A stretch of 64,000 nt of DNA, taken from Candidatus Nanosyncoccus sp. (GTDB taxonomy: Bacteria > Patescibacteriota > Saccharimonadia > Saccharimonadales > Saccharimonadaceae). The stretch is from positions 79,947 through 143,946 of the forward strand of contig JAZUFO010000003.1 in the NCBI GenBank assembly GCA_045640685.1, read 5' to 3'. The stretch's first letter is position 1, and the number at the start of each line of letters is the position of its first letter. The notes under the pieces are model-generated. The model saw only the letters and a program-made list of their open reading frames with translations. It made no database searches and was not told the DNA's origin. Positions 1 through 64,000 of this stretch are shown one piece after another. Position numbers and translations under genes: made by a program.

Positions 1-218
1 AATGTCACAACATCTTTAACTTTGAGCGAAACAGCAGACAATCCAGCATAGTCATTCAAAGTTCGAGCCATTGCTTCTTCAGGTTGCTCACCAAAAACAA
101 TTTTTCCAGTAGGAAGCTCCCAAAAAACCGGGGCCTCACTACGACCACGGCGTTTTTTGAAGACAAGAACCCCGTCTTCATTTCGAATTATTCCAACTAC
201 GCGAATACGTTGTTTCAT
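1..218 (-). CDS. Nudix-family hydrolase, N-terminal part only (gene runs off the window start)
   Basis: ATG at 216-218 (rc), preceded by a GGTGGGA RBS. Translation is MKQRIRVVGIIRNEDGVLVFKKRRGRSEAPVFWELPTGKIVFGEQPEEAMARTLNDYAGL. It has a Nudix-box-like G-x5-E-x7-R, but the REUxEE core reads RTLNDY (degenerate). Confidence 0.6.
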   Translation of the reverse strand, partial: MKQRIRVVGIIRNEDGVLVFKKRRGRSEAPVFWELPTGKIVFGEQPEEAMARTLNDYAGLSAVSLKVKDVVT

Positions 219-387
219 TTTCCCACCGTTTATTATCCTAAAATCCTGCCGACCTGTTTTTCCCCGTATTAAATACAAGGTGGGTAAAATCTTATGCGAG
301 ACTTCCACGGAAGCTCACCACGAAATCCCTAGAACATGATTATTCAGGAAAAATCATGTTGCCGGCAGGACTACTTTTATTATAACA
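219..387 (-). promoter_or_regulatory. Extended -10 promoter plus ~150-nt structured 5' leader of the Nudix gene (riboswitch-like candidate)
   Basis: Minus-strand TGTTATAAT at 379-387. An 8-bp closing helix (244-251 with 363-370) encloses three hairpins (262-280, 298-316, 333-360). CCCACC in the RNA (rc of 279-284) is complementary to the SD GGUGGG (rc of 222-227). Confidence 0.4.
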
Positions 388-1005
388 CTAACCGCCAGTA
401 ACGCTTACAAAAAATTGGAAAACACCATTCATTCCCCAAAACATATAGTTTGAGAAAAAGTTTCCAGCGAGAAATATAATTGCATACACAATCAAAAGAC
501 CAGTAGTTTCAATCGTATTCAAAAATCCACGCACACCATCTGGGGCAATAGCATACAAAACCCTCGATCCATCAAGTGGCGGAATTGGCAATAAATTAAA
601 AATCATAAAGCTCAAATTAACCGACATGAATTGGAAAGCATATTCAGAAATCCCAAGATCACCAAAACGAAAGACTAAAAATCCAAGAAAAGCCAATATT
701 AAATTCATTAACGGACCAGCCACTGCAACTAACGCCATTCCCCACTCGCGCCATTTTAGATTGCGCGTATCAATTGGAACCGGCTTTGCAGCACCCATCA
801 CAGGCGCATTCATAATATATAGCATCATCGGCAACAAAATAGACATATAAGGATCCAAATGCTTAACAGGATTCAATGTCAAACGACCATCTTCTTTTGC
901 GGTCGTATCACCAAGCCAATATGCCATAACGCCATGGGATAGCTCGTGCAAAATCAACGAGACTAAAACCATCCCAAAAGTAATAATGATGCCCACTATA
1001 TCCAT
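388..1005 (-). CDS. Site-2 protease family (M50) membrane zinc metalloprotease
   Basis: HELSH (HExxH) in TM1 and the NLLPIPPLDG motif; polytopic hydrophobic profile. Confidence 0.85.
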   Translation of the reverse strand: MDIVGIIITFGMVLVSLILHELSHGVMAYWLGDTTAKEDGRLTLNPVKHLDPYMSILLPMMLYIMNAPVMGAAKPVPIDTRNLKWREWGMALVAVAGPLMNLILAFLGFLVFRFGDLGISEYAFQFMSVNLSFMIFNLLPIPPLDGSRVLYAIAPDGVRGFLNTIETTGLLIVYAIIFLAGNFFSNYMFWGMNGVFQFFVSVTGG

Positions 1006-1006
1006 T

Positions 1007-1456
1007 TTAATTTAAGACTACAACTTCTCTTACGGTTGGTAGCGATTCAAGGTTTTTAACTTTGAGTTTCTTCTCAGTACGAGCAGTGATCTTAAGATCT
1101 GTGACCATACCATCAACATTACCCATAGAAACAACAAGTTTTGGTTCAATTTCACGAATTGCACGAACAGATGAAGTACAAAGAATATCAGATACACCAA
1201 GATCATCGAGGCCTTCCTCAATACCGCCAATAATGCCAACATGTACGCCGCCAACTTCTACATCGTAGATAGTTTTGCCACTCTCAGTTGCAATACCACG
1301 GATGGTAGCATCACCAATCTCAAATTCACCAGGACCAGTAATTTTACCAACTTCCAAACCAGCATCAACAACTGCATTTAAAACATTAAAAGTAATTACA
1401 GTCTTTTTTGTTGAAATAGTAATTTCGTCTTGGTTTCGGCTTTCAATATCGAACAT
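1007..1456 (-). CDS. Hypothetical protein (149 aa)
   Basis: Long ORF packed tightly between flanking genes in the same operon. I recognise no catalytic motif. Confidence 0.5.
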   Translation of the reverse strand: MFDIESRNQDEITISTKKTVITFNVLNAVVDAGLEVGKITGPGEFEIGDATIRGIATESGKTIYDVEVGGVHVGIIGGIEEGLDDLGVSDILCTSSVRAIREIEPKLVVSMGNVDGMVTDLKITARTEKKLKVKNLESLPTVREVVVLN

Positions 1457-1466
1457 GGGTTCTCCT

Positions 1467-2069
1467 TTATTTTATTATTCCATCTGGATCGATTATTTCG
1501 GTGATTTCCATCTCTAGAGCATCTAAAACGAAACGATCATGAACACTCTTGCGATAAACAAAATCATCAGCGGAAATAATTGCATAATTAAGAGGTTTGC
1601 CTTGTTTTTTCTCGACAACCTCAGCCCACCTTGTTAGTTTTTTCGTTTTATCATCGCCAATAATTAAAAGATCAAGTCCATCTTGTCCAGGAAGACGATT
1701 CGTCACAACAAGACCCTTGATATAATTTTTTACAGGCCTTATATATTCTTCCCACGTAGATTCTTTAATATCATTATCACGTTTAATGTCAACTTTTTTA
1801 GAAAAAATCTCTGTCATTGCATGATAAAAAGGATGTTTATTGTTCGCAGAATAATAAACTTTATTATCAAAAGTCTCATTTTTAATAACGCCAATACTTT
1901 CTAGGTTCAGAAGTTCGCGGCGGACAGAATTAATTTGTTCTTCAATCACACGAGTCATTTCGCGGACATAAAAAGATTTACCTGGATTTTCAAAGAATAA
2001 TCTCAGTAGTTTAGCACGGGTTTTTGAACCGAATAATTTTTCTACTGGTGTGTTATTTTCCTTGCTCAT
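1467..2069 (-). CDS. Winged-helix (ArsR-like N-terminus) DNA-binding protein
   Basis: N-terminal FGSKTRAKLLRLFFENPGKSFYVREMTRVIEEQINSVRRELLNLESIGVIK resembles a wHTH domain. The C-terminal domain is uncharacterised. Confidence 0.55.
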   Translation of the reverse strand: MSKENNTPVEKLFGSKTRAKLLRLFFENPGKSFYVREMTRVIEEQINSVRRELLNLESIGVIKNETFDNKVYYSANNKHPFYHAMTEIFSKKVDIKRDNDIKESTWEEYIRPVKNYIKGLVVTNRLPGQDGLDLLIIGDDKTKKLTRWAEVVEKKQGKPLNYAIISADDFVYRKSVHDRFVLDALEMEITEIIDPDGIIK

Positions 2070-2823
2070 CTTGTATATATTTTATCACGTATGGATAAAT
2101 TTTTTCAAGTTCAAGCCATAAAATTTCCGGAGTCCGTTTAAACCAAGTAAGCTGACGCTTAGCAAGATGCCAATCGTCGAACACGGAAAGTTCTTTTGCT
2201 TTTTCGATATCAATTTCCTTTTGCAAATATCGCCATACAAACTGATAAATATTACTCTTCATTGCCTGAGATTCCCAACCGTATTTATGAACCAAATTCT
2301 CTGTTTCTGTATACAGATCTGGACAAAACATTTGTTCAATTCTAAGAGTTATCCTTTCACGAAGCTCCTCAGTTGGCCACTTTACTCCAATGAGTAAATA
2401 ATTTGAACATATCTCATTACGATCCGGTGCGCCATTTTTATTTTCTTCGCCAAATTGATAATTATAAACGAGCGAGTCAATATAAAGACCGGTGCCACCC
2501 ACAATCATCGGAACATGACCGCGCCTACGAATCTCTTCAATCTTTTCTTCAGCATATTGCTTCCAATCAGCAACAGTAAAGCGTTCGCCAGGATCAACCA
2601 AGTCAAGACCAAAATGAGGCACACCATCTTGTTCTTCCAAAGATGGCTTTGCTGTACCAATATTCATTTCCCTATAAATCGCACGCGAATCAGCAGAAAT
2701 AATCTCGCCGCCAATTGCCTTAGCGATTTTTACTGAAACACCAGTCTTCCCTGACCCTGTTGGGCCAAGGATGACTATTACTTTTCCTTCGTATCTATTT
2801 GAGGTTTCGGAGGTATTCATCAA
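2053..2823 (-). CDS. miaA: tRNA dimethylallyltransferase
   Basis: P-loop GPTGSGKTG, then ISADSRAIYREMNIGTAKP and the later MiaA-typical TRQLAKRQLTWF-like KRQLTWFKR. Confidence 0.85.
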   Translation of the reverse strand: MMNTSETSNRYEGKVIVILGPTGSGKTGVSVKIAKAIGGEIISADSRAIYREMNIGTAKPSLEEQDGVPHFGLDLVDPGERFTVADWKQYAEEKIEEIRRRGHVPMIVGGTGLYIDSLVYNYQFGEENKNGAPDRNEICSNYLLIGVKWPTEELRERITLRIEQMFCPDLYTETENLVHKYGWESQAMKSNIYQFVWRYLQKEIDIEKAKELSVFDDWHLAKRQLTWFKRTPEILWLELEKIYPYVIKYIQDEQGK

Positions 2824-4561
2824 GCTTCTCCAACTCCACTTTTTCCTCCTTGTCTTTCAAACGCACACTAACAACTCTATCTTCCATGTCTTTTGGACCA
2901 ACAATGAGAAGAGCTGGGATTTTCATTTCAGTTGCACGACGAATCTTCTTACCCAATGATTCATCAGACTCATCAGTCTTAAAGCGAAGCTCGTTATGTT
3001 TCAAAGGATAATCCAAAATGACCTCATTCAAGATTCCTTTTACTTCGTTCACATAATCAGAAACAGTATCATTAACCGTCAAAACACGAACCTGTTCAGG
3101 CGCACACCAGAATGGGAACCAGCCACCAGTGTGTTCGATAAATACAGACATAAATCGTTCGATTGAGCCAAGCGTTGCGTGGTGGACCATAACAGGACGT
3201 TCTTTTTCGCCCTTCTCGTTTGTGAATTCAAGATTAAAGCGTTCTGGCTGAACGAAATCAAGTTGGATTGTTGCAACTTGATGTTCACGGCCAATCGCAT
3301 CCTCTGCCATAAAGTCTAGCTTTGGACCATAGAAAGCAGCTTCACCTTCTTGTTCAAAATAGTCCAAGTTATTTTCAATAGCAAGCTCCTTAATCTGTCT
3401 TTGAGCAGATTCCCAGAGTTTAATGTCGCCAAGATATGAATCTGAATCGTCACGATAAGAAAGACGAACGCGAAGATTTGCCATTCCAACAGTAGTATAG
3501 AGTTCTTTAATAATCAAAACTAGACTTGCAACTTCATCCTTAATTTGTTCAGAACGACAAAATACGTGTGAATCATCTTGAGTCAAAGAACGAACACGGT
3601 TCAAACCACCAAGCTCACCAGTCTTTTCATCACGATAATCCGTTGTACATTCCATATAACGAACAGGTATCTCTTTATACGTACGAGGACGTGAAGCAAA
3701 AATTTGCGCATGATGAGGGCAGTTCATTGGCTTCATCATAAAGCGATCCTTAGAAATTTGACCCTCGACAGCAAAGCCTTCACCAAATTTAGCATAATGA
3801 CCAGATGTTTTATACAAATCAATCTTTGTAATATGCGGTGTCCAAACTTTTTCAAAACCTTTAGCTGCACGAAGACTCAAAGAATAACCACCAAGCGTTT
3901 CACGAAGAACGGTACCACGAGGAGTAAAGAGTGGCAAACCAGCACCAACTAAATCTGAAAAACAGAACAAATCAAGATCACGACCAAGTTTACGGTGGTC
4001 ACGAGCTTTTGCTTCTTCTTGTTTCCTAACATACTCATCCAATTCTTCTTGGGTTGCAAAAGCAATACCATAAATACGTGTAAGCATTTCACGCTTTTCA
4101 TCACCGCGCCAATAAGCACCCGCAACGCGAGTCAATTTAAAGGCACCGATTTCTTTCATAGTTTCAACATGAGGACCCCTACAAAGATCTTCGAACAAAA
4201 CTTTTCCGTTTGGAGTAACCATATCATAGAAAGAAATTGTTTCATCTTCAGGAAGATCGTTGATTAGCTCAACCTTATACTTTTGTCCATTCTTCTCTGC
4301 CCAAGCAAGAGCATCAGCACGAGATTCAACGCGAGAAACCATTTTGCATCCTTGAGCAATAATGCCACGCATCTTCTTCTCAATCTTAGCCAAATCAGCA
4401 TCAGAAACTTTGGTATCGCCAAAATCAATATCATAATAGAAACCATTATCAATGGCAGGGCCAACACCAAATGTTGTAGTAGGATAAAGTTCCTTCACCG
4501 CAGCAGCCATCACATGGCTGAGGGTATGACGCATTTTTTCTAATTCTGCATTTTCCTGCAT
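2795..4561 (-). CDS. thrS: Threonyl-tRNA synthetase (no N-terminal TGS domain)
   Basis: RHTLSHVMAAA editing-domain start, DHRKLG, class II motifs including MNCPHH, and an anticodon-binding C-terminus. Confidence 0.9.
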   Translation of the reverse strand: MQENAELEKMRHTLSHVMAAAVKELYPTTTFGVGPAIDNGFYYDIDFGDTKVSDADLAKIEKKMRGIIAQGCKMVSRVESRADALAWAEKNGQKYKVELINDLPEDETISFYDMVTPNGKVLFEDLCRGPHVETMKEIGAFKLTRVAGAYWRGDEKREMLTRIYGIAFATQEELDEYVRKQEEAKARDHRKLGRDLDLFCFSDLVGAGLPLFTPRGTVLRETLGGYSLSLRAAKGFEKVWTPHITKIDLYKTSGHYAKFGEGFAVEGQISKDRFMMKPMNCPHHAQIFASRPRTYKEIPVRYMECTTDYRDEKTGELGGLNRVRSLTQDDSHVFCRSEQIKDEVASLVLIIKELYTTVGMANLRVRLSYRDDSDSYLGDIKLWESAQRQIKELAIENNLDYFEQEGEAAFYGPKLDFMAEDAIGREHQVATIQLDFVQPERFNLEFTNEKGEKERPVMVHHATLGSIERFMSVFIEHTGGWFPFWCAPEQVRVLTVNDTVSDYVNEVKGILNEVILDYPLKHNELRFKTDESDESLGKKIRRATEMKIPALLIVGPKDMEDRVVSVRLKDKEEKVELEKLDEYLRNLK

Positions 4562-4619
4562 GCTTTATCCTTTCTTTTTAAAATATATAGATATAATTAT
4601 ACCTCAAAATACACATTTA

Positions 4620-4628
4620 TGATATAAT
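4620..4628 (+). promoter_or_regulatory. Extended -10 promoter (TGATATAAT) for tRNA-Val
   Basis: TGATATAAT ends 10 nt before the mature tRNA 5' end. Confidence 0.6.
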
Positions 4629-4637
4629 GAAATCAAT

Positions 4638-4714
4638 GGGGCGTTAGCTCAGTTGGCTAGAGCGTCTCGTTTACACCGAGAAGGTCGGGGGTTCGAGCCC
4701 CTCACGACCCACCA
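4638..4714 (+). tRNA. tRNA-Val (anticodon UAC), CCA encoded
   Basis: Manual cloverleaf: acceptor GGGGCGT/ACGACCC (one G-A mismatch), D arm GCTC..GAGC, anticodon stem TCTCG/CGAGA with loop TTTACAC, T arm GGGGG-TTCGAGC-CCCTC, then ACCA. Confidence 0.85.
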
Positions 4715-4723
4715 TTAAAATTG

Positions 4724-4750
4724 AAGACAACGCCAGTTGTCTTATTTTTG
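4724..4750 (+). terminator. Intrinsic terminator after tRNA-Val
   Basis: 8-bp stem AAGACAAC/GTTGTCTT with loop GCCA, followed by ATTTTTG. Confidence 0.7.
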
Positions 4751-4752
4751 TG

Positions 4753-4930
4753 CGCCAGCACAAAATCAAAAGCGCCAGCTTTTGCAATTTTAATGGAAAG
4801 CCATATGTGATAAAGCCGCAGGCTTTTAGAGCTATGGCTTACCATATTTCAAAACTTATCCGCCAGCACAAAATCAAAAGCGCCAGCTTTTGCAATTTTA
4901 ATGGAAAGCCATAAAGCGATAAAACCGCAG
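4753..4930. repeat. Duplicated 53-bp hairpin-containing intergenic element (two copies, 108-bp period)
   Basis: 4753-4805 and 4861-4913 are identical (CGCCAGCACAAAATCAAAAGCGCCAGCTTTTGCAATTTTAATGGAAAGCCATA). Each copy contains the AAAAGC-GCCA-GCTTTT hairpin. A nested hairpin lies between the copies (4798-4805/4833-4840 and 4812-4826). Confidence 0.8.
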
Positions 4931-4932
4931 AA

Positions 4933-6558
4933 CTATTTCTTTACGACCTTCTTCGTAACGTCAAATTTTTCCATATATTTTCCAAGCATCAATCTTGTCT
5001 GCGCATAGAACGCCGCAATACTCTGATACAGAATCGACGTAATTGGCATCAAGATCCATTGCAAAACCATAAAAATACCTTTTCCCTTTTTATATTTTTC
5101 AGGGCGACGTGGCAACATTCTAAGAGAAACCAAAACAGTAATTAAAAGACCAATTGACGCAATTGTTTGAACGACACTAACCACCGCAGGTAAACTATGA
5201 ACAATCATTGTTCTGGAAGACATATTAATAATCAACGGGATCCAACCGCCAAACGCCACAATCGGCGCCATCATTGCAAGAGTTATATGCCCATCAAAGA
5301 GACGCCAAAACTTTGCAAAAAGTGGCCAAAAAGCCATGCCGCCGCGTTTTTCCTTCGAGAACAAACGCGATCCAACATATGCAATATCACTAGCGCCATA
5401 ATACCATCTTCTAACCTGAACAAACTGCGCCTTAATAGTTTTACCAAGACTTTCATCAAGCACTGCGTCCTGATAAATCGGCACGCGAATAGGCAACACA
5501 GAATAATCCCCTTCAAAGAAGAACAAGCTACGCCAATATTGATGCCCATCCTCAACAATCGTACGCTTGCTCCAATAATTCATTGCCTTGAGCGCTTCAA
5601 GAGGTTGCGAATGAGATGCGAAGTTGCGCAAAGCATGTGGGCGCATTGTCGAAATAACATTGAAGAATGAATTTGAAACAGCAATCACACGCGTTGGTGC
5701 AGGTGCATCCCAAATATTATTCATAAACAACGAAACCGGCTGATAGCTCATTCTCTGACGATTTGGGTGAACAATAAATTCATATGCAACACAATCAAGA
5801 TAACCCTTCGCCATCTTGTTATCACTATCAAGAGACGTAACAATCACGTTTTCAATTGGAATATGTTTCTTCTCAACATATTCACTTAAAATCGCACCAG
5901 CATACGTAAGATTTGGCCCTTTACCAACAACTTCATTCGGTAAATTTGCAGGGTGTTTGGATAGAATAAAATCTTTAAACACGCCATCAAATTCTTTCTT
6001 CAATGTCAAAACATTTTGTTCCATCGCTTCCCCACCCCTCTCCTCATAAGCCATCACAAAAATAATTTTTTCATTCGGGAATGAAGTTTTTTGTACAGCC
6101 TTAATAGATGGACGCAATGTATCAAGCCCCTCATTATACGCAGTCATAATAACCGCATGAACAACTTCATCAGGCTTTGGATAATTTTTCCCATTCAATG
6201 CCAAATTTTTTAAGTTTGCAACGTGAAAATCAAAATTATACTCTTTGCTATCTTTATCGTGCAAGCGTTCAAATGCTTCATGAGGATTTGATAAGTCTTC
6301 CATACGTTTACGCCAATCAACAGATTCAGCATTACGCATTACGTTAAAACCTTGAATTGTCCTAAACGCGACACCAACAGCCTTCACGAGAGTTGAAGCA
6401 ATCACGATAAATAAATATGCCGCACCCAAAATTGGATCAATAATAGAGAGAACAAAAAGCAAAATGATAGCAGTATATGAAACAACGCCCGGAATTATCT
6501 CGAGAAAACGATAAAATTTCTCGCGCTTCCCTTGTGGCAGTTCAATATTCCTTCTCAT
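4933..6558 (-). CDS. Membrane-embedded family 2 glycosyltransferase, processive type (cellulose/PNAG-synthase-like)
   Basis: N- and C-terminal TM segments; GT2 core with TAYNE, SLDSDN and the QxxRW motif (QVRRW). Confidence 0.7.
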   Translation of the reverse strand: MRRNIELPQGKREKFYRFLEIIPGVVSYTAIILLFVLSIIDPILGAAYLFIVIASTLVKAVGVAFRTIQGFNVMRNAESVDWRKRMEDLSNPHEAFERLHDKDSKEYNFDFHVANLKNLALNGKNYPKPDEVVHAVIMTAYNEGLDTLRPSIKAVQKTSFPNEKIIFVMAYEERGGEAMEQNVLTLKKEFDGVFKDFILSKHPANLPNEVVGKGPNLTYAGAILSEYVEKKHIPIENVIVTSLDSDNKMAKGYLDCVAYEFIVHPNRQRMSYQPVSLFMNNIWDAPAPTRVIAVSNSFFNVISTMRPHALRNFASHSQPLEALKAMNYWSKRTIVEDGHQYWRSLFFFEGDYSVLPIRVPIYQDAVLDESLGKTIKAQFVQVRRWYYGASDIAYVGSRLFSKEKRGGMAFWPLFAKFWRLFDGHITLAMMAPIVAFGGWIPLIINMSSRTMIVHSLPAVVSVVQTIASIGLLITVLVSLRMLPRRPEKYKKGKGIFMVLQWILMPITSILYQSIAAFYAQTRLMLGKYMEKFDVTKKVVKK

Positions 6559-6561
6559 TTT

Positions 6562-6924
6562 CTAAACCTCACTTGAAAGTCTAACTAAAACTAGTAATGC
6601 ACTAAAAATTAACATTATAGTTGTAGCCAAGAAAAACTTTGTCATTCCGACGCCACGTTTCCCATAAATACGAATCGCCAATAAATTATGTAAAATTCCA
6701 AAAATGAAAGCAAGAACAGGAAAAGTTAGTAAACCATTCCAAGCTCCATCACGATATCCACCAATATCGCCATACCCAATCTTAACAATTGCACTCGTCG
6801 TATTTAATCTTGTGCATGAAAAGATGAAAAATACCAACGAAAAGATAAAAACTAATATCATCATAATAAGGATACCTCTATCCTCACGATAAATATCAAC
6901 AATGTTTTTCTTAAGCTCTTTCAT
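6562..6924 (-). CDS. Small integral membrane protein (120 aa)
   Basis: Four hydrophobic segments; lies 3 bp upstream of the GT2 gene. Confidence 0.5.
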   Translation of the reverse strand: MKELKKNIVDIYREDRGILIMMILVFIFSLVFFIFSCTRLNTTSAIVKIGYGDIGGYRDGAWNGLLTFPVLAFIFGILHNLLAIRIYGKRGVGMTKFFLATTIMLIFSALLVLVRLSSEV

Positions 6925-6932
6925 ACAATAAT

Positions 6933-7541
6933 TTATTTTTCAGAACCGTTAATATGTGAAGAAATTTTCTCAAAATTTTGCATAAACATAATGTCAGAGA
7001 AGATACTAATCAAACCACTAATAACCATCAACCAACCAATCAATGCAAATACAGCACCACTAGTAAACACTACAAAAATACCGAGAACCAACATAACAAT
7101 TGACATTAAAAGCATATAACGCCAAGAAGCAACGCCAATCGAATTCATTTTAATAGCATTATTCATGCGAACAAGACCTTCATAAATAATCCAAACACCC
7201 ATAATGACACGGAAGACATTCTCAATATCAGAGCCCATCACAAAGATGACGACGCCAAGCAAGAGAGTAATAATTCCCCACAAAAGGTCATTATTAAAAA
7301 AGTTATTTTGACCTTTTACAATTAAATAATTAATAATTTGATAAAGACCTTTAATAACCAAGAATGATCCTGCCGCATAAGCGATAACGCGAACAATCGT
7401 ACCAGAAAGTGCAATCAACAAAATACCAAGAATGATTGTGATTACAGATTCAAATACAGAAGTCCACGCAGTTTTCTTAAGATTCGCTGGACCTTTCTTA
7501 ATAGTTGTTTTCTTTATGATTTCCACCTTTTCGTTCATCAA
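6933..7541 (-). CDS. Integral membrane protein (possibly DUF308/HdeD-like repeats)
   Basis: Six predicted TM helices. AAAGGAG RBS upstream of the ATG. Confidence 0.5.
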   Translation of the reverse strand: MMNEKVEIIKKTTIKKGPANLKKTAWTSVFESVITIILGILLIALSGTIVRVIAYAAGSFLVIKGLYQIINYLIVKGQNNFFNNDLLWGIITLLLGVVIFVMGSDIENVFRVIMGVWIIYEGLVRMNNAIKMNSIGVASWRYMLLMSIVMLVLGIFVVFTSGAVFALIGWLMVISGLISIFSDIMFMQNFEKISSHINGSEK

Positions 7542-7580
7542 AAACTCCTTTTAACCATTATACAACACTCTTTAAAAATG

Positions 7581-7589
7581 TGCTATAAT
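7581..7589 (+). promoter_or_regulatory. Extended -10 promoter (TGCTATAAT) for tRNA-Thr
   Basis: TGCTATAAT ends 11 nt before the tRNA 5' end. Confidence 0.6.
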
Positions 7590-7599
7590 GGCACCAGGT

Positions 7600-7675
7600 G
7601 CCGATGTAGCTCAGTTGGTAGAGCAGCTCATTCGTAACGAGCAGGTCACAGGTTCAAGCCCTGCCATCGGCTCCA
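7600..7675 (+). tRNA. tRNA-Thr (anticodon CGU), CCA encoded
   Basis: Acceptor GCCGATG/CATCGGC, D arm GCTC-AGTTGGTA-GAGC, anticodon loop TTCGTAA, T loop TTCAAGC. Close to the E. coli tRNA-Thr(CGU) layout as I remember it. Confidence 0.85.
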
Positions 7676-7689
7676 TTTTTTATTGCAAA

Positions 7690-9165
7690 TTATTTTTTAC
7701 GATGACGTTTTTCTGGAATCGCATCAATGCTCTTACCATCCTGATTTAGGCGATGAGCAAGTTTTTGTCTAGCATGTGATGTAAAAATTTTACTAAACCA
7801 AGAACTCTTAGGTGTCTGATTTTTAGAGGTCAGAATCTCAACAATATCACCCTGTTCTAATTTTTTATTCAGGTTTGACATTTTTCCGTTAATCTTCACG
7901 CCAACTACGTGATCACCAATTTCAGAATGTAAACGATATGCAAAATCGAGTGGCATCGAACCCTTCGGCAAATCAACGATGTCGCCTTTCGGAGTATAAA
8001 CAAAAATTTTATCCGCAAACAAATTAAGTTTTAGCTTATCAAGATTAATCTTCTTTCCCTCTTTTAGTTGGGCTGCCGCAGTCTGAAGTTCCGTAATCCA
8101 TAAAAGATTAGTTGGCAAATGTTGAATCTTACCTGCCTTATAGTTCTCTGTTAGTTTTTGCTCATTATAATAAAAACTTGCCGCAAGACCATGTTCAGCA
8201 TATTCGTGCATTTCTTTTGTACGAATTTGGAATTCAACAATACGTTTATCAGAAGTAATTACGGTCGTATGAATTGACTGATAACCGTTTTGCTTTGGCA
8301 TCGCAATATAATCCTTAATCCTACCATCCATTGGCATATAAAGAGAATGAATCAACCCTAGGACCAAATAACAATCCGTTATATCCTCAACAATAATACG
8401 AAGCGCAATCAAATCATAAATCTCGTTTATGTTCTGATCATGTTTTGCCATCTTCTTATGTAACGAATAGATAGATTTAACACGCCCAGACAATTCAAAT
8501 TTGATCTTCTCTTTCTTCATTGCCAAAGAAATTTCTTCTTCGATTTTCTTAAGACTATTTCTCGCCGAACGATTATGTTTATCAAGCAATTCTTTGAGCT
8601 CGTCATAACGTCGAGGGTCAACATATTTAAACGACAAATCAGCCAGCTCAACACGAAGCAAACCCATATTCAAACGGTCTGCAAGAGGAGCAAAAACTTC
8701 CAAAGTTTCTTTTGCAATCTTTTTCTGTTTCTCAGGCGGCAAAGCTGACAAAGTCCTTAAATTATGTAGCCTATCAGCCAATTTAATAATCAGGACACGA
8801 ATATCTGCGCCAAGCGCAATCATTAAACGCAAAAAATTATCTTTTGTTTCAGGCAAATACGTATCAATATCGCGCATGCCATTACGCGCAGTGGAAAGTT
8901 TAGTAACCCCATCCACCAAAAAGGCTACAGATTCACCAAACTCTTTACGAACATCATCAAGTGTAAGCTCCGTATCTTCAACGGTATCATGAAGGATGCC
9001 AGCAATAATCGTATCCTCATCCATATGCCATTCTTCAAGAATTTTCTTAACAGCCATAGGATGTACGATATATTTTTCCCCAGTCCTGCGAAATTGGCCT
9101 TCGTGAGCCTTTTTAGCAATTTCAACAGCTCGAGAAATTCTCTCTGGATCATGCTTCTTATCCAT
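7690..9165 (-). CDS. rel: Bifunctional (p)ppGpp synthetase/hydrolase, Rel/SpoT homologue (HD + synthetase + TGS, no ACT domain)
   Basis: HDTVEDT hydrolase motif. Synthetase motifs RVKSIYSLHKKM, GYQSIHTTV and EFQIRTKEMH. TGS-like IFVYTPKGDIVDLPKGSMPLDFAY. Confidence 0.9.
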   Translation of the reverse strand: MDKKHDPERISRAVEIAKKAHEGQFRRTGEKYIVHPMAVKKILEEWHMDEDTIIAGILHDTVEDTELTLDDVRKEFGESVAFLVDGVTKLSTARNGMRDIDTYLPETKDNFLRLMIALGADIRVLIIKLADRLHNLRTLSALPPEKQKKIAKETLEVFAPLADRLNMGLLRVELADLSFKYVDPRRYDELKELLDKHNRSARNSLKKIEEEISLAMKKEKIKFELSGRVKSIYSLHKKMAKHDQNINEIYDLIALRIIVEDITDCYLVLGLIHSLYMPMDGRIKDYIAMPKQNGYQSIHTTVITSDKRIVEFQIRTKEMHEYAEHGLAASFYYNEQKLTENYKAGKIQHLPTNLLWITELQTAAAQLKEGKKINLDKLKLNLFADKIFVYTPKGDIVDLPKGSMPLDFAYRLHSEIGDHVVGVKINGKMSNLNKKLEQGDIVEILTSKNQTPKSSWFSKIFTSHARQKLAHRLNQDGKSIDAIPEKRHRKK

Positions 9166-9180
9166 AAGAAAATTATAGCA

Positions 9181-10023
9181 CTAAGAAAGTTTTGAAATCA
9201 ATTCTTTGAGTTCTTTTTCGCTTTTACACTTAAAAGTCAAACTACGACCCGAAATTTTTGCACTAACGCCGTATTTAGCAGAAAGACTATCTTCTTCTTT
9301 ATGATATAAATCTTTTTTAACCAAGCTCGATGAGCTTTTCTTTTTATTATCAGCAACATAACGTTCAACCTTACGAGCAGTCCATCCTTCATCAATAATT
9401 TTAGGTAAAATTTTATCAACAATAGCTGGATCGGCAGTAACAAGTGGACGCATAACACCTTCAGACAATTTTTCTTTTACGATTGTCTGCTTAATTTCAT
9501 CGGAAAAATTCAAAAGTCTCATCGTATTAAAGACCGAAGATTCGCTCTTACCAACACGGGTCGCAATTTCTTTTGCGGTTAGATTAAATTGCGCTTTCAA
9601 CTTTGCATATGCAGTTGCAAGTTCAATAGCGTTCAAATCTTCACGTTGTGCATTTTCGATAATTGAAAGTTCCAAACGGTTTTGCAAATCAAGGCTGCGA
9701 ATAATTACAGGAACTTTCTTTAATCCTGCTAATTTTGATGCACGCCAGCGACGTTCACCGGCAACGATCTTATATTTACCATCTTCTCGAGTAACAACAA
9801 TTGGCTGCAAAACACCATGTTCTTTAATCGAAGCAGAAAGAGCTTCAATAGCTTCTTTGTTAAATTCTTTACGAGGCTGTTCCTCATCACGGATTATTTC
9901 ATCTACAGAAACCTCTTTAAGTTCACTACCAGCTTTATCTTCATTAGCAGTCAAGTCGAACTCTTCGTCAAAAAGTTCGGTTGGAATTAAACTATCAAAT
10001 CCACGTCCTAAACCACTTTTCAT
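9181..10023 (-). CDS. parB: Chromosome partitioning protein ParB
   Basis: GERRWRASKLAGL box and an HTH region; 4-nt overlap with parA. Confidence 0.9.
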   Translation of the reverse strand: MKSGLGRGFDSLIPTELFDEEFDLTANEDKAGSELKEVSVDEIIRDEEQPRKEFNKEAIEALSASIKEHGVLQPIVVTREDGKYKIVAGERRWRASKLAGLKKVPVIIRSLDLQNRLELSIIENAQREDLNAIELATAYAKLKAQFNLTAKEIATRVGKSESSVFNTMRLLNFSDEIKQTIVKEKLSEGVMRPLVTADPAIVDKILPKIIDEGWTARKVERYVADNKKKSSSSLVKKDLYHKEEDSLSAKYGVSAKISGRSLTFKCKSEKELKELISKLS

Positions 10024-10787
10024 TTAGTTCTCTCCTCCAATTCTTTTGTAAAATCACGATAAGCTTTAGCGCCTTTTGAAAATCTATCATAATCCCCTAC
10101 TGGAACGCCATGACTTGGAGCTTCAGCAACACGAACGTTGCGAGGAATTGTAGTCTTAAACACGAGATTTTTGAAATACTTTTTAATTTCTTCATATACC
10201 TGAGCAGACAAAGAAGTACGCTTATCATACATCGTTGCAACAACGCCGAGAAGTTGCAATTTTGGATTTGCCTGTTTCATAACGAGTTTCATGCTTTCAA
10301 GAAGCTGAGCAACACCTTCAAGCGCATAAAATTCGGTTTGAACTGGAAGCAACAAATAATCTGACGCAATCATTCCATTCACAGTCAAAAGCGAAAGTGA
10401 AGGTGGTAAATCAATAATTACATAATCATAGTTGTCGGAAACTTTGCGAATTGCATCGCGAAGACGCACGAATTTTCGTTGCATATTCACCATCTCAACT
10501 TCAGCATTCGCAAGTTCAGGTGTAACAGGAGCCAAATCAAAGAATTTATATTTGGTTGGACGAATCGCGGATTCCATATCAGCATTGCCAAGCACAACAT
10601 CAGTCATGGTCGCACCAAGTTCTTCGTTTTTCTCAATTCCGAGTCCAGAAGTAGCATTTCCCTGAGGATCAAAATCTACCAACAAAGTTCTGAATTTATC
10701 CTTGGCAAGATAATACGCCAAATTAACAGCAGTCGTCGTCTTGCCAACACCACCTTTTTGATTTGTAACACATATTACCTTCACCAT
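10020..10787 (-). CDS. parA: Chromosome partitioning ATPase ParA/Soj
   Basis: MVKVICVTNQKGGVGKTTTAVNLA deviant Walker A. Start placed at ATG 10787; the 368-aa track ORF extends into rplU and was trimmed. Confidence 0.9.
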   Translation of the reverse strand: MVKVICVTNQKGGVGKTTTAVNLAYYLAKDKFRTLLVDFDPQGNATSGLGIEKNEELGATMTDVVLGNADMESAIRPTKYKFFDLAPVTPELANAEVEMVNMQRKFVRLRDAIRKVSDNYDYVIIDLPPSLSLLTVNGMIASDYLLLPVQTEFYALEGVAQLLESMKLVMKQANPKLQLLGVVATMYDKRTSLSAQVYEEIKKYFKNLVFKTTIPRNVRVAEAPSHGVPVGDYDRFSKGAKAYRDFTKELEERTK

Positions 10788-10796
10788 AATGCTTAT

Positions 10797-10805
10797 ATTA
10801 TAGCA
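10797..10805 (-). promoter_or_regulatory. Extended -10 promoter (TGCTATAAT) 9 nt upstream of the parA ATG
   Basis: rc of ATTATAGCA at 10797-10805. There is no room for an SD. Confidence 0.5.
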
Positions 10806-10838
10806 TAAAAAATAAGCCCCGTGAAAGGGCTTATTTTT
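10806..10838 (-). terminator. Intrinsic terminator after rplU
   Basis: AATAAGCCC / GGGCTTATT stem flanked by A and T runs. Confidence 0.7.
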
Positions 10839-10839
10839 A

Positions 10840-11148
10840 TTAAGCGATTTTTGTAATCTGAATTTCAGAATACTTTTGGCGGTGACCAGTTTCGGTATGA
10901 ACACGCTTCTTTGAGTGGTAGCGGATAACGCGAACTTTTTCACCTGCAACTTTTGGTTCAACAACTTTAGCTGTAACCTTAACATCCTTAACGGTTGGGG
11001 TGCCGACAGTAGTCGTATCGCCATCGATAAGAAGTAAAGCGTCAGTTGTGAGCTCTTTAGTGCCTTCAGGGAGGAGGTCCACCCTAAGGGTCTCTTTCTC
11101 TTCGACGATATATTGTTTACCGCCAACGAGGATAACTGCTTTCTTCAT
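10840..11148 (-). CDS. rplU: 50S ribosomal protein L21
   Basis: MKKAVILVGGKQYIVEEKE...RYHSKKRVHTETGHRQKYSEIQITKI is typical of L21. Confidence 0.9.
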   Translation of the reverse strand: MKKAVILVGGKQYIVEEKETLRVDLLPEGTKELTTDALLLIDGDTTTVGTPTVKDVKVTAKVVEPKVAGEKVRVIRYHSKKRVHTETGHRQKYSEIQITKIA

Positions 11149-11157
11149 ATTATTCCT

Positions 11158-12435
11158 TTAATTAACTTTACGTATTTTATCATACTTTTCCCGAATTGCC
11201 AAGTAGTAAGCTGTCGGAATACATCTATCTTCAAAGATAGCATCATGACCATGAATAGGATCGCCCAAAAAACTTCCCGCCCACGACAACGGTCGACGTT
11301 CGACTTCTTCAATTAACTCTTTAGCACTAAGAACATCGCCGCCATGCAAAATTTCATAGTATTTATTTTGCAATTTTGCATCCAAATCATCACCAGAAGT
11401 CTGCTTAGTCTTATCGCTCCATGACATAATTTTTTCAAATTTTTCCCTGTTATCGCTGTATAAATATTTTATACGATTTAAACAATATGTCTTAACGCCA
11501 TTATAAAAGTCGCCTTCACGCGCAATAGACACGTCCTCGAACCATTCAAGCAAAATTTGTCCCATATTAAGACCAGTCACCTCATTAAAACGATTCTGCC
11601 ACCCAGCAGAGTTATTTGTTTCGAGAACATAAAAACGTCCAGAGTTTTTACTGCGAATAATATCACAACCAGCATATTCCAAACCACCGACCGAAGCCAT
11701 TCGACAAGCAATTCGCGTTATTTCGCGCAAAACCTCAGGATCTTCTTCGCGAACTTTTTCCTTAACACCAGCAGACTTAGCGACAAAATCTCCAGGCCTT
11801 TCGTGATCAAGTTGCTTGCGCATCGCGCCAACCGCAACACCACCCACCACAAAGACGCGCCAATCATAATCAGCAACAATATATGGCATAGCCATAATCG
11901 CGTTCCAGGAGCCTTCTACGACATCCAAACGAGCCTCATTAGGAATTAATACAATTCCCTTGCCAGACGTACCATAACGCTCTTTTAAGACCAAAGGATA
12001 TGTCAAAAAACCATCACGGACAAGCCTTTTAACATCTTCTTTATTCTTAACATTATAAACAAGCGCTGTATTATTACGCAGCTCTGCATCCATACCAAAC
12101 AAACCATGTTGGTAATATTTATCAGAAGAATATGCTCTCCCACCTACCATATGAGTATTCATGGTTATAATATTATTTTTATCCAACCACGAAAAAATGC
12201 GCGCAGTTTCAACGGGCAAAAGTTCACCGTTCAAATCGCGCCAAATTACATAATCAGAAAAACAATCACGAAGATTACATTTATCAACCTTTTCGCGATC
12301 AATTGATTCGACATGCGAAAACCCCCACCCGGTTTTCGCTGTCTGCTCGCGCATGTCGTTTACCGTACGATAATTGACCTTGCGCCCCTCAACTAGTGTT
12401 AAGACTTTATTTTTCATCCTTCTCAGATTCATCAT
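11158..12435 (-). CDS. ATP-grasp (RimK-like) ligase with extra N- and C-terminal regions
   Basis: ATP-grasp core KERYGTSGKGIVLI ... DYDWRVFVVGG ... GCDIIRSKNSGRFYVLETNNSAG. The start is uncertain (12435/12432/12417). Confidence 0.65.
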   Translation of the reverse strand: MMNLRRMKNKVLTLVEGRKVNYRTVNDMREQTAKTGWGFSHVESIDREKVDKCNLRDCFSDYVIWRDLNGELLPVETARIFSWLDKNNIITMNTHMVGGRAYSSDKYYQHGLFGMDAELRNNTALVYNVKNKEDVKRLVRDGFLTYPLVLKERYGTSGKGIVLIPNEARLDVVEGSWNAIMAMPYIVADYDWRVFVVGGVAVGAMRKQLDHERPGDFVAKSAGVKEKVREEDPEVLREITRIACRMASVGGLEYAGCDIIRSKNSGRFYVLETNNSAGWQNRFNEVTGLNMGQILLEWFEDVSIAREGDFYNGVKTYCLNRIKYLYSDNREKFEKIMSWSDKTKQTSGDDLDAKLQNKYYEILHGGDVLSAKELIEEVERRPLSWAGSFLGDPIHGHDAIFEDRCIPTAYYLAIREKYDKIRKVN

Positions 12436-13261
12436 CTAGATCTTTTGGATCGATATTACCACCATTAATAGAATCTGTTGCTTTTTGCAAAGCCTTCTTT
12501 GAACGATAGAGATAGAAACTACCACCACAAATACCGAGAACAATAGCTATAGCCATTGCGATTTCTGCAGGGCCAGTATGTGGAAGTTCTGCTGGAACTT
12601 CAGGAACTTCAGGAACTTCTTCACCATCAGCTTTAATTGTATAAATAACATGGCCAGAATATTCAGCACAGCCATAGACTATACCATCAAGTTTACCAAC
12701 GCCAAGATATGTTCCTTCTTCAGTAAACAAGCTTGAAGGAAGAACGCTACCATTAATTGCCCAGCCGTTATAAATTTTTGCTGAACCAGAGACATATGAC
12801 AACTTAACATCTTTTGCTGCTGTCATGTAAGCCTCATCCCAAACCTTCTTTGGGTTAGTATTTGAAGCGGAAATAACTGCAGCAACAGTAACTCTGTCGC
12901 CACTTTTTACGGTTGCTGGAAATGTTGAGGCAAGACGTACTTGTTGAGCAATACCAACACCGGTATCATTAGTATTTGTTGCAGCATCATTATGATAGCC
13001 GATATAAACTTCATATTCTTTACCAGGTTCAATTGTAATCTCATCACCAAAGACACCGCTAGCACCTTTTTCAGCGATTCTAACGAAATTACGTTCATCG
13101 CCAAGTTCTGGGTTATCAGTAATAGAGTTAAACGTTGCAGCCGATGCCGGTTTCTCCATAGTATAGGTAGGACGTTCTGGACCCCACGCCATTACGCTAG
13201 TAACTGGCGAGATGGCAACCATCGCAATTGCTGCAATATATTTTTTCTTTAATCCCTTCAT
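12407..13261 (-). CDS. Secreted cell-wall-anchored (LPxTG) surface protein with an unusually long acidic tail
   Basis: N-terminal signal peptide. LPHTG, then TM AEIAMAIAIVLGICGGSFYLY, then RSKK, then an extra 26-aa acidic tail ending DDESEKDEK. Confidence 0.75.
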   Translation of the reverse strand: MKGLKKKYIAAIAMVAISPVTSVMAWGPERPTYTMEKPASAATFNSITDNPELGDERNFVRIAEKGASGVFGDEITIEPGKEYEVYIGYHNDAATNTNDTGVGIAQQVRLASTFPATVKSGDRVTVAAVISASNTNPKKVWDEAYMTAAKDVKLSYVSGSAKIYNGWAINGSVLPSSLFTEEGTYLGVGKLDGIVYGCAEYSGHVIYTIKADGEEVPEVPEVPAELPHTGPAEIAMAIAIVLGICGGSFYLYRSKKALQKATDSINGGNIDPKDLDDESEKDEK

Positions 13262-13277
13262 TTTTGCTCCTTTCTTT

Positions 13278-14825
13278 TTATTTATTATTGTTTAAAAAGC
13301 TACGCCAATCGTCTGCCGCTTCTTCATCAGATTTATCAGGAGTTTTCCCCTGCTCTTTTTCTTTTTCGTCAGCATTCTTTTGATCATCGCTATTACCAGA
13401 TGAAGGTGGAGTTTCGCCAAATGTTGGAGCATCCGTCTGTTCACCAGGACCAGATTTTTCGAGTTTATTGTCACTTTCGTCACCAACTCCCATGTTGTCA
13501 TGAATCGCGTTAGGATCTTTAGCGACATTTCCTTCCGCGCCTTCAGATCCGCCACCCTCAGAGCCTTCAGAGGTTTCAGATCCACCCCCCTCGACTCCTT
13601 CACTAACTTCAGAGCCATTCCCCTCTTGGCCAGTTTTAGTGAGTTTTGTTGTTTTTTCGGTTACTTTATTACTTTTGACAGCTGTACTAGTTTTCACCTG
13701 CTTCTCAACAACAACTTGAGCCGCGCCACAACGTCCAAACAAAACAGTTTGTCCATTCTCGAATGTAACCTTTACGCCATCAAATACATCGTAGTAATGA
13801 TCAACCATTTTTTCACGAACATCATCAAATGTTGCTTCTTTGCCTTTGGTTTGAAGAACGGACGTTGAAGCATCAAAGTCTTCATAATGAACGTGTTCGA
13901 ATTCTTCAACCCCCTCGTCATTAATAGCTTCCTTGAGTCTAGATTGAAGCTCCTTTGCATCGCCTTTAGCAGCTGAACGCAAAGCTGCATCTAGTTGACC
14001 GCCAACATCTTTCTTAAAATCAATCGAAATATCATTTCCGCGATTATCATCTTTTGAGTTGTAGTCATTAATAACTGATGCAATCTCATCGTCGGACAAA
14101 ACTTCACTCGCAACGCGACCCAAAATTGAAGGGTTATTATTTACCTGAAACTCGAACATGTTGCCCCATTCGGTTTGAGTACAGTTTGAATCGACCGAAT
14201 AGCCATAATCATAATAGTTGTTACCTTTATCATCATGCCATTCATAAGTCGATAATGAATATCCATCTTCATCATTATCAATAAAGCCCGCAGCTTCATA
14301 ATCATATTTGGTACCATTGCTAGATTCTCCAGCCCATCTACCACTAGTCCAAATTCTTTCTGCATTATCAGGCCGCGTAACGGTTTCTACATTATTTTCC
14401 GCACTAGTAGAGGTTGTCGACGATGCAATACCATAGCCAACCAGCTCTTCTTCAATATCAGCATCAACATCAACATCAGTTTCAGCTTCCATCTTTGCCA
14501 TTTCACGCTGCGCGGCTTTCTTCCCAGTTTGATAGCCAACAGCAACAGAAGTAGCAACCGTAAAAGCCGCAACAACAGCAATACCCGTAAACATCTTTTT
14601 ACAAATAGTTTTCTTAGCCGATTCGATTGCTGAAGCAATTGATTCCATTGTTTCAACAGCGGTCAAAACTTTTTCACCAGCCTTAGCATACGCCTCGCGT
14701 TTCGCCTCAACTTCAGCGGTATCGGCATCTACCTCAGCGGTATCGGCATCTACTTCGGCGGCCTCTGGTGTTATTACCTCTTCCTCATCATCAGGAAATA
14801 CAAAATAACTTTCCGGTCCTTTCAT
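13278..14825 (-). CDS. Acidic repeat-containing single-pass membrane/surface protein (515 aa), paralogue of the 1290-aa protein
   Basis: AEVDADT repeats, TM FTGIAVVAAFTVATSVAVGY, G/S/E-rich stretch. C-terminal motif DPNAIHDNMGVGDES is shared with ORF 15221-19093. Confidence 0.7.
   Translation of the reverse strand: MKGPESYFVFPDDEEEVITPEAAEVDADTAEVDADTAEVEAKREAYAKAGEKVLTAVETMESIASAIESAKKTICKKMFTGIAVVAAFTVATSVAVGYQTGKKAAQREMAKMEAETDVDVDADIEEELVGYGIASSTTSTSAENNVETVTRPDNAERIWTSGRWAGESSNGTKYDYEAAGFIDNDEDGYSLSTYEWHDDKGNNYYDYGYSVDSNCTQTEWGNMFEFQVNNNPSILGRVASEVLSDDEIASVINDYNSKDDNRGNDISIDFKKDVGGQLDAALRSAAKGDAKELQSRLKEAINDEGVEEFEHVHYEDFDASTSVLQTKGKEATFDDVREKMVDHYYDVFDGVKVTFENGQTVLFGRCGAAQVVVEKQVKTSTAVKSNKVTEKTTKLTKTGQEGNGSEVSEGVEGGGSETSEGSEGGGSEGAEGNVAKDPNAIHDNMGVGDESDNKLEKSGPGEQTDAPTFGETPPSSGNSDDQKNADEKEKEQGKTPDKSDEEAADDWRSFLNNNK
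14710..14765. repeat. 21-bp in-frame tandem repeat (about 2.5 copies)
   Basis: ACYTCAGCGGTATCGGCATCT is repeated; it encodes AEVDADT. Confidence 0.8.
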
Positions 14826-14826
14826 T

Positions 14827-15150
14827 CTATGCCTCGAGCCTTTCTATGATTTGATTTTTTAGATCCATCATCTCATCTTTCATAATTTCTTCTAGGTTCA
14901 ATCCAGTTTTTGCGAAAAAGCCTCTATAATCCTCTTCCGAAGAATCGTTCTTTGTCATCTCCAAAAACTCATTTCTTTGATCTTCGGTTAAGCGACCAAA
15001 AATCGCAATACCGATATTTTTATCCAAAACCTCCATCGCCCAATCCCTAAGCCCGTATCTTTCCGAACCATATTTCATGAACTCATCGAGGTTTAATATT
15101 TGATCCACAAATCCACCCAGTAGTGAATCTTCAATGAGATAATTTTTCAT
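14827..15150 (-). CDS. Small acidic helical protein (107 aa), paralogue of the C-terminal half of ORF 19097-19804
   Basis: By-eye alignment: FGRLTEDQRNEFLEM..FAKTGLNLEEI..MDLK versus FNALPEKQKAKIDEI..IAESGIDADAI..EDFR. Stop is 1 bp before the 515-aa gene start. Confidence 0.6.
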   Translation of the reverse strand: MKNYLIEDSLLGGFVDQILNLDEFMKYGSERYGLRDWAMEVLDKNIGIAIFGRLTEDQRNEFLEMTKNDSSEEDYRGFFAKTGLNLEEIMKDEMMDLKNQIIERLEA

Positions 15151-15182
15151 AGAGTATTTTTTATATGAACCTTTCTATTTTT

Positions 15183-15210
15183 AGATTAGCATAACCATTG
15201 ATTATGTCAA
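15183..15210 (-). promoter_or_regulatory. Internal promoter for the second cassette (TTGACA-N13-TGC-TAATCT)
   Basis: rc of TGTCAA at 15205-15210 and of AGATTAGCA at 15183-15191. Confidence 0.5.
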
Positions 15211-15220
15211 CAAATCTTAT

Positions 15221-18200
15221 CTATGAGTTAGCAGTGAACTCTCTATAGCCATCAATCGCTTCAGAATTCGTCAAGTCCGGAGTTGTTCCAGCTGCCTGTT
15301 CGGCTGCATCAGCAGCTGCTTGTTCAGGAGCTGCATCTTCGGGAACTATATTATTATTCTCCGCAAATACAGGAGCTTCAGTGATCGGAGTCTCATCGAC
15401 GCCGCGCTGATCCAAGTCGTTAGTGCTTTCATCACCAACGCCCATATTCTCATGGATTGCTTCAGGATTCTTTGGAGTATTTCCCTCTACTGGTTCAGAA
15501 CCACCACCTTCATCACCAGCGGTAGCTTCGATGCCCGTTCCTTCATTGCCAGTTCCTTCATCGCCGGTTCCTTCATTGCCAGTTCCTTCATCACCGGTTC
15601 CTTCATCACCAGTTCCAACATTCTCCGATTCATCAGAAGTTACTGGTTTCGGAGCACGATGTTTTACGATACGCTTAATACATTTTTGTTCACAAAGAGG
15701 CATATCGCCAACTTTTCCGCCTTCAGCGCCATACTTACGACACCACCAACCTTCATTACCAACATATTCAATATCGCCATTTTCATCATAATGATATGGA
15801 TATAATGCTACGCGAGTTGTCGATGCGCGTGTGGTATCAAAGTCGTTATTGCTGTTTGCGTAAGTTGAAACACGATTTGTAATCGTCTCAACACGGAAAC
15901 CACCACCATCAAGATCATGTTCCATCTTGTCGATTGTCGCATTAACAACATTATCCCAATACTTGCCATTTTCTGGCAATTTTATTTGTTCGAGGAAAAT
16001 GTTCAAATCTTCCTCAGAATTAATTACGCCATCTTCAATTCCCCACCGTCTGAGCAAGTCCTCATCAATGCCGATCCCTCTAAGAGTGTCTGGCTCCAAA
16101 ATTCCATAGTTTGAAGCATTTTGACCAAGCATGTATGGGTTTGTTCCAGTACGAACAATCATTTGTTTGAAATAACTTAATTGTTCCGACGCATCCATTA
16201 TGCCATCACCATTTGCATCCCACTCCATTGGCGTACCAAGATAGTTTTTACCTTCAAAGAATGGCTTATTTAAGAATGCATCGTATCTTTCATCATAACC
16301 ACCACTAAACTCATAATCATTAAAGGTCAATGTTTCAGAAGATCCATCTGTCAAATTTGATCCTACCAATGAGAAACTTCGAGTATTATCAACCTCAAAC
16401 ATTGCTGGCAAACGATCATCACCATCGACTTCAACGCCATTAAAGATTTCACTCATATTGATGTTTTCGTTTGAACTATTCAAAGCAAATTGAGAAATAG
16501 TTTCAGATCCACCAACATTATTTGGCATTGTTGCGGTAAATGCATAAGCCTCATTTGAGATACTAGCAGAAAGAGTACTGTCCATAGTAGCCTTTTTACC
16601 GATTGCCGTAGCGTAAGAAATCATTCTATCGCCCTCAACTCTACCAACACGTGCCGTGCCAATAAAGTTAGCTACGCCACCATTACCAACCTTTGACGTA
16701 TCAAGAATATCTGCTGGAAGAACAACTTTACCATCTTGAATTTCGAATTCCAAAGCTTCCCCAGGACCATTTCCATCAAGATCAACAAAGAATTTTGCGC
16801 CTTCCGGAATCTCGCCACCGTTTATGCCAGAGACGGAAACCTCATATTGATCCATGCCATCCGCCGAAATAGCGACTGGTTTTCCGAAGACAGCCCTAAG
16901 TTCGCTCTTACCCCAGTCAACATTACCAGTCTCAACAGCATTATCTTGTTTTTCAAGATAGTCCGCAATACTCATTTCACCATAATGTGATGACGTGACA
17001 ACTTCGCGATTCAATTCGATGTTATACTCATTTTTTAGATTCTCAGCAACTGTTTTGAAAGTTTCTTCATCAGTAAGATCAATATCACTACCATTCAGTC
17101 CTTCAAGGTCAAGTGGAGTATCAATTTTTTCGTCACCAACCGTATCAAAGCCAATAATAGTTTTTCCATCTTTGTATTCAGTGATTAGGCGCGCACCACT
17201 TGGCACTTCTTTAGGTTCAATAGTTTCACCCACGGTAGTTTCTGTCGCAACGTCCGCAACCTTCTCAGTCGCATCCTCAATTGCTGTATCTACCTCTACC
17301 GGAACAAGATTCAATCCGTTCCATTTCAGGCTTCCATCTTTCAGACCATTTATTTCTTCCATCAATTGTTTATGACCAAAAACATACGAAGCAACACTAG
17401 ATACCACAAATGCAGTCGCACCGGCTTTAGCGGCACTCTTCATGACTTCCATTCTTTGTTCTTTTCGAACTGCCTTAAATTCTTTAGCAATCTCCTTAGT
17501 GCGCTCTTCAATCTTCTCATAAAGATGATTTGGTTCATCATCAAAATCCATTACGCTTGTGCTACGTTTTGCGTACTCTTTTTCCTCATACTCACTCATC
17601 AATTTGCGAAGACGGCTTATTTCTTTAAACATCCCGAGTTTTTCTTCTTCGATGTTTGAACGACTATTTTCTTCAAGCTTCCCCTCTTTAGAACGTTTAC
17701 CGTAACCTAACAGTTGTATTTGTTGTTCATTCTGGAATTTATTCCTCGCCATCAAGTCAGCAACCAAATCAATTACGGCTTCGTAATTTTTTTCATCAAC
17801 CGCCGAAATTTTAGCCATCTCTTCAGTCTTTTTTACGACCGACACAACGCCAAATCTAGCCTTCGCCCGTTCAACATCCTCACCACTCAATGCGTCATTA
17901 ATATTCTTCTTTCTTTGATTCCTTCTCTCTTTTATTGCACCAGCTGCAGTACCAACCGCAGTGCTAAGGATAATTTTTGCACCCTTCGAAACAATTGTGG
18001 AATTTGAAATACTTTTTGCAAAAGCACTCTTAGAAAGACCCATAACACTTGAGCCAAGAGCCGTGACGGCAACACCAAGAACAAGATTATTTTCAAGCGC
18101 AAGCTTTTGTCCAAAATTATTATAGACTTCCTTGGCGGCAAGACCAATTTTAGCTTTAGTTTCATTAAACTCAATTTTTTCTATATAGGCATCAATCGCC

Positions 18201-19093
18201 TCGAGTGCTTTATTATGATCTTCTATAGCTTTTGCATCTTTACTATTATTGGCAAAATTCTCAAATTCTTTAGTAAACAATCCAGAAAATTTTTCTTGGA
18301 TATCTTTCATGATCTCGTCGTAATTATCCTTAACAATACCGCCCTTAGCGTCTCTACCTTTTTCACCCTCCCTCATCTTTGTCACCATCGCTTCTCTATC
18401 GGTATCAGGATCATCCAAAGGTGATTTTGTCGAGCCTTTCTCGCGACTAGCAATATCTATTATGTAATCCCTTAGGTCTTTCTTAACCTCTTTATCATGT
18501 TTTAATGTTTCGTCAGAAGTCTCAACATATTCAACATCCATATCGCCACTAAGGTTTTCGACAGCTAACTTTGCGCGCTCAAGAGCAGCATCCCCAATAT
18601 GGTCTTTCTTACCATTCTTGTATTTATTTTCGACAGTAGCTAAAATTTCGCGGTCACTTTGTGTTACCCCTCTTCTATCTCTTGCTTCACGTAAATCAGA
18701 AATAGCAACCTCGCCAGCATTCACACTATTATTTTCTTGGATCGCTTTAATAGCTAGATTTTTATATCTATTTGCAGTTTTAAGAACAAAGACGTCATCT
18801 TTAACATGTGTAAATAAATTTACAACCCCCCTAGTTACCTTGCCATTAAAAATCTTATTACTTTCAATTTTTTTCTGTCTATCTTCCTTAACTTTTTCAA
18901 GATCTTTTCCGGCATATTCAAGCGCAATACCAATAGCATTTTGTTTAATATCATCAGCGCTTAAGTTCGTAGCAACCGCCAAAACCTTCTCACCACGTTC
19001 GAGATTTTTAATACGATCATCTAGGCTCATCGCTTCAGGAGTCACCGGCGATGCTGGCGGAGTCGAAGGACTTTTAGGTCTAGTACCCATCAT
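15221..19093 (-). CDS. Giant (1290 aa) acidic multi-TM/surface protein
   Basis: About 330-aa charged N-terminal region and hydrophobic segments around aa 340-390 and 565-585. Large extracellular-looking region, GTG(D/N)E x6 repeats. C-terminal NPEAIHENMGVGDES motif and ...DGYREFTANS end. Confidence 0.75.
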   Translation of the reverse strand: MMGTRPKSPSTPPASPVTPEAMSLDDRIKNLERGEKVLAVATNLSADDIKQNAIGIALEYAGKDLEKVKEDRQKKIESNKIFNGKVTRGVVNLFTHVKDDVFVLKTANRYKNLAIKAIQENNSVNAGEVAISDLREARDRRGVTQSDREILATVENKYKNGKKDHIGDAALERAKLAVENLSGDMDVEYVETSDETLKHDKEVKKDLRDYIIDIASREKGSTKSPLDDPDTDREAMVTKMREGEKGRDAKGGIVKDNYDEIMKDIQEKFSGLFTKEFENFANNSKDAKAIEDHNKALEAIDAYIEKIEFNETKAKIGLAAKEVYNNFGQKLALENNLVLGVAVTALGSSVMGLSKSAFAKSISNSTIVSKGAKIILSTAVGTAAGAIKERRNQRKKNINDALSGEDVERAKARFGVVSVVKKTEEMAKISAVDEKNYEAVIDLVADLMARNKFQNEQQIQLLGYGKRSKEGKLEENSRSNIEEEKLGMFKEISRLRKLMSEYEEKEYAKRSTSVMDFDDEPNHLYEKIEERTKEIAKEFKAVRKEQRMEVMKSAAKAGATAFVVSSVASYVFGHKQLMEEINGLKDGSLKWNGLNLVPVEVDTAIEDATEKVADVATETTVGETIEPKEVPSGARLITEYKDGKTIIGFDTVGDEKIDTPLDLEGLNGSDIDLTDEETFKTVAENLKNEYNIELNREVVTSSHYGEMSIADYLEKQDNAVETGNVDWGKSELRAVFGKPVAISADGMDQYEVSVSGINGGEIPEGAKFFVDLDGNGPGEALEFEIQDGKVVLPADILDTSKVGNGGVANFIGTARVGRVEGDRMISYATAIGKKATMDSTLSASISNEAYAFTATMPNNVGGSETISQFALNSSNENINMSEIFNGVEVDGDDRLPAMFEVDNTRSFSLVGSNLTDGSSETLTFNDYEFSGGYDERYDAFLNKPFFEGKNYLGTPMEWDANGDGIMDASEQLSYFKQMIVRTGTNPYMLGQNASNYGILEPDTLRGIGIDEDLLRRWGIEDGVINSEEDLNIFLEQIKLPENGKYWDNVVNATIDKMEHDLDGGGFRVETITNRVSTYANSNNDFDTTRASTTRVALYPYHYDENGDIEYVGNEGWWCRKYGAEGGKVGDMPLCEQKCIKRIVKHRAPKPVTSDESENVGTGDEGTGDEGTGNEGTGDEGTGNEGTGIEATAGDEGGGSEPVEGNTPKNPEAIHENMGVGDESTNDLDQRGVDETPITEAPVFAENNNIVPEDAAPEQAAADAAEQAAGTTPDLTNSEAIDGYREFTANS
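15527..15616. repeat. 15-bp in-frame tandem repeat, 6 copies
   Basis: TTCATYRCCRGTTCC units encoding GTG(D/N/I)E. Confidence 0.85.
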
Positions 19094-19096
19094 TTT

Positions 19097-19804
19097 TTAA
19101 GCCTCCAAGTTTTCCTCATCAATAGCGAGATAGAGTTTTCTAAAATCTTCCAGTGCGTTTGAAGCAATCGCATCAGCGTCAATGCCAGACTCAGCAATTA
19201 CTGCCTCCACTTCAGCGACATCTGGATTTTCTTTTCCAGCAATCTCATCAATCTTGGCCTTTTGTTTCTCAGGAAGAGCATTAAACAATGCCTGATTTAC
19301 CATGAAGTTTTCTCTTTGAACGAGATCTTCAATCATTGCGGCACGAGTATCATCATCGATATCGGTAAAACCTTTTTCCTCCAATAAGCCATTGGCAAAA
19401 ATTGCAAGAACCTCATCAGTAGACATTTCCTCAAGAGCTTCGCGAACTTCTTCATCGCTCATTTCTGGCTCATCAGTTTTTACCTCGATTGACTCTTCGA
19501 CAGAGTGATCAACAGCATAATCCGCGATCGGTTCAGTAGTCGGCTCAAACGTAGGTTCTGCAATTGGTTCAACAACAGGTTGTTCAATAGGTTGTTCAAC
19601 AGGCTGAGCGACCGGCTCAACAACAGGTTGCATAATTGGCTCAGCTACAGGCTGAGGCATTGGTTCAGCAACTGGTTGAAATACTGGTTCTGCAACTGGT
19701 GGCATAACCGGTTCGATAACGGGTTGCATAATTGGTTGAGAAGCAGGAATCTGAGCATCAGAAACCTGAGAGTCATTATTAGTTGGTTGGACAAAATTAT
19801 CCAT
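19097..19804 (-). CDS. Acidic protein with (Q/E)P(V/I) repeats and a C-terminal helical domain (235 aa)
   Basis: QPIMQPVIEPVMPPVAEPVFQPVAEP... repeats. The C-terminal half is paralogous to ORF 14827-15150. Stop is 3 bp before the 1290-aa gene. Confidence 0.65.
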   Translation of the reverse strand: MDNFVQPTNNDSQVSDAQIPASQPIMQPVIEPVMPPVAEPVFQPVAEPMPQPVAEPIMQPVVEPVAQPVEQPIEQPVVEPIAEPTFEPTTEPIADYAVDHSVEESIEVKTDEPEMSDEEVREALEEMSTDEVLAIFANGLLEEKGFTDIDDDTRAAMIEDLVQRENFMVNQALFNALPEKQKAKIDEIAGKENPDVAEVEAVIAESGIDADAIASNALEDFRKLYLAIDEENLEA

Positions 19805-19849
19805 GGTGTGGAGACCTTTCTTTTTATTTTTATGACCTTATCTGTTCTA

Positions 19850-19878
19850 AACTTAGCATAAACATATTCTCAAGTCAA
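19850..19878 (-). promoter_or_regulatory. Promoter of the surface-protein operon (TTGACT-N14-TGC-TAAGTT)
   Basis: rc of AGTCAA at 19873-19878 and of AACTTAGCA at 19850-19858, with a 17-bp spacer. Confidence 0.55.
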
Positions 19879-19917
19879 CCCCTACAATTTCCTTCCCAAG
19901 AAACAAAAACGCACAAG

Positions 19918-19946
19918 AAAAAACCGAACATTTAGTTCGGTTTTTT
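19918..19946. terminator. Bidirectional intrinsic terminator
   Basis: AAAAAACCGAAC-ATTTA-GTTCGGTTTTTT. Confidence 0.75.
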
Positions 19947-20035
19947 CTGTAATTTATGGCGTCTATCTTATAAGTAATTTTCCTTCTTTTTATTAAGGGT
20001 TAATATTAATTTTTACTACATTGGTATTCCCTTTC

Positions 20036-20179
20036 CTACGATCTGAACAATAAGCTAAGTACGTGTTTACCAGTCTGTTGATGTCTTTTACGCTTTTCCA
20101 GTAGTTCTTTTGCCCTATCATTTATTTCATTCTTGCTCGAATCGTAACTTGATTCATTTGGATATTCTTCAAATGTCAT
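20036..20179 (-). CDS. Candidate small protein (47 aa), below the ORF-track cutoff
   Basis: Translation MTFEEYPNESSYDSSKNEINDRAKELLEKRKRHQQTGKHVLSLLFRS. AAAGGAA lies 11 nt upstream. It has its own promoter (20322-20350) and terminator (19918-19946). Confidence 0.4.
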   Translation of the reverse strand: MTFEEYPNESSYDSSKNEINDRAKELLEKRKRHQQTGKHVLSLLFRS

Positions 20180-20221
20180 TATATTTATTTTCCTTTGTCT
20201 ATCTTATATTTATTTTCCTTT
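20179..20221. repeat. 18-bp direct repeat x2 (25-bp period) at the small-ORF start
   Basis: TTATATTTATTTTCCTTT at 20179-20196 and 20204-20221. On the coding strand this is AAAGGAAAATAAATATAA, so the RBS region is duplicated. Confidence 0.8.
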
Positions 20222-20321
20222 CTCTCCGTTCCCGAATCCTCCTTTCATCTTGTCGGGTGTTTTGAGTGGTTGTTTTAATATTTTGTTTTGTTAGTTTTTA
20301 TGTTATTTGCTAACTGTCTTA

Positions 20322-20350
20322 ATACTACCACACTTATGCTATTTTGTCAA
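20322..20350 (-). promoter_or_regulatory. Promoter TTGACA-N14-TGG-TAGTAT
   Basis: rc of TGTCAA at 20345-20350 and of ATACTACCA at 20322-20330. A second TTGACA box lies about 35 bp upstream. Confidence 0.5.
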
Positions 20351-20474
20351 CACCTGTTATGCTTAAAAAACATACTTTTGTCAAATTAACAGGGGTGATT
20401 TTGTATAAAAAAATTATATTTTTCTTTCCAAAAACACATTCCATCAACCAAATCATGTTCGGTTTTTATATATA

Positions 20475-20509
20475 AATCAAAAATATGGGCCCGTAATGAG
20501 ACCCATATT
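20475..20509 (-). terminator. Intrinsic terminator after ileS
   Basis: AATATGGG / CCCATATT stem (20482-20489 with 20502-20509), followed by a T-run on the minus strand. Confidence 0.6.
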
Positions 20510-20555
20510 CTATAATTCCCCACTATATATAATATATAGTACTAAAACTACTATA

Positions 20556-23471
20556 TTATATGCGTTCAAACGTTATAGTAACGTTCTCGCCATTCACTTT
20601 GGCAACCTCATCATATTCATAGTTACCATTCTTTTCGACACTATCAGCCAAAACCTCCGCCTTAAATGTTTCAACAAAGGCTGCTGGAATATCACATGAA
20701 ACTGATAACTTAATGTGATCACTAACAGTTAGGTTGGCTTTCTTACGTGCAGCTTGTACTGAACGAATTAGTTCACGAACAAAACCTTCCTCTGCAAGTT
20801 CAGGGGTCAAAACTTTGTTCAACTTTATTGTATTGCCCTGAACAACTTTTTTAACATTTACCTCGTCCATGATAATTTGCTCATAAAACTCCGGCAATTT
20901 CTCACCAGCATAAGTCAAATCAGCAAGTGGCTGACGAACTTTAACTTGTTCTTCCGTATCAGATTTTTGCATACGAAGTGCCAAACCTTCAGTAATGATT
21001 TCGCGCGTACGAGCCATTTCTTCTAGTACTTCAGTATCAATCACGCCAGCTTCTGGCCAGTCCAACAAGTGAACTGATTCGGTCGTCTTGGTCATTTGTT
21101 GATACAATTCTTCAGCCAAGAATGGAGTAAATGGTGCCAAAATTTTACTTAGATATACCATTACGAAGTAAAGCGTTCCATATGCTTCCATCTTGTCTGC
21201 CTCGTCATCAGATTTAAAGAAACGACGACGTGAACGACGAACAAACCAGTTAGACAAATCATCAACAAATGGCAAAACACCAGACAACGTTGCAGGAAGA
21301 TCATATTTATTCATTCCGTCCGTTATCTCATCACGCAATTGATACAAACGCGAAATAATCCATTTATCAAGATCATTTTTAAGATCAACTGGCACAAATT
21401 TCTTCAATTCATCAGAATCAATTCCGTCAACCTCAGCATATGTACAGAAGAAATCATAAACATTCCAGATCATCGAAAGCTTACGAGCAGTATCAGACAC
21501 ATCTTTATCGATCAACGCAAAGTCCTCACCAGCAAGAACTGGAGACGAAAGCAACAAGAAACGTAGTGAATCTGCAGAGTATTTATCCATCAATTCGTTT
21601 GGATCGGTGTAGTTACCAAGAGATTTAGACATTTTACGTCCATCGTTTCCCGCCAACGTACCAGTCGTAATAACATTTTTATATGCATTATGACCAAACA
21701 ATGCAGTATTTACACAGTGGACATAATAGAACCATGCGCGAACCTGTCCAACATACTCAACGATGAAATCTGCTGGATAATTCTTCTCAAATTTTTCTTT
21801 ATTTTCAAATGGATAGTGAAGTTGTGCGAATGGCATCGAGCCAGATTCAAACCAACAGTCCAAGACCTTCTCGATACGTTTAAAATGTTCGCCATCAATA
21901 TCAAATTCAATATCATCAACCCATGGACGATGATAATCTTCAAGACGAACGCCAGAAAGCTCAAACAATTCATCGTAAGAACCAACAACTTTTACGGTTC
22001 CCTTGTCGCCTTTCCAAACCGGCATAGCTGTCGCCCAGAAACGATCGCGAGACAGATTCCAATCTGGAGCAGCTTCAATATTTTTCTCAAAACGACCATG
22101 CTTCAAATATTCTGGGAACCAGTTAATATTTTCATTTTCAGCAAGCATTAATGATTTTGAACCATCGACGTCAAAGAACCATGATGGGAATGCACGATAA
22201 ATAATACGTTCTTTCGAGCGTGGATTGAATGGATACTCATGTTGAATATATTCAATCTTCCAGATAATTCCCTTTTCTTCAAGGACTTTGGCAATAAACT
22301 TATTTCCACTCCAAACCTGGATACCAGCCTCATCAGTATCGCGAACACCAAGATCGTTCAATGTTGTACGCATTTCTGGTAAATAATAGCCATTCTCATC
22401 AAGACAATCAACAAAATCAACTTCAAATCTTTGGGCCAATGCGTAATCATCTTCACCATATGCAGGTGCGATATGTACGATACCAGTACCATCGTCAGCA
22501 GAAACAAAATCACCAGGAAGAACCGTGTAGGTATCTTTACGACGAACAGTCCCGTCTTCACCATTAAGACCTAGGTCAAATAATCCATCAGCAACTTCAA
22601 TTACTGGAACATATTTCTTCCCCACCAAAGCTGAACCATGAACAGCCTTAACAGGTTTTTGACCTTCGAATAAGACTTTGGCGCGATCCATAGCAAGAAC
22701 AAATGTTGCACCTTCTACCTCATAATATCCATAATCAAGCTCAGGATTAATTGCGAGTGCCATATTTGCCGGCAAAGTCCATGGAGTTGTTGTCCATGCT
22801 AAGAAATAAGCATCTTCGTCAACCATTTTAAACTTAACATATGCAGAAGGATCAGTAACGACTTGATACGCATCATTATCCATCGTAACTTCAGCTTTAG
22901 AAACTGGAGTTGCAAATTTCGTATCATACATCAAAACCTTACGACCTTCATAAATCTTCCCTTTTTCATAAAGAGTTTTAAAGGCCCACCAAACAGATTC
23001 CATGAAATCTTTATTCATAGTACGATATGAATTATCAAAGTCAACCCAACGACCAACACGATCAATTGTTGAGCGCCAAGTTTCAGAGTTTGCAACCATT
23101 GAGTTGCGAGCAGTCACGATATAGTTTTCAAGGGAGATTTTTGTTCCAATATCACGACGATCGGTAATATTAAGCTGTTTTTCAACAAAATTTTCTGCTG
23201 GAAGGCCATGGCAATCCCAACCCCAACGACGTTCAACGCGTTTTCCATTCATCGTCCAAAAACGAGGAACGGCATCTTTTACGATCGAAGAAAGCAAAGT
23301 ACCATGATGCGGTTTACCAGTAATAAACGGAGGTCCATCATAAAAAACATAAGAATCATGCGCAGGACGCATCTCAACAGATTGCTCAAAAGTTTTATTA
23401 TCTTTCCACCATTTCGTCAACGCATTTTCATATTCGATTGCGCGACGACGGTCACCAGCTTTATATTTCAT
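20556..23471 (-). CDS. ileS: Isoleucyl-tRNA synthetase (type 2-like)
   Basis: PHHGT (HIGH-like) and KMSKS motifs. Start moved to ATG 23471, which has an AAGGGAG RBS; the track start at 23516 would run through the leader terminator. Confidence 0.9.
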   Translation of the reverse strand: MKYKAGDRRRAIEYENALTKWWKDNKTFEQSVEMRPAHDSYVFYDGPPFITGKPHHGTLLSSIVKDAVPRFWTMNGKRVERRWGWDCHGLPAENFVEKQLNITDRRDIGTKISLENYIVTARNSMVANSETWRSTIDRVGRWVDFDNSYRTMNKDFMESVWWAFKTLYEKGKIYEGRKVLMYDTKFATPVSKAEVTMDNDAYQVVTDPSAYVKFKMVDEDAYFLAWTTTPWTLPANMALAINPELDYGYYEVEGATFVLAMDRAKVLFEGQKPVKAVHGSALVGKKYVPVIEVADGLFDLGLNGEDGTVRRKDTYTVLPGDFVSADDGTGIVHIAPAYGEDDYALAQRFEVDFVDCLDENGYYLPEMRTTLNDLGVRDTDEAGIQVWSGNKFIAKVLEEKGIIWKIEYIQHEYPFNPRSKERIIYRAFPSWFFDVDGSKSLMLAENENINWFPEYLKHGRFEKNIEAAPDWNLSRDRFWATAMPVWKGDKGTVKVVGSYDELFELSGVRLEDYHRPWVDDIEFDIDGEHFKRIEKVLDCWFESGSMPFAQLHYPFENKEKFEKNYPADFIVEYVGQVRAWFYYVHCVNTALFGHNAYKNVITTGTLAGNDGRKMSKSLGNYTDPNELMDKYSADSLRFLLLSSPVLAGEDFALIDKDVSDTARKLSMIWNVYDFFCTYAEVDGIDSDELKKFVPVDLKNDLDKWIISRLYQLRDEITDGMNKYDLPATLSGVLPFVDDLSNWFVRRSRRRFFKSDDEADKMEAYGTLYFVMVYLSKILAPFTPFLAEELYQQMTKTTESVHLLDWPEAGVIDTEVLEEMARTREIITEGLALRMQKSDTEEQVKVRQPLADLTYAGEKLPEFYEQIIMDEVNVKKVVQGNTIKLNKVLTPELAEEGFVRELIRSVQAARKKANLTVSDHIKLSVSCDIPAAFVETFKAEVLADSVEKNGNYEYDEVAKVNGENVTITFERI

Positions 23472-23493
23472 TTTTCTCCCTTTCTTTTTATAA

Positions 23494-23655
23494 ATAAAAA
23501 ATTCCAATGTTTCCATTGGAACTCTAACAGAGCGGTACCATCCAATTTCTGGCCGAAGCCAGCACTTAGTTTATTCTTTTACGCAGACTCACGAGCGATT
23601 CTACTTAGTTTCCTGTTCTTTCGCCAGCTCACAGCTGATAACTGCTCAAACGCTT
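23494..23655 (-). promoter_or_regulatory. T-box riboswitch leader (Ile, AUC specifier) with terminator/antiterminator
   Basis: AGUA then GA-AUC-G specifier region (AUC is the rc of 23597-23599). Stem III is CUGGC-UUCG-GCCAG (23549-23562). T-box core is AAAUUGGAUGGUACCGCUCUG (23528-23543). Terminator is UUCCAAUG-GAAA-CAUUGGAA plus U6 (23494-23521). Its 5' strand can alternatively pair with AUUGGA of the T-box. Confidence 0.85.
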
Positions 23656-23661
23656 TTGAAT

Positions 23662-23670
23662 ATTATATCA
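23662..23670 (-). promoter_or_regulatory. Extended -10 promoter (TGATATAAT) of the ileS leader
   Basis: rc of ATTATATCA. Confidence 0.6.
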
Positions 23671-23675
23671 TATTT

Positions 23676-23936
23676 TTAGTTACAAAAATAGTAATTTACC
23701 TCATCCATAAGAGGCAATTCTATTCCCCGCCAAGATGCCAACACCGCACCGCGTCCATCAAGGACAATAATTGTTGGATAAACCATAATATCATACGACT
23801 GACAAAACCCAGGATTCGTATCCGGATCCATCACTTCAATCTCGCGACCAGTTTTACGTCTAAAATCTTCCAGCCAATCAAATACAGTTCTTGAATAGTC
23901 CATCCCATCACGAACAACACAAATAACTCTATTCAC
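23676..23936 (-). CDS. Thioredoxin-fold protein lacking a CxxC motif
   Basis: A beta1 strand VICVV and a cis-Pro-type VYPTIIVL element suggest a Trx fold. The position of CxxC reads DGMDYS. Confidence 0.45.
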   Translation of the reverse strand: MNRVICVVRDGMDYSRTVFDWLEDFRRKTGREIEVMDPDTNPGFCQSYDIMVYPTIIVLDGRGAVLASWRGIELPLMDEVNYYFCN

Positions 23937-24396
23937 TTTGATTCCTTTTCTCTTTTTGCTTTTTTAATAATGCCTCAAAATCATCAAGCGTTTTAAATTC
24001 CTGAAAAACACTCGCAAAGCGTACATATGCAACCTCATTAATTTCAGCCAATACATCAAGAACAGTCTGACCAATCTGTTTAGAAGAAACAATATCCGTA
24101 CCATTACCGTAAAGCTTATCAACAACTTTATTAATTACATCCTCAACTTCAAGTTCAGAATGCAAAAACTTGCCGACGCTACGTTTAACAGCGAGCAAAA
24201 GCTTATCACGATCAAAAGCTTCCTTATTTCCAGAACTCTTTTGAACCATTAATGACGGCATTTCAATACGCTCATACGTAGTAAAACGACGTCCATCAGG
24301 AGTTTCACGTCGACGACGAATTAACTTGCCGTCGACGGTCTCGCGGCTTTCCAAAACTTTACTATCACCAATTCGAAACTTTTGTTCCATCCGCAT
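23929..24396 (-). CDS. nrdR: NrdR-like transcriptional repressor (ATP-cone intact, zinc-ribbon cysteines absent)
   Basis: DSKVLESR..RRRRE....RRFTTYE plus ATP-cone VAYVRFASVF align to NrdR. All four Cys positions are substituted. Confidence 0.75.
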   Translation of the reverse strand: MRMEQKFRIGDSKVLESRETVDGKLIRRRRETPDGRRFTTYERIEMPSLMVQKSSGNKEAFDRDKLLLAVKRSVGKFLHSELEVEDVINKVVDKLYGNGTDIVSSKQIGQTVLDVLAEINEVAYVRFASVFQEFKTLDDFEALLKKQKEKRNQSE

Positions 24397-24416
24397 TACC
24401 TCCAGATTATTATTAA

Positions 24417-25583
24417 TTATTTCTTCTTTTTACCAAGAAATCTCTCACGAAGTGAAGGTGGAACATCCATTTCATCATCACTTGGAGTTGGAGCAGCTTC
24501 AGGAGCTGGCTCATCTTTGATCGTATCCCAAATGTTTGATTTATTTTCTACTGCAAAATCTTTATCTTCTGCTGCAGGAGTATCATCGGCAACTGATTCA
24601 ACAGGTTTTTCAGAAACAGCAGTTTCCTCTTGACGATAATCAGAATCAAAACCAGTCGCAACAACAGTAACGATAATTTCATCTTGAAGTTCTGGGCGAA
24701 TTGAAGCACCAAAGATAATATTTGCGTCAGGTGAAACTGAGCCAGTAATAACTTCAGCCGCTTCTTGGATTTCTGACATAGACATATCATAGCCACCAGC
24801 AACTGAGAACAAGACGCCACGAGCACCTTCAATACGAACCTCAATAAGAGGAGATTCAACTGCTTGTTGTGCAGCTAAGACAGCGCGATTTTCGCCAGAA
24901 GCACGGCCAATACCCATAAGAGCAGAGCCAGCATTTTTCATAATTGCTTTAACATCGGCAAAGTCGAGGTTAATCAATGAGTGTTCAGTAATAAGTTCTG
25001 AAATGCCTTGAACACCTTGGCGAAGAACATCGTCAGCGATTTTGAATGTTTCAAGAAGAGGAGTGCGAGGATCAATTGTTTGAAGCAGACGATCGTTAGG
25101 GATCGTAATCAATGCATCAACTTGATGTGAAAGTTTGTCGATAGCAAGATCAGCATTGTCGCGGCGCTTTGCACCTTCAAAAGTGAATGGTTTTGTTGCA
25201 ACACCAACGGTAAGAATATCTTTCTTACGAGCTTCTTCAGCAACAACAGGACCAGCACCAGAACCAGTACCACCACCAGCACCAAGTGTGATAAATACCA
25301 TATCGGCACCATCAAGTGCTTTACCAATTTCTTCACGGCTTTCATCAGCAGCTTCGCGTCCTTTTTCAGGATCACCACCGGCACCTAGGCCACGTCCGAT
25401 ATGAACTTTTGTATCAGCTACAGAATGATGAAGTGCTTGCGCATCAGTGTTAACGGCAACAAATTCGACTCCAGAAAGTCCGACTTCCTTCATACGGTCA
25501 ATAGCAGAACCACCAGCACCACCAACGCCCACGACTTTGATGCTTGCTGTGCTCTCCACCTCAGTTGGTTTGATTTCAGGCAT
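24417..25583 (-). CDS. ftsZ: Cell division protein FtsZ
   Basis: GVGGAGG and the GGGTGSG tubulin signature; acidic/proline-rich C-terminal linker. Confidence 0.95.
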   Translation of the reverse strand: MPEIKPTEVESTASIKVVGVGGAGGSAIDRMKEVGLSGVEFVAVNTDAQALHHSVADTKVHIGRGLGAGGDPEKGREAADESREEIGKALDGADMVFITLGAGGGTGSGAGPVVAEEARKKDILTVGVATKPFTFEGAKRRDNADLAIDKLSHQVDALITIPNDRLLQTIDPRTPLLETFKIADDVLRQGVQGISELITEHSLINLDFADVKAIMKNAGSALMGIGRASGENRAVLAAQQAVESPLIEVRIEGARGVLFSVAGGYDMSMSEIQEAAEVITGSVSPDANIIFGASIRPELQDEIIVTVVATGFDSDYRQEETAVSEKPVESVADDTPAAEDKDFAVENKSNIWDTIKDEPAPEAAPTPSDDEMDVPPSLRERFLGKKKK

Positions 25584-25654
25584 ATTTTTTCCTCGCTTTA
25601 AATATCTTTACCTTAGTATAGCACAAAAAAATAAAAAGAAATCAATAGTATAGA

Positions 25655-26884
25655 TTAGAACTTCGAAAAGATCTTCTTTAAGAACGATTCGCCACTCTTT
25701 TTGCTTGCCTTCTTAGCCGATTTTTTAGACTTAGTAGGAACATTTGACTCTTCGGCACAAAGCATAGCAAGACCAATAGCGGCAGCATACTCAGGTTTAG
25801 TAATATCGGCAGAAACACCTCCAAGACCTGCAGGAACGCCGATCTTAGCAGATGCCTCCAATGCGTTTTTAACAAAAATCTCAATATCACGCATCTTAGC
25901 GCCACCACCAACGAGCACAACACCCTCTGGTAACCTCTGATCATAGCGTGCAGTCTTTAGTAATTTTCTTACTTCGCCAAAAATATCATCAAGGCGAGCT
26001 TTAACGACACTTTCAACTTCCTTACGATCAAAAACGCGTTCTTCTTTATTGCGAGTAATCTTAATAATGTTTGATTTCTCACCACTAAAATCGCCGGAAA
26101 TAAAACGGTTTTTAATTTCATCAGCAAAATCAGGCTCAATAGCAAGCACAATTGCAAGATCATTGGTTATATTATTTGAACCGGCCGGGACAACACCCAC
26201 ATATTGCAAATCGCCTTCTTCATAAATCGCAACGGAAGTTGTTGTCGCACCAAAATCAATCACGGCAACACCATTTTCTTTCTGACGCTCCGTAAGAACA
26301 GCTTTTGCCGCTGCTACAACGCTAGGAACAACCCTGAGAGTCGTAACATCCGCGTTCTCGGTTGCTCTCTTCAAATTCTCAACATTTGGTCCAAGGGCAG
26401 AAATAATACATGCATGCATTTCAAGACGCGTACCAGACATACCAATCGGATCCTTAATTCCCTTTTGACCATCAATCGCATATTGAAGTGGAATGACGTC
26501 TAAGACTTCACGATTTGCAGGAATACGACCAGTAACAGCAACATCCTCAACACGATCTAAATCATTATAATCAATTTCATGATCAATAGTTCCAACAGCA
26601 ATCATCCCCTCTGTTTTTGTCGTTAAGACATGTGAACCATTTATTGAAACATAGGCAGAATTAACTTCTTGCCCACACATATGCTCAACCTCGCCCAACA
26701 TCTTATCAATTGCACCAGCGGGGCCAGCAAGATTTGCAACTACACCTTTTCGCATGCCAGCAGAAACACCTTCGTTGTAGCCAACAACAGCTAGTTCTCC
26801 GCTTTTCGCAACAGAAAGGACAACAGCACGAACATTTTCTGTTCCAACATCAAGTCCTACTGCGAAATGGCTAGTTTCATCCAT
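25655..26884 (-). CDS. ftsA: Cell division protein FtsA
   Basis: Actin-fold motifs (GLDVGTENVR, VIDFGATTT, GGGA), a basic C-terminal amphipathic tail, and a position upstream of ftsZ. Confidence 0.9.
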   Translation of the reverse strand: MDETSHFAVGLDVGTENVRAVVLSVAKSGELAVVGYNEGVSAGMRKGVVANLAGPAGAIDKMLGEVEHMCGQEVNSAYVSINGSHVLTTKTEGMIAVGTIDHEIDYNDLDRVEDVAVTGRIPANREVLDVIPLQYAIDGQKGIKDPIGMSGTRLEMHACIISALGPNVENLKRATENADVTTLRVVPSVVAAAKAVLTERQKENGVAVIDFGATTTSVAIYEEGDLQYVGVVPAGSNNITNDLAIVLAIEPDFADEIKNRFISGDFSGEKSNIIKITRNKEERVFDRKEVESVVKARLDDIFGEVRKLLKTARYDQRLPEGVVLVGGGAKMRDIEIFVKNALEASAKIGVPAGLGGVSADITKPEYAAAIGLAMLCAEESNVPTKSKKSAKKASKKSGESFLKKIFSKF

Positions 26885-26907
26885 AATCGCATTATAACAC
26901 GCTTAAG

Positions 26908-27654
26908 TTAATTTGGCAAAGTCAAAACTTCATAACCGTCTTCAGTTACCAAAACGGTATGTTCGCAATGGCAGCCAATCGAGCCGTCTTTTTGTTTAAC
27001 AGACCAACCATCGTCTTTATCAACGAAATTCGCAGCTTTTCCAAGTGTAGACATTGGCTCAATACAAATAACATCGCCAGCTTTCAAAACGTATCCGGTT
27101 CCCTTTCGTCCATAATTAGGAACTTCTGGAGACATATGCATTTCTTTACCAATTCCGTGACCAACATAATTTTCAGTCACTCCAAGCTTTCCAGCACGCA
27201 AAACTTTCTCAACAGCAGCGCCGATATCACCAATATGTGCACCCGGTTTAACTTGTTCAATCCCCTCCCACATTGCAGACTCAGTAACAGAAATCATCTT
27301 CTTTACCGCAGGAGAACCCTTGCCACCAACAATCATTGTAAAAGCAGAATCAGTGAAATAACCCTTATAATAGATATCCAAATCGAAGGAAACCTTATCA
27401 CCTTCTTCTAGAACTTCATCTTTTGGAGTGCCATGCACGAGCTGTTCATTCACGGAAATACAAATTGCACCCGGAAAATCTTCATCAAGCATATCATACG
27501 CAACACCAGCACCACGTTTCACAATCTCGGAACGAACCCAAGCATCAACTTCAGTACCAGTCATGCCAGGCTTAACATATTCTTTTAGGTCGGCCAAAAT
27601 ACCGCCCAAAATATGTCCACCCTCACGCATTGCTTCAATCTTTTTTGTGTCCAT
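26908..27654 (-). CDS. map: Methionine aminopeptidase type I
   Basis: Pita-bread fold motifs (VHG, FDLD, GHGIG, EHT). Confidence 0.9.
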   Translation of the reverse strand: MDTKKIEAMREGGHILGGILADLKEYVKPGMTGTEVDAWVRSEIVKRGAGVAYDMLDEDFPGAICISVNEQLVHGTPKDEVLEEGDKVSFDLDIYYKGYFTDSAFTMIVGGKGSPAVKKMISVTESAMWEGIEQVKPGAHIGDIGAAVEKVLRAGKLGVTENYVGHGIGKEMHMSPEVPNYGRKGTGYVLKAGDVICIEPMSTLGKAANFVDKDDGWSVKQKDGSIGCHCEHTVLVTEDGYEVLTLPN

Positions 27655-27655
27655 T

Positions 27656-28249
27656 TTATTCTCCGTAACTATGTTCTATATTCCCACCATTAACATCATT
27701 AATCTGTTCTGTTGCACCAGGAACGAGTTTTTTAATCTCGCGCATGATTCTTTCCTCAACCTCCTCAACAGTGCCAATTCCATCTACCGGAATAATTGGA
27801 ATGTTCTGTTCTTTAAGAAGTGGAGTAACCTTCGTAACAAATTCATCATAAATAGCAAAACGATGTTCGATAGTTGCCATACTCTCATCGTCGGCTCTAG
27901 CACGTTTTGCAAGGCGAGCTTTCAATTCTTCATCAGAAACATCAAGAACAATAACACCATCAATCTTGTCATTAAGTTCATTAACAAACCATTCAACCTG
28001 ACGATCCGAACGAGGATATTGATCGAAAATAATATTAAAGCCTTCCATCTCAGCTTTTTCGATGGCGGCATTTACTAAACGAATGGTTTCTTCGCTATCA
28101 ACAATTCCCCCAACCTTCAAAATATCATCAAATTTACCCGAATCTCTTAGAATCTGACCAACAGAAAGCCACTTCCAACCAAACTTTTCGGCGATATTAT
28201 ATCCTTGAGTAGATTTTCCAGAACCAGCCTTACCAAATAAACAAATCAT
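27656..28249 (-). CDS. Adenylate kinase-family NMP kinase, paralogue 2 (short, no zinc LID)
   Basis: GKAGSGKSTQG P-loop, SVGQILR, FDQYPRS. ATGA overlap with the upstream paralogue. Confidence 0.7.
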   Translation of the reverse strand: MICLFGKAGSGKSTQGYNIAEKFGWKWLSVGQILRDSGKFDDILKVGGIVDSEETIRLVNAAIEKAEMEGFNIIFDQYPRSDRQVEWFVNELNDKIDGVIVLDVSDEELKARLAKRARADDESMATIEHRFAIYDEFVTKVTPLLKEQNIPIIPVDGIGTVEEVEERIMREIKKLVPGATEQINDVNGGNIEHSYGE

Positions 28250-28785
28250 AGAACCTCCTTTAGTTCAGTTTTAATTCTTTCAGTAATTTCCTCAACGGTA
28301 CCAACGCCATCGATACGTTTCAAAATCATTCCATGTTCGGTCAGATAATCAAGGATTTGATCACGGTTTTCTTCGTACATACGAACACGTTCATAAACGA
28401 TACCTTCTGAATCCTGATCACGACCACGCAACTTCATACGACCCAAAAGTTCATCTAGAGGAACCATGATTTCGACAGCCATATCTGGAGTCTCATCAGC
28501 AGCAACCAAAGCTTTAGCCTGTGACAAAATTCTCGGAAAACCATCCAAAATAACTTTATCCTTACCCATAATATTCTCGAGAGCAAGTTCAATCACAATA
28601 CTATCGTCGACTAGTTTTGCAGTCTTTAGAATCTCTATAATTTCAGGGTCATCACTAGCGCGCAAAAGCTCACCAGTCGAAACCCAGTCATAACCATACT
28701 CTTTTGCAATAATCTGTCCCTGCGTCGATTTTCCAGATCCAGGAACACCTAAAAATAATATTTTCATCTTAAAATTATTATACAT
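28246..28785 (-). CDS. adk: Adenylate kinase-family NMP kinase, paralogue 1
   Basis: GVPGSGKSTQG, STGELLR, LDGFPR. ATG 28785 has a GGGAGG RBS 7 nt upstream. Confidence 0.7.
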   Translation of the reverse strand: MYNNFKMKILFLGVPGSGKSTQGQIIAKEYGYDWVSTGELLRASDDPEIIEILKTAKLVDDSIVIELALENIMGKDKVILDGFPRILSQAKALVAADETPDMAVEIMVPLDELLGRMKLRGRDQDSEGIVYERVRMYEENRDQILDYLTEHGMILKRIDGVGTVEEITERIKTELKEVL

Positions 28786-28816
28786 CAAAATACCTCCCAG
28801 AAGGAGGTATCTTTAA

Positions 28817-29035
28817 TTATTTTAGACCTAATTTAATGCGTTCGGTCTTTTCAGCCTTACGGCGTTCACGGATGATAGCTTTAAGACGGCGTTCGCGCTT
28901 TGAAATTGGTTTTGAAAAGCGCATTTGTTCCTTCTTAAGAGGCATGATTCCGCTTTGAAGAACCTTACGATTGAAGCGACGAATAATGTTTTCGTTTGCT
29001 TCACCTTGATCTTTTCTAGTTACTTTGATTGCCAT
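28817..29035 (-). CDS. rpsU: 30S ribosomal protein S21
   Basis: MAIKVTRKDQGE..IIRRFNRKV...KPISKRERRLKA is S21-like. An alternative upstream start exists at 29059. Confidence 0.7.
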   Translation of the reverse strand: MAIKVTRKDQGEANENIIRRFNRKVLQSGIMPLKKEQMRFSKPISKRERRLKAIIRERRKAEKTERIKLGLK

Positions 29036-29090
29036 ACTGAGACGTATTATATCATTCATGAGGTAAAATTACAACCCCAAATTAATACCT

Positions 29091-30881
29091 CTACATCCCT
29101 GGAATACGGAAGGCACCTGGATCATTAGTGGCTGGGCCATAAATCTGATCACGCATTGCTGGTTGTGAGCCTAAAGATTCTGGTTCAGGAGCCGTTACTG
29201 GCTCAGCGGGTTGGATAGGTTCAATTGCAGGAATTTCAGGAGCTGGAGCTACTGGAAATTCAGGTGCTGGGATATCAGCAACAGGAGCAGCTGGAGTTTC
29301 GACGGCTGGAGTTTCAGCTACTGGAGCAGCAGGAGCTTCTGCTGGAACTTCAGGAACTGCGACAGTCTCAGGAACCGCTGGCATTTCTGAAACAGCTGGA
29401 GTTTCCGGAGCAACTGGAGTTTCTTCTACTACAGGTGTTTCAGCAACTGGTGCCGGAGCTGCAGTTTCATTTAGTCCATAATCAATCTCTGGAGCAGCAA
29501 CCTCTGCCTCATTTGAGACGATTGGAGCAGCATTTGAAGCAGGATTCAAATCCTCTTTTAAAGCCTCTTCCATCATATCGCTATATTTATTTGGTTCGTC
29601 ATTCGTGAGTGCTTTCATATCAATATCAGCACTTGGTGCGATTACCTTCTCAGGCTTAGGAAGAATATTCTCGGTTTTTTCTTCAGTCTTCTCTTCCTTT
29701 TTCTCTGCTGGTTTTTCAGACGCAATTGAATCACCATTAAACATTGGAGCAGCAACTGGAGTTGTAGCAACAGGAATATCGGTATAAGTTGCAGCCATTA
29801 CAGCTTCTGCTTCATCAATATCGCTGTTCTTCTCGCTATCAACTTGGAGGATATTCTCCTCAGGTTGAATTGCCTCAGCACCCATGTTTGCAAGCGTATC
29901 TTGCGCAGCCTTCAACTCATCAACCGTTTCATCGGCCTTCTTTTCGCCTTTATTATCAATTTCAATTTCAGTAACTTCATCATTCTTCGATGCAGCTTGT
30001 TTTTCTGAAGCCATCGCACCCATGAACATCTCGTTATCAACATCTGGAGTAACGTTCTTAGCGATAAGCTGTTGGTTTGCACCAGATTTCATAAGCTTTG
30101 AAGCCATCAACATTGTTGCGGAAGACGTACGAGCGTTAGAGAAACGATCAGTAGCAGCAACGATACCAGTAAGGAATGCCGTTGCTTCGTCCTTTTCAAC
30201 TGGATATTCAGCATTCATTGAGTAGGCAAGTCCGGCAGAAATTTCAGAAACAGAACTCATAGCAGGTTCGCTCCATTCGATTTCACCTAACTTACCAGGA
30301 ACACCAGTCGTAATATTAATTACAACAGCATCGTGCATAATACGACCGTATTCACGCAAAGCAGAATCGAGGTCAACGCCATTCGCAACATCAAGAGCGA
30401 TTACCAAATCAACATTATAATCGCCATAAGAGAATTCAAGGTCTTCCTCCGCAACTTTTGCCTTGTACGGAGTAATATAGAATTTTACATAATCACCATC
30501 AGGAGTACAGCGGACATGGTCAGCTTTCTCCTTATTAATAGCAACTACGAAATCCTGCAAAATATCTGCAGACTCTGCAAACTTATCGCCTGGCTCCAAA
30601 AATTCAAGAGCATTTGGAGTTGCACCAGAATAAATTGCAGTAGCTTTCTTCCCCATCTTGTCGAGATAAATTGACAAACCGATAGCGGCTGACAATTCAT
30701 CAACTGATGGATCAGAAGACAAGGCCACCAAAATATTTTTGGCACCTTTAATTCTGTCAATTATTTGATTTACTATTGTTTTGTTGATTTGTATTTCTGA
30801 ATTCAAATCAACATCTTTTGGAACGATTTTTTGCAAATCGTCCGCAAGCGGAGTTGTTTGTTGATTATTTTCGTTTGGCAT
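29091..30881 (-). CDS. DHH/DHHA1 (NrnA-like) fold protein with degenerate catalytic motifs and a long P/A/E/V-rich tail
   Basis: NrnA-like layout (ILVALSSDPSVDELSAAIGL ... DLVIALDV ... GIVAATDRFSNA). The H..PDGD and DHH motifs read SSDPSVDE and NITTG. The C-terminal ~200 aa are low complexity (PETPAV...). Confidence 0.55.
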   Translation of the reverse strand: MPNENNQQTTPLADDLQKIVPKDVDLNSEIQINKTIVNQIIDRIKGAKNILVALSSDPSVDELSAAIGLSIYLDKMGKKATAIYSGATPNALEFLEPGDKFAESADILQDFVVAINKEKADHVRCTPDGDYVKFYITPYKAKVAEEDLEFSYGDYNVDLVIALDVANGVDLDSALREYGRIMHDAVVINITTGVPGKLGEIEWSEPAMSSVSEISAGLAYSMNAEYPVEKDEATAFLTGIVAATDRFSNARTSSATMLMASKLMKSGANQQLIAKNVTPDVDNEMFMGAMASEKQAASKNDEVTEIEIDNKGEKKADETVDELKAAQDTLANMGAEAIQPEENILQVDSEKNSDIDEAEAVMAATYTDIPVATTPVAAPMFNGDSIASEKPAEKKEEKTEEKTENILPKPEKVIAPSADIDMKALTNDEPNKYSDMMEEALKEDLNPASNAAPIVSNEAEVAAPEIDYGLNETAAPAPVAETPVVEETPVAPETPAVSEMPAVPETVAVPEVPAEAPAAPVAETPAVETPAAPVADIPAPEFPVAPAPEIPAIEPIQPAEPVTAPEPESLGSQPAMRDQIYGPATNDPGAFRIPGM

Positions 30882-30968
30882 TTTTATTTTTTGACCTATT
30901 TACCCCCTAACCTTAGCATAAGTTTTTTAATTTGTAAAGCCCCTATCTCAAGAAGATAAGATTCCGTC

Positions 30969-30997
30969 TTTACTTTTCTCCCAAAATAAGATATAAT
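30969..30997 (+). promoter_or_regulatory. Candidate rpsT promoter (TTTACT-N17-TATAAT)
   Basis: Hexamers at 30969-30974 and 30992-30997. Confidence 0.4.
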
Positions 30998-31036
30998 ACT
31001 TCAAAGTTATTAATTAAATCTAAATAGGAATTCTAA

Positions 31037-31375
31037 ATGCCGATTATTAAATCCGCAAAAAAGGCTGCTCGCCAAGCTGAAAAGCGCACAAAGCACAATG
31101 TAGAAATCAAGAAAGCTATCAAGACTGCTCTTAAAGCTTTCAAAGCAAACCCAACTGCAGAAAATCTTTCAAAAGCACAAAGCGAATACGACAAAGCTGT
31201 TAAAAAAGATCTTATGAAGAAAAACACAGCATCACGCCGCAAAGCAAATCTTGTCAAAATCGCAAAAGCTGCAAACGCTAAAGCTGAAAAACCAGCAAAA
31301 GCTCCAGCAGCAAAGAAAGCTACAGCAAAGAAACCTGCAGCAAAAAAGACTTCAGCAAAGAAAACGGCTGAATAG
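31037..31375 (+). CDS. rpsT: 30S ribosomal protein S20 with an A/K/P-rich C-terminal extension
   Basis: MPIIKSAKKAARQAEKRTKHN... is typical S20. About 30 extra residues follow (AKKATAKKPAAKKTSAKK). Confidence 0.9.
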   Translation: MPIIKSAKKAARQAEKRTKHNVEIKKAIKTALKAFKANPTAENLSKAQSEYDKAVKKDLMKKNTASRRKANLVKIAKAANAKAEKPAKAPAAKKATAKKPAAKKTSAKKTAE

Positions 31376-31928
31376 AAGATTCACTCTTCATTTGTAAATC
31401 GAGTTTAGAGAGTTCCAAAAGAACTCTCTTTTCTTTTGTTCCCTGTTTATATTGAAAATCCTTCAAAGCTTGCGAAACAAGCAAACCAAAAAACATATAT
31501 GGATCCTGCGTGTCCTCAATTTCTTCAAGCATTGACACAGCCTTTTTCCCGTCGCGCTTTGCAGTTTTAAAAATTTCAAAAACCAAACCTGTATTAATTG
31601 GTGCCGCAGCCTTAAACTCCGTACATTCAACTTTATCTTTCAAAGTTTTATATGTAACGGTACGCTTATCAAGCTTCGATTCGAACAAAATAATATCATG
31701 TGGGGTATCCAAAAAATCCACCAGCTTTTCAAAGGCATCTTTATTCTCACCCAAATCTTTAATCACGATCGAACGCTTATCAACAAAAAGCGAAGAACCT
31801 TTGAAGATACTTGGAAGATCACTAAGTTGCAGCTCAGTTCCTTCAAAAACTTCATAAGAATTGCCAAACATTGCTGCAATGGTATTCTTAATCTTTACTC
31901 TATCGTCACCATAAAATATTTTTATCAT
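31320..31928 (-). CDS. holA: DNA polymerase III delta subunit-like (short)
   Basis: MIKIFYGDD...LFESKLDKR... resembles the HolA N-terminal domains. Start set at 31928 (ATGA overlap with the mutM stop). The 3' end overlaps rpsT by 56 nt. Confidence 0.55.
   Translation of the reverse strand: MIKIFYGDDRVKIKNTIAAMFGNSYEVFEGTELQLSDLPSIFKGSSLFVDKRSIVIKDLGENKDAFEKLVDFLDTPHDIILFESKLDKRTVTYKTLKDKVECTEFKAAAPINTGLVFEIFKTAKRDGKKAVSMLEEIEDTQDPYMFFGLLVSQALKDFQYKQGTKEKRVLLELSKLDLQMKSESSIQPFSLLKSFLLQVSLL
31407..31438 (+). terminator. rpsT intrinsic terminator, embedded in the convergent holA-like ORF
   Basis: AGAGAGTTC-CAAAA-GAACTCTCT followed by TTTCTTTTG. Confidence 0.7.
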
Positions 31929-32776
31929 TTTTGACACTCCGGACAAATGTGTGTTCCACGCCCCGCAACACGTATCTTTTTTATAATTGTACCGCAACAT
32001 GGGCAAGGTGTTCCCTCTTTTCGAAATACTTTTGCAAATTTATCCAAATAGTCGCCTTTTGTGCCATCCGCTTTGACGTAAGTTGCCATAGTAGAACCAC
32101 CAGACTCAATCGATTCAGTCATTACTTTTCTAGCACCTTCAAGCAGCAACGATGCCTCCTGTCTATTCAAAGAACCGGCCTTTCGCTCTGGATGAATCCT
32201 AGCATAAAACAACGATTCATCCGCATAAATATTCCCCAAACCACAAATAATAGTTTGATCCAAAATAGCCGCTTTGATCAATGAATTCTTGTGTCTTTGC
32301 AATTTTTCATAAAACTCATCCGTTTCCATATCCCATGGTTCCCTCGCCAACTTCTGAATAAATTCGTCACGAGAAACATCTACCGTTTTTAAAACCTTAA
32401 TGAAACCGAATTTTCTTTGATCATTGAAAAATAGTTTACCATCTTCGAATTCGAACATAATACGCGTTTGTTTATTCGGTAATTCCGCAACAAAATTCTC
32501 GCTCGGATGTCCCGCAGCGTAACGCGTTTCGCCCTGCCAAATCAGCTGCCCCGTCATCCGAAGATGAATCATTAATGAATATTCATTCTCGAGATCAAGA
32601 ACCAAGGCCTTGCCAAAACGCCTAATCTGAACAACCCTCAAATTCTCAACCCGAAAATCAGAAAAGTCATTCTTAAAACTCTTTACTTCAAAAACACTCA
32701 TCTGAACAATTTTTTTATTCAGAATAAAACCAGATAATCCTCTCCTAATAGTTTCAACTTCTGGCAGCTCAGGCAT
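31925..32776 (-). CDS. mutM: Formamidopyrimidine-DNA glycosylase
   Basis: MPELPEVE N-terminus, H2TH, and a C-terminal CxxC...CxxC zinc finger. Confidence 0.9.
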   Translation of the reverse strand: MPELPEVETIRRGLSGFILNKKIVQMSVFEVKSFKNDFSDFRVENLRVVQIRRFGKALVLDLENEYSLMIHLRMTGQLIWQGETRYAAGHPSENFVAELPNKQTRIMFEFEDGKLFFNDQRKFGFIKVLKTVDVSRDEFIQKLAREPWDMETDEFYEKLQRHKNSLIKAAILDQTIICGLGNIYADESLFYARIHPERKAGSLNRQEASLLLEGARKVMTESIESGGSTMATYVKADGTKGDYLDKFAKVFRKEGTPCPCCGTIIKKIRVAGRGTHICPECQK

Positions 32777-33401
32777 CCCGCGCCCCTAAATAATCGTCAC
32801 AAAAACTCTTAATCATGCGATCGATTACATCGTCCAACTTTTCTTCGTTATAAAAAATGTATTGTCTTCCAGCCGTACCACCAGCAAGACGATTATTATT
32901 AATAATGTCTTCAACTTCTTCAATTTCTTCAACATTCACATCGACATTTTCAATTGTGTTTGCGACAGCTATGGCAGATTCTTTGTCTGCAACATTCAAA
33001 ATATGATGCTGGTATTTCGTATCATAAAGCCAAAAATCATTATGTTTAATATCGCGTTTCTTATCAAAACTCTTCTTACCATAGTCGGTCTCTTTAACCT
33101 TGCTGTAATAATCATAGTTAAAAAATCCATCCGTATAAAGATGCAACAAAAAGCCCACATGAATCGGCGAACACTCATTAATCTCTTTCTTATATTTCTC
33201 ATAAAAATTTAATGAACTTTTCTTGTCTTGTACCCAGTGGGTAGTTGAGTGATCTTGCACAACACGAACGTTATTGTTGTATCCGTTATTAATATCTGGC
33301 AAAATACAACCAAGCAAAAACTCCTCACGTTCTTTTCCGGACAATTTCATTTTGTCCGCCACACGTTCACCAACTTCAAGATGTATATTCCAACTAGGCA
33401 T
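32769..33401 (-). CDS. Hypothetical protein, possibly zinc-dependent phospholipase C-like
   Basis: His/Asp-rich pattern (WNIHLE, ILPDINN, HW, HLYTD). Assignment is weak. Confidence 0.35.
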   Translation of the reverse strand: MPSWNIHLEVGERVADKMKLSGKEREEFLLGCILPDINNGYNNNVRVVQDHSTTHWVQDKKSSLNFYEKYKKEINECSPIHVGFLLHLYTDGFFNYDYYSKVKETDYGKKSFDKKRDIKHNDFWLYDTKYQHHILNVADKESAIAVANTIENVDVNVEEIEEVEDIINNNRLAGGTAGRQYIFYNEEKLDDVIDRMIKSFCDDYLGARDA

Positions 33402-34358
33402 TTAATTCTCCAATAATTTACATACTAATGCGACGATAAGTTCCCTTTCGTTTGGGTTGCTTTCAGAAATCAAAAGCGCCAAGGCAGTTAAAGCGCGATC
33501 CGAAATTTTCGTCTCACCGTTTCTTGTTAAATGATAATTGTTAAAAGTTAAAAACGCGATAAAAAGCAAAGCGCCAATTCTTTTGTTTCCATCCATAAAA
33601 GGACGTTTTTTAATCACGAGATAAAGTAAATTCGCAGCCTTTTCCGCAACTGTTTCAGGCGCATAGGCCTCTTCTAACACTTTTTCAAGAACACCATCTC
33701 GCTCAGCTCCAAAATCCTCATCATCCTTTTCGGTTTTGCGAATCTGAGTAATAATTTTTAAACACTCATCAGTATTAATCAGTCGCGCCGTTTTCTTTCC
33801 GCTAGACAAAGGAATATAACCATCACTAAACTCCTTCAAAACCTTCAAGCTCGGACTATATTTTGAGATAACTTCAAGAATGCCTTTCGTTTCGATATCA
33901 CTAAGCTCTGTCGCAGCAACAAGTCGTTTTACGATTCCCAAAGTCCCTTCAATCTCGCGCAACTTCTTCGAGTCGAGTTCACTAAGCCTACGCTCGTTAA
34001 CGGCAGCGCCATCAACCACATATTGTTTCAAAATTCGTGTTGCCCAAATCCTAAAATCAGTGGCTTTTCTCGAATTAACACGATAGCCAACAGATATAAT
34101 CGCATCCAAATTATACATTTTAGTCTGATATGTTTTTCCATCCGCGGCAGTTCGTGCATTTTTTGCACATGCTGATTCTTCCTCTAGTTCCCCATCACGA
34201 AAAATATTACGCAAGTGACGACCAATCACGGTACGATCGACATCAAAAAGGTCCGAGATTTGCTCTTGTGTCGCCCAAATCGTCTGTTGTTTCTGATCAA
34301 TGTCAAAAGCAACTTCCGCATTCTTTCCCTTATATATTTCGATCTGTTTTTTATCCAT
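33402..34358 (-). CDS. RhuM-family N-terminal domain fused to a Fic/Doc-like domain with a degenerate motif
   Basis: RhuM-like YNLDAIISVGYRVNS..ATDFRIWATRILK. The C-terminal RPFMDGNKR sits where Doc/Fic has HxFxDGNKR. Start set at ATG 34358 (GAAAGG RBS) rather than GTG 34388. Confidence 0.65.
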   Translation of the reverse strand: MDKKQIEIYKGKNAEVAFDIDQKQQTIWATQEQISDLFDVDRTVIGRHLRNIFRDGELEEESACAKNARTAADGKTYQTKMYNLDAIISVGYRVNSRKATDFRIWATRILKQYVVDGAAVNERRLSELDSKKLREIEGTLGIVKRLVAATELSDIETKGILEVISKYSPSLKVLKEFSDGYIPLSSGKKTARLINTDECLKIITQIRKTEKDDEDFGAERDGVLEKVLEEAYAPETVAEKAANLLYLVIKKRPFMDGNKRIGALLFIAFLTFNNYHLTRNGETKISDRALTALALLISESNPNERELIVALVCKLLEN

Positions 34359-34383
34359 ATCAAACCTTTCAGTTCGTGCATTA

Positions 34384-34432
34384 TGCACATACTGACCTTA
34401 GTATATCAGTATGTGCATTTTTTGCACATACT
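34384..34432. promoter_or_regulatory. Operator-like palindrome embracing the -10 of the RhuM-Fic gene
   Basis: TGCACATACTGA (34384-34395) and TCAGTATGTGCA (34406-34417) are perfect inverted repeats. Minus-strand TGATATACT (34400-34408) lies between and over them. A third half-site TGCACATACT is at 34423-34432. Confidence 0.55.
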
Positions 34433-34461
34433 AAAAAACACCTCTGGAAAGAGGTGTTTTT
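34433..34461. terminator. Bidirectional intrinsic terminator
   Basis: AAAAAACACCTCT-GGAA-AGAGGTGTTTTT. Confidence 0.75.
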
Positions 34462-34468
34462 ATTAGTC

Positions 34469-35167
34469 TTAGACGTAAATTATTTCAACGCCAGCAAGTC
34501 TAACTTTTCCTTTGATTGTTAGAGTCTTGCCGTTAGAATCTGCCGGCTTATTTTTCTCTTCAACTCCACCAAGAGATGCTGCTACTTGATTTTTAATATG
34601 CCATTCCTTTGGAACGTAAAGCTCAACCCCAGAGAAAGCAACATCAAGATCGATAACTGCTTTATCATTCTTAAGATCCGCTTCGCTGAGATAAATCTTA
34701 GCCGCACCAAAATGCATCTTAACATCAATTCGTTCAACAGTTTTTACATTGATATACTTCGCAACGGCGCTAAAAGAAGATTCAATATTAATAATATTTT
34801 CTTCACCGGAAATTTTTTCTTCCTCAAAATCACGTTCATGATCGTCGCGGCATCCATGTTTTTTATTGCCAAAGATAATATTAAGACCAAATCCAGCAAG
34901 TGCAGCCGCACAAATAAGTGGCCAAGGAGTAATTGCATCCAAACCAAGCTGGTCCGAGAAAATTACACAGATAATGGCTGGAGCCATTAGAATTCCAAAG
35001 AATTGCATGGTCACAAGACTTTCAAAGAAAATCATAACCAAAAACGCAGTTAAAATCCCATCGGTAACACTAAAACCTAAATTAATAGTTCCTAACGCTT
35101 CCAAAAGAATTAATACGGCGCTCGCAACTAAAACTAAACCAAATATTATTTTTTTAAACTTTTCCAT
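34469..35167 (-). CDS. Membrane protein with a LiaF-like C-terminal domain
   Basis: Four or five TM helices, then a beta-rich domain (VAFSGVELYVPKEWHIKNQ..LGGVEEK). GAGGAG RBS before ATG 35167. Confidence 0.5.
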   Translation of the reverse strand: MEKFKKIIFGLVLVASAVLILLEALGTINLGFSVTDGILTAFLVMIFFESLVTMQFFGILMAPAIICVIFSDQLGLDAITPWPLICAAALAGFGLNIIFGNKKHGCRDDHERDFEEEKISGEENIINIESSFSAVAKYINVKTVERIDVKMHFGAAKIYLSEADLKNDKAVIDLDVAFSGVELYVPKEWHIKNQVAASLGGVEEKNKPADSNGKTLTIKGKVRLAGVEIIYV

Positions 35168-35190
35168 TATTTCTCCTCTCATTTCCTATT

Positions 35191-37533
35191 TTACAACTCT
35201 CCCCAATTTTTGCCACACTTAACATCGACAGCTAGCTTAATTGCGAGTTCTGGCGCAACGCCTTCCATAGTTTCTCTTAGGATTTCCGAAACATTGTCAG
35301 CAAGTTTCTCATCACATTCAACAATTAACGAATCATGAACCTGCATTACGAGTTCGGCACCCTGAGGCAATTTCTTATCCACCATCACCATCGCGCGTTT
35401 CATCAAATCCGCTTCAGTTCCCTGAATCGGCATATTCTGCGCCGCACGTTCAGCTGCGGTCCTAATTAAGAAATTAGAAGAATTAACATCAGGAGTTGGA
35501 CGACGACGACCAAAGAATGTCTCAACATAGCCTTTCTCTCGTGCTTGCTTCAAAATTTCTTCAAGTTTTTGCTTAATTGGCGCACGGAGTTTGAAATAGT
35601 TCTCAATAAACACCTTCGCTTCGCCAACCGTCATTCCGGCAGCATCAGCAAGTCCCTTTGCGCTCATGCCGTAAAGAACACCAAAGTTAATAACCTTAGC
35701 AGCACGACGTTGCGTTTTTGTTACTTCATCAAACGGAACACCAAACGCCTCAGACGCCGTTTTGGTATGAATGTCGATTCCAGAATTAAAGTCATTAATC
35801 AAACTAGTATCGCCAGACAAAACCGCCGCAAGGCGAAGTTCAAACTGTGAATAGTCAGCAGAAACCAAAACCTTTCCTTCAGGTGCCACGAAACCTTCAC
35901 GAATACGCTTCCCTTCCTCAGTACGAACTGGTATATTCTGTAAATTTGGATTCGTCGACGACAAACGTCCCGTCGCCGTTACGTTCTGTGTAAAGGTCGT
36001 ATGAATTCTATTTTGCTTATCAGCAAGTTCCGGAATCGGAATTATATATGTCGACAGCAATTTAGATGCCTCACGATATTCCATAATTTTATGGATAATC
36101 GCATGTTCATCTTTAAGCTTATCAAGCTCCTTTGCACCAGTAGAATATCCACGCGAAGTCTTTTTAATTCCCTTTGTTGGAAGCCCCATTTTATCAAACA
36201 AAACTTCAGAAAGTTGCACCGGAGAATTAACGTTGAATTCCACCCCGGCCATCAACTGAATCTCTTGTTCATATCTAGCAACTTCTTTCGAGTATTCGTC
36301 CTTCAAATTCGCAAAATAGTCACGATCAATCAGCATGCCCTTAGTTTCCATTTTGTAGAGTACCGGAATTAATGGCAAATCAAATTGAACAAAAATCTTA
36401 TTCAATTCAGGATTGGCTTCCATCTCTGTTTTTTGGCGCCAGAATTCAGTAACAACATCCTTTTTCTCTACATCACGAGCCAAAGGATCCAACAAAAATG
36501 CTCCCTGTGAAAGATCCCAAAAAGGTGCACCCATAATAACATTAGTTGCGACTGCAACATCGGAATGCATTAACTCTTTAACATCCCACTCAACAACCAT
36601 TCCATCCGGAATCGGATCATTGCAAACCTGAACTTCAGGCTCTTTTTTAGCATTCTCCATTAATCCAAACTTACGAATTAGTGAATTAAAATTAAGCGCT
36701 TTTAATCTACTGATAATTCTCTCATTGTTCATCTCAAACACGGGCACATCTTCAAGTTTAACTGGCGCATCAAACATAATTTGCGCCAAATCTCGTGACA
36801 TATATGCAGAGTCCTTCCCTTCGATTAGTTTCTTTTGCGTTGCGCCCTTAATTTCATCAATATGTTCATAGATTCCATCCAAACTACCATACGCATTTAA
36901 AAGCCCTGCAGCGCCTTTTTCGCCAATTCCCGGCACACCAGGAATATTGTCAGAATTATCGCCCTTAAGTGCCTTCAAATCAAGGAATTGAGCCTTTTTA
37001 ATGCCATACTTAGCCTCAACCTCAGCAACATCCATTTCCTGAATTTCTGAAAAACCCTTCAAAATGCGATACATGCGAGTATTCTCATCAACAATCTGCA
37101 ACATATCAAGATCAGAAGAAACTATGAACGTTTCATATTCACAATTCCCTTCCGCATCCAAAACTTCATCAGCCTGCTTCGCCAAAGTACCAATAATATC
37201 ATCAGCCTCATATTCATCAACTTCCAAGAATCCCCAGCCAAGATCAGCAATTAACTCTTTAAGTAGCGGAATCTGCGCGTAAAAATCATCGCCAGGTTTT
37301 GCACGTCCAGCTTTATAATCTGCAAAAATTGCACGACGCTTCGCAACTGACGTTTTTGAATCCCAAGCCACAACAACCTGATACGGATTCAAGCGCTTTA
37401 CAATCTCCATTGCGATAGCTGCAAATCCATAAACACCACCAGTTGGCGTTCCGTCCGCCAAAGAAAGTGCTCCCATCGCATAATATCCGCGATAGAACAC
37501 CGATTTTCCGTCAATAATTACCAACCTTTTCAT
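35191..37533 (-). CDS. polA: DNA polymerase I (5' nuclease plus polymerase; reduced 3'-5' exo region)
   Basis: Motif A DYSQFELR, motif B RRAAKVINFGVLYGMS, motif C QVHDSLIVE, and an N-terminal FEN-like domain. Confidence 0.95.
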   Translation of the reverse strand: MKRLVIIDGKSVFYRGYYAMGALSLADGTPTGGVYGFAAIAMEIVKRLNPYQVVVAWDSKTSVAKRRAIFADYKAGRAKPGDDFYAQIPLLKELIADLGWGFLEVDEYEADDIIGTLAKQADEVLDAEGNCEYETFIVSSDLDMLQIVDENTRMYRILKGFSEIQEMDVAEVEAKYGIKKAQFLDLKALKGDNSDNIPGVPGIGEKGAAGLLNAYGSLDGIYEHIDEIKGATQKKLIEGKDSAYMSRDLAQIMFDAPVKLEDVPVFEMNNERIISRLKALNFNSLIRKFGLMENAKKEPEVQVCNDPIPDGMVVEWDVKELMHSDVAVATNVIMGAPFWDLSQGAFLLDPLARDVEKKDVVTEFWRQKTEMEANPELNKIFVQFDLPLIPVLYKMETKGMLIDRDYFANLKDEYSKEVARYEQEIQLMAGVEFNVNSPVQLSEVLFDKMGLPTKGIKKTSRGYSTGAKELDKLKDEHAIIHKIMEYREASKLLSTYIIPIPELADKQNRIHTTFTQNVTATGRLSSTNPNLQNIPVRTEEGKRIREGFVAPEGKVLVSADYSQFELRLAAVLSGDTSLINDFNSGIDIHTKTASEAFGVPFDEVTKTQRRAAKVINFGVLYGMSAKGLADAAGMTVGEAKVFIENYFKLRAPIKQKLEEILKQAREKGYVETFFGRRRPTPDVNSSNFLIRTAAERAAQNMPIQGTEADLMKRAMVMVDKKLPQGAELVMQVHDSLIVECDEKLADNVSEILRETMEGVAPELAIKLAVDVKCGKNWGEL

Positions 37534-37546
37534 ATCTATATAATAA

Positions 37547-37576
37547 CAAAAAAGAGCCCTTCTAGGGGCTCTTTTT
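37547..37576. terminator. Intrinsic terminator after pnp
   Basis: AAAAAGAGCCCT-TCTA-GGGGCTCTTTTT. Confidence 0.75.
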
Positions 37577-37585
37577 ATGGACTAA

Positions 37586-39787
37586 TTAGTCAAGATTGCG
37601 CATTGATAGTGACAAGCGACCTTTATCATCGATGGCAACTAAACGTACGCGAACTTTTTGGCCTTCTTTCAAAACGTCAGAAACGTTTTCGACGCGTTTG
37701 TCTGAAATTTGTGAAACGTGAAGCATACCATCAATACCAGGCATGATGTTTACAAATGCACCGAAGTCCTTAATTGTAACAACAGTACCTTCATAGATCT
37801 TGCCAACTTCTGGCTCCTCAGTCAAACCCTTAATCCAATCGAGAGCTTTCTTAATTTTTTCTGGATCGTTACCTGAAATTGTTACAAGACCTGAATCATC
37901 GATATCAACTTGCGCACCAGTTTCAGTGGTAATTTTGTTGATAGTTTCGCCACCTTTACCAATAACAGCGCCGATTTTCTCAGTCTTAATCATCAATTTC
38001 TCAATTTGTGGTGCATATTTTGAAATAGATTCACGTGGGCCAGGAAGAACTGAAAGCATGTGGTCCAAGATGAACATACGACCTTCATGAGATTGCTTGA
38101 TTGCCTTTTCCATAATTTCAACTGGAAGACCATGAACTTTCATGTCCATTTGAAGAGCAGTAATACCTTCAGTCGTACCAGTAACTTTGAAGTCCATATC
38201 GCCAGCAAAATCTTCCGCATCCATCAAATCAGTAAGGACATATGCCTTATCGATATCTTCAGCAACAATATCGTGACCTTTTGGAACATCTACCATGAGA
38301 CCCATGGCAACACCAGAAACAGGACGCCTCAAAGGAACACCAGCATCCATCAAAGCAAGACATGATGAACAGGTTGCAGCCATCGAAGTTGAACCGTTTT
38401 GAGACATAATCTCGGTAACGGAACGAATTGCATATGGGAAATCTTCTTCAGTAGGAAGTACTGGAGATAGTGCACGCTCAGCCAAATAACCATGGCCAAT
38501 TTCACGACGTCCAGGAGAACCCAAACGACCACATTCACCAACAGTGTATGAAGGTGCATTATAGTGGTGCATATAGCGACGTTTTCCATCGGTAACTTCC
38601 ATAGTGTCAAGCTCTTGAGCATATGACAAAGGAGCCAATGTAACAATATTCATAGCTTGGGTTAAGCCACGAGTAAAGAGTGATGAACCATGAGTACGTG
38701 GCAAAATGCCAGTTTGTGATGAAAGTGGGCGAACTTCATTAGTCTTACGACCATCAGGACGTGTTCCCTCTTCAATAATTCCACGGCGAACTTCATGGTT
38801 GCGAGCAAGTTCGAATGCTGAAGAATAATCAGCTTTCATATTTGCATCGTAATCTGCAATTTTTTCTTCGTCAGTTTCACCTTGACCAAGTTCAAGAGCA
38901 AACTCTGCGTGCATTTTTGCTTCATATTCGCCCAAGATCTCTTGACGTTCGATAACATTACCGCGAGCCTTGTGACCAAGATCTTCACGAGTCCAGTATT
39001 CGTCAACCTTACCTTGGAGCTCTTCCTTAGGAAGAAGAAGTTCATATTCTTGTGCAGGAGCATCAACAAGAGCAGCCAATTCTCTTTGAAGATCAAGAGC
39101 TGGTTGGACATTTGCAACTGCCCAGTGCATAGCTTCAATGATTGTCTCTTCTGGAACTTCATTAGCACCAGCCTCAACCATCATAATCTTGCCATCTTTA
39201 CATGCAACAACGAGGTCGAGTGGAGATTGTGCGCGTTCTTCAGGACTTAAGAATGCCTTGAATTCGCCACCGATACGACCAATACGAAGTCCAGCAACAG
39301 GACCATCAAATGGAACACCAGCATTCATCAAAGCAGCTGATGCAGCAACCATAGCTACACAGTCTGGACGGAAAGTTGGGTCCATTGAAAGAACAGTCGT
39401 AACAACCTGAACTTCTTGGCGATAACCTTTTGGAAATAGTGGGCGAATTGGACGATCAATCAAACGACCAACAAGAATTGCCTCATCTGCAGGTTTGCCT
39501 TCGCGTTTAATAAACTTTGAGCCGGAAATCTTTCCTGCTGCATAAAATTTTTCTTCGTAGTCAATAGAAAGTGGGAAGAAATCCTGAACAACAGGCTTCT
39601 TGCTTACAACTACTGATCCGAGAACAACGGTTTCGCCATAAGTCACCATAACAGATGAAGTAGTACGAAAACCGACACGGTTTACTTCGAGCTTAAGCTT
39701 GCGGCCAAGCCACTCAGTCTCAACAACCGTTGTCTTTTTACCACTTGGATTAATAATATCCACGATTTTTCCTTTCTGGGAAAACAT
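37586..39787 (-). CDS. pnp: Polynucleotide phosphorylase
   Basis: Two RNase PH domains plus KH and S1 (GKIYEGTVVTIKDFGAFVNI). Confidence 0.95.
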   Translation of the reverse strand: MFSQKGKIVDIINPSGKKTTVVETEWLGRKLKLEVNRVGFRTTSSVMVTYGETVVLGSVVVSKKPVVQDFFPLSIDYEEKFYAAGKISGSKFIKREGKPADEAILVGRLIDRPIRPLFPKGYRQEVQVVTTVLSMDPTFRPDCVAMVAASAALMNAGVPFDGPVAGLRIGRIGGEFKAFLSPEERAQSPLDLVVACKDGKIMMVEAGANEVPEETIIEAMHWAVANVQPALDLQRELAALVDAPAQEYELLLPKEELQGKVDEYWTREDLGHKARGNVIERQEILGEYEAKMHAEFALELGQGETDEEKIADYDANMKADYSSAFELARNHEVRRGIIEEGTRPDGRKTNEVRPLSSQTGILPRTHGSSLFTRGLTQAMNIVTLAPLSYAQELDTMEVTDGKRRYMHHYNAPSYTVGECGRLGSPGRREIGHGYLAERALSPVLPTEEDFPYAIRSVTEIMSQNGSTSMAATCSSCLALMDAGVPLRRPVSGVAMGLMVDVPKGHDIVAEDIDKAYVLTDLMDAEDFAGDMDFKVTGTTEGITALQMDMKVHGLPVEIMEKAIKQSHEGRMFILDHMLSVLPGPRESISKYAPQIEKLMIKTEKIGAVIGKGGETINKITTETGAQVDIDDSGLVTISGNDPEKIKKALDWIKGLTEEPEVGKIYEGTVVTIKDFGAFVNIMPGIDGMLHVSQISDKRVENVSDVLKEGQKVRVRLVAIDDKGRLSLSMRNLD

Positions 39788-39845
39788 CAGATATGAGCCC
39801 CTTTTCTCGTATCTGCCGTCTTCCCAATTGTTAATATATGTATCT

Positions 39846-39854
39846 ATTATAGCA
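39846..39854 (-). promoter_or_regulatory. Extended -10 promoter (TGCTATAAT) for pnp, ~58-nt leader
   Basis: rc of ATTATAGCA. The leader has a CAGATA/TATCTG hairpin around the AAAGGGG RBS. Confidence 0.5.
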
Positions 39855-39918
39855 TAAAAAGCCCCTCTTCCGTCTCTTCAAAATACCATATTTACCGCAT
39901 CTTTTACCCCTGTTACTA

Positions 39919-39947
39919 TTGCAAAATAAGCATAAATATGATATAAT
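39919..39947 (+). promoter_or_regulatory. Promoter TTGCAA-N14-TGA-TATAAT for the small alarmone synthetase gene
   Basis: Hexamers at 39919-39924 and 39942-39947. Confidence 0.55.
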
Positions 39948-39985
39948 TAAAAGGTTGGTCTATTTTATGAAAGCGGGGTGAAAAA

Positions 39986-40591
39986 ATGACCAAAGAAATT
40001 TATAAGCAGGTCTCTTCTGAATATAAAAAAGCGCTCAGACTTGTTGAAGCCTATCTCGAGAACCTAAATGAGATGTGTGAAGAAATCGACTCTGTCGAAA
40101 CACGAATCAAGACTCATGAAAGTCTCGAAGAAAAGTGTACCAGAAAAGGCGTCAATTCAGACGATATTAAGGAAGTCAAAAACAACATCCGCGATATCGC
40201 AGGAGCCAGAATCAATGTACAGTTCAAGGACAACGTTCCTAGAATCGTAGAATTGATTAGGAACAATATCCAAGGTATTGCCATCATGGAGGAAAAGGAT
40301 TATTTCAATAATCCAAAAAAGAACGGCTATTCAAGCTATCACTTGATAGTTAGCGTTCAGTTCAACCTCCTCGGCAAAGGCACCATTCTGGTACCAATCG
40401 AGATTCAGGTGCGAACAATGGCTCAAAACATCTGGGCAACGGCGGAACATGTTATCCGCTACAAATCCATGAATACCGAAAATGATCCAATCATTGATGA
40501 AGGGTTCATGAAAATCGCTCAATACCTAAACGAGATAGACGCAGAACTTATGCGTCTAAGAGACCACAAAAACAACAAACCCGCCGAATAA
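39986..40591 (+). CDS. Small alarmone synthetase (RelQ/RelP-type GTP pyrophosphokinase)
   Basis: Single RelA/SpoT synthetase domain: RIKTHESLEEK, IAGARINV, GYSSYHLIV, EIQVRTMAQNIWATAEH. Confidence 0.85.
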   Translation: MTKEIYKQVSSEYKKALRLVEAYLENLNEMCEEIDSVETRIKTHESLEEKCTRKGVNSDDIKEVKNNIRDIAGARINVQFKDNVPRIVELIRNNIQGIAIMEEKDYFNNPKKNGYSSYHLIVSVQFNLLGKGTILVPIEIQVRTMAQNIWATAEHVIRYKSMNTENDPIIDEGFMKIAQYLNEIDAELMRLRDHKNNKPAE

Positions 40592-40606
40592 GGCGGGTTT
40601 TTCCTT
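40578..40606 (+). terminator. Intrinsic terminator overlapping the stop codon
   Basis: AACCCGCC-GAATAA-GGCGGGTT followed by TTT. Confidence 0.7.
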
Positions 40607-40730
40607 TTCAAAAAATACTTGCTTTTTTAAAAAACTTATGCTTAAATAAAAACAGAGTAAGAGTTTTAGGTCAAACACAAAAATTTAAAAACAATATAAA
40701 AAGTTTTTAAAACAAAAGGTCATACAGAAA

Positions 40731-43127
40731 ATGCAAAACAAAAAAAGTTTTTTTGCACTAAGACGCAATTCCATACTGCACCGAACGGGTATATTCTCAT
40801 CTTTTTCCCTTCTGCTGCTTTTTACGTTCATGCTATTCCCTATTACTCATTCAAACGATCAGGCAGAAGCCACCATTAGTGAAGATTATGGCCTCGAAGT
40901 AATCGCATCGAAAAGAATAGAAAGCAGTCTCAAACCAACTTCAGAAGAAACATTATCAGTAATTAAGGACACCATTTCTGTCACGTCTGGATCGCGCATA
41001 GGATATAAATTCTATATCGCCTCAGAAACTCCAGATATGCTCCTAGAAAATGATGAGACCTCTGAAAGCAGGATTTATTCAACAGAATCAAATTTTGATG
41101 CACCAGCACCACTTTTGGTTTCCGAAGAAAAATCAGCCAAATGGGGTTTCGCCATTGCGGGATACACAGGTTTTGACAAAAACTATACCACAACCAATAG
41201 CAATCTTAAATTTGCCGCAGTACCAACAACTGAAAATCTCCAGTTAATCCACTCCGCTTCCGGGCAGGTCGCAAATGATAATATCGACATTTATTATGGC
41301 ATCATCGCAAACGACAAAACCATTTCCGGCACATACACAACCACAATCTATTACTATGTCGTTACCGACATGACAAACCAGGAAGAGCCAGAAATCATCA
41401 TCGAAAACTCACAATATACTGAAGGTTATGAAAATGCCATTATCTCGGCCCAAACAAGTTTTTATGCAGATCTAGATATTACGGAAGCAGCTGTCAAAAT
41501 AGGCGATCTTGATTGTTTAGATATTAACATTACACAACAAAAACCAACCTCTATAACCTGCTCCCTTCCAAAAGGGATCCAGGCAGGCGAATACGATCTC
41601 AGTATTACATTTAAAACGATCGCAGATGGAGTAACCTGGGCAGCCACAAAAGAAAATGCAATCAGAATAAAAATCCAACCACGCCCAATCGCAATTCAAA
41701 CAAACGACAATCATCTCGATATTTTATTTAACGACACCGAATATAGAATCGACGACAATTTTACATACGTCCTAAACAATAACGAAATAACATCACAAAT
41801 ATCTGCAATTTACACTTTTTCAGATAAAACTTCATCTCCTTGGGCACATAATACCGATATAGAAACAGTCTCCATAGAAGAAAGCTTCAAGCAATTCAAA
41901 CCAACAAGTCTCAACAGTTGGTTCCACGAAAACAAAAACGTTTCACTTATCACTGGACTTGAAAACATTGACACTTCAAATGTCACCACAATGGCTAACA
42001 CATTCTCGCAAACTGGATACGATTCCCCTTCCCTAACATTATCCGGACTAGACAATTGGGACACCTCAAATGTCACAAGTATGTCATCGCTCTTCTTCGA
42101 AACGGGGCGAAATTCAACCTCATGGGATATCGGAGATTTAAGCGCATGGAATGTTGGTAACGTTACAAACTTTTACGGCATGTTCTTTGATTCAGGCAAA
42201 AATGCATTGGAATGGAATGTTGGTAACCTAGATAATTGGGACACAAAAAACGCCACAATTATGTTTTTAATGTATTACGGTGCTGGTAGTGAATCACAAA
42301 CCTGGAATACCGGACATCTAGACAACTGGAATACCTCAAAGGTGACAGACATGACTAGTATGTTTCGCTTAGCAGCACGCCATGCATCATCATTCGATAT
42401 TGGCGATATTGGCAAATGGGATATTGGAAATGTTACATCAATTAATGCAATGTTTTACGGTTCTGGTACATATGCCGGAGTGTGGCAAATCGGCGACTTA
42501 AGTAACTGGAATGTTAGTAACATAACCAGTATGAATAGTGTATTCGCCATGAGCGGAAATAACGTCTCAACATGGAATATTGGCGACCTGAGTAAATGGG
42601 ATATGTCAAACATAACAGATCTTGGCGCAATGTTCTACATGTCAGGAACGCACGCAAACACGTTTAATATTGGCGACATTGGCAAATGGAACGTTTCCAA
42701 TGTAAAATCTCTTGCAGCTACCTTTATGTATTCTGGGCGAACTGCTACAGAATGGTATATTGGAGATTTGTCATCATGGGACGTCTCAAACGTTGTGCAA
42801 ATGGAAAACGCATTTTACGAGGCAGGCGAATTTTCACAAAATTGGGACATCGGGAATCTAGATAACTGGAATACCTCAAAAGTAACAGACATGTCTGGTA
42901 TGTTCCGCTCAGCAGGAGGTTTTTCAACATTATCATGGAATATTGGCGATATTTCCGGATGGGATACGTCAAATGTTACAAGCATGAACGATATGTTTAA
43001 AGAAGCAGGTCACTTCATCAATCACTCACAAGATCTTTCCGGATGGAATGTCGACAATGTAACAAAACATGTCGATTTCAATGCTTCAACAGAATCACAA
43101 ATCATCCCACCAATCTGGAAGCAATAA
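40731..43127 (+). CDS. BspA-type (DUF285-like) leucine-rich-repeat surface protein
   Basis: Signal anchor. The N-terminal beta-rich domain is related to ORF 43534-44070. About 13 repeats of the NWDTSNVTxMxxMF type follow. Confidence 0.8.
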   Translation: MQNKKSFFALRRNSILHRTGIFSSFSLLLLFTFMLFPITHSNDQAEATISEDYGLEVIASKRIESSLKPTSEETLSVIKDTISVTSGSRIGYKFYIASETPDMLLENDETSESRIYSTESNFDAPAPLLVSEEKSAKWGFAIAGYTGFDKNYTTTNSNLKFAAVPTTENLQLIHSASGQVANDNIDIYYGIIANDKTISGTYTTTIYYYVVTDMTNQEEPEIIIENSQYTEGYENAIISAQTSFYADLDITEAAVKIGDLDCLDINITQQKPTSITCSLPKGIQAGEYDLSITFKTIADGVTWAATKENAIRIKIQPRPIAIQTNDNHLDILFNDTEYRIDDNFTYVLNNNEITSQISAIYTFSDKTSSPWAHNTDIETVSIEESFKQFKPTSLNSWFHENKNVSLITGLENIDTSNVTTMANTFSQTGYDSPSLTLSGLDNWDTSNVTSMSSLFFETGRNSTSWDIGDLSAWNVGNVTNFYGMFFDSGKNALEWNVGNLDNWDTKNATIMFLMYYGAGSESQTWNTGHLDNWNTSKVTDMTSMFRLAARHASSFDIGDIGKWDIGNVTSINAMFYGSGTYAGVWQIGDLSNWNVSNITSMNSVFAMSGNNVSTWNIGDLSKWDMSNITDLGAMFYMSGTHANTFNIGDIGKWNVSNVKSLAATFMYSGRTATEWYIGDLSSWDVSNVVQMENAFYEAGEFSQNWDIGNLDNWNTSKVTDMSGMFRSAGGFSTLSWNIGDISGWDTSNVTSMNDMFKEAGHFINHSQDLSGWNVDNVTKHVDFNASTESQIIPPIWKQ

Positions 43128-43156
43128 CTGAGAACCCGCCAAACATCTCTAGTCAT

Positions 43157-43182
43157 TAAAAAACGCCCCGAGGGGCGTGTTA
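43157..43182. terminator. Terminator between the convergent LRR gene and rpsO
   Basis: AAAAAACGCCCC-GAG-GGGCGT hairpin. Confidence 0.65.
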
Positions 43183-43449
43183 TTATTTGCGTAAACCAAG
43201 CTTTGCGACAGTTTCTTTGTAAAGATTGAAATCAGTCTCTTCGAGGTATTTAAGCAAGCGTTTGCGTTTACCAACCATTTGCATTAAACCTCTTTTAGCC
43301 ATAAAGTCATGTTTGTTGTTCTTGACGTGCTCAGTAACTTCTTTGATACGTTCGGTCAAGATTGAAACTTGAACTTCAGGAGAACCGACGTCGTTCTTTG
43401 AACGAGCGACCTTGGCAATAGCTTTGTCTTTATTCTCTTTTGTTATCAT
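43183..43449 (-). CDS. rpsO: 30S ribosomal protein S15
   Basis: GSPEVQVSILTERIKEVTEHVKNNKHDFMAKRGL. Confidence 0.95.
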   Translation of the reverse strand: MITKENKDKAIAKVARSKNDVGSPEVQVSILTERIKEVTEHVKNNKHDFMAKRGLMQMVGKRKRLLKYLEETDFNLYKETVAKLGLRK

Positions 43450-43456
43450 GTGATGA

Positions 43457-43485
43457 ATTATACCATATCAAAGCCCTATTTACAA
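43457..43485 (-). promoter_or_regulatory. Promoter TTGTAA-N14-TGG-TATAAT, 7 nt from the rpsO ATG (leaderless layout)
   Basis: rc of TTACAA at 43480-43485 and of ATTATACCA at 43457-43465. Confidence 0.55.
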
Positions 43486-43487
43486 GA

Positions 43488-43516
43488 TAAAAAACAGCCC
43501 CCATCCGGAGGCTGCT
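43488..43516 (-). terminator. Intrinsic terminator after ORF 43534-44070
   Basis: CAGCCTCCGGATGGGGGCTG hairpin followed by a T-run on the minus strand. Confidence 0.6.
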
Positions 43517-43533
43517 TTAAATTTCAAACTAAA

Positions 43534-44070
43534 CTAGGTATTTGCAACAATTGAGAATACCAAAGTATTTGAATAGGTACCAGCGACTGCACCTGCAGCA
43601 ACTCTTGCACCCGCGACAAATGTATGAGCGGTTTGTCCAGCAGCTGAAGTTGTATAGATTGATGTAGCTGTTGTTGGGATTGCATTATAAGTTGGGTTTG
43701 AAGTTGTAGTTGCATAACCCCAACCAGTTGCTGGGAAGTTTGATGCTGTTGAAGCTGCTGTGATTGATGGAATCGTTGCGCTTGTTGCAGTTGAATTTAC
43801 CAATGCAGATGAAGCAGCGTTAGTCCTCATTGAGATTTTGTAACCCTTTGAAGAGTTTGTTGTACCAGTAACAGTAATATTACCAGTTTTGAGAGTTGTA
43901 TCACTCAAAGTTAAATTGATCGTACTTGCACTCAAAGTCAAAGAGATTGACTCTGGAACAGTGATGTTGACAGTTGCATTGCCGGAATCAGCTGCAGAAG
44001 CTGCAAGAGGCGAAGCAATGGCAGCAAGAGCCAAAGCGCCAGCAACCATTTTTGTCATTTTGTGTTTCAT
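43534..44070 (-). CDS. Secreted Thr/Ala/Ser-rich beta protein (fimbrial/WxL-like fold guess)
   Basis: Start MKHKMTKMVAGALALAAIASPLAASA (signal peptide) at 44070. The C-terminal ...AGTYSNTLVFSIVANT resembles the N-domain of the LRR protein. Confidence 0.6.
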   Translation of the reverse strand: MKHKMTKMVAGALALAAIASPLAASAADSGNATVNITVPESISLTLSASTINLTLSDTTLKTGNITVTGTTNSSKGYKISMRTNAASSALVNSTATSATIPSITAASTASNFPATGWGYATTTSNPTYNAIPTTATSIYTTSAAGQTAHTFVAGARVAAGAVAGTYSNTLVFSIVANT

Positions 44071-44133
44071 TTTATATGACCCTTTAGTTAATGTTAATTT
44101 GATTATAAGCATAAACTCGATAAAAATCAAGCA

Positions 44134-44159
44134 CAAAAAGACCCCATTTTACAGGGGTC
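44134..44159 (-). terminator. Intrinsic terminator
   Basis: GACCCC-TGTAAAAT-GGGGTC followed by TTTTTG on the minus strand. Confidence 0.6.
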
Positions 44160-44165
44160 ATTTTA

Positions 44166-44732
44166 CTAAAATTCTACCTGCTTTAATACTTCATCAACTT
44201 GCGCAGTTAATTCGTCTGTTGAACCGTTGTTTAAGACGTAATAATCAGCCGCAGCGATTGGCCCGCCTTTTTCAAGATTCTCGATTTCGGAACGATCACG
44301 TTCACGAATTGCGGCAGTATCAAACGAACGACCAGGACGTTTTGCAACACGATCGTAACGCAATTTTTTATCAACAACAACAGCGAGAAAGGTCATACAA
44401 CCAGGAAATTCATGTTTCAAAGTCTTATACTCAGTCCAAGAATAAACACCATCAAGCACGATACGTTTTTGACCGGCAGAAATAAGATCACGAGTTTCAG
44501 CAATAACCTGGCGAACAACCCAATCCTTCCCTTCCGTTTCACGAATCATCTCGCGGAATTGTTTTTCGGATTCACCGTCCTCCGTGCGTTCAATGCCACG
44601 TTTTTCCATTTCTTTATAAATCATTCCGCCAAAATAAATTTTCGGATATCCTTTTTCGGTCAAGTGATCGACAACTACAGACTTTCCAGAACCGCTCATG
44701 CCGACAATAGCTATAATCTTAACATTTTCCAT
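44166..44732 (-). CDS. P-loop nucleotide kinase (UPF0200 / dephospho-CoA-kinase-like)
   Basis: IIAIVGMSGSGKS P-loop, LDGVYSWTEY, RERDRSEIENL. Start trimmed to ATG 44732. Confidence 0.55.
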   Translation of the reverse strand: MENVKIIAIVGMSGSGKSVVVDHLTEKGYPKIYFGGMIYKEMEKRGIERTEDGESEKQFREMIRETEGKDWVVRQVIAETRDLISAGQKRIVLDGVYSWTEYKTLKHEFPGCMTFLAVVVDKKLRYDRVAKRPGRSFDTAAIRERDRSEIENLEKGGPIAAADYYVLNNGSTDELTAQVDEVLKQVEF

Positions 44733-44747
44733 ATCTAGAGTATAACA

Positions 44748-44756
44748 TGATATAAT
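44748..44756 (+). promoter_or_regulatory. Extended -10 (TGATATAAT) 6 nt upstream of ATG 44763 (leaderless layout)
   Basis: Read directly from the sequence. Confidence 0.55.
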
Positions 44757-44762
44757 ACCAGC

Positions 44763-45578
44763 ATGGATTCTTTTTTTACCACCAAAGATCCTCTCGATCA
44801 AATTATCAAAGAAACCTTCTCCGACAAACAAATTCTCAGTACGGAGCATATTCTTACGGGATGGACAAACATCGTTATTGAGGTAGCAACAAATACCGGC
44901 AACTACTTTTTCCGCTTCCCTCGCAACCCATTCTGGTCAAAGATGATCATCAAAGACGCCGCAGTCTGCAACTTTGTCGATGGTAAAACCTCTTATTACA
45001 CCCCACAAATGGAACTTCATTACGATTCAAAAAATCGCCCGTTCTCCGTTCACAAGAAAATTGAAGGCTACACATTAGGCGACAGAATCTATCATCTCTC
45101 CCACACCGCACTAACCGGCGCGGCATACGATGTCGCAAAATTCATCAAGGAGCTAAGTAATATAGATATCAAAAACGCCCCTGAAAAAGTCAAATATCCC
45201 CTTTCCGATTTCCTTTACGAGCTAGATCACGACCATTACGAAAAACATATCGATGCAGACCACGATTACATTAAGAAAACCGAAATGAATAAACTCGTCC
45301 ACGGCGATCTCAACCTCGGCAATATTCTCCTCGACGAAAACGACAAGGTAATCGGCGTCATCGACTTCTGTTTTGCCGGAACCGGCAATCCAAACATGGA
45401 CGTTTCGCGCGTTCTCTCTCGTCCCGTTCCCGAAGAATTCCGTGTCACATTTCTCAAAGAATTCGCCAACGAACCAGAAATTAAACGCATGGGTGAAGCC
45501 TGGACCAGAATTGATGCTGGCTATGCCGACCACATCCGCACACACTTCCCTGAAATCACTCTCCCAGATCTAGGATAA
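44763..45578 (+). CDS. Aminoglycoside/choline-kinase-type phosphotransferase (APH family)
   Basis: HGDLNLGNILLD catalytic loop and the VIDFCFAG motif. Confidence 0.75.
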   Translation: MDSFFTTKDPLDQIIKETFSDKQILSTEHILTGWTNIVIEVATNTGNYFFRFPRNPFWSKMIIKDAAVCNFVDGKTSYYTPQMELHYDSKNRPFSVHKKIEGYTLGDRIYHLSHTALTGAAYDVAKFIKELSNIDIKNAPEKVKYPLSDFLYELDHDHYEKHIDADHDYIKKTEMNKLVHGDLNLGNILLDENDKVIGVIDFCFAGTGNPNMDVSRVLSRPVPEEFRVTFLKEFANEPEIKRMGEAWTRIDAGYADHIRTHFPEITLPDLG

Positions 45579-45583
45579 ACCAC

Positions 45584-45611
45584 AAAAATCCGCCCAAACA
45601 GGCGGTTTTTT
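45584..45611. terminator. Bidirectional terminator
   Basis: AAAAATCCGCC-CAAACA-GGCGGTTTTTT. Confidence 0.7.
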
Positions 45612-46401
45612 ATTTTTCCAAATATTTAATTTTCGCAGCTCGCAATTTTTCCTCATCATGATCAGGAATATTAACAATATCAGAATACTTCTGCCAAACA
45701 GACAAAGCACCCGAAAAATCACCATCATAAACCGGCTCATCCTCATAAACATTCCACATCACAATTCGCATATCTGGACATTTTTCCGCATAAAACTCCA
45801 TTGCAAGTTTTGTTGCACGAATAAATTCCTGCTCTGTTTCCTTTGTATGACGCCATGCACGACCACCCAAAAACTTTTCCGTAACCTCAGGAGATACGGC
45901 AATCATCAACATCATAGAATCATAATTTTCCGCGCCTAACATCTGCATCAACATCCCTTCAATCATCGGATCAAGCAACGTCACGTCAAGCACCAAATCA
46001 TACCCGCGAGAAATTAAAGCCCTAAGCGTCAAAAACATCATAATCGTCGCAAATTCATCCGTCATCTTGCGCAAACTTGCCTCGCCATATTCTTCAAGAA
46101 TCTCACTATAAAACGGGTGATATTTAACAAAAATACGCGCCGCAACCATCACCGGATTTAACCCATTCTTCTTAAAATAGGCCTCCGTTGCCGGCAAAAG
46201 TTGTGTAGTTTTTCCAGAACCAGACTGTCCAGCAATACGGACAAACTTTTTTCCGTTTGTTTTTCCAGGCACAAGATCTGCTAAAACGCGCTTCAAAATC
46301 TCCGGGTATTCTTCCAGACCAACCTGCCACTCGGTTTTTACCTCACTTGGCCAGTGAGCCTTCATATATGCAACAATTTGCCCCAAACTTTCGTCAGCCA
46401 T
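45610..46401 (-). CDS. Zeta-toxin-like P-loop kinase family protein
   Basis: IAGQSGSGKTT Walker A in a ~260-aa kinase-sized protein. No epsilon-like partner gene is visible. Confidence 0.45.
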   Translation of the reverse strand: MADESLGQIVAYMKAHWPSEVKTEWQVGLEEYPEILKRVLADLVPGKTNGKKFVRIAGQSGSGKTTQLLPATEAYFKKNGLNPVMVAARIFVKYHPFYSEILEEYGEASLRKMTDEFATIMMFLTLRALISRGYDLVLDVTLLDPMIEGMLMQMLGAENYDSMMLMIAVSPEVTEKFLGGRAWRHTKETEQEFIRATKLAMEFYAEKCPDMRIVMWNVYEDEPVYDGDFSGALSVWQKYSDIVNIPDHDEEKLRAAKIKYLEK

Positions 46402-46405
46402 AAAC

Positions 46406-47311
46406 CTACTTCAAAATCACAACCTTCAACGATTTTTCAGATTTTCGAACTTCAATTTTTGAAATATTCTCAAACATACGATATTCCCCTTCAGCTTGGA
46501 TTTCCACAGCTGATGGCTTCAAGAATTCAATCACCGATCTGTTAGTTATCGTACCAGGAACACGCTTCAAGATACTACGAATCATCAAGGATGCTAATCT
46601 AAAAAAGTTCGCCAATCTGTCGGTCATGTGCAAAAATCCCTCTTTTTGCAAAAACCAATCACCGCCCTTCATTACACGACACATCGAACGACCATTTACG
46701 GCTGCAAAATCTGAAGTTTTCTTATGCATCATCTTTCCATTTAATTTAAAATCTGGAATATATTGTTTTTTATGTCGGTTTTTAAAATACCATTTCGCCA
46801 AATTAACATACGAACGCCAAGAACTCTTACGACCCTTCTGTAAGTTTTTGCGAACCTTTTTATTATCGAAAATTTCAACCGCCTCACCGGTCATACCAAG
46901 CGTCACATAACAAGTCGCATAACGCCAATGTTTTCCGTCCACCAAAACATCAAGCGGCCACATCTCCTTCGTTTCACCAGCAAAAACATCATCAAAAACA
47001 CGGGTTCTAAGCGTGCGCGCTAAATCGTTAAAATTCCCATATGGCAAAACCGAAAGAGTCGCATCCTTTCCAGAAGTAATAATACCATTCGCAGCAACAA
47101 CAGCCGTAGCGTCACCGCCAACAGACAAAACCAAATCCCCATCACGAATAATCTTCGCAATTTGCTTCACATTCTCATCAACGCCAATCTTCGCGATCTC
47201 ATACTTCCCCACCATGTACCCCTTCAGATCGCGCACTCGAGACAAAACTTCACATTCAACATCTTTAAAACGTGAAGAATACGGGTTATAAACAACCAGT
47301 AATCGTTTCAT
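46406..47311 (-). CDS. Diacylglycerol/lipid kinase family protein (YegS-like)
   Basis: VVYNPYS, GGDAT (GGDGT variant), LPYGNFNDLAR. Confidence 0.7.
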   Translation of the reverse strand: MKRLLVVYNPYSSRFKDVECEVLSRVRDLKGYMVGKYEIAKIGVDENVKQIAKIIRDGDLVLSVGGDATAVVAANGIITSGKDATLSVLPYGNFNDLARTLRTRVFDDVFAGETKEMWPLDVLVDGKHWRYATCYVTLGMTGEAVEIFDNKKVRKNLQKGRKSSWRSYVNLAKWYFKNRHKKQYIPDFKLNGKMMHKKTSDFAAVNGRSMCRVMKGGDWFLQKEGFLHMTDRLANFFRLASLMIRSILKRVPGTITNRSVIEFLKPSAVEIQAEGEYRMFENISKIEVRKSEKSLKVVILK

Positions 47312-47316
47312 AAAAA

Positions 47317-48090
47317 CTATTTATTAGCACCAACCTCAACGGTTTCAACTTGACTATTTAACTGACTTTCAATGGTTTGAGTTCCATCATATGAAGGCGA
47401 TAGCCACCTAATAAGTGAGTAACTAAACATATAAAGCACCAAACCAATCACAATTTCAATCATGCGGCGTTTTGCTCTCGTCATCTTAGCAGCATCACCA
47501 GCAGCAGTAAGATATTGAATACCAACAATAATAATACCAGTAAAGCCAAGGACACCAACGCCCGTAGTAAAGGTAAACACAACCGCATCAATAATACAGG
47601 CGATATTTGTTCTGCCATCATCACCAACACAGAAATTCAAGATAGACGCAATGCCGCCACCATTATTTTCATAGGTCCCGTTTTGACGATTATAGACATC
47701 GTCGTCATCATCTTCTGGATCTTCTTTTTCTTTCTCTTCTTCCTCTTTATTATTCTTCTTAAAATCTTCAATAGATTTCAAAAGCTCATTCTTCTTTTTT
47801 CTACATTCATTACTATTAGTTGTAGAATAATCATCCAAATGGCCATCCGTTATTACAGCGCCATTGTTGAATTTATAATATAGCTTAAAATCATCATGCG
47901 GTTCCAAAAGATTACTATTACCATGTTTATTAGTATTAGACTCACATGTAAGAGTGCACAAAGCATTACCAGATTTACAGTTAGTAATAAAATTATCGGT
48001 CGAAATTCCCCAAGCATTCCCACCCATAAATCCACCAAGAAAAACCATCCCAAGAATCGCGACGATAATATTACGTTTAAAATGTTTCAT
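47317..48090 (-). CDS. TrbC/VirB2-like type IV secretion pilin-like membrane protein
   Basis: Signal peptide, Cys-rich and poly-acidic region. A C-terminal two-TM hairpin carries the GIQYLTAAGDAAKMTRAKRRM loop typical of T4SS pilins. Confidence 0.5.
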   Translation of the reverse strand: MKHFKRNIIVAILGMVFLGGFMGGNAWGISTDNFITNCKSGNALCTLTCESNTNKHGNSNLLEPHDDFKLYYKFNNGAVITDGHLDDYSTTNSNECRKKKNELLKSIEDFKKNNKEEEEKEKEDPEDDDDDVYNRQNGTYENNGGGIASILNFCVGDDGRTNIACIIDAVVFTFTTGVGVLGFTGIIIVGIQYLTAAGDAAKMTRAKRRMIEIVIGLVLYMFSYSLIRWLSPSYDGTQTIESQLNSQVETVEVGANK

Positions 48091-48151
48091 GGTTTTTCTC
48101 CTTTTAAAGAATATTATTTTGAATTTTGATCAAGAATTCAAATAAATAAAT

Positions 48152-49126
48152 CTATTTCAAATATTCGTGTAACTTTTTAGTATCTTTGTTCTTGCGAAGT
48201 TTCGAAAGAGCCTTTGCCTCGATCTGGCGAATACGTTCACGAGTAACAGCAAATTCATTACCAACTTCTTCAAGGGTATGTGGACGACCGCCACCAATAC
48301 CAAAACGAAGGCGGATAATCTTTTGTTCACGTTCAGAAAGCGTAGACAAAATCTCAGCAAGTTGTTCCTTCAAAATTTGATTTGCGGCTGAATCTTCTGG
48401 AGAATCGCGTTCTTCATCCTCGACGAAGTCTCCAAGTACAGAATCTTCATCATCGCCTTCACGGCCAACAGAAGCATCAAGAGATGCAATATCTTGCTTA
48501 ATGCGCATAACGTAATCAATTTTTTCTGGCTCCATATCGAGCTCTTTAGCAATTTCTTCATTGGTCGGCTCACGGTTAAGTTCGGTCGTCAATTTACGAG
48601 TTGTACGAAGAACCTTGTTGATAGTTTCAACCATGTGAACAGGAATACGAATTGTACGTGCCTGATCCGCAATAGCACGTGTAATAGCTTGGCGAATCCA
48701 CCAAGTTGCATATGTTGAAAATTTAAAACCTTTATCAGGATCAAATTTTTCTACAGCACGAAGAAGACCAGTATTTCCCTCTTGAATCAAATCCAAGAAG
48801 TCCAAACCACGTCCACCATAACGTTTTGCAATAGAAACAACAAGACGCATGTTTGATTCAACCATCTTGTCTTTAGCTTTTTTATCACCTTTTATAACAC
48901 GAAGCGCTAAATCCTGCTCTTCCTCAGCAGAGAGAAGTGGAATTTTACCAATCTCGCGAAGATAAAGCCTAACCGAGTCATCAGCAAACGAATCAACATT
49001 CTCAGCGGTAATCGCGAGATCTTCATCCGTAAGCTCCTCTTCATCGGCAAGATCATCAGATCCTGGGCCATCTAAGTCTAGTGATAAATCTTTTGCATCC
49101 AAAATATCATCTTTGTCAATACTCAT
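48152..49126 (-). CDS. rpoD: Primary RNA polymerase sigma factor
   Basis: Region 2 [14 protein letters not shown], with regions 3 and 4 present. Confidence 0.95.
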
Positions 49127-49147
49127 TACCTAGTAGTATACATAGTT

Positions 49148-50809
49148 CTAAGATTTTTGCAAGTCATGAAGTTGCTTTAAAACCTCTTCATATTCTTCGC
49201 TTTCATCATCGAGACTAGCCAATTTTTTGCTAAGCTCAGCCTTTCGTATATTTTTAATCTCAAGCTCATACCTAGCCAACAAATTCTTCGCCTCAAGCTC
49301 AAGTTCCTCAGCCGTCATCTCAGACTCTTCAACTTTCTCATGGTCATGAGCATAAACAATCTCGAGCTCACCCAATCTTGCCTCATCCTCTGGAATTTCA
49401 AAAGGCATTTTGAGCGACACACCACCATAAATTTTCAGCGCCAACAAACTATTCTCAAGAGTTTTAAGCTTCTTGTTTTTCTGCACATCTCCATCTGGTT
49501 GTTTCTTAACGGTCTTATAAATCTTCTTCTCTCGTGCTTCCGTAATTTTATGATCAAGTCGTTCCCCCTTCTTTCTTAAATCATCAACCGAAACACCAAG
49601 TTTCCCTGCAACCTTTTCTTCATATTTAGCGCGCTCAATCTCGTCACAAACATGACTCAGTAACTTCAAAGCCACATCCGAATATTTACGGCATCCGGCA
49701 CCAGTTTCTAGATCCAATTTTTGTTCATATTGCTGCAACAACCAATCAATCGCTGGCACTTTTTCTTCAACTGCTTGTCTCCAAAGTTCAGGATTTTTCT
49801 GAATCAATTCATCCGGATCTTTTGCTCCGTGGTAATTTGAGATAATTGAAAGTTCAATTCCAAGATCACCCGCCATACCAATCGCACGCTCGGCAGCACG
49901 AACACCAGCTTCATCACCATCGTAAGCCAAACGAATATCCGACGTTAAATTAGACAAAATTTTCAAATGCTGTTCCGTCATAGCCGTACCAGAAGTTGCG
50001 ACGGCCTCCTTAACCCCAGCTTGGTGCGAAGAAATAACATCCATATTCCCTTCCACAATCACAACAAACCCATTACGACGAATTGCCTCTTTTGCTTGAT
50101 GCAGACCAAAAATAAAACGACTTTTATTGAACAAAAGCGTATCGGAAGTGTTCAAATATTTTGGCTCCCCCTTATCGAGTACGCGCGCCGTAAAACCAAT
50201 CACATTACCAGTATTATCAATGAACGGGACCATCATTCTCCCGCGGAACATATCCTTATCATACTGATTCAAAAGCCCCGCTTCGCGCAGTTCCTTCACG
50301 GAAAAGCCACGACGCATCAAAACATCTTTTAAAACCGTTCCACTCTCTGGTGAAAAACCAATCTTAAACTCTTCAACCGTTCCACGATTCATATTACGTT
50401 TGTAAAAAACATATTCACAAACTTTTTTACTCTTAGTAAGGCAAATTTGATAATATTTCGTAGCCAACGCCAAAGCCTCGCGCGCACGAGCCTTTCGCTT
50501 CGACACTTCCGCGTCACCACCACTATAACGAGTCAGTTCGACGCCGGCCTGAGCCGCCAATTTTTCAATCGCCTCACGAAAAGAAATCCCCTCAACTTCC
50601 ATCACAAAAGTAAAAATATCACCACCTTTATTTGCCGAGAAATCATGCCAGATTCCCTTTTCTGGCGAAACCATAAAAGAAGGAGTTTTATCGACACCCC
50701 AAGGAGAACGACCTTTCAAAGATCTGCCCGCGCGCTTCAATTCAACATACTGCCCAATCACATCTTCAATGGGAAGTCGCGCTTTAATTTCCTCCTTCGC
50801 ATCATTCAT
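49148..50809 (-). CDS. dnaG: DNA primase (zinc-binding-domain ligands all substituted)
   Basis: KTPSF, RNA-polymerase domain, TOPRIM EGNMD. The CHC2 positions read S, G, D, A. Confidence 0.9.
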   Translation of the reverse strand: MNDAKEEIKARLPIEDVIGQYVELKRAGRSLKGRSPWGVDKTPSFMVSPEKGIWHDFSANKGGDIFTFVMEVEGISFREAIEKLAAQAGVELTRYSGGDAEVSKRKARAREALALATKYYQICLTKSKKVCEYVFYKRNMNRGTVEEFKIGFSPESGTVLKDVLMRRGFSVKELREAGLLNQYDKDMFRGRMMVPFIDNTGNVIGFTARVLDKGEPKYLNTSDTLLFNKSRFIFGLHQAKEAIRRNGFVVIVEGNMDVISSHQAGVKEAVATSGTAMTEQHLKILSNLTSDIRLAYDGDEAGVRAAERAIGMAGDLGIELSIISNYHGAKDPDELIQKNPELWRQAVEEKVPAIDWLLQQYEQKLDLETGAGCRKYSDVALKLLSHVCDEIERAKYEEKVAGKLGVSVDDLRKKGERLDHKITEAREKKIYKTVKKQPDGDVQKNKKLKTLENSLLALKIYGGVSLKMPFEIPEDEARLGELEIVYAHDHEKVEESEMTAEELELEAKNLLARYELEIKNIRKAELSKKLASLDDESEEYEEVLKQLHDLQKS

Positions 50810-50815
50810 GTAACT

Positions 50816-50843
50816 AGTATATCACACCGTCATATGCTATAAT
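50816..50843. promoter_or_regulatory. Back-to-back extended -10 promoters, both leaderless
   Basis: Minus-strand TGATATACT (50816-50824) lies 6 nt from the dnaG ATG. Plus-strand TGCTATAAT (50835-50843) lies 7 nt from ATG 50851. Confidence 0.55.
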
Positions 50844-50850
50844 ATTGCTC

Positions 50851-51462
50851 ATGGATAACCAAGCATATCTTGATCAAATTTCGCCAAAAAAACAAAACTT
50901 TTTTAAATCAAAAAATGATCTATTATCATCCACGCCAGTGAAAATCATTATTGGTAGTGTTATTGCAACAATCTTGATCATGTTTTTGAGCGTATTTTTA
51001 AATAGCGGCGAAGGCGAAAAAACCAAATGCTATCGTCTTAAACTTCACACAGATAATCTCAGCTCAGCCATCGATGAATTCCAACCTGCACTAAAATCTT
51101 CAACTCTTCGTGGTAATAGCACATCATTCCGCAGTATTCTCTCTAATATTGCCATCTTAAACGACGCTTATCTAAAAGAAAAATATGATTTTAGAAATAA
51201 AGACATTCCAGAAAAAATGAGCAAAGTCGAAACCGCAGTTTACGACGAACTCTACAACGATTTATTCTACGCAAAAATCAACAGTTTCCTAGATCGCACA
51301 TATGCTCGTAAAATGTCTTATGAGTGTTCCCTCATGATTGCTTACATTTCCGAAGTTCTCACAAAAGCAAAAACATCAGACTTCACAGAAGAACTCGAAC
51401 GTCTAATTCAAAGTCTAGAAATGCTCGCCGAAACATTTGATTCTTTCTCTGAGACAAAATAA
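50851..51462 (+). CDS. Single-pass membrane protein, function unknown
   Basis: One TM (VKIIIGSVIATILIMFLSVFL). ATG 50851 preferred to TTG 50845. Confidence 0.5.
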   Translation: MDNQAYLDQISPKKQNFFKSKNDLLSSTPVKIIIGSVIATILIMFLSVFLNSGEGEKTKCYRLKLHTDNLSSAIDEFQPALKSSTLRGNSTSFRSILSNIAILNDAYLKEKYDFRNKDIPEKMSKVETAVYDELYNDLFYAKINSFLDRTYARKMSYECSLMIAYISEVLTKAKTSDFTEELERLIQSLEMLAETFDSFSETK

Positions 51463-51471
51463 TGATATAAT
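51463..51471 (+). promoter_or_regulatory. Extended -10 (TGATATAAT) for mscL
   Basis: Followed by an AAGGAG RBS. Confidence 0.5.
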
Positions 51472-51489
51472 TTCTCTAAAGGAGAAATT

Positions 51490-51966
51490 ATGGATAAAAC
51501 AACCGACAAGGCAAAATCAAGCCTTAAAAAAATGCGCGAAAAAAACAAAGGTTTCCGCAAAGAATTTGTAGATTTTATTAACCGTGGTAACGTCATGGAT
51601 CTCGCCGTAGGTATCGTCGTAGGTTCAGCTTTCACTGCAATCGTCACCTCACTCGTTAACGACATCATCATGCCAATCGTTTCACTCATTGGTGGTGGTT
51701 TTGATTTTTCAACCCTTTCTGTTGAAATCATGGGCGCAACACTAACCTATGGCAATTTCGTTCAAAACATCGTCAACTTCCTTATCATTGCTCTCGTAGT
51801 TTTCATGCTCATCAAATTCCTCAACGGTCTCCGCAATAAAGCAGAAAAACTTGCAAAGAAAAAAGCAGAGGAAGAAGAAAAGAAAGCAGAGCCAGAAAAG
51901 AAAAAAGAGGACGAAACCGTCACTCTTCTTCGCGAAATTCGCAACGAATTAATCAAAAGAAAATAA
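51490..51966 (+). CDS. mscL: Large-conductance mechanosensitive channel with a K/E-rich tail
   Basis: FVDFINRGNVMDLAVGIVVGSAFTAIVTSLVNDIIMP. Confidence 0.9.
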   Translation: MDKTTDKAKSSLKKMREKNKGFRKEFVDFINRGNVMDLAVGIVVGSAFTAIVTSLVNDIIMPIVSLIGGGFDFSTLSVEIMGATLTYGNFVQNIVNFLIIALVVFMLIKFLNGLRNKAEKLAKKKAEEEEKKAEPEKKKEDETVTLLREIRNELIKRK

Positions 51967-52263
51967 TTATTCAATCTCTTTTGACAAATTATAACTCAAG
52001 CGAACGAGGTCATCGACCTCGTTTTCTTCTAGCTGTCCGGTCATTACGATTTCAATGCCACCACGCCCAAAATAGCGCGATTCCATAACTGATTCATATT
52101 TCTCACGCAAAAGGTGACCCAACTTTGAATCACAACGAAGTTCAATCGTATTTTTATTAATAACTAGAAATACTTTTTCACCAACATAAAAAAGTTCGCG
52201 TTCTTTTTCTTTTTTGGACTCGTACTCGCCGATGCCGCTTATTTTAGAAATGTCGTATACCAT
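51967..52263 (-). CDS. MmcQ/YjbR-like small protein
   Basis: The pattern FYVGEKVFLVI...LRCD......RYFGRGGIEIV...LVRLSYNL resembles the YjbR family. Confidence 0.4.
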   Translation of the reverse strand: MVYDISKISGIGEYESKKEKERELFYVGEKVFLVINKNTIELRCDSKLGHLLREKYESVMESRYFGRGGIEIVMTGQLEENEVDDLVRLSYNLSKEIE

Positions 52264-52763
52264 TTTAACTCCTCTATTGATCCTTTAATATCATCTAATG
52301 CTCTATGAGCATCGCGCTTTGCAAAATGTTTATCGCGTACGTGTTCGAAATAAATCTTCCAGGCCGACACATCAAGCATGCGATAATGCAGACGCTTAGA
52401 CAATTCCGGCCATTCCCTATCGATAAATTTACGATCCTGATGAATAGAATTACCAGCAAGATAAATTTCTTTTCCAAAATATTTATCCAAAAACTCAATA
52501 AGTTCCGTCTCAACTTCTTTTGCACTCTTTCCACTTTCATTCTGCGCCATCAAAGCATCACGTGATTCCGAATTTCTCTCCCAAAACTCGCCAACCATAC
52601 GTTCCTTCATTAATTTACTTGGAACTTTAACAACAGCTTCATAGGTTGCAATTTCATTAAATTCATAATCCGTGGCGATTGCCGCAACCTCAACAATCCT
52701 ATCCTTTTCCGGCTCCAAGCCAGTCATTTCAAGATCGACCCACAAAAGCTTCGCTTTTTTCAT
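52239..52763 (-). CDS. orn: Oligoribonuclease (DEDDh exonuclease)
   Basis: LLWVDLEMTGL, IVEVAAI, GNSIHQDRKF, HRALDD. Confidence 0.85.
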   Translation of the reverse strand: MKKAKLLWVDLEMTGLEPEKDRIVEVAAIATDYEFNEIATYEAVVKVPSKLMKERMVGEFWERNSESRDALMAQNESGKSAKEVETELIEFLDKYFGKEIYLAGNSIHQDRKFIDREWPELSKRLHYRMLDVSAWKIYFEHVRDKHFAKRDAHRALDDIKGSIEELKWYTTFLK

Positions 52764-54442
52764 TACATTTCCTCCGGAACATTAATTCCTAATATGTTTA
52801 AGCCATGAAGCATAACATCAAGATAAGTTTTAACGATAACAGCACGAATCCCAGCACGCTCGTTTCCGGCAACCGGGCAGTTTTCATAAAATCTCGAAAA
52901 CTCTTGTGCGAGTTCATAAAGATAGCTACAAACTTTATGTGGAGCCATCTCTGAAACCGATTCAGAAAGAACATCTTTGTATTGAATAACTTTTTTGATC
53001 AAGTTAGCTTCATGAGCATCAAGAACGGCATTCTCCCCTGTTTTTGCGAGCTCAATAACATTTTTCCCCTCATATTCAGCAATATTAATCTTAGACAAAA
53101 CCTTCTTCGCGCGAACACATGAATATAATAAATATGGTCCAGAATTACCAGTCATCTTCACAGATTCTTTTGGATCAAAGATAATATCGCCACCCATCTT
53201 ATATTTCAAAAATGCATATTTTGTAGCACCAAGGACAACATCAAAATCTTCAGAATTATAATTCTCTTTTAATTCCTCGGAAATCATATCAAGGACATCA
53301 ATTGCCTTCAAGAAATTACCTTTACGAGAAGACATTTTAACACTGCCAGGAAGTTTAACCTGTCCATGAGTTAAATGATTCGTTCTTTCCGGAAGCTCTG
53401 GATTCATTTCTTTTACAGAACCAAGAACAATCTTCATATAATCAATAATATCGTTGCCAGTAATAACAACGGATTTATCAAATTTATAGTCATCCCACTT
53501 CGTAAAAATCAAGCCAACATCTTTTGCTTCATAAGTTGGAAGACCTTCTTTATTAATAAATACACGTGTATGCAAACCTAACTTTGTGTCGCCACGATAG
53601 ACAACTGCCCCATCAGACATTTCGTAAACACCCTCAGAAAGCCCGTTTTTAACTTCAACCAAACCACGCCCTGCAACAGTTGATTCAGGGTAATACTTAT
53701 CAAATTTAACACCGATTTTTGCGTAAAAATCTTCAAAATATTTATAAGACAATTCCCTGCCTTTCCAATACATCTCAGCAAGCTCAGAATCATGACGATT
53801 ATTTTGCGCAATATCATAAACATTCTTGTTAATCTCAACGATTTCAGCTTTAGCGGCCTCATCATCTTCATAAGCCCTTGTACCCTCAACATATTTTGCA
53901 GCAATATCTTCAATCGTAAAATCAGTCATTCCAGATTTTAAGAGTGCCCACATAGTTTTACCAACATGCAAGCCGACATCACCACCGAAGTTAGCACGAA
54001 TTACATTAGCTCCAGCGTATTCAAAAAGTCTCGCGATAGAATCACCGACAATTGAGGTATATAAATGACCAACATGAAGAACCTTAAATGGATTCGGATC
54101 GGAAAACTCGCAAATAACAGTTTTTCCAGAATATTCATCACATGATATATTTTTTTCAAGATTTTGCGAAAAATCAGCAATTTTACGGAGATAGTATTCA
54201 TCTGGTAGCGTAAAATTCAAGAATCCAGGACCAGCAATTTCAACCTTTACATCATCAAAACTCTCAGCAATTTTAGATGCAATCTCGCGAGGATTAGACT
54301 TTAAAGTTCCAGCAAGCCTCATTGCGATATTGGAAGAAAAATCTGCCTGCATATTTTCTGGCGCAATCGTCACCTCTGGAGTAACATCTACACCAAAAAG
54401 TTCATTAATACAATTTTGTAATCTTAAAACTATCTCATTCAT
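52763..54442 (-). CDS. argS: Arginyl-tRNA synthetase
   Basis: HVGH (HIGH) motif, an MSSRKG region and a DALR-type C-terminus. Confidence 0.9.
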   Translation of the reverse strand: MNEIVLRLQNCINELFGVDVTPEVTIAPENMQADFSSNIAMRLAGTLKSNPREIASKIAESFDDVKVEIAGPGFLNFTLPDEYYLRKIADFSQNLEKNISCDEYSGKTVICEFSDPNPFKVLHVGHLYTSIVGDSIARLFEYAGANVIRANFGGDVGLHVGKTMWALLKSGMTDFTIEDIAAKYVEGTRAYEDDEAAKAEIVEINKNVYDIAQNNRHDSELAEMYWKGRELSYKYFEDFYAKIGVKFDKYYPESTVAGRGLVEVKNGLSEGVYEMSDGAVVYRGDTKLGLHTRVFINKEGLPTYEAKDVGLIFTKWDDYKFDKSVVITGNDIIDYMKIVLGSVKEMNPELPERTNHLTHGQVKLPGSVKMSSRKGNFLKAIDVLDMISEELKENYNSEDFDVVLGATKYAFLKYKMGGDIIFDPKESVKMTGNSGPYLLYSCVRAKKVLSKINIAEYEGKNVIELAKTGENAVLDAHEANLIKKVIQYKDVLSESVSEMAPHKVCSYLYELAQEFSRFYENCPVAGNERAGIRAVIVKTYLDVMLHGLNILGINVPEEM

Positions 54443-54449
54443 TATTTTT

Positions 54450-54458
54450 ATTCTATCA
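54450..54458 (-). promoter_or_regulatory. Extended -10 (TGATAGAAT) 7 nt from the argS ATG (leaderless layout)
   Basis: rc of ATTCTATCA. Confidence 0.5.
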
Positions 54459-54473
54459 TAAAATGCAAAAATA

Positions 54474-54482
54474 TGATATAAT
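54474..54482 (+). promoter_or_regulatory. Extended -10 (TGATATAAT) for ORF 54533
   Basis: Followed by a ~45-nt leader with a CGTCC/GGACG hairpin and a GGAGGG RBS. Confidence 0.5.
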
Positions 54483-54532
54483 ATAAAAACGTCCTTTTCG
54501 GACGAATCGTACTTTTCAATGGAGGGTTATAT

Positions 54533-54976
54533 ATGGCAAAGACAAAACTTAGGACCAAGAGGACAACCAGAAGAACAGAGATGCAAATTAGTCACCTCGA
54601 GCAAGTTCAGGATTTCTTGGACACAGAGTATGCAGAAGCTGAAGAAATGTCAGAAGAAGTTACAGCAGACGCGGCGCTCTTAGAAGATGCTAAAATTGCC
54701 AATAAAACGGCCATGACGGAGCTCAGAAGCAATCGTCACCGCAAGCACTCGTCATCGCTCAAGGATCAGCAGAAAGCTTCAAGAGCTAAAAAGGCCTTAA
54801 AGGAAAAGAAGGGCTACGAAACAATCACCACAAAGAAAGGTGAACGTAAAACCTTCAACCAGAAAACAGAATACAAAGGTAAGAAGGTAGCATTCGATCG
54901 CAACGCAAATCGTAAGGAAACAAAAGATGAAATTGCGAAAATCGAAGTAGGCGGACTTAAACCGGAATTCTGCTAG
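54533..54976 (+). CDS. Highly basic/charged protein (147 aa), function unknown
   Basis: Good RBS, K/R/E-rich, no recognisable motif. Confidence 0.5.
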   Translation: MAKTKLRTKRTTRRTEMQISHLEQVQDFLDTEYAEAEEMSEEVTADAALLEDAKIANKTAMTELRSNRHRKHSSSLKDQQKASRAKKALKEKKGYETITTKKGERKTFNQKTEYKGKKVAFDRNANRKETKDEIAKIEVGGLKPEFC

Positions 54977-54993
54977 TAAAAATTAAATAACCC

Positions 54994-55028
54994 AAAAAAT
55001 TAGGCGAAACATTGTTTCGCCTTTTTTC
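54994..55028. terminator. Bidirectional terminator
   Basis: AGGCGAAAC-ATT-GTTTCGCCT flanked by A6 and T6. Confidence 0.75.
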
Positions 55029-55037
55029 TTTCAACTC

Positions 55038-55112
55038 TGGTGCGGGTATGGAGAGTCGAACTCCAATCTCATCCTTGGGAAGGATACATAATAGCCGTTA
55101 TACGATACCCGC
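55038..55112 (-). tRNA. tRNA-Gly (anticodon CCC), CCA encoded
   Basis: rc reads GCGGGTA..TATCC-TTCCCAA-GGATG..GGAGTTCGACTCTCC..TACCCGC-A-CCA. Confidence 0.85.
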
Positions 55113-55128
55113 TCGCATTCGTATTATA

Positions 55129-56136
55129 TCATACCTCTTCGAGCGTAATGTATTCTTTAATTCCCTCTTCGTTTTTAACACGTTCAAAGCGTTCATCGAA
55201 CTTCTTGAACGGAACAAATAATGAGACAAAATTAACCTCTGTTGCAGTTTTGTTTACAAGCTTAACGAAGTAATAACCATCGCCATTGATCGATACAAAA
55301 CGTCCGCTCTGCTCACCAACTTCAAGCTTTGTCGCCTCCGTCGCGCGTCCACCATCAATATTCTTATTATTAACAAGCCCGCCAGTCTCCTCGTAGTTCA
55401 CTTTTTCACCAAGTTGCTCTGCAACCTTTCTAAAATCACCGCCGTTTTCGCCCAAGATTTTTTCAATCTCTTTTGCAGTCGCATTAGCTTCATCATCCAT
55501 CGCCATCATCACACGTGCCTTAACTAAATTCAAATACAACATTCTTTCATATTCACCCTTAGATAAACCAAAGTTATCTCTCAAAACTTTCAAAAAGCCC
55601 TCTTCGTTTCGATCCACGCCACCAATTTGACGATGACGATCAAATTCGCTTGCAATTTCATCTTTAGAAACCTCAACATTGTATTCTTTTGCAAGTTTCA
55701 AGGCAAAAGCATTCTCCTCAGCATTAGAAAGTGCAGTACGTTTATATTTGTTCTTAACGTATTCACGATCACTTTCATTTCCGAGACTATCGGTCTTCTC
55801 TTCAGTAGACAAAATACTACTGCGATAAAGTAACAAATAATCCGAAAAACGCACATCTTGCCCATCAACATTAGCAACAGAAACCGGCAAGAATGAAGTT
55901 ACGCGATACAAAATTTCATCAGTCATTTGGAACTTATAAAGCGCCAACCAACCGCCAATCATCAAGAGGGTAAAAGCCACAAAAGCAATCAAAACAGTAT
56001 TAACAACAATGCGGCGTTTAGTGTATTGAAGAGGATATTTAAATTTGCGTCCTTGTGCGAGAACTTCCTCGCGGCGCTCCTCCACCTTTTCAAGATCAGT
56101 TTTCTTTTCGTCCTTCTTAGACTTCAATAGTTTCAT
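55129..56136 (-). CDS. Membrane-anchored SurA/PrsA-like foldase (parvulin-like C-terminal domain)
   Basis: N-terminal TM, a SurA-N-like helical region, then GGDFRKVAEQLGE...GGLV...GDGYYFVKL. Confidence 0.5.
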   Translation of the reverse strand: MKLLKSKKDEKKTDLEKVEERREEVLAQGRKFKYPLQYTKRRIVVNTVLIAFVAFTLLMIGGWLALYKFQMTDEILYRVTSFLPVSVANVDGQDVRFSDYLLLYRSSILSTEEKTDSLGNESDREYVKNKYKRTALSNAEENAFALKLAKEYNVEVSKDEIASEFDRHRQIGGVDRNEEGFLKVLRDNFGLSKGEYERMLYLNLVKARVMMAMDDEANATAKEIEKILGENGGDFRKVAEQLGEKVNYEETGGLVNNKNIDGGRATEATKLEVGEQSGRFVSINGDGYYFVKLVNKTATEVNFVSLFVPFKKFDERFERVKNEEGIKEYITLEEV

Positions 56137-56151
56137 GTTATAATTATAACA
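56136..56151. promoter_or_regulatory. 16-bp perfect palindrome TGTTATAATTATAACA giving overlapping extended -10 elements on both strands
   Basis: The plus-strand element (56136-56144) faces tRNA-Arg. The minus-strand element (56143-56151) lies 6 nt from ATG 56136. Confidence 0.5.
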
Positions 56152-56169
56152 TACATATTACATAACATT

Positions 56170-56245
56170 GGCCTGGTAGCTCAATGGATAGAGCAATTCC
56201 GTCCTAAGGAAGAGGTTGTGAGTTCGACTCTCACCCGGGTCACCA
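56170..56245 (+). tRNA. tRNA-Arg (anticodon CCU), CCA encoded
   Basis: GGCCTGG-TA-GCTC-AATGGATA-GAGC, anticodon loop GTCCTAA, T arm GTGAG-TTCGACT-CTCAC, CCGGGTC-A-CCA (two G-U pairs in the acceptor stem). Confidence 0.8.
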
Positions 56246-56268
56246 AATAATAAAGTGGTGGCAATAAA

Positions 56269-57522
56269 TTGAGAAAAAAGCAAAAAACAAGCGAAATAAG
56301 TGTTCATAAATTTGCATTTCTTTCTGCATGTTTTATTTTCTGTATCACCATCCTGCTTAGCATAGGTTATGCCGTTTTTACTGAATCTCTCGAAATCACA
56401 GGAGAAGCAACAGTGCGAGCGGAATCACCTATCCGATTCATTGAAAATTCCCTTAGTTCTCTCAATAACGGTGGCATCGAAAAAGCCACGTCGAAATACA
56501 CAGTAGACACTATAACTCATCACATCGACTTGCCAAATTGCGATTCAACCGCATCCTATAACGTCGTGATAAAAAACAACAACAATTTTCCAATCGCTAT
56601 CAAATCTCTCAACAAAGAAAGTTGGAACAATCCGAATATCGATTTTGAAATCATCGGATACAACCTCAATCAACAAACAATCGCTCCAAACAGTACAGTT
56701 CCCTTCGAGATTAAATTCAGCAATTCACTCTGCGGAAGCGAAACCACAAAACTTGATTCAATTCTTAAATTTGAATTAATAGAAGTATTAGAAGTTAACT
56801 ATTCAGACACACTGGCACTATTTTCAACCGGAAACAACCCAGGAACAGTTCTAGATGGCAATACTATCACCGCAACTTTTTCTGGCCTCGATGATTCTCT
56901 AATTGCAGCAAAAATCAACAACACTGAACTTGTTAGCGGAATGACTTACAACAACATTAACGGCGAACCTTCACTATTTACAGTTGAAAACGGCGTAGCA
57001 ACCCTAACAAACGTCCACAATGATGTTATGCTTTTTGCAAAGCTAAAAGAAGAAGCCACAACAAACAGCGAAATAGGAATTAAAATCGAATGGGTTAAAG
57101 AGGACGAGGTTATCGTCTCGCTTAATGGCACAACAACAAAAGAAGCCTACATAAGAGTTTCAGAAGACGATCTAAAAATTGGCAAAACCGCCGCAGAGCT
57201 TTACGATGCCAAATACGCCAACAACGCATTTAAAACCGGCCAAGAAGTATACATTTCATTCGAACCAATCAATGGACACGCAACACTAACACAAGCCTTC
57301 ACAATCAAACTGCGCAATACCACAAAGAGCTGTTCCGCCCTCTCAACCGCTGAGCTTATCGACCAGCATGCAAAAAAGAATTTCGACATCAATGAGCCAG
57401 CAATTAATACCGGCGTACTAACCGCCAACGCCGCAAGATACGTCAGCGTTTACTCGGCTGCAGGCAACACATTCGAAGATTTCAAATTCAAAATTAAATT
57501 CGGTCTAACGAGTGATTTGTAA
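56269..57522 (+). CDS. Signal-anchored secreted protein, function unknown (TTG start)
   Basis: N-terminal TM FAFLSACFIFCITILLSIGYAVF followed by beta-rich sequence. Confidence 0.55.
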   Translation: MRKKQKTSEISVHKFAFLSACFIFCITILLSIGYAVFTESLEITGEATVRAESPIRFIENSLSSLNNGGIEKATSKYTVDTITHHIDLPNCDSTASYNVVIKNNNNFPIAIKSLNKESWNNPNIDFEIIGYNLNQQTIAPNSTVPFEIKFSNSLCGSETTKLDSILKFELIEVLEVNYSDTLALFSTGNNPGTVLDGNTITATFSGLDDSLIAAKINNTELVSGMTYNNINGEPSLFTVENGVATLTNVHNDVMLFAKLKEEATTNSEIGIKIEWVKEDEVIVSLNGTTTKEAYIRVSEDDLKIGKTAAELYDAKYANNAFKTGQEVYISFEPINGHATLTQAFTIKLRNTTKSCSALSTAELIDQHAKKNFDINEPAINTGVLTANAARYVSVYSAAGNTFEDFKFKIKFGLTSDL

Positions 57523-57550
57523 AAAATGTGTTCTATATTAAAATAAAAAT

Positions 57551-58072
57551 ATGAACCAAGAAATAGAACTCGAACTCACATTTTTAGCAAAAGAAATACC
57601 AGCAGAAATTAAAGACACAAACCCGATTCAAGTTAAAGACATTTATATCCCGGACATTCCAGAACATTCGCATCTTCGTTTACGTAAAAAAGGTAACAAA
57701 TACGAAATCACCAAAAAACATCCAGCAGCAGAAGATGACGTTTCCATACAAATAGAAAATACCATCCCCCTCACAGAAGACGAATACAATGTACTCTCAA
57801 CTGTTAGCAACAAAAGCGTAACCAAAAATCGTTATTCAGTTCCCTACAGCAACGCAAAAATGGAAGTAGATGTTTTTACAGAAAAACTATCTGGTCTCGT
57901 TCTTATCGATTTCGAATTCAAAACCGTTGAAGAAAAAAATAATTTCGTCGTTCCAGATTTTGCTTTAGTCGAAGTAACTCCAGAAGAATTTGTTGCTGGC
58001 GGCATGTTAGCCGGCAAAAGCTATGAAGATATCGAAGACGAGCTAAAACGTTTCGACTACAAAAAGTTATAA
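57551..58072 (+). CDS. CYTH-domain (triphosphate tunnel metalloenzyme) protein
   Basis: N-terminal ExExK-type IELELTFL and LRLRKKGNKYEITKK. Confidence 0.6.
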   Translation: MNQEIELELTFLAKEIPAEIKDTNPIQVKDIYIPDIPEHSHLRLRKKGNKYEITKKHPAAEDDVSIQIENTIPLTEDEYNVLSTVSNKSVTKNRYSVPYSNAKMEVDVFTEKLSGLVLIDFEFKTVEEKNNFVVPDFALVEVTPEEFVAGGMLAGKSYEDIEDELKRFDYKKL

Positions 58073-58080
58073 AAACTACA

Positions 58081-58111
58081 AAAAATAGCTCAGAACACCT
58101 GAGCTATTTTT
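58081..58111 (+). terminator. Intrinsic terminator after the CYTH gene
   Basis: AATAGCTCAG-AACAC-CTGAGCTATT followed by TTT. Confidence 0.75.
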
Positions 58112-58173
58112 AAATCACTATCTCCTAAAATGAATCCCACAAACAAAATAGCAGCACAAAGCTACTATTTTAT

Positions 58174-58828
58174 AAAAAAAAGACTCCCCGATTTTGCGTA
58201 TAATCAAATGCGCAAAACCGGGGATATAAATTACTAATCAATATCTAGAATACAAGGCCACCAAAGCTTAATTTCTCAAACCCTAATGTTTCGACCAAAA
58301 TCCTGAAACTTCAAGCAACACTTTTCCTAAAATTATCTCAAGTTGAGTCTAATTCTAAAATCCATATTTACTTAGCAAAACAACGAGTCTCCTACTACTG
58401 CGTAAAGAACAGTAATAAAACATGTCACCCAGCCGAAGCCAAATCAATTCTCCAAGAAACATCCGCTATTCAAGGATTCCCCAAATAGTTTCCTTTCCTC
58501 TTCAAAAGGCAGCATTCCCAAATACTATTTCACGATTCAAACAGGCCTTTACTTCCTATTTAAAAACATAAAACAACATTTGTTTCAGTACACAAAAGAA
58601 TCTTTTTCCTCTGTGCCATCACTAGAACATCCCGCTATCCGGTTCCAAAACCGACATATCACCTATCTATTTCCCTCACCCGAACGGATCATGACCCCGC
58701 CGAACTACTCAGACCATAAAGTCGTTAACTCTATGATACAAAACAGAAACATCAATAAATGACTTCCTTCAAACGTTAGTAATTTAAATGTCCTATAGAA
58801 CTTTGAAGTATTACCTCTCATGTCCTAC
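58174..58828 (-). ncRNA. Candidate ~650-nt noncoding (or small-peptide) RNA of unknown family
   Basis: Has its own promoter (58835-58863) and a strong terminator (58186-58223 plus U8). No ORF of 60 aa or more on this strand. G+U-rich, C-poor RNA with several local hairpins and internal near-repeats. Confidence 0.5.
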
Positions 58829-58834
58829 ACCTCC

Positions 58835-58863
58835 ACAATATCATAGCATAAGCATAATGTCAA
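58835..58863 (-). promoter_or_regulatory. Promoter TTGACA-N14-TGA-TATTGT (overlapping alternative TGCTATGAT at 58840-58848)
   Basis: rc of TGTCAA at 58858-58863 and of ACAATATCA at 58835-58843. Confidence 0.55.
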
Positions 58864-58874
58864 TACATAAAATG

Positions 58875-58902
58875 AAAAAACCACCAGATTTTGGTGGTTT
58901 TT
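58875..58902. terminator. Bidirectional terminator after ORF 58932-59516
   Basis: AAAAAACCACCA-GATT-TTGGTGGTTTTT. Confidence 0.75.
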
Positions 58903-58931
58903 AAATTTTGCCTTATTCAGTTTTCAGAGTA

Positions 58932-59516
58932 TTATCCCGAAGTGTTGCAAAATCGCAAGACTGTATTATCCCAAAGTGTTGCAAAATCACAACCCTTTGT
59001 TTCGTCAACGCAAATATTAAGGACGTATTCAGTCGCCGTCTGGTTAATACTAAACCTTCCGTCGACCAATGTACCAACCGATACTTTAATCATGCCATCA
59101 TATTGATAGCTAGTATCAAAGATTTCATCGACGAGACAGATATGAAAATATCTCGCCTTGTTACGCGCAACGATCTTTGGCATAGAGCCCGCCGAGAATG
59201 TCGCTGGATAATAATCAGGATCCTTGAACCAACGGTTAATATCAAAATCCTGCTTAGTTCCAAAAGCAAACTCAAAGCCGTTCTTGTCTGGCTTATCAAC
59301 CCATTCGCTGACAACCACGATCCAATCATTTTTAAGATCGCTCAACATCGGTATGCTTTCGTAAACTCTATGCATAATTCTAACATCCTTGTTCTTATAT
59401 GCATTGAGATATAAAGCATCGCTACGTATGTCCTCTGCGGAGAACGGTAATGCACTTTCATCCTGCAACTCATAATTCTGAGCGCACTTTGTTGAATAAA
59501 TATAAGGTACTTGCAT
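58932..59516 (-). CDS. Orphan cytoplasmic protein (194 aa), no recognisable family
   Basis: ATG 59516 has a GGAGG RBS. The gene has its own promoter and terminator. Confidence 0.6.
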   Translation of the reverse strand: MQVPYIYSTKCAQNYELQDESALPFSAEDIRSDALYLNAYKNKDVRIMHRVYESIPMLSDLKNDWIVVVSEWVDKPDKNGFEFAFGTKQDFDINRWFKDPDYYPATFSAGSMPKIVARNKARYFHICLVDEIFDTSYQYDGMIKVSVGTLVDGRFSINQTATEYVLNICVDETKGCDFATLWDNTVLRFCNTSG

Positions 59517-59562
59517 TTTTCCTCCTTCTAACAAAAAACAAAATTTTTAATGTGCTTCCAAT

Positions 59563-59571
59563 ATTATATCA
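59563..59571 (-). promoter_or_regulatory. Extended -10 (TGATATAAT) for ORF 58932-59516
   Basis: rc of ATTATATCA. Confidence 0.5.
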
Positions 59572-59602
59572 TAAAACAGCTAAAAATTCCACATTCCTCC
59601 CC

Positions 59603-59638
59603 AATAAAATAATCCCAACCATAACGATTGGGATTATT
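59603..59638 (-). terminator. Intrinsic terminator after ndk
   Basis: 11-bp stem AATAATCCCAA / TTGGGATTATT. Confidence 0.65.
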
Positions 59639-59658
59639 GAATAACTTTTTTATCCTAA

Positions 59659-60174
59659 TTAACGAGTATATTTTTCGTTAAGATCAGAGTAATCGTAAAG
59701 CTCGTTTTCATTGAACCAAAGATTGATTTCTTGGTTTGCTTCTTCGATAGAGCCAGAAGCGTGGACCAAGTTAGGAACACCAGTTCCCTTTGCATCTGAA
59801 TAACCAAAGCTCATGTGTGAGAAATCACCACGGATGGTACCCATTTCTGCAGATTTTGGTTCGGTTGGGCCAACGATCTTACGAACGAGTGGTTGTGCTT
59901 CAACACCTTCAAGAACCATAGCAATAACTGGACCAGTCATCATGTATTCAACGTTGTAACGGAAAGCTTGTTCACCACGGCGAGTAATCATTTTACCAAT
60001 ATCTTCATAGTGTTTGCGGTAAAGTGCCTCGTTTGGCATAACCATCTTCATACCAACAATCTTAAGACCAACACGTTCAAAGCGTTGAACGACTTCGCCA
60101 ATAATACCGCGTTGAACCGTATCAGGTTTCAAAACGACAAGCGTACGTTGGATATAATCTTTTGTAGTAGCCAT
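59659..60174 (-). CDS. ndk: Nucleoside diphosphate kinase
   Basis: RTLVVLKPD, GPVIAMVLEG, NLVHASGS (active-site His). Confidence 0.9.
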   Translation of the reverse strand: MATTKDYIQRTLVVLKPDTVQRGIIGEVVQRFERVGLKIVGMKMVMPNEALYRKHYEDIGKMITRRGEQAFRYNVEYMMTGPVIAMVLEGVEAQPLVRKIVGPTEPKSAEMGTIRGDFSHMSFGYSDAKGTGVPNLVHASGSIEEANQEINLWFNENELYDYSDLNEKYTR

Positions 60175-60196
60175 CTATTCTCCTTTATTTTTTCAC

Positions 60197-60205
60197 ATTA
60201 TAACA
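60197..60205 (-). promoter_or_regulatory. Extended -10 (TGTTATAAT) for ndk
   Basis: Followed by an AAGGAG RBS. Confidence 0.5.
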
Positions 60206-60277
60206 TACAAACAATCAATAAAAAACGACTAGCATTTTAAAGATAACCAAGCCTCCCCCATATATACATTATCCTTA

Positions 60278-60286
60278 TGCTATAAT
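60278..60286 (+). promoter_or_regulatory. Extended -10 (TGCTATAAT) 6 nt from ATG 60293 (leaderless layout)
   Basis: Read directly from the sequence. Confidence 0.5.
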
Positions 60287-60292
60287 AACGAT

Positions 60293-61225
60293 ATGTATGT
60301 TTCCGAACTAGTCGAAGATTTTCTAGAGCATCTCGAAATCGAATCCGGTCGTTCCAAAAAAACGATCGAAAATTACCGACTCTATCTTTATCGTTTCGTC
60401 GAAATCACAACGGAAATTTTAGACAGAGATTTAAAGCCAAGTGATATTAATCTCGAACTCTTACGTAAATATCGCCTAAAACTCAATCGCTACGAATCGC
60501 CACAAAATGAAAACCTTGCTGTCATCACACAGTCATATCACCTTATCGCGCTTCGTGGTTTTCTGAAATATCTTGCTCGTCGCGAAATAAAATCTCTCGA
60601 CCCTTCCCTCATCGATCTCCCGCATGTCATTCGAAAACAAGTTACGTTTTTGCATTTTGATGAAGTCGAGGACATGCTAAACGAAATCGATCTTTCAACC
60701 GAATCAGGTCTTCGCGATCGTGCGATTATCGAACTGTTATATTCTGGCGGCCTCCGCGTTTCCGAACTCATCAATCTAAATCGCGATTCGATCAATCTAG
60801 AACGCCGCGAATTTATGGTGCGTGGTAAAGGTGGCAAAGATCGCCCAATCTTTATTTCAGAATCAGCCGCCGACCGCGTCGCCGAATATCTTGGCGAACG
60901 CAACGATTCCCTCCCAGCATTATTTCTAAACAACAGCAAAAACCTTCAATCCGTAGACACATCAGGCAATTACCGCCGCCTAACACCGCGTTCCGTCGAA
61001 AGAATTGTTCAAAAATACGCCCGTCTCGCCGGCATCACAAAACACGTCAGTCCACATACCCTAAGACATTCCTTCGCAACGGATCTCCTCATGAATGGCG
61101 CAGATCTACGCTCCGTTCAGTCACTACTTGGCCACGCCGACGTTTCAACCACTCAAATCTACACCCACGTCACAGACCAACACCTCAAAGAGGTCCACGA
61201 CAGATTCCATTCCGAAACAAACTAA
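60293..61225 (+). CDS. xerC: Tyrosine site-specific recombinase XerC/XerD family
   Basis: R..HTLRHSFAT..LLGH..Y catalytic signature and an N-terminal SAM-like domain. Confidence 0.85.
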   Translation: MYVSELVEDFLEHLEIESGRSKKTIENYRLYLYRFVEITTEILDRDLKPSDINLELLRKYRLKLNRYESPQNENLAVITQSYHLIALRGFLKYLARREIKSLDPSLIDLPHVIRKQVTFLHFDEVEDMLNEIDLSTESGLRDRAIIELLYSGGLRVSELINLNRDSINLERREFMVRGKGGKDRPIFISESAADRVAEYLGERNDSLPALFLNNSKNLQSVDTSGNYRRLTPRSVERIVQKYARLAGITKHVSPHTLRHSFATDLLMNGADLRSVQSLLGHADVSTTQIYTHVTDQHLKEVHDRFHSETN

Positions 61226-61253
61226 AAAAACACCTCCGAAGAGGTGTTTTTTT
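61224..61253. terminator. Bidirectional terminator
   Basis: AAAAAAACACCTC-CGAA-GAGGTGTTTTTTT. Confidence 0.75.
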
Positions 61254-62088
61254 AACTATCACCACTAGCGTCTGGGTTATAAAGGCGAATAACGGTTGAA
61301 GTTTGTGTCGGAGTTTCACTATCATTTGCATGCCAACAAGAGCGAATATAAAAATCGTAATATTTCCCTTCCGAATCTTTCACAGCAATTACATAAATGC
61401 CATCAGCAGATTGCAAATTCTGGTATGTATTAGTAAACACACCCTCATCTTCGTTCAAATATTTATCATCATTATCCGTAAACATTAAACGAGGGTAAAG
61501 AGTTGTTGGCTGGAATGCAATCGTCGAATATTGACCAGATTCATCCTTAACCGCCTTAAAGCCATTCTTTCTATAGTCATCAGCCCAGTAAACAACTTTA
61601 TCAACAGGAATTTTTTCCACTACTGTCAAATGCCCCATATCATCATAAGGAACCTTTTCAACAAACAAATTACGATAATTCAAGATAAAACCCTTATCCC
61701 AAATTTCAGCTACGCCATACGTATCGTCAGATTCATACATTTTTTCACAAGACTCAGGACGAAAATTCTGACTTCTATCTACAAATTCCGTCTTTTGATT
61801 AAAGTCACTTAAATCATAAGCTTTTTTAGCTATTTCCGTCCAAACATCGGCATAAATTTGTTGTTGCGCTGAATAATAACGCTCGGCCTCATAAGCAGAC
61901 TGGATAAAACGAAGCGCCTCAGCTTGCGAATCGATTTCAGAGCGAGTCATAGTAAGCTCAAGATCTTGCTGAATCCTTTTCGTGCCACGGTTCATAAGAC
62001 TAAGCGAGCTCATCACAACCATAGAAAAAATACCGACAGCAAACATAACTTCAACAAGTGTGTCGCCAGTAAATCTCCTAATCTTCAT
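61252..62088 (-). CDS. Type IV pilus minor pilin / pseudopilin-like protein
   Basis: N-terminal RRFTGDTLVEVMFAVGIFSMVVMS is prepilin-like: a Gly, then Glu at +5, then a hydrophobic helix. Confidence 0.55.
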   Translation of the reverse strand: MKIRRFTGDTLVEVMFAVGIFSMVVMSSLSLMNRGTKRIQQDLELTMTRSEIDSQAEALRFIQSAYEAERYYSAQQQIYADVWTEIAKKAYDLSDFNQKTEFVDRSQNFRPESCEKMYESDDTYGVAEIWDKGFILNYRNLFVEKVPYDDMGHLTVVEKIPVDKVVYWADDYRKNGFKAVKDESGQYSTIAFQPTTLYPRLMFTDNDDKYLNEDEGVFTNTYQNLQSADGIYVIAVKDSEGKYYDFYIRSCWHANDSETPTQTSTVIRLYNPDASGDS

Positions 62089-62111
62089 GCTTATATTTTA
62101 CCATAACAATT

Positions 62112-62897
62112 TTAATAAAGTAAGCCATTTAAAAACTCGGCAAACGTATAAACAATCACAAAAGCGCAAGCAAGAAACGGACCAAAATAAATTTTCACAC
62201 CCCTCTTCCCTTTTGTCATTGGTAACATCACCAACGTGCCCAAGAAATTGGCGATAAACAAAACGAAAAGCGAAAGCCAAGGATTTCCAACCACAACCCC
62301 AATCATAATTCCAAGCAACCAGTCACCATCACCAACCCATTTTCCGCCAGAAACAAAATACAAAACCAAATACAAAATTCCCAACACGCCCATTCCGCCA
62401 ATGCCATTCCAAAAAACTAACAAATCAAAATTAGAAACAAAGAGACGAACAGCAAAAACCCCAGCAGCAAGCACTAGTCCAATCCAAATCATAAATCCCG
62501 GAAGCTCACCCCACTTACCATCATAAATTGCCAAAAAACCAAGAACAATCGTGAGTAAAACAACAAGGCCATTAATTGCCCATTCATACCAAGTTGCATT
62601 AAAATTAACCGTCGTAGCAATTCCTAAAAATGCTGCACCCATTAAAATTTCAGCCAAAATCTCGGCACAACCAATTTTTTTCTTACAATAGCGACATTTT
62701 CCACGCAAAAAAATCCACGAAAAAATCGGAATATTATCAAACCATTCCAAACGTTTTTTGCACGACAAACAAACAGACCATTTACCCAAACTTTTCTTTT
62801 TCTCTGTTTTATATCTCAGTCTCCAAGCCTGACACGCCAAAAAGGAACCCATCACGGCACCCAAGATAAACATCAACACATAAAACGCTATTCTCAT
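62112..62897 (-). CDS. pilD: Prepilin peptidase (A24 family)
   Basis: CLSCKKRLEWFDNIPIFSWIFLRGKCRYCKKKI plus a polytopic C-terminal domain. Confidence 0.85.
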   Translation of the reverse strand: MRIAFYVLMFILGAVMGSFLACQAWRLRYKTEKKKSLGKWSVCLSCKKRLEWFDNIPIFSWIFLRGKCRYCKKKIGCAEILAEILMGAAFLGIATTVNFNATWYEWAINGLVVLLTIVLGFLAIYDGKWGELPGFMIWIGLVLAAGVFAVRLFVSNFDLLVFWNGIGGMGVLGILYLVLYFVSGGKWVGDGDWLLGIMIGVVVGNPWLSLFVLFIANFLGTLVMLPMTKGKRGVKIYFGPFLACAFVIVYTFAEFLNGLLY

Positions 62898-62986
62898 TTC
62901 TTATATATTACCATAAACATCTTGCATTCAAGAGATTTTTAGTATATATTTAAACCAGTAAAAGCTATTTTTATGAAAGGATAATA

Positions 62987-63568
62987 ATGGTTAAAAATAA
63001 TACAAACTCTAAAAAAGGCTTCACCATCATCGAAGTTGTCCTCGTTCTTGCTATCGCAGGTCTTATCTTCCTTATGGTCTTCATCGCCCTTCCAGCAATG
63101 CAAGCATCACAACGCGACACGCAACGCCGTAATGATCTTTCAATGTTTGCATCACAATTAACCCAATATTCAGCAAACAACCGTGGTAAAGTTCCATCAA
63201 CAGCAGACAAGGGTGCTGAAGGCGCACAAAAAGCATGGTCAAAATTTGTTTCAGACTACCTAGCAAAAGTTGAATATAAAACCGAAAACAACGAGTTAGG
63301 TGCACCAATATTCGAAATTGAAGGAAATAACTTCGTAGATCCAGATGGTGAACCATATACTGTCCTTTACGAAGGTCCAGTCGCAAAATCAGAGACCGGC
63401 GACGATGCAATTACATTAGCATATGATTTCTCAGGAAATCAACATACTATTCACGTCTACTCATATGCAGAATGTAACGGCGAAGAAATTGTCAGATCAA
63501 CTGGTCAACGTAAAGTTGCCTTCCAATACAAACTCGAAGGTGCAGGTGTTTACTGCGGACACAACTAA
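62987..63568 (+). CDS. pilA: Type IV pilin (major pilin-like)
   Basis: KKGFTIIEVVLVLAIAGLIFL class III signal; C-terminal Cys pair. Confidence 0.8.
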   Translation: MVKNNTNSKKGFTIIEVVLVLAIAGLIFLMVFIALPAMQASQRDTQRRNDLSMFASQLTQYSANNRGKVPSTADKGAEGAQKAWSKFVSDYLAKVEYKTENNELGAPIFEIEGNNFVDPDGEPYTVLYEGPVAKSETGDDAITLAYDFSGNQHTIHVYSYAECNGEEIVRSTGQRKVAFQYKLEGAGVYCGHN

Positions 63569-63632
63569 TCTAAACTAGTATAAAAATAGCTACAAAAAAA
63601 ATCCTCCCAGACGGGAGGATTTTTATATCTAA

Positions 63633-63848
63633 CTATTCCTCTTCTTCGTCGTCACCCCAAAGGCTTAAAATTTCGTCCACCGTATAAATAACAGGATCAT
63701 CATCAGGAAATTCGTGATCTAAATAGTATAGATTCTCATCTTCCCTGTTTCCAATAAAGGCATAATATCCACCCTGGCCATCACTCGCGAAAGGAATATA
63801 TTGCGCAGTCTCATCATGCTTAATATCGAGAGACAAAAAACGCGCCAA
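63633..63848 (-). CDS. SMI1/KNR4 (SUKH)-like fragment, 71 aa
   Basis: GGYYAF...LYYLDHE... is typical of the C-terminal half of SUKH domains. TTG start, with an in-frame stop just upstream. Confidence 0.4.
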   Translation of the reverse strand: MARFLSLDIKHDETAQYIPFASDGQGGYYAFIGNREDENLYYLDHEFPDDDPVIYTVDEILSLWGDDEEEE

Positions 63849-63880
63849 GATTGCTCCTGACGCGTCCTAAACGATCTTTC

Positions 63881-64000
63881 TTAGATAGCGCTAACAAGTG
63901 AGTAAATTGGAAGCAAAGTACCACCAATAACGATACCAATGAGGCCCGCCATGATAACCATCAAGATCGGCTCAATCATCGTAGAAATGTTTGCAATTTC
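63881..64000 (-). CDS. pilC: Type IV pilus platform protein PilC/GspF family, C-terminal end only (runs off the window)
   Basis: rc translation is ...EIANISTMIEPILMVIMAGLIGIVIGGTLLPIYSLVSAI*. Confidence 0.65.
   Translation of the reverse strand, partial: EIANISTMIEPILMVIMAGLIGIVIGGTLLPIYSLVSAI

Follow-up and report, generated by a model that had tools for sequence, protein, structure and literature searches.

A previously undescribed Saccharibacteria gene cluster that pairs a small putative helper protein with a hypervariable, membrane-anchored, probable surface protein carrying a conserved tail

Two consecutive gene pairs on the minus strand of the window (the whole 64-kb stretch of DNA analyzed here) raise the question of what a small acidic protein and a large membrane protein, encoded side by side, do together and whether one pair is a copy of the other. 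The sequence-only reading had called them a duplicated two-gene cassette in an epibiotic or reduced bacterium. The type of organism was guessed correctly, the genome being that of a member of Candidatus Saccharibacteria (CPR, epibiotic lineage), the name of the 90% cluster to which the FtsZ encoded in the window belongs, and the four ORFs match their description, in the order S1, L1, S2, and L2, with 1 to 3 nt between the S stop codon and the L start codon in both pairs. The pairing of a small with a large protein also stood, but the real unit has three or four genes and exemplifies a locus widespread in Saccharibacteria: here, the two copies of the S-L pair are followed by genes for an LPXTG-type wall protein and a RimK-like ligase, both part of that conserved cluster and absent from that reading. 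The genes and their main features are as follows.

19097 to 19804, minus strand: S1, 235 aa, acidic helical protein; C-terminal ~105 aa are a remote DUF5663 homologue (hhalign, HMM cross-hits)
19526 to 19738, minus strand: [EQ]P[VI] repeat insertion in S1, residues 23 to 93 (repeat scan; Pfam PT repeat)
15221 to 19093, minus strand: L1, 1290 aa; predicted cytoplasmic N-terminal region, hydrophobic segments, large ectodomain, Cys-Glu-Gln motif, GTGDE/GTGNE linker, tail
14827 to 15150, minus strand: S2, 107 aa, DUF5663 (PF18908, by Pfam); acidic, five predicted helices, no signal peptide
13278 to 14825, minus strand: L2, 515 aa; acidic N terminus, TM segment, ectodomain, CGAAQ motif, GSE linker, tail
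14538 to 14594, minus strand: single TM segment of L2, residues 78 to 96
12407 to 13261, minus strand: LPXTG-type wall-anchored protein, 284 aa; signal peptide, N-domain, LPHTG sorting motif, TM segment, charged tail
11158 to 12435, minus strand: RimK-like ATP-grasp ligase, 425 aa (Pfam RimK, E 4e-16; NCBIfam)

The conserved order of the locus is ileS, a small ORF, one or two pairs of genes for DUF5663 and large membrane proteins, the LPXTG-type gene, optionally the RimK-like gene, rplU, and parAB, and its position among housekeeping genes is fixed in dozens of genomes. Southlakia has no such locus after ileS; its DUF5663 genes lie in another context, after infB and a gene for a 767-aa hypothetical protein. 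The LPXTG-type gene starts 16 nt past the L2 stop codon, and its product has at least 238 relatives in metagenomes, the gene usually lying directly downstream of one for a large TM protein; this order was found in 59 loci, with gaps of -14 to 78 nt (most below 60 nt). The N-domain of the LPXTG-type protein is conserved (WGPER..FNSITDNP..GDERNFVR, with an invariant GCxEY). The RimK-like ligase is an accessory cluster member in this lineage: its gene and the 3' end of the LPXTG-type gene share 29 nt, an overlap also seen in the related loci L001, L003, and L004, and the ligase gene is present in L019 and L031 as well. The window itself is a mosaic, S2 and the L2 ectodomain being nearest to L003 and L004 and the tail, the LPXTG-type protein, and the RimK-like protein being nearest to L001.

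S2 matches Pfam DUF5663 with an E value of 3.2e-8 (34.5 bits, above the gathering threshold of 23.7). Its proposed similarity to the C-terminal half of S1 was not significant by BLASTP (E 0.24) or Pfam hmmscan, but it was supported by profile-profile comparison with hhalign (probability, 95.7%; E 1e-8; 95 columns) and by cross-hits between custom-built HMMs. S1 and S2 are distant paralogues from two old subtypes. The S1 orthologue in L003 has 133 aa and is devoid of the [EQ]P[VI] repeat. The S proteins have no signal peptide or TM segment, are very acidic (pI 4.1 to 4.4), and contain no DNA-binding, sigma, or enzymatic domain detectable with Pfam or NCBIfam. The AlphaFold2 model of S2 is good (pLDDT, 92.9) and had no fold match in the PDB by Foldseek, so no fold backs a chaperone role. 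DUF5663 is a Patescibacteria-enriched family (PMC10633639, Tables S1 and S2); its member SEML1_0162 is essential for epibiotic growth of Southlakia epibionticum by Tn-seq, and SEML1_0163 of the same organism, also Patescibacteria enriched, shows a growth deficit (PMC10633639) and was assigned by DPAM to the ECOD "LTXXQ motif family" with a score of 0.864 (PMC10633639, Table S2). Until now, the family had neither an assigned function nor an assigned partner; here, a membrane protein emerges as its conserved, translationally coupled partner, and its two subtypes follow that partner's cytoplasmic region.

The pairing is kept in related genomes, where we found 37 non-identical, translationally coupled S-L pairs with stop-to-start gaps of -56 to +3 nt. 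A pair was present in all six loci found via relatives of L2 or S2 and in 26 of the 56 loci that were fetched with the LPXTG-type protein and had enough upstream sequence. Since about half of the loci with a large protein and an LPXTG-type protein have no detectable DUF5663, S is not obligatory. How long the partner region preceding the TM segment is goes with the S subtype, S1-like or S2-like (Spearman 0.85; P = 4e-11; n = 37).

As predicted from the letters alone, both large proteins have hydrophobic segments (L2 residues 78 to 96; L1 residues 336 to 354, plus two weaker ones at 372 to 387 and 554 to 572), and neither matched a characterized adhesin family or a Pfam domain. L1 had no match in Pfam, NCBIfam, PHROG, or the PDB, and none of the 48 members of the large-protein family contained a Pfam domain. 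The L1 orthologue in L003 (1258 aa) can be aligned end to end at 41% identity. A phmmer search of 1.84 billion representative proteins found only five relatives of L2 and three of its ectodomain; the AlphaFold2 model of L2 is poor (pLDDT, 40.7). Family-wide, the 15 residues flanking the TM segment contain on average 5.3 Lys and Arg residues on the N side versus 1.9 on the C side, the N side being richer in 41 of 45 large proteins (P = 3e-8). This positive-inside signal and the adjacent LPXTG-type protein agree with the envelope location suggested earlier, and the large proteins are predicted to be type II (N-in/C-out). For L1 and L2 this topology rests on the family, because their own signal is neutral (4/4 and 2/2, respectively). 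The large proteins are hypervariable, whereas the neighboring LPXTG-type protein is conserved: similarity of any kind was seen in 119 of 1,176 large-protein pairs and extended over more than half of the length in only 18, whereas the adjacent N-domains could be aligned in all 1,128 pairs (median identity, 45%).

L1 and L2 share no more than three parts, the Cys-x-Gln motif, the acidic repeat linker, and the ~90-aa tail, located as follows.

15680 to 15694, minus strand: L1 Cys-x-Gln motif CEQKC, residues 1134 to 1138, at the end of the ectodomain
15479 to 15616, minus strand: L1 acidic Gly/Thr/Glu repeat linker (TRF, translation)
15224 to 15472, minus strand: L1 tail, opening with the block KNPEAIHENMGVGDES (15425 to 15472) and ending with SEAIDGYREFTANS
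13716 to 13730, minus strand: L2 Cys-x-Gln motif CGAAQ
13527 to 13631, minus strand: L2 GSE linker (translation)
13281 to 13520, minus strand: L2 tail, opening with the block KDPNAIHDNMGVGDES (13473 to 13520) and ending with EEAADDWRSFLNNNK

The Cys-x-Gln motif, which the sequence-only reading had not mentioned, precedes each linker, and ~38 of 48 family members have a cysteine with a glutamine one to four residues later directly ahead of the linker. The in-frame repeat reported for both proteins was confirmed in L1 (period of 15 nt, 5.7 copies, 15532 to 15616) and is weaker in L2 (13558 to 13580). The C-terminal ends are related, as had been proposed: the last 120 aa of L1 and L2 are 48% identical (E 9e-20), and the phmmer search with L2 retrieved L1 at E 1.9e-13. 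The shared 16-aa block is 77% identical at the DNA level as expected, but the offset between its copies is 1,952 nt and not 1,955 nt as implied by the coordinates of that reading; a longer stretch of 87 nt shows 72% DNA identity. The tails (70 to 90 aa) are acidic, of low complexity, and predicted to be disordered, with no enzymatic domain found by Pfam. In very divergent genomes whose ectodomains cannot be aligned, a short terminal motif (an acidic run and then aromatic-x-x-F, often ...GDF) and a PK[NDG]P-type block still turn up, which argues for constraint on the tail. The term "duplicated cassette" is too strong: there are two pairs of like architecture, but S1 and S2 are distant paralogues and the L1 and L2 ectodomains are not shared, and the common end looks like the outcome of concerted evolution rather than of a recent duplication of the whole unit.

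Within a genome, both large proteins carry the same tail type, as seen in the window, L001, L003, and L004/L005, whereas orthologous ectodomains from different genomes carry tails that cannot be aligned. A weak point in the window itself is that the L1 and L2 tails are only 44% identical, about as similar as they are to the tails of other type-A genomes. The two tails of L003 show 73% protein identity and a mean column identity of 85% in the DNA alignment. In L042, where the LPXTG-type gene lies between the two units, the L protein of each unit has (L/F)GIN at its C terminus. Tail distance correlated with the distance between the LPXTG-type N-domains (r = 0.67) and far less with S distance in the same loci (r = 0.28), these loci not being phylogenetically independent. 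The partial Mantel correlation after correction for L21, a short and weak phylogenetic control, was 0.49, a value reached by none of 2,000 permutations.

We propose, with about an even chance of being right, that the cluster is a surface-display module. S would remain in the cytoplasm and serve its own L as a chaperone, insertion helper, or adaptor by acting on the cytoplasmic N-terminal part of that protein, while the variable ectodomain, presumably the part under diversifying pressure, would be displayed beyond the membrane, its diversity plausibly arising from contact with the host, phages, or the surroundings. The stalk would bring the tail to the wall-anchored LPXTG-type neighbor, to which it could be coupled noncovalently (docking) or covalently; if so, every L in a cell would have to carry a tail that fits the wall protein of that cell. 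The physical interactions, the docking step, and the biological role are what we infer from these patterns, and the cluster is a good candidate for mediating contact between these parasites and their surroundings, possibly including the host.

Alternatively, the large proteins could be independent surface or envelope proteins that do without docking, in which the linker and tail are a disordered wall-spanning segment kept alike through gene conversion between two adjacent genes whose 3' ends are repetitive, with the LPXTG-type neighbor and S each working on their own. This is possible but doubtful. It accords with the acidic, low-complexity, disordered nature of the tails and with the near-identical DNA of the two L003 tails, which looks like recent gene conversion; if repeat-flanked tails convert one another, matched tails could result without any function, and because the tail and the LPXTG-type gene are physically adjacent, linkage alone could account for their co-divergence. 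However, it does not predict the recurrence of the tail motifs on unalignable ectodomains, the same end on L042 units separated by the LPXTG-type gene, or a large-to-LPXTG-type gene order that holds in 59 loci. The coupling could instead be covalent and pilus-like, a sortase joining the LPXTG threonine to the tail-opening lysine (TPKNPE, AKDPN, or PKGPD) or conserved single cysteines forming the link, which we regard as improbable. About 20 of 48 family members have the PK[NDG]P-type lysine at the start of the tail, and L1 has no other lysine in its last 110 residues; LPxTG is carried by 61 complete relatives of the neighbor, most of which have a CLIPPER/DUF11 isopeptide-type stalk domain (PMC12617251); the cysteine number in the neighbor's ectodomain is odd in 58 of 61, GCxEY being invariant; and the cysteine of the Cys-x-Gln motif in L is nearly invariant. 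Yet many members have no lysine at all in the tail, cysteine parity in the L ectodomains is unskewed (28 odd versus 20 even), the Cys-to-Gln spacing varies (i+2 to i+4), unlike that of the fixed CGEQ thioester motif, and no sortase is encoded within the 64-kb window.

A transmembrane signaling pair, with L as a sensor whose variable ectodomain binds ligands in the manner of RsgI-type anti-sigma factors and S as its cytoplasmic effector or partner, set free or bound upon the signal, would fit an architecture in which the gene for a small cytoplasmic partner is coupled to that for a single-pass N-in protein whose ectodomain is large and variable, as well as the tracking of the L cytoplasmic region by S subtype. 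It is quite improbable, given the strong acidity of S and its lack of DNA-binding, sigma, and enzymatic domains, the lack of anti-sigma, kinase, or other signaling domains in L, and a conserved extracellular tail and LPXTG-type neighbor that it leaves unexplained. That the tail is an export, sorting, or quality-control signal read by the Saccharibacteria type IV secretion system or by a PDZ-domain protease specific for hydrophobic residues at the C terminus, and not a docking peptide, seems very improbable. An aromatic residue lies within the last 8 residues in 33 of 49 family members versus 35% of background ORFs, many members ending in ...GDF or a different terminal aromatic, and the type IV secretion system of Saccharibacteria is essential and unusual (PMC10633639); however, a free C-terminal aromatic is not conserved (the termini of the window tails are ...FLNNNK and ...FTANS), this reading leaves the co-divergence with the LPXTG-type protein unexplained, and a C-terminal secretion signal is unnecessary because of the N-terminal TM anchor and the family-wide Sec-type topology. 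Discrete C-terminal types (A, B, and others) on orthologous bodies would be expected of a polymorphic toxin/immunity system or of a mobile or phage-derived module with swappable C-terminal cassettes, but the short acidic tails without an enzymatic domain, the lack of an immunity-like gene after them, the absence of PHROG matches below ~1e-3 (the few listed being weak and of low complexity), and the fixed locus position make this hardly credible.

The proposed surface-display module resembles several known systems in part. Like dockerins in cellulosomes, the tail is a C-terminal module that follows a flexible linker on otherwise unrelated proteins, has a genome-specific type common to all cargo proteins of one cell, and has a candidate partner in a cell-wall-anchored protein encoded nearby; however, by Pfam, dockerin and EF-hand repeats are absent from the tail and cohesin from the neighbor, the L cargo is itself membrane anchored N-terminally, and the tail-neighbor interaction is putative. 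In the Csc/WxL clusters of Lactobacillales, too, a small LPXTG protein is encoded along with membrane-anchored proteins and with proteins that have a C-terminal module for wall association, and a single surface complex is thought to result, but WxL, DUF916, and DUF3324 domains are absent here, the tail is far shorter than a WxL domain, and the cytoplasmic DUF5663 partner has no Csc counterpart. As in sortase-assembled pili (YPKN pilin-motif lysine and LPXTG), an LPXTG protein, mostly with an isopeptide-type (CLIPPER/DUF11) stalk, adjoins a PK[NDG]-lysine protein; here, though, there are no pilin domains and no pilus-specific sortase nearby, many family members lack the lysine, and the putative base protein has an N-terminal TM segment as its anchor. 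Mistic of Bacillus subtilis is an acidic helical protein of ~110 aa whose gene lies immediately upstream of, and is coupled to, a membrane-protein gene, as is the case for S, but S has no significant match to the Pfam family (best E 0.087, in one member). S2 has a single LTEDQ motif reminiscent of the ATP-independent helical chaperones Spy and CpxP (LTXXQ); however, there was no significant LTXXQ Pfam match, Spy and CpxP have a signal peptide and S does not, and neither likeness gained a PDB match for the S2 model.

Each unit was said to have its own promoter, and upstream of the two S genes we found the following.

19916 to 19948, minus strand: terminator-like hairpin CCGAAC-N5-GTTCGG with a T-run (scan match; unique in the 64-kb window)
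19850 to 19878, minus strand: unit 1 promoter, TTGACT, N15, TGcTAAGTT (extended -10; aligned and conserved upstream of S genes elsewhere)
19833 to 19843, minus strand: unit 1 leader motif AGATAAGGTCA (conserved in ~25 loci)
15183 to 15210, minus strand: unit 2 promoter, TTGACA, N14, TGcTAATCT (extended -10; conserved in orthologous loci)
15166 to 15176, minus strand: unit 2 leader motif AGAAAGGTTCA (conserved in ~25 loci; matches AGAWARGKTCA)

A simple consensus promoter scan flagged neither promoter, but conservation supports both: TTGAC-N14/15-TTATGCTAA followed by a AGAAAGGTCA-like leader recurs upstream of DUF5663 genes in ~25 other loci. The S-L pairs are probably separate transcription units, since each has its own strong, conserved promoter and leader. 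The hairpin lies just upstream of unit 1, where it ends the small transcription unit before it; in 26 other loci it occurs once per locus, ~100 to 150 nt ahead of the DUF5663 gene. Within the window, positions 15157 to 15198 are 74% identical to positions 19824 to 19865 upstream of S1 (unit 1 promoter and leader), and AGAWARGKTCA has three matches versus 0.4 expected, two of which are the S-gene leaders.

All four open reading frames (ORFs) reported by the sequence-only reading are present on the minus strand exactly as described, and its observation as a whole was confirmed with small coordinate corrections. S1 and S2 denote the small proteins and L1 and L2 the large membrane proteins; S1-L1 forms unit 1 and S2-L2 forms unit 2. 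The four genes and the two that follow them are listed here.

19097-19804, minus strand: S1, ORF of 235 aa
15221-19093, minus strand: L1, ORF of 1290 aa
14827-15150, minus strand: S2, ORF of 107 aa
13278-14825, minus strand: L2, ORF of 515 aa
12407-13261, minus strand: LPXTG-type protein of 284 aa; it has a signal peptide, an N-domain that is conserved, and the sorting signal LPHTG
11158-12435, minus strand: RimK-like ATP-grasp ligase, overlapping the LPXTG-type 3' end by 29 nt

In both pairs, the S stop codon and the L start codon are 1 to 3 nt apart, and all four proteins are acidic (pI 4.05 to 4.64). L2 has one clear hydrophobic segment (residues 78 to 96), and L1 has a clear one at residues 336 to 354 and weaker ones at 372 to 387 and 554 to 572. 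An in-frame repeat in L1 with a period of 15 nt (15532-15616, 5.7 copies) encodes GTGDE/GTGNE; its L2 counterpart is a looser GSE-rich stretch. The proposed shared C-terminal module was borne out: L1 and L2 are 48% identical in their last 120 residues (E = 9e-20), and the 16-residue block K(D/N)P(N/E)AIH(D/E)NMGVGDES is encoded at 13473-13520 (L2) and 15425-15472 (L1) with a DNA identity of 77%. Outside the C-terminal part, BLAST detected no similarity between L1 and L2. The description as a duplicated cassette is an over-simplification, as S1 and S2 are distant paralogues and L1 and L2 are alike only C-terminally.

The FtsZ encoded in the window belongs to a 90%-identity cluster with a named member from Candidatus Saccharibacteria, so the type of organism had been recognized correctly. 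MetAP, FtsA, FtsZ, NrdR, and IleRS are encoded upstream of the four genes, and the LPXTG-type protein, the RimK-like ligase, L21, ParA, and ParB are encoded downstream. The gene order of the window is matched in full by the related contig L003 (S1-type, 133 aa; L1-type, 1258 aa; DUF5663, 107 aa; L2-type, 471 aa; LPXTG-type, 287 aa; RimK-like), whose L1-type protein shares 41% identity with L1 along the entire length. Four further contigs with the same arrangement were found via DUF5663 relatives, and in one of these (L006) IleRS is followed by a single unit. A phmmer search with L2 against 1.84 billion representative proteins returned five matches (L1, a fragment, two proteins with the ectodomain in common, and one with only the tail in common, i.e., the conserved C-terminal part after the acidic repeat linker), all on contigs with the same gene arrangement. 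A metagenome scan that started from the LPXTG-type protein identified at least 238 relatives, and 80 loci were kept; a metagenome scan with DUF5663 alignments found no relatives.

In 59 of 86 related loci from metagenome and protein-database contigs (L001 to L086), the LPXTG-type gene comes directly after a gene for a large protein, at a distance of -14 to 78 nt (mostly below 60), and these large proteins usually have one transmembrane (TM) segment and an acidic C terminus. Of the 56 loci that extend far enough upstream, 26 have a DUF5663-like gene before the large gene. The genes recur in the order FtsZ, NrdR, IleRS, a small ORF, a DUF5663 gene where present, the large protein, the LPXTG-type protein, sometimes the RimK-like ligase, L21, ParA, and ParB. 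The two units of L042 are arranged as S2-type, L, LPXTG-type, S1-type, and a giant L (1333 aa). With 37 distinct S-L pairs in all loci (stop-to-start gap, -56 to +3 nt), the small-large pairing proved to be conserved in relatives. What had been seen is a conserved and widespread locus of Saccharibacteria, here with two units, and the two-gene unit was drawn too small, as the conserved locus includes more genes. The GTDB species-representative genomes gave no match with either S2 or the tail alignment, and the lineage and the tail block are thus absent from that set at the pattern level. In Southlakia epibionticum, ileS is followed directly by an NTP-transferase gene and L21 (PMC10633639), so the described locus is absent at that position; several essential envelope proteins are regarded as adhesins in this species (PMC10633639), and none of these could be tied to the described locus. 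The literature searched contained no description of the locus.

S2 is a member of the Pfam family DUF5663 (PF18908; 34.5 bits versus a gathering cutoff of 23.7; E = 3.2e-8), and the same model matches six of seven close relatives. It did not match S1, even at E values up to 10 on the isolated C-terminal half, and the BLASTP comparison of S1 with S2 was not significant (E = 0.24). A profile of S1 and its orthologue from a related contig was compared by hhalign with a separately aligned profile of four DUF5663 proteins, giving a probability of 95.7% (E = 1e-8) over 95 columns, approximately the whole DUF5663 length. Hidden Markov models (HMMs) built from the S1 and DUF5663 groups also cross-match each other (E = 8e-4 for the window S1 and 3e-7 for the L003 orthologue). 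The by-eye alignment of S2 with the C-terminal half of S1 was right according to hhalign and the HMMs, but the two are distant paralogues whose similarity is not significant by BLASTP. As S1 has no Pfam match and its homology emerges only through hhalign and the self-built HMMs, we regard it as a remote relative or superfamily member. Between the conserved N terminus of S1 (MDNFVQPTN) and its DUF5663-like domain lies an [EQ]P[VI]-rich repeat of 71 residues (19526-19738, minus strand; 12/24-nt period), which appears to be a lineage-specific expansion, since the L003 orthologue lacks it.

AlphaFold2 produced a confident five-helix model from seven DUF5663 sequences (pLDDT, 92.9). Foldseek found no match to the S2 model in the PDB (best E = 1.3), and a DUF5663 profile search of the PDB gave nothing credible. 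According to supplementary tables in Wang et al. 2023 (PMC10633639), S. epibionticum has two DUF5663 proteins encoded side by side, SEML1_0162 and SEML1_0163, both flagged as Patescibacteria-enriched; in Tn-seq, the former was essential and the latter showed a growth deficit, and DPAM places SEML1_0163 in the ECOD "LTXXQ motif family" (score, 0.864). Spy/CpxP chaperones have a periplasmic signal peptide, two LTXXQ motifs, and a helical cradle fold, whereas S2 has one LTEDQ and no signal peptide. A relation to Spy-like chaperones is only a lead, because neither S2 nor its relatives have a Pfam LTXXQ match, there is no structural match, and the sole link is the DPAM assignment. DUF5663 has no main-text mention in the literature searched, and the locus gives this Patescibacteria-enriched family, with an essential member in one Tn-seq data set, a concrete genomic partner.

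The subtype of the small protein is associated with the architecture of its partner. S1-like proteins have partners with the TM segment at residues 226 to 502, whereas the segment lies at residues 58 to 260 in 25 of 27 partners of S2-like proteins (the two outliers are at 374 and 382; Mann-Whitney p = 1e-4), and the subtype score correlates with TM position (Spearman 0.85, p = 4e-11, n = 37). The S proteins have no export signal. From this correlation, the absence of an export signal, and the tight translational coupling, we infer that S may act on its own L at the cytoplasmic N-terminal region.

The large proteins are highly divergent. At E < 1e-5, only 119 of 1176 pairs are similar, with alignments over more than half the length in only 18, whereas the neighbouring LPXTG-type N-domains align in all 1128 of 1128 pairs (median identity, 45%); the L slot is thus hypervariable beside a conserved neighbour. 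No Pfam domain was found in any of 48 large proteins, and, in line with the earlier impression, they match no known adhesin family. A PDB search with L1 gave nothing credible, and AlphaFold2 modelled L2 poorly from four sequences (pLDDT, 40.7; Foldseek matches meaningless). Word-index homology searches retrieved only L1 itself with full-length L1, where low-complexity words swamped the search, and only S2 itself with S2 alone. For the four proteins, PHROGs and NCBIfam yielded weak low-complexity matches only (best E = 9e-4, in the S1 repeat region, and HpsJ-like, E = 0.0017 versus a cutoff of 140 bits, respectively). In 45 family members, the 15 residues flanking the strongest hydrophobic segment contain on average 5.3 K+R before the segment versus 1.9 after it, and the N side is richer in 41 of the 45 (Wilcoxon p = 3e-8), which argues for an N-in, C-out orientation of the family; L1 and L2 have neutral K+R counts, so their predicted topology follows from homology.

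At the end of the ectodomain, before the linker, about 38 of 48 members have a Cys followed within 1 to 4 residues by Gln and usually then by Pro or Val. In the window, this motif occurs at the following sites.

15680-15694, minus strand: Cys-x-Gln motif of L1, PLCEQKC
13716-13730, minus strand: Cys-x-Gln motif of L2, RCGAAQ

Beta-strand-like sequence precedes the Cys-x(1-4)-Gln-(Pro/Val) motif in ectodomains that are otherwise unalignable, and in several members its Cys is the sole cysteine of the protein. The linker after it is of low complexity and acidic, Pro-rich, or charged and K/E/R/A-rich. A PDB profile search with the Cys-x-Gln module gave nothing credible. The motif resembles the CGEQ/CLEQ thioester motif of the C3/alpha2-macroglobulin type but differs in spacing: a thioester was rejected because Gln lies at i+2 to i+4 (CEQ, CGAAQ, CGLQP, CMQV, and others) instead of at a fixed i+3, and the large proteins have no A2M or TED Pfam match. 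The L1 ectodomain also contains a canonical EF-hand-like loop, DANGDGIMDASE (16184-16219, minus strand), the only one in L1 and outside the tail. It is retained in the L003 (DANGDGVMDSGE) and L005 (DADGDGIMSADE) orthologues, which suggests that this putative loop binds calcium outside the cell.

The LPXTG-type protein has the layout of a sortase substrate, with a hydrophobic N terminus and a C terminus consisting of LPHTG, a 20-residue hydrophobic stretch, and RSKK, and LPxTG variants are found in 61 LPXTG-type relatives. Anchor models scored it below their cutoffs (Pfam, 12.2 versus 20; TIGRFAM, 13.7 versus 15.9), and the 64-kb window contains no ORF with the sortase motif TLxTC. The cytoplasmic tail after the TM segment of the sorting signal is unusually long and charged. 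Most relatives contain a CLIPPER/DUF11 isopeptide-type domain, and the 284-aa version of the window does not; PDB searches with the protein or its profile gave nothing credible. Of 61 complete relatives, 58 have an odd number of ectodomain cysteines, and the Cys in GCxEY is invariant, which suggests one unpaired, functional thiol.

The tails of the large proteins are acidic, low-complexity sequences of 70 to 90 aa with no Pfam match; they often start with a PK[NDG]P-type block and end in an acidic run followed by aromatic-x-x-Phe, commonly ...GDF. Type A tails (KDPNAI..NMG.GDES...) occur in the window, L001, and L002, and type B tails (PKGPDTHAGD...) occur in L003 and L004/L005. In all four of the four genomes in which both large proteins are visible, the two have the same tail type. 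The L2 ectodomain is 38 to 45% identical to its L003 and L004 counterparts, whose tails do not align with those of the window. The cluster is a mosaic: S2 and the L2 ectodomain are closest to L003/L004, and the tail, the LPXTG-type protein (66% versus 47%), and the RimK-like ligase (64% versus 45 to 52%) are closest to L001. In 24 loci, the correlation of tail distance was r = 0.67 with the distance between LPXTG-type N-domains versus 0.28 with S distance (partial r given S, 0.64), and in a partial Mantel test controlling for L21 (29 loci) the value of 0.49 was reached by 0 of 2000 permutations; these co-divergence figures are confounded by physical linkage and shared ancestry and are suggestive, not proof.

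The sequence-only reading had also assigned each unit its own promoter, and this was supported by conservation upstream of S genes in about 25 loci, although a simple consensus scan flagged neither promoter. At these loci, TTGAC, N14-15, and (G/C)TTATG(C/T)TAA, which we read as a -35 box and an extended -10 element, are conserved between genomes whose proteins are only 30 to 45% identical. About 8 to 10 nt past these elements is a AGAAAGGTCA-like motif, with the ATG 14 to 44 nt beyond it.

19916-19948, minus strand: terminator-like hairpin, CCGAAC-N5-GTTCGG plus a T-run, preceding unit 1
19833-19843, minus strand: AGAAAGGTCA-like leader motif near the predicted 5' end of the S1 mRNA
15166-15176, minus strand: AGAAAGGTCA-like leader motif near the predicted 5' end of the S2 mRNA

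In the window, the leader motif occurs in the two S leaders and once inside an ORF, and nowhere else. It is Shine-Dalgarno-like, and S2-type leaders have no such sequence beside the start codon; a ribosome-binding site would usually lie closer to the ATG than these 14 to 44 nt, and the motif may serve as a standby site or as a site bound by a regulator. The conserved promoter and leader elements suggest that each S-L pair is its own transcription unit, and the near-consensus promoter suggests that the locus is probably strongly expressed. TTATGCTAA was considered as a genome-wide promoter signature, but only 4 exact copies are present in the 64 kb. The hairpin is unique in the window and present once per locus in 26 other loci (L002, L003, L006, L007, L010-L012, L017, L019, L022, L028, L031, L032, L037-L039, L041, L045-L047, L049, L050, L053, L065, L073, and L079). 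CCGAAC-N(3-8)-GTTCGG is kept in sequence as well as in structure between genomes with proteins 30 to 45% identical, which is unusual for a plain terminator, and the hairpin may thus belong to a conserved RNA 3' end.

We interpret the locus as a surface-display module. A cytoplasmic DUF5663 helper would serve each type-II membrane protein, the variable ectodomain would be exposed, and an acidic stalk would present the tail, which would be coupled to the conserved wall-anchored LPXTG-type neighbour. That the genes form an envelope cluster is well supported; the chain as a whole stands at about even chances, and the docking step taken by itself is less likely than not. Such coupling would account for each L of a cell bearing the tail type that matches the LPXTG-type protein of that cell. 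The two tails of L003 are 73% identical in protein, with a mean column identity of 85% in the DNA alignment, and the rest of the two proteins is unrelated; that such tails belong to independent proteins and were homogenised by gene conversion has a minor but real probability. A role of the tail as a sorting or quality-control signal we consider improbable. Covalent, pilus-like or thiol-based coupling is unlikely. About 20 of 48 tails have a PK[NDG]P lysine like that of the YPKN pilin motif; the window proteins and the 48 large proteins contain no pilin domains and the window no sortase. As regards an L-LPXTG-type disulfide, a skew in cysteine parity was seen for the LPXTG-type proteins and not for the L proteins. 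Modification of the L C terminus by the RimK-like ligase appears unlikely, as the C-terminal residues are not conserved and the tail is predicted to lie outside the cell. The cohesin-dockerin arrangement also differs, the tails having no dockerin (no Pfam match) and the LPXTG-type neighbour no cohesin match.

A sensor and effector pair would explain a small cytoplasmic protein beside a membrane protein, but it is quite unlikely; neither L nor S has the sigma or anti-sigma domain of an RsgI-like pair, and the S proteins have a pI of 4.1 to 4.4. We give very little probability to a toxin or mobile module: the tails of 70 to 90 aa have no domain, and the genes that follow L1 and L2 encode S2 and the conserved LPXTG-type protein, respectively. 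The surface-display interpretation could be extended to a dedicated, previously unrecognised three-part system, which is somewhat unlikely. Here, a cytoplasmic, CPR-specific DUF5663 helper would load a carrier anchored in the membrane, and a genome-specific C-terminal peptide would plug into a conserved sortase-anchored receptor or be ligated to it covalently. The hypervariable ectodomain of the carrier would be a swappable cassette, possibly for recognising host cells, flanked by the promoter-leader and tail-coding sequences as recombination anchors, and such cassettes would be exchanged via natural competence with the tail-receptor match intact.

The components are of known kinds (a DUF family, LPXTG proteins, and variable surface proteins); the literature searched gave no description of their conserved combination, of the matched tails, or of the Cys-x-Gln module. 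The suggestion of an envelope or host-contact system was supported in part: it held for organism type, compartment, conserved pairing, and the lack of a known adhesin family, but not for duplication and unit size, and host contact is only a possible role. Cultivated Saccharibacteria are attached to Actinobacteria and are naturally competent, and to our knowledge little is known beyond type IV pili about the surface molecules used in recognition. The place of the locus in the chromosome (ileS ... rplU-parAB) is the same in many Saccharibacteria, and the locus encodes extracytoplasmic proteins among the most variable of the genome beside one of the most conserved wall proteins. Tail-receptor coupling, if true, would provide a monoderm CPR cell with a compact pair of peptide and receptor for surface display and would offer a handle on host range through ectodomain swaps in naturally competent strains; if it is false, the cluster is still a useful marker of a hypervariable envelope locus.

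The RimK-like gene is also found in L001 (3052-4326), L003 (7011-8282), L004 (3302-4579), L019 (10314-11600), and L031 (10300-11229). It overlaps the LPXTG-type 3' end, or begins at most 1 base from it, in the window lineage and a few others; it is missing from most loci and has no evident link to the surface proteins. A second group of LPXTG-type relatives in metagenome loci (L062, L063, L078, L081, and L085) has a different context, with neither IleRS nor DUF5663 nearby: the next gene encodes a 73- to 84-aa membrane peptide (MANKQKKKRNK...), and the opposite strand has a histidine-kinase-like gene, of which only the 3' end lies inside the contig in L078. The family of the LPXTG-type N-domain thus reaches beyond the described locus.

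The 750-nt spacer between IleRS and S1 (19805-20555) contains a 47-aa ORF (MTFEEYPNESS...LLFRS; 20036-20179, minus strand), with a promoter close to consensus, TTGACA-17-TAGTAT (20322-20350), on one side and the conserved hairpin on the other. Apart from tRNAs, Rfam identified nothing in the window, and this spacer gave no credible RNA match. At the same place, other loci have either a family of 32- to 41-aa peptides (MSEKISTLMED..YELA.MFM.MI) or ORFs of about 60 to 145 aa with a basic C terminus.

Follow-up and report, generated by a model that had tools for sequence, protein, structure and literature searches.

A candidate gene for a large structured noncoding RNA of an undescribed family in Saccharibacteria

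The window, the whole 64,000-nucleotide stretch of Candidatus Nanosyncoccus sp. DNA analyzed here, likely carries at 58830-58174 on the minus strand the gene for a stable, structured noncoding RNA (ncRNA) of an undescribed family, predicted to have its own σ70-type promoter and intrinsic terminator. A preliminary description of the sequence had proposed for this site a large structured ncRNA that is transcribed on its own and belongs to no known family. This proposal is supported by homologues, aperiodic substitution, covariation, and the lack of an Rfam match. The conclusion holds because of this comparative evidence, and not because of the G+U richness, UUCG hairpin, and internal repeats to which that description had pointed.

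Transcription signals and coding content

On the minus strand, 58863-58174 is delimited by a strong promoter at one end and a strong terminator at the other. The main features are as follows:

58863-58835 (−): promoter, TTGACA (58863-58858), 17-nt spacer, TGa-TATTGT (TATTGT at 58840-58835)
58830-58174 (−): predicted RNA of ~655 nt, homologous over its full length to L071:2826-3634 and L078:5781-6590
58821-58705 (−): 38-aa open reading frame (ORF), not considered a gene
58224-58174 (−): intrinsic terminator, 14-bp stem 58224-58211 / 58198-58185, followed by GUC and U8

The TTGACA-17-TGA-TATTGT promoter was found where it had been placed initially, as was the overlapping TGCTATGAT at 58848-58840. 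It scores 10/12 and has an extended −10 element. Promoters with a −35 and a TG-extended −10 element number 11 in the window versus 2.1 ± 1.4 expected, about 5-fold over simulation. Since this class is enriched and lies mostly upstream of genes, the promoter at 58863-58835 is probably real. Judging from its position, transcription would start at ~58830-58826, and the 3′ end would fall within the U8 tract. The terminator is as strong as first described, with a stem of 14 bp where 13 bp had been given and a U8 run after GUC. The pairing probability of the stem is 0.99, and its 12-nt loop is the sole reason why the terminator scan skipped it.

In agreement with the reported absence of minus-strand ORFs of at least 60 aa, the longest such ORF between 58112 and 58931 has 38 aa. 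The region of the predicted RNA has no codon periodicity (p 0.8). A six-frame Pfam scan with stops masked yielded no remnant, by which a pseudogene was rejected; recoding was rejected because all three stop codons, TAG, TGA, and TAA, occur. The plus strand holds a stop-free stretch of 118 codons, and coding there was rejected because G accounts for only 11% on this strand and the stretch has neither a start nor periodicity.

Homologues, conservation, and gene neighborhood

Two metagenome contigs, L071 and L078, bear a collinear homologue; both come solely from an ndk-anchored metagenome scan. Each of the three copies directly follows ndk in the same orientation and shares the promoter layout (TTGCTA-17-TGa-TAATAT in L071, TTGTCA-17-TGc-TAATAT in L078) and a homologous terminator. 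A hidden Markov model (HMM) trained only on L071 and L078 and run on the 64-kb window has just two matches, 58659-58535 (E 2.4e-6) and 58238-58175 (E 0.011), both on the minus strand and collinear. The three copies share exact blocks of 12, 11, 10, 8, and 7 nt in unchanged order. The family comprises three members in two lineages, with L071 and L078 being nearly one lineage. From the contig names, the host of the RNA appears to be animal-gut-type Saccharibacteria.

Within 5 kb of ndk, the RNA is absent from the closest ndk relatives (96% identity, L027-L030 lineage, GCA_045618065.1) and from ~80 other ndk-anchored loci. This means that the RNA is either patchily distributed or encoded elsewhere in those genomes. 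It was likewise absent beside ndk relatives found by a search for contigs encoding ndk. Covariance model R1, used with and without filters, and profile HMMs detected no fourth member in ~100 loci or the rest of the window; weak matches in L077 and L098 correspond to the leader of a protein gene and were rejected as family members. A CYTH-anchored search of GTDB genomes and of contigs of CYTH relatives found synteny not kept and zero nucleotide similarity, and no relative was found for the protein of the adjoining orphan gene. An exact 22-mer from the RNA had 0 matches in metagenome and viral contigs, conserved-block patterns had 0 matches in viral contigs, and phage and plasmid BLAST returned at most a chance match of 35 nt. 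The window contains no second copy of the RNA and no tRNA-derived att repeats flanking an island.

The G+U-rich, C-poor composition, previously put forward in favor of helices, does not stand as an argument. The composition of the region (A.27, C.11, G.26, U.36 on the minus strand) is merely the neutral composition of that strand, given by the complement of third codon positions in adjoining plus-strand genes. With the terminator left out, the minimum free energy (MFE) z-score is −3.7, which lies within the genome background (20 further 603-nt segments of the minus strand, with a mean of −1.6, an sd of 1.6, and 3/20 at or below −3.5), so folding energy alone carries no weight.

Neutral composition and an unexceptional z-score, together with an orphan as neighboring gene and a slot 3′ of ndk that holds different cargo in nearly every relative, would suit DNA without a function, either the decayed remains of a gene or filler of a hypervariable slot, whose promoter and terminator stem from a gene since lost. 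We consider this unlikely, because conservation lies well above that of synonymous sites and stops at the terminator. L071 and L078 are 90% identical across ~800 nt of the RNA, compared to identities at four-fold synonymous sites of 0.70 in ndk and 0.39 in a SurA-like gene, and identity drops to 0.53 directly beyond the terminator. Invariant blocks of 10-12 nt persist at a divergence that has brought four-fold sites in the SurA-like gene close to saturation (0.41-0.43). The compensatory changes and strand-specific stems described below, as well as the lack of a detectable protein remnant, also argue against this explanation. Saccharibacteria are epibiotic, with tightly packed genomes of ~1 Mb that leave little room for non-functional DNA.

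The conserved sequence lacks a coding signature. Conservation with 3-nt periodicity, which the preliminary description had associated with a protein gene, is not found among the homologues: substitutions in the RNA are spread over the codon phases as 26/30/27 (p 0.86), versus 2/0/41 and 33/19/164 in flanking genes. The RNA alignment contains 19 indel columns, and no ORF is common to the three copies.

The gene downstream of the RNA varies, being a convergent CYTH gene in the window and the SurA-like gene in L071 and L078. In these two contigs, the RNA sits between ndk and the SurA-like gene with one strand used throughout, which would suit a cis-acting element that either precedes the SurA-like gene as a very long leader or attenuator or extends the ndk transcript at its 3′ end. 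Such a role is very unlikely. In the window, the SurA-like gene is set apart from the RNA by three opposite-strand genes and a tRNA, and ndk by an orphan gene that has a terminator of its own. In L071, each unit has its own signals: ndk a terminator, the RNA a promoter and a terminator, and the SurA-like gene, as in L078, a leaderless promoter, whose TGgTATAAT abuts the ATG in L071. Since a strong terminator ends the RNA and the next gene differs between copies, the RNA probably regulates no neighboring gene. The slot also lies near a tRNA gene and an XerC-like recombinase, with the RNA 1-2 kb from a tRNA-Arg gene.

Secondary structure and covariation

The structural elements of the predicted RNA in the window are listed below (P, pairing probability):

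58829-58823 / 58800-58794 (−): P0, 5′-terminal hairpin, found in separate predictions for each of the three RNAs
58793-58790 (−): invariant GGAC in the AUAGGAC block, pairing with GUCU 58184-58181 directly after the terminator stem
58786-58777 (−): P1 closing helix, 5′ strand UAAAUUACUA; partner 58236-58227, ~540 nt away; P 0.98
58236-58227 (−): P1 closing helix, 3′ strand UAGUAAUUUA; inverted repeat I5
58763-58745 (−): P2 and P2b, 5′ strands GUCAUUUAU and GUUUCU; partner 58674-58658
58674-58658 (−): P2b and P2, 3′ strands GGAAAU and AUAGGUGAU
58735-58715 (−): P3 hairpin, P 0.96; basal 7 bp kept in all three
58701-58683 (−): Ha hairpin, 6 bp, invariant loop core UCAUG
58640-58631 (−): S5 long-range helix, 5′ strand GGAUAGCGGG; partner 58387-58378
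58387-58378 (−): S5 long-range helix, 3′ strand CUCGUUGUUU
58623-58616 (−): S6 long-range helix, 5′ strand AGUGAUGG, within the invariant GUGAUGGC block; partner UUAUUACU 58418-58411
58421-58411 (−): invariant block GUUUUAUUACU with the S6 3′ strand, identical in all three
58616-58590 (−): Hc hairpin of variable length, 11 bp in the window and 5 bp in L071/L078
58591-58582 (−): invariant block GUACUGAAAC
58561-58539 (−): Hd hairpin, invariant 9-nt loop AAGUAAAGR; block UAGGAAGUAAAG at 58558-58547
58283-58264 (−): S9 hairpin, 8 bp

Covarying base pairs, anticipated for homologues of a structured RNA, are borne out in L071 and L078. Across thirteen helices (100 bp, four of them long-range), 299/299 cells are paired in the three sequences and 29 compensatory double changes occur, versus 1-4 double changes and 40-48% of cells paired in slid controls; the helices were partly picked after inspecting the sequences, and the covariation rests on three sequences from two lineages. 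In the three core hairpins, all 51 cells are paired and 8 of the 17 pairs are changed on both sides; shuffles give 3.0 ± 1.4 such double changes (0/500) and slid controls 0-1. When stems preserved across the three copies were counted automatically, the sense orientation had 32, the antisense orientation 6, and column-shuffled alignments 13.5 ± 4.5. Folded separately by MFE, the window RNA and L071/L078 have in common P0, GGAC/GUCU, P1, Ha, Hd, S9, and the terminator. Projecting the whole MFE structure of one sequence onto the other gave no excess of kept pairs and ~2-fold more double changes.

At the 5′ end, the 7 bp of P0 include one double-sided and three one-sided changes, with 0 broken pairs. 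The GGAC/GUCU pairing is present in the MFE folds of all three RNAs (P 0.86-0.93) and is invariant in sequence, which puts it beyond a covariation test. P1 reads UAAAUUGCAA/UUGCAGUUUA in L071/L078 (P 0.9), with two compensatory changes, A-U to G-C and U-A to A-U. P2 and P2b together have 15 bp with 7 double-sided changes and 0 broken, the register of P2b being less certain. In P3, the apical loop is replaced in L071/L078 by a ~49-nt insertion that forms its own hairpin. Four of the 6 bp of Ha are changed on both sides, one of these between L071 and L078.

In the central part, S5 keeps 10 bp in all three sequences, with 2 double-sided and 4 one-sided changes. A different helix from the L071 MFE fold, GCCU/AGGU plus GAUAAU/AUUAUC, cannot form in the window and was rejected, so S5 is preferred. 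Nested in S5, the 8 bp of S6 are nearly invariant, and a local hairpin competes with S6 in the window's own MFE fold. Hc shares 4 basal bp among the copies, 2 of them changed on both sides, and the 7 bp of Hd have 2 double-sided changes, 0 broken, and three pair types at one position. Toward the 3′ end, S9 shows 2 double-sided and 4 one-sided changes, its loop being GAAA in the window and an inserted hairpin in L071/L078, and the terminator stem differs from that of L071/L078 by 5 compensatory double changes. The C(UUCG)G and CGGUU-UUGG-AACCG hairpins and both near-repeats pointed out earlier are present in the window, yet none is well conserved in the homologues; the second hairpin shares only 3 pairs, one of them broken in L078, and was rejected as a conserved element.

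On the comparative evidence, these elements form a closed, multi-domain fold that starts with the P0 hairpin at the extreme 5′ end. A clamp of GGAC/GUC(U) and the 10-bp P1 holds both ends of the RNA together. The 5′ domain is closed by P2/P2b and contains P3 and the UCAUG-loop hairpin, and a central domain, closed by the nested S5 and S6, contains GUGAUGGC, GUACUGAAAC, and the AAGUAAAGR-loop hairpin. The 3′ domain consists of hairpins.

The arms of P1 belong to a 14-nt inverted repeat (58224-58237 / 58776-58789). As this variable slot has a tRNA gene and an XerC-like recombinase nearby, they could be read as the terminal inverted repeats of a small non-autonomous mobile element, or the region could bind protein as DNA. 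The chance that the element acts at the DNA level is slim: it is single copy in the window with no visible target-site duplication, its location with respect to ndk is unchanged across distant genomes, its inverted repeat shows the covariation and G-U tolerance of an RNA helix, and the 32 sense versus 6 antisense stems are not expected of a DNA palindrome.

The long-range P1 also lies within the region of the 38-aa ORF, which recalls the fold-back inhibition element of hok mRNA. The preliminary description had offered a small hydrophobic-peptide mRNA as an alternative; it would consist of this ORF and a long 3′ UTR, perhaps as a hok-like type I toxin locked by 5′-3′ pairing. A GGAGG lies 8 nt upstream of the ATG and the C-terminal half of the ORF is partly hydrophobic. 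However, the GGAGG comes after the −10 element but ahead of the point where transcription is expected to begin, and hence probably lies outside the RNA, and it is not conserved in the homologues. The matching AUG in L071 opens a frame of only 10 codons, the ORF has no relative among 1.84 billion (1.84e9) representative proteins and no PADLOC or NCBIfam match, and, as noted above, substitutions are aperiodic and the three RNAs share no ORF. Like hok-type mRNAs, the RNA is highly folded, is closed by a long-range 5′-3′ helix, and has a small 5′ ORF in the window copy; unlike them, it is twice as long, its ORF is unconserved, and no antisense RNA gene is evident. We therefore give the peptide mRNA very little credence.

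Relation to known RNA families and possible role

The structured ncRNA was compared with all Rfam models, including ROOL, GOLLD, OLE, raiA, and HEARO, as had been recommended, and no family matches any of the three copies. At the gathering threshold, Rfam 15 cmscan of the whole window reported 4 tRNAs only. A permissive scan (E up to 10) gave no match to the ROOL, GOLLD, OLE, raiA, or HEARO models in the window region, L071, or L078; for the window region it returned nothing but terminator-like noise. The earlier failure to fit the sequence to RNase P, tmRNA, SRP, or 6S RNA is consistent with the covariance models, which gave no match to these RNAs, and ARAGORN found tRNAs only and no tmRNA in 54500-64000. 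By sequence comparison, the RNA appears unrelated to any of the 4227 Rfam families and would be new at the family level. The broad category of orphan large structured RNAs already has precedents; in the papers searched, we found no report of a noncoding or structured RNA of this kind in Saccharibacteria or Patescibacteria.

Two other RNA types were considered. Box C/D k-turn RNAs have C (RUGAUGA) and D (CUGA) boxes joined by a flanking canonical stem. Invariant UGAUG and CUGA boxes flank Hc, and cmscan with C/D snoRNA models on the Hc segment of L078 gave a marginal E of 0.17, far below gathering scores; on inspection, the canonical stem that should flank a k-turn cannot be drawn consistently for the window copy and L071. 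ToxIN-like RNA antitoxins of type III toxin-antitoxin systems consist of tandem ~36-nt repeats, a terminator, and then the toxin gene. No tandem array was found inside the RNA and no PADLOC match for its neighbors. A 2 × 34-nt repeat is located at 58929-58996, with no ORF after it.

OLE sits in a conserved gene neighborhood with protein partners, whereas the present RNA has no conserved partner gene other than ndk. It resembles GOLLD and OLE in being ~600-800 nt long and independently structured, with conserved unpaired blocks and a function unknown at discovery, and differs from them in that none of the three copies has a covariance-model match. ROOL (Rumen-Originating, Ornate, Large) RNAs average 581 nt, have many stems, multistem junctions, and an unknown function, and are patchily distributed, often near tRNA genes, as GOLLD RNAs also are (PMC5737381). 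With 655-810 nt, several domains, and a tRNA-Arg gene 1-2 kb away, the RNA is similar to ROOL; it differs in host phylum, absence of prophage context, and lack of Infernal similarity at E up to 10. ROOL, GOLLD, and OLE form homo-oligomers (PMC12286853).

By analogy, its probable mode of action is that of a stable RNA working in trans. Its helices would serve as a scaffold, and its invariant unpaired blocks may contact a partner, which could be a protein, an RNA, or another copy of itself; such a trans-acting scaffold would resemble the orphan large RNAs OLE, ROOL, and GOLLD. The self-complementary CAUG in the UCAUG loop could mediate kissing-loop dimerization. On balance, we lean toward viewing the family as the first large (650-810 nt), ornate ncRNA class specific to Saccharibacteria (Patescibacteria/CPR), possibly forming a higher-order RNA or RNA-protein assembly via its invariant loops.

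To our knowledge, every large bacterial RNA class of this sort has led to unexpected biochemistry. Very few bacterial ncRNAs combine a length above 500 nt with a conserved complex fold; only rRNA, group II introns, GOLLD, and ROOL are listed as comparably large and complex (PMC5737381), and the latest example of such biochemistry is RNA-only cages and oligomers (PMC12286853). The narrow, patchy distribution so far limits the generality of the family. If confirmed, the three sequences and the secondary-structure model would constitute a defined, testable target.

Limits and coding potential of the unit

The preliminary description listed a promoter, a terminator and internal motifs at 58863-58174 on the minus strand, and all of these features were found to be present. 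The element TTGACA-17-TGaTATTGT (58863-58835, minus strand) is the best promoter match of the region, and the unit ends in a 14-bp hairpin (58224-58185) with GUC and U8 behind it. It corresponds to a candidate RNA of approximately 655 nt (58830-58174), referred to here as the large RNA. Promoters with a -35 and a TG-extended -10 element occur 11 times in the window, compared to 2.1 ± 1.4 in simulations. Transcription from 58863-58835 is plausible because this promoter class is enriched and mostly precedes genes.

The longest minus-strand open reading frame (ORF) between promoter and terminator encodes 38 amino acids. The alternative that the unit is an mRNA for this peptide found no backing: no relative of the peptide turned up in a set of 1.84 billion representative proteins, it has no family match, and the GGAGG proposed as its ribosome-binding site falls after the -10 element but ahead of the predicted start of transcription. 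Codon periodicity is absent (p 0.8), compared to p < 1e-5 for every neighboring gene, including the orphan gene upstream. All three stop codon types are scattered over all frames, and a six-frame scan yielded no Pfam remnant.

The G+U-rich, C-poor makeup of the region (A.27, C.11, G.26, U.36), previously taken as support, equals the neutral composition of the minus strand, as read from the complement of third codon positions in adjacent plus-strand genes. The minimum free energy (MFE) z-score is -3.7 for the minus strand, compared to +1.1 for the plus strand; 20 other 603-nt minus-strand windows average -1.6 (SD 1.6), three of them at or below -3.5. Given this neutral composition and a z-score within the background, the sequence taken alone is not exceptional. 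The lowest background value (-6.0, 20 shuffles) belongs to 40200-40802 (minus strand); on the plus strand, this interval takes in the tail of a 201-aa gene, the first part of a 798-aa gene and the 140-nt intergenic gap that separates them.

Another unit that runs from promoter to terminator and lacks a long ORF lies at 19916-20350 (minus strand), with TTGACA-17-TGgTAGTAT (20350-20322), a 14-bp terminator (19948-19916) and an A-rich body of ~400 nt. Its sole ORF (20179-20036) encodes 47 aa, and codon periodicity is absent. Many gene starts (e.g., 60293, 50851, 44763, 54442, 26884 and 56136) carry an extended -10 TGnTATAAT 6 to 7 nt before the ATG without a Shine-Dalgarno sequence, and a GGAG- or GAGG-type motif precedes only 20 of the 58 long ORFs. 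This suggests that leaderless mRNAs are widespread in the source genome.

Homologues in a variable genomic slot

The collections searched hold no close relative of the source genome. The nearest proteins to that of CYTH, the convergent gene beyond the terminator, are 60 to 65% identical, and gene order around CYTH is not retained in relatives. The ndk gene is conserved among relatives; scanning metagenome contigs with it as an anchor returned 80 loci. An nhmmer search with the candidate region as query matched two of these, L071 (JAEEGL016002637.1) and L078 (JAEEGL016055008.1), on the same strand as ndk and ~500 nt downstream of it, where a ~1.1-kb gap without an ORF separates ndk from a SurA-like gene. 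L071:2826-3634 and L078:5781-6590 are collinear with 58830-58174 from promoter through terminator, and the exact blocks AUAGGAC, UCAUG, GUGAUGGC, GUACUGAAAC, UAGGAAGUAAAG, GUUUUAUUACU and CUUUAC occur in the same order in all three. In the reverse search, a profile derived solely from L071 and L078 recovered 58659-58535 (E 2.4e-6) and 58238-58175 (E 0.011), with no further match anywhere in the 64-kb window. Judged by these matches, the homology is real. No fourth copy was found among the loci collected (covariance model R1, profile HMMs), and the comparative evidence comprises three sequences, which represent two lineages.

The window, L071 and L078 share one promoter layout, with TTGACA, TTGCTA and TTGTCA, respectively, a 17-nt spacer, TGn, and TATTGT, TAATAT and TAATAT. 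The terminators are homologous. A reading of the unit as a cis leader is contradicted by the window, where three opposite-strand genes and a tRNA intervene between the unit and the SurA-like gene.

In relatives, the backbone consists of prepilin peptidase, XerC, ndk, a variable slot, tRNA-Arg, the SurA-like gene and ArgRS. The slot, from downstream of ndk to tRNA-Arg/SurA-like, is a hypervariable site of insertion among related Saccharibacteria (e.g., L019:8516-9037, L024:5579-5887 and L027:5510-6370). It holds the large RNA in L071 and L078; the orphan, the large RNA, CYTH and a 417-aa putative surface protein in the window (56246-59658); and small hypothetical ORFs (a 92-aa hypothetical; ~100-aa ORFs), a BrnT toxin or an ABC transporter in other relatives. 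No tRNA-derived direct repeats flank the slot. The explanation as a DNA-level mobile element is contradicted by the constant placement of the unit relative to ndk in distant genomes.

The orphan (58932-59516, minus strand; 194/200 aa) is preceded by a strong Shine-Dalgarno sequence and shows clear codon periodicity. A set of 5.8 billion protein clusters contains no relative of its protein, and Pfam, NCBIfam and PADLOC likewise yield no match; the opposite strand carries an overlapping ORF of 168 aa. At its 3' end, a 34-nt direct repeat occurs in two tandem copies (58929-58996, 88% identical), each bearing a promoter-like TTGYGA-16-GATAAT, followed by a terminator (58902-58876). Together, these elements could produce a 55- to 90-nt small RNA just upstream of the large-RNA promoter. 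On the plus strand, the 417-aa and CYTH genes (56269-58072) show a very strong strand-specific compositional bias, with only 5 to 7% G at third codon positions.

Selection and conserved structure

The L071 and L078 RNAs are 90% identical over ~800 nt, compared to 0.70 (ndk) and 0.39 (SurA-like) at four-fold synonymous sites of the flanking genes. Identity reaches 0.87 to 0.96 in the 5' and 3' thirds and 0.72 to 0.81 in the center, and drops to 0.53 directly past the terminator. An origin as decayed DNA is contradicted. The 83 substitutions are distributed 26/30/27 by phase (p 0.86), alongside 19 indel columns, in contrast to the flanking genes ndk (2/0/41) and SurA-like (33/19/164). These comparisons indicate that selection acts on the RNA, not on a protein. 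The AUG of the 38-aa frame opens a 10-codon frame in L071, and 51- to 55-aa ORFs near the 3' ends of L071 and L078 shift frame between the two. The explanation as a peptide or type I toxin mRNA is contradicted by the lack of an ORF shared by all three, the aperiodic substitutions and the peptide without relatives. In L071, the segment that separates the RNA promoter from the ndk terminator (2640-2790) contains a repeated CCTGTGG(G)AAAA motif and G-rich runs, and is 76 to 83% identical to its L078 counterpart.

Helices, hairpins and other elements of the large RNA (window coordinates, all minus strand)
58829-58794: P0
58793-58790 with 58184-58181: GGAC/GUCU clamp
58786-58777 with 58236-58227: P1
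58763-58745 with 58674-58658: P2 and P2b, enclosing P3 and Ha
58735-58715: P3
58701-58683: Ha, loop UCAUG
58640-58631 with 58387-58378: S5
58623-58616 with 58418-58411: S6
58616-58590: Hc
58591-58582: GUACUGAAAC block
58561-58539: Hd, loop AAGUAAAGG
from Hd to the 3' strand of S6: variable center
58283-58264: S9
58224-58174: terminator

Hc, GUACUGAAAC, Hd and the variable center all lie inside S5 and S6. When the window RNA and L071/L078 are folded separately, the MFE structures concur on a 5' hairpin, GGAC/GUCU around the terminator, P1, Ha, Hd, S9 and the terminator. P1, a 10- to 11-bp helix, connects the 5' region with the stretch that immediately precedes the terminator; between lineages, its pairs change from A-U to G-C and from U-A to A-U. 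In a MAFFT core alignment (A2), pairing holds in 51/51 cells of three core hairpins (17 bp), with eight pairs changed on both sides, compared to 3.0 ± 1.4 after shuffling (0/500) and 0 to 1 with the partner slid; RNAalifold independently recovers two of them. Position by position, thirteen helices (100 bp), partly chosen after inspection of the sequences, show pairing in 299/299 cells and include 29 double changes; sliding by 1 to 3 nt leaves 40 to 48% of cells paired and 1 to 4 double changes. Because of this choice, an automatic count on an anchor-based alignment was added, which took every stem of 6 bp or longer that all three sequences retain. This yielded 32 stems and 25 to 26 double changes, compared to 13.5 ± 4.5 and 7.2 ± 3.9 in column shuffles, and six stems on the antisense strand. 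Projecting the whole MFE structure of one sequence onto the other gives no overall excess of kept pairs, as expected if about half of a 650- to 800-nt MFE prediction is wrong; double changes are in ~2-fold excess. The predicted structure model is partial. P3, Hc and S9 vary in length between lineages and keep their hairpin bases, which is typical of structured RNAs.

Relation to known RNA families and possible function

The comparisons show a conserved noncoding unit with conserved promoter, terminator and helices. None of the three copies has a match in Rfam 15 at E values up to 10. The closest likeness is to ROOL and GOLLD in size, multidomain fold, unknown function, patchy occurrence and a nearby tRNA gene (PMC5737381), but the large RNA is a member of neither. 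ROOL and GOLLD assemble into RNA-only oligomers (PMC12286853). The invariant UGAUG...CUGA around Hc resembles the box C/D k-turn signature, but model matches are marginal and the flanking stem is inconsistent. We infer that the large RNA probably acts in trans as a stable RNA, in which P0, the clamp and P1 would protect the ends and the invariant unpaired blocks would contact a partner.
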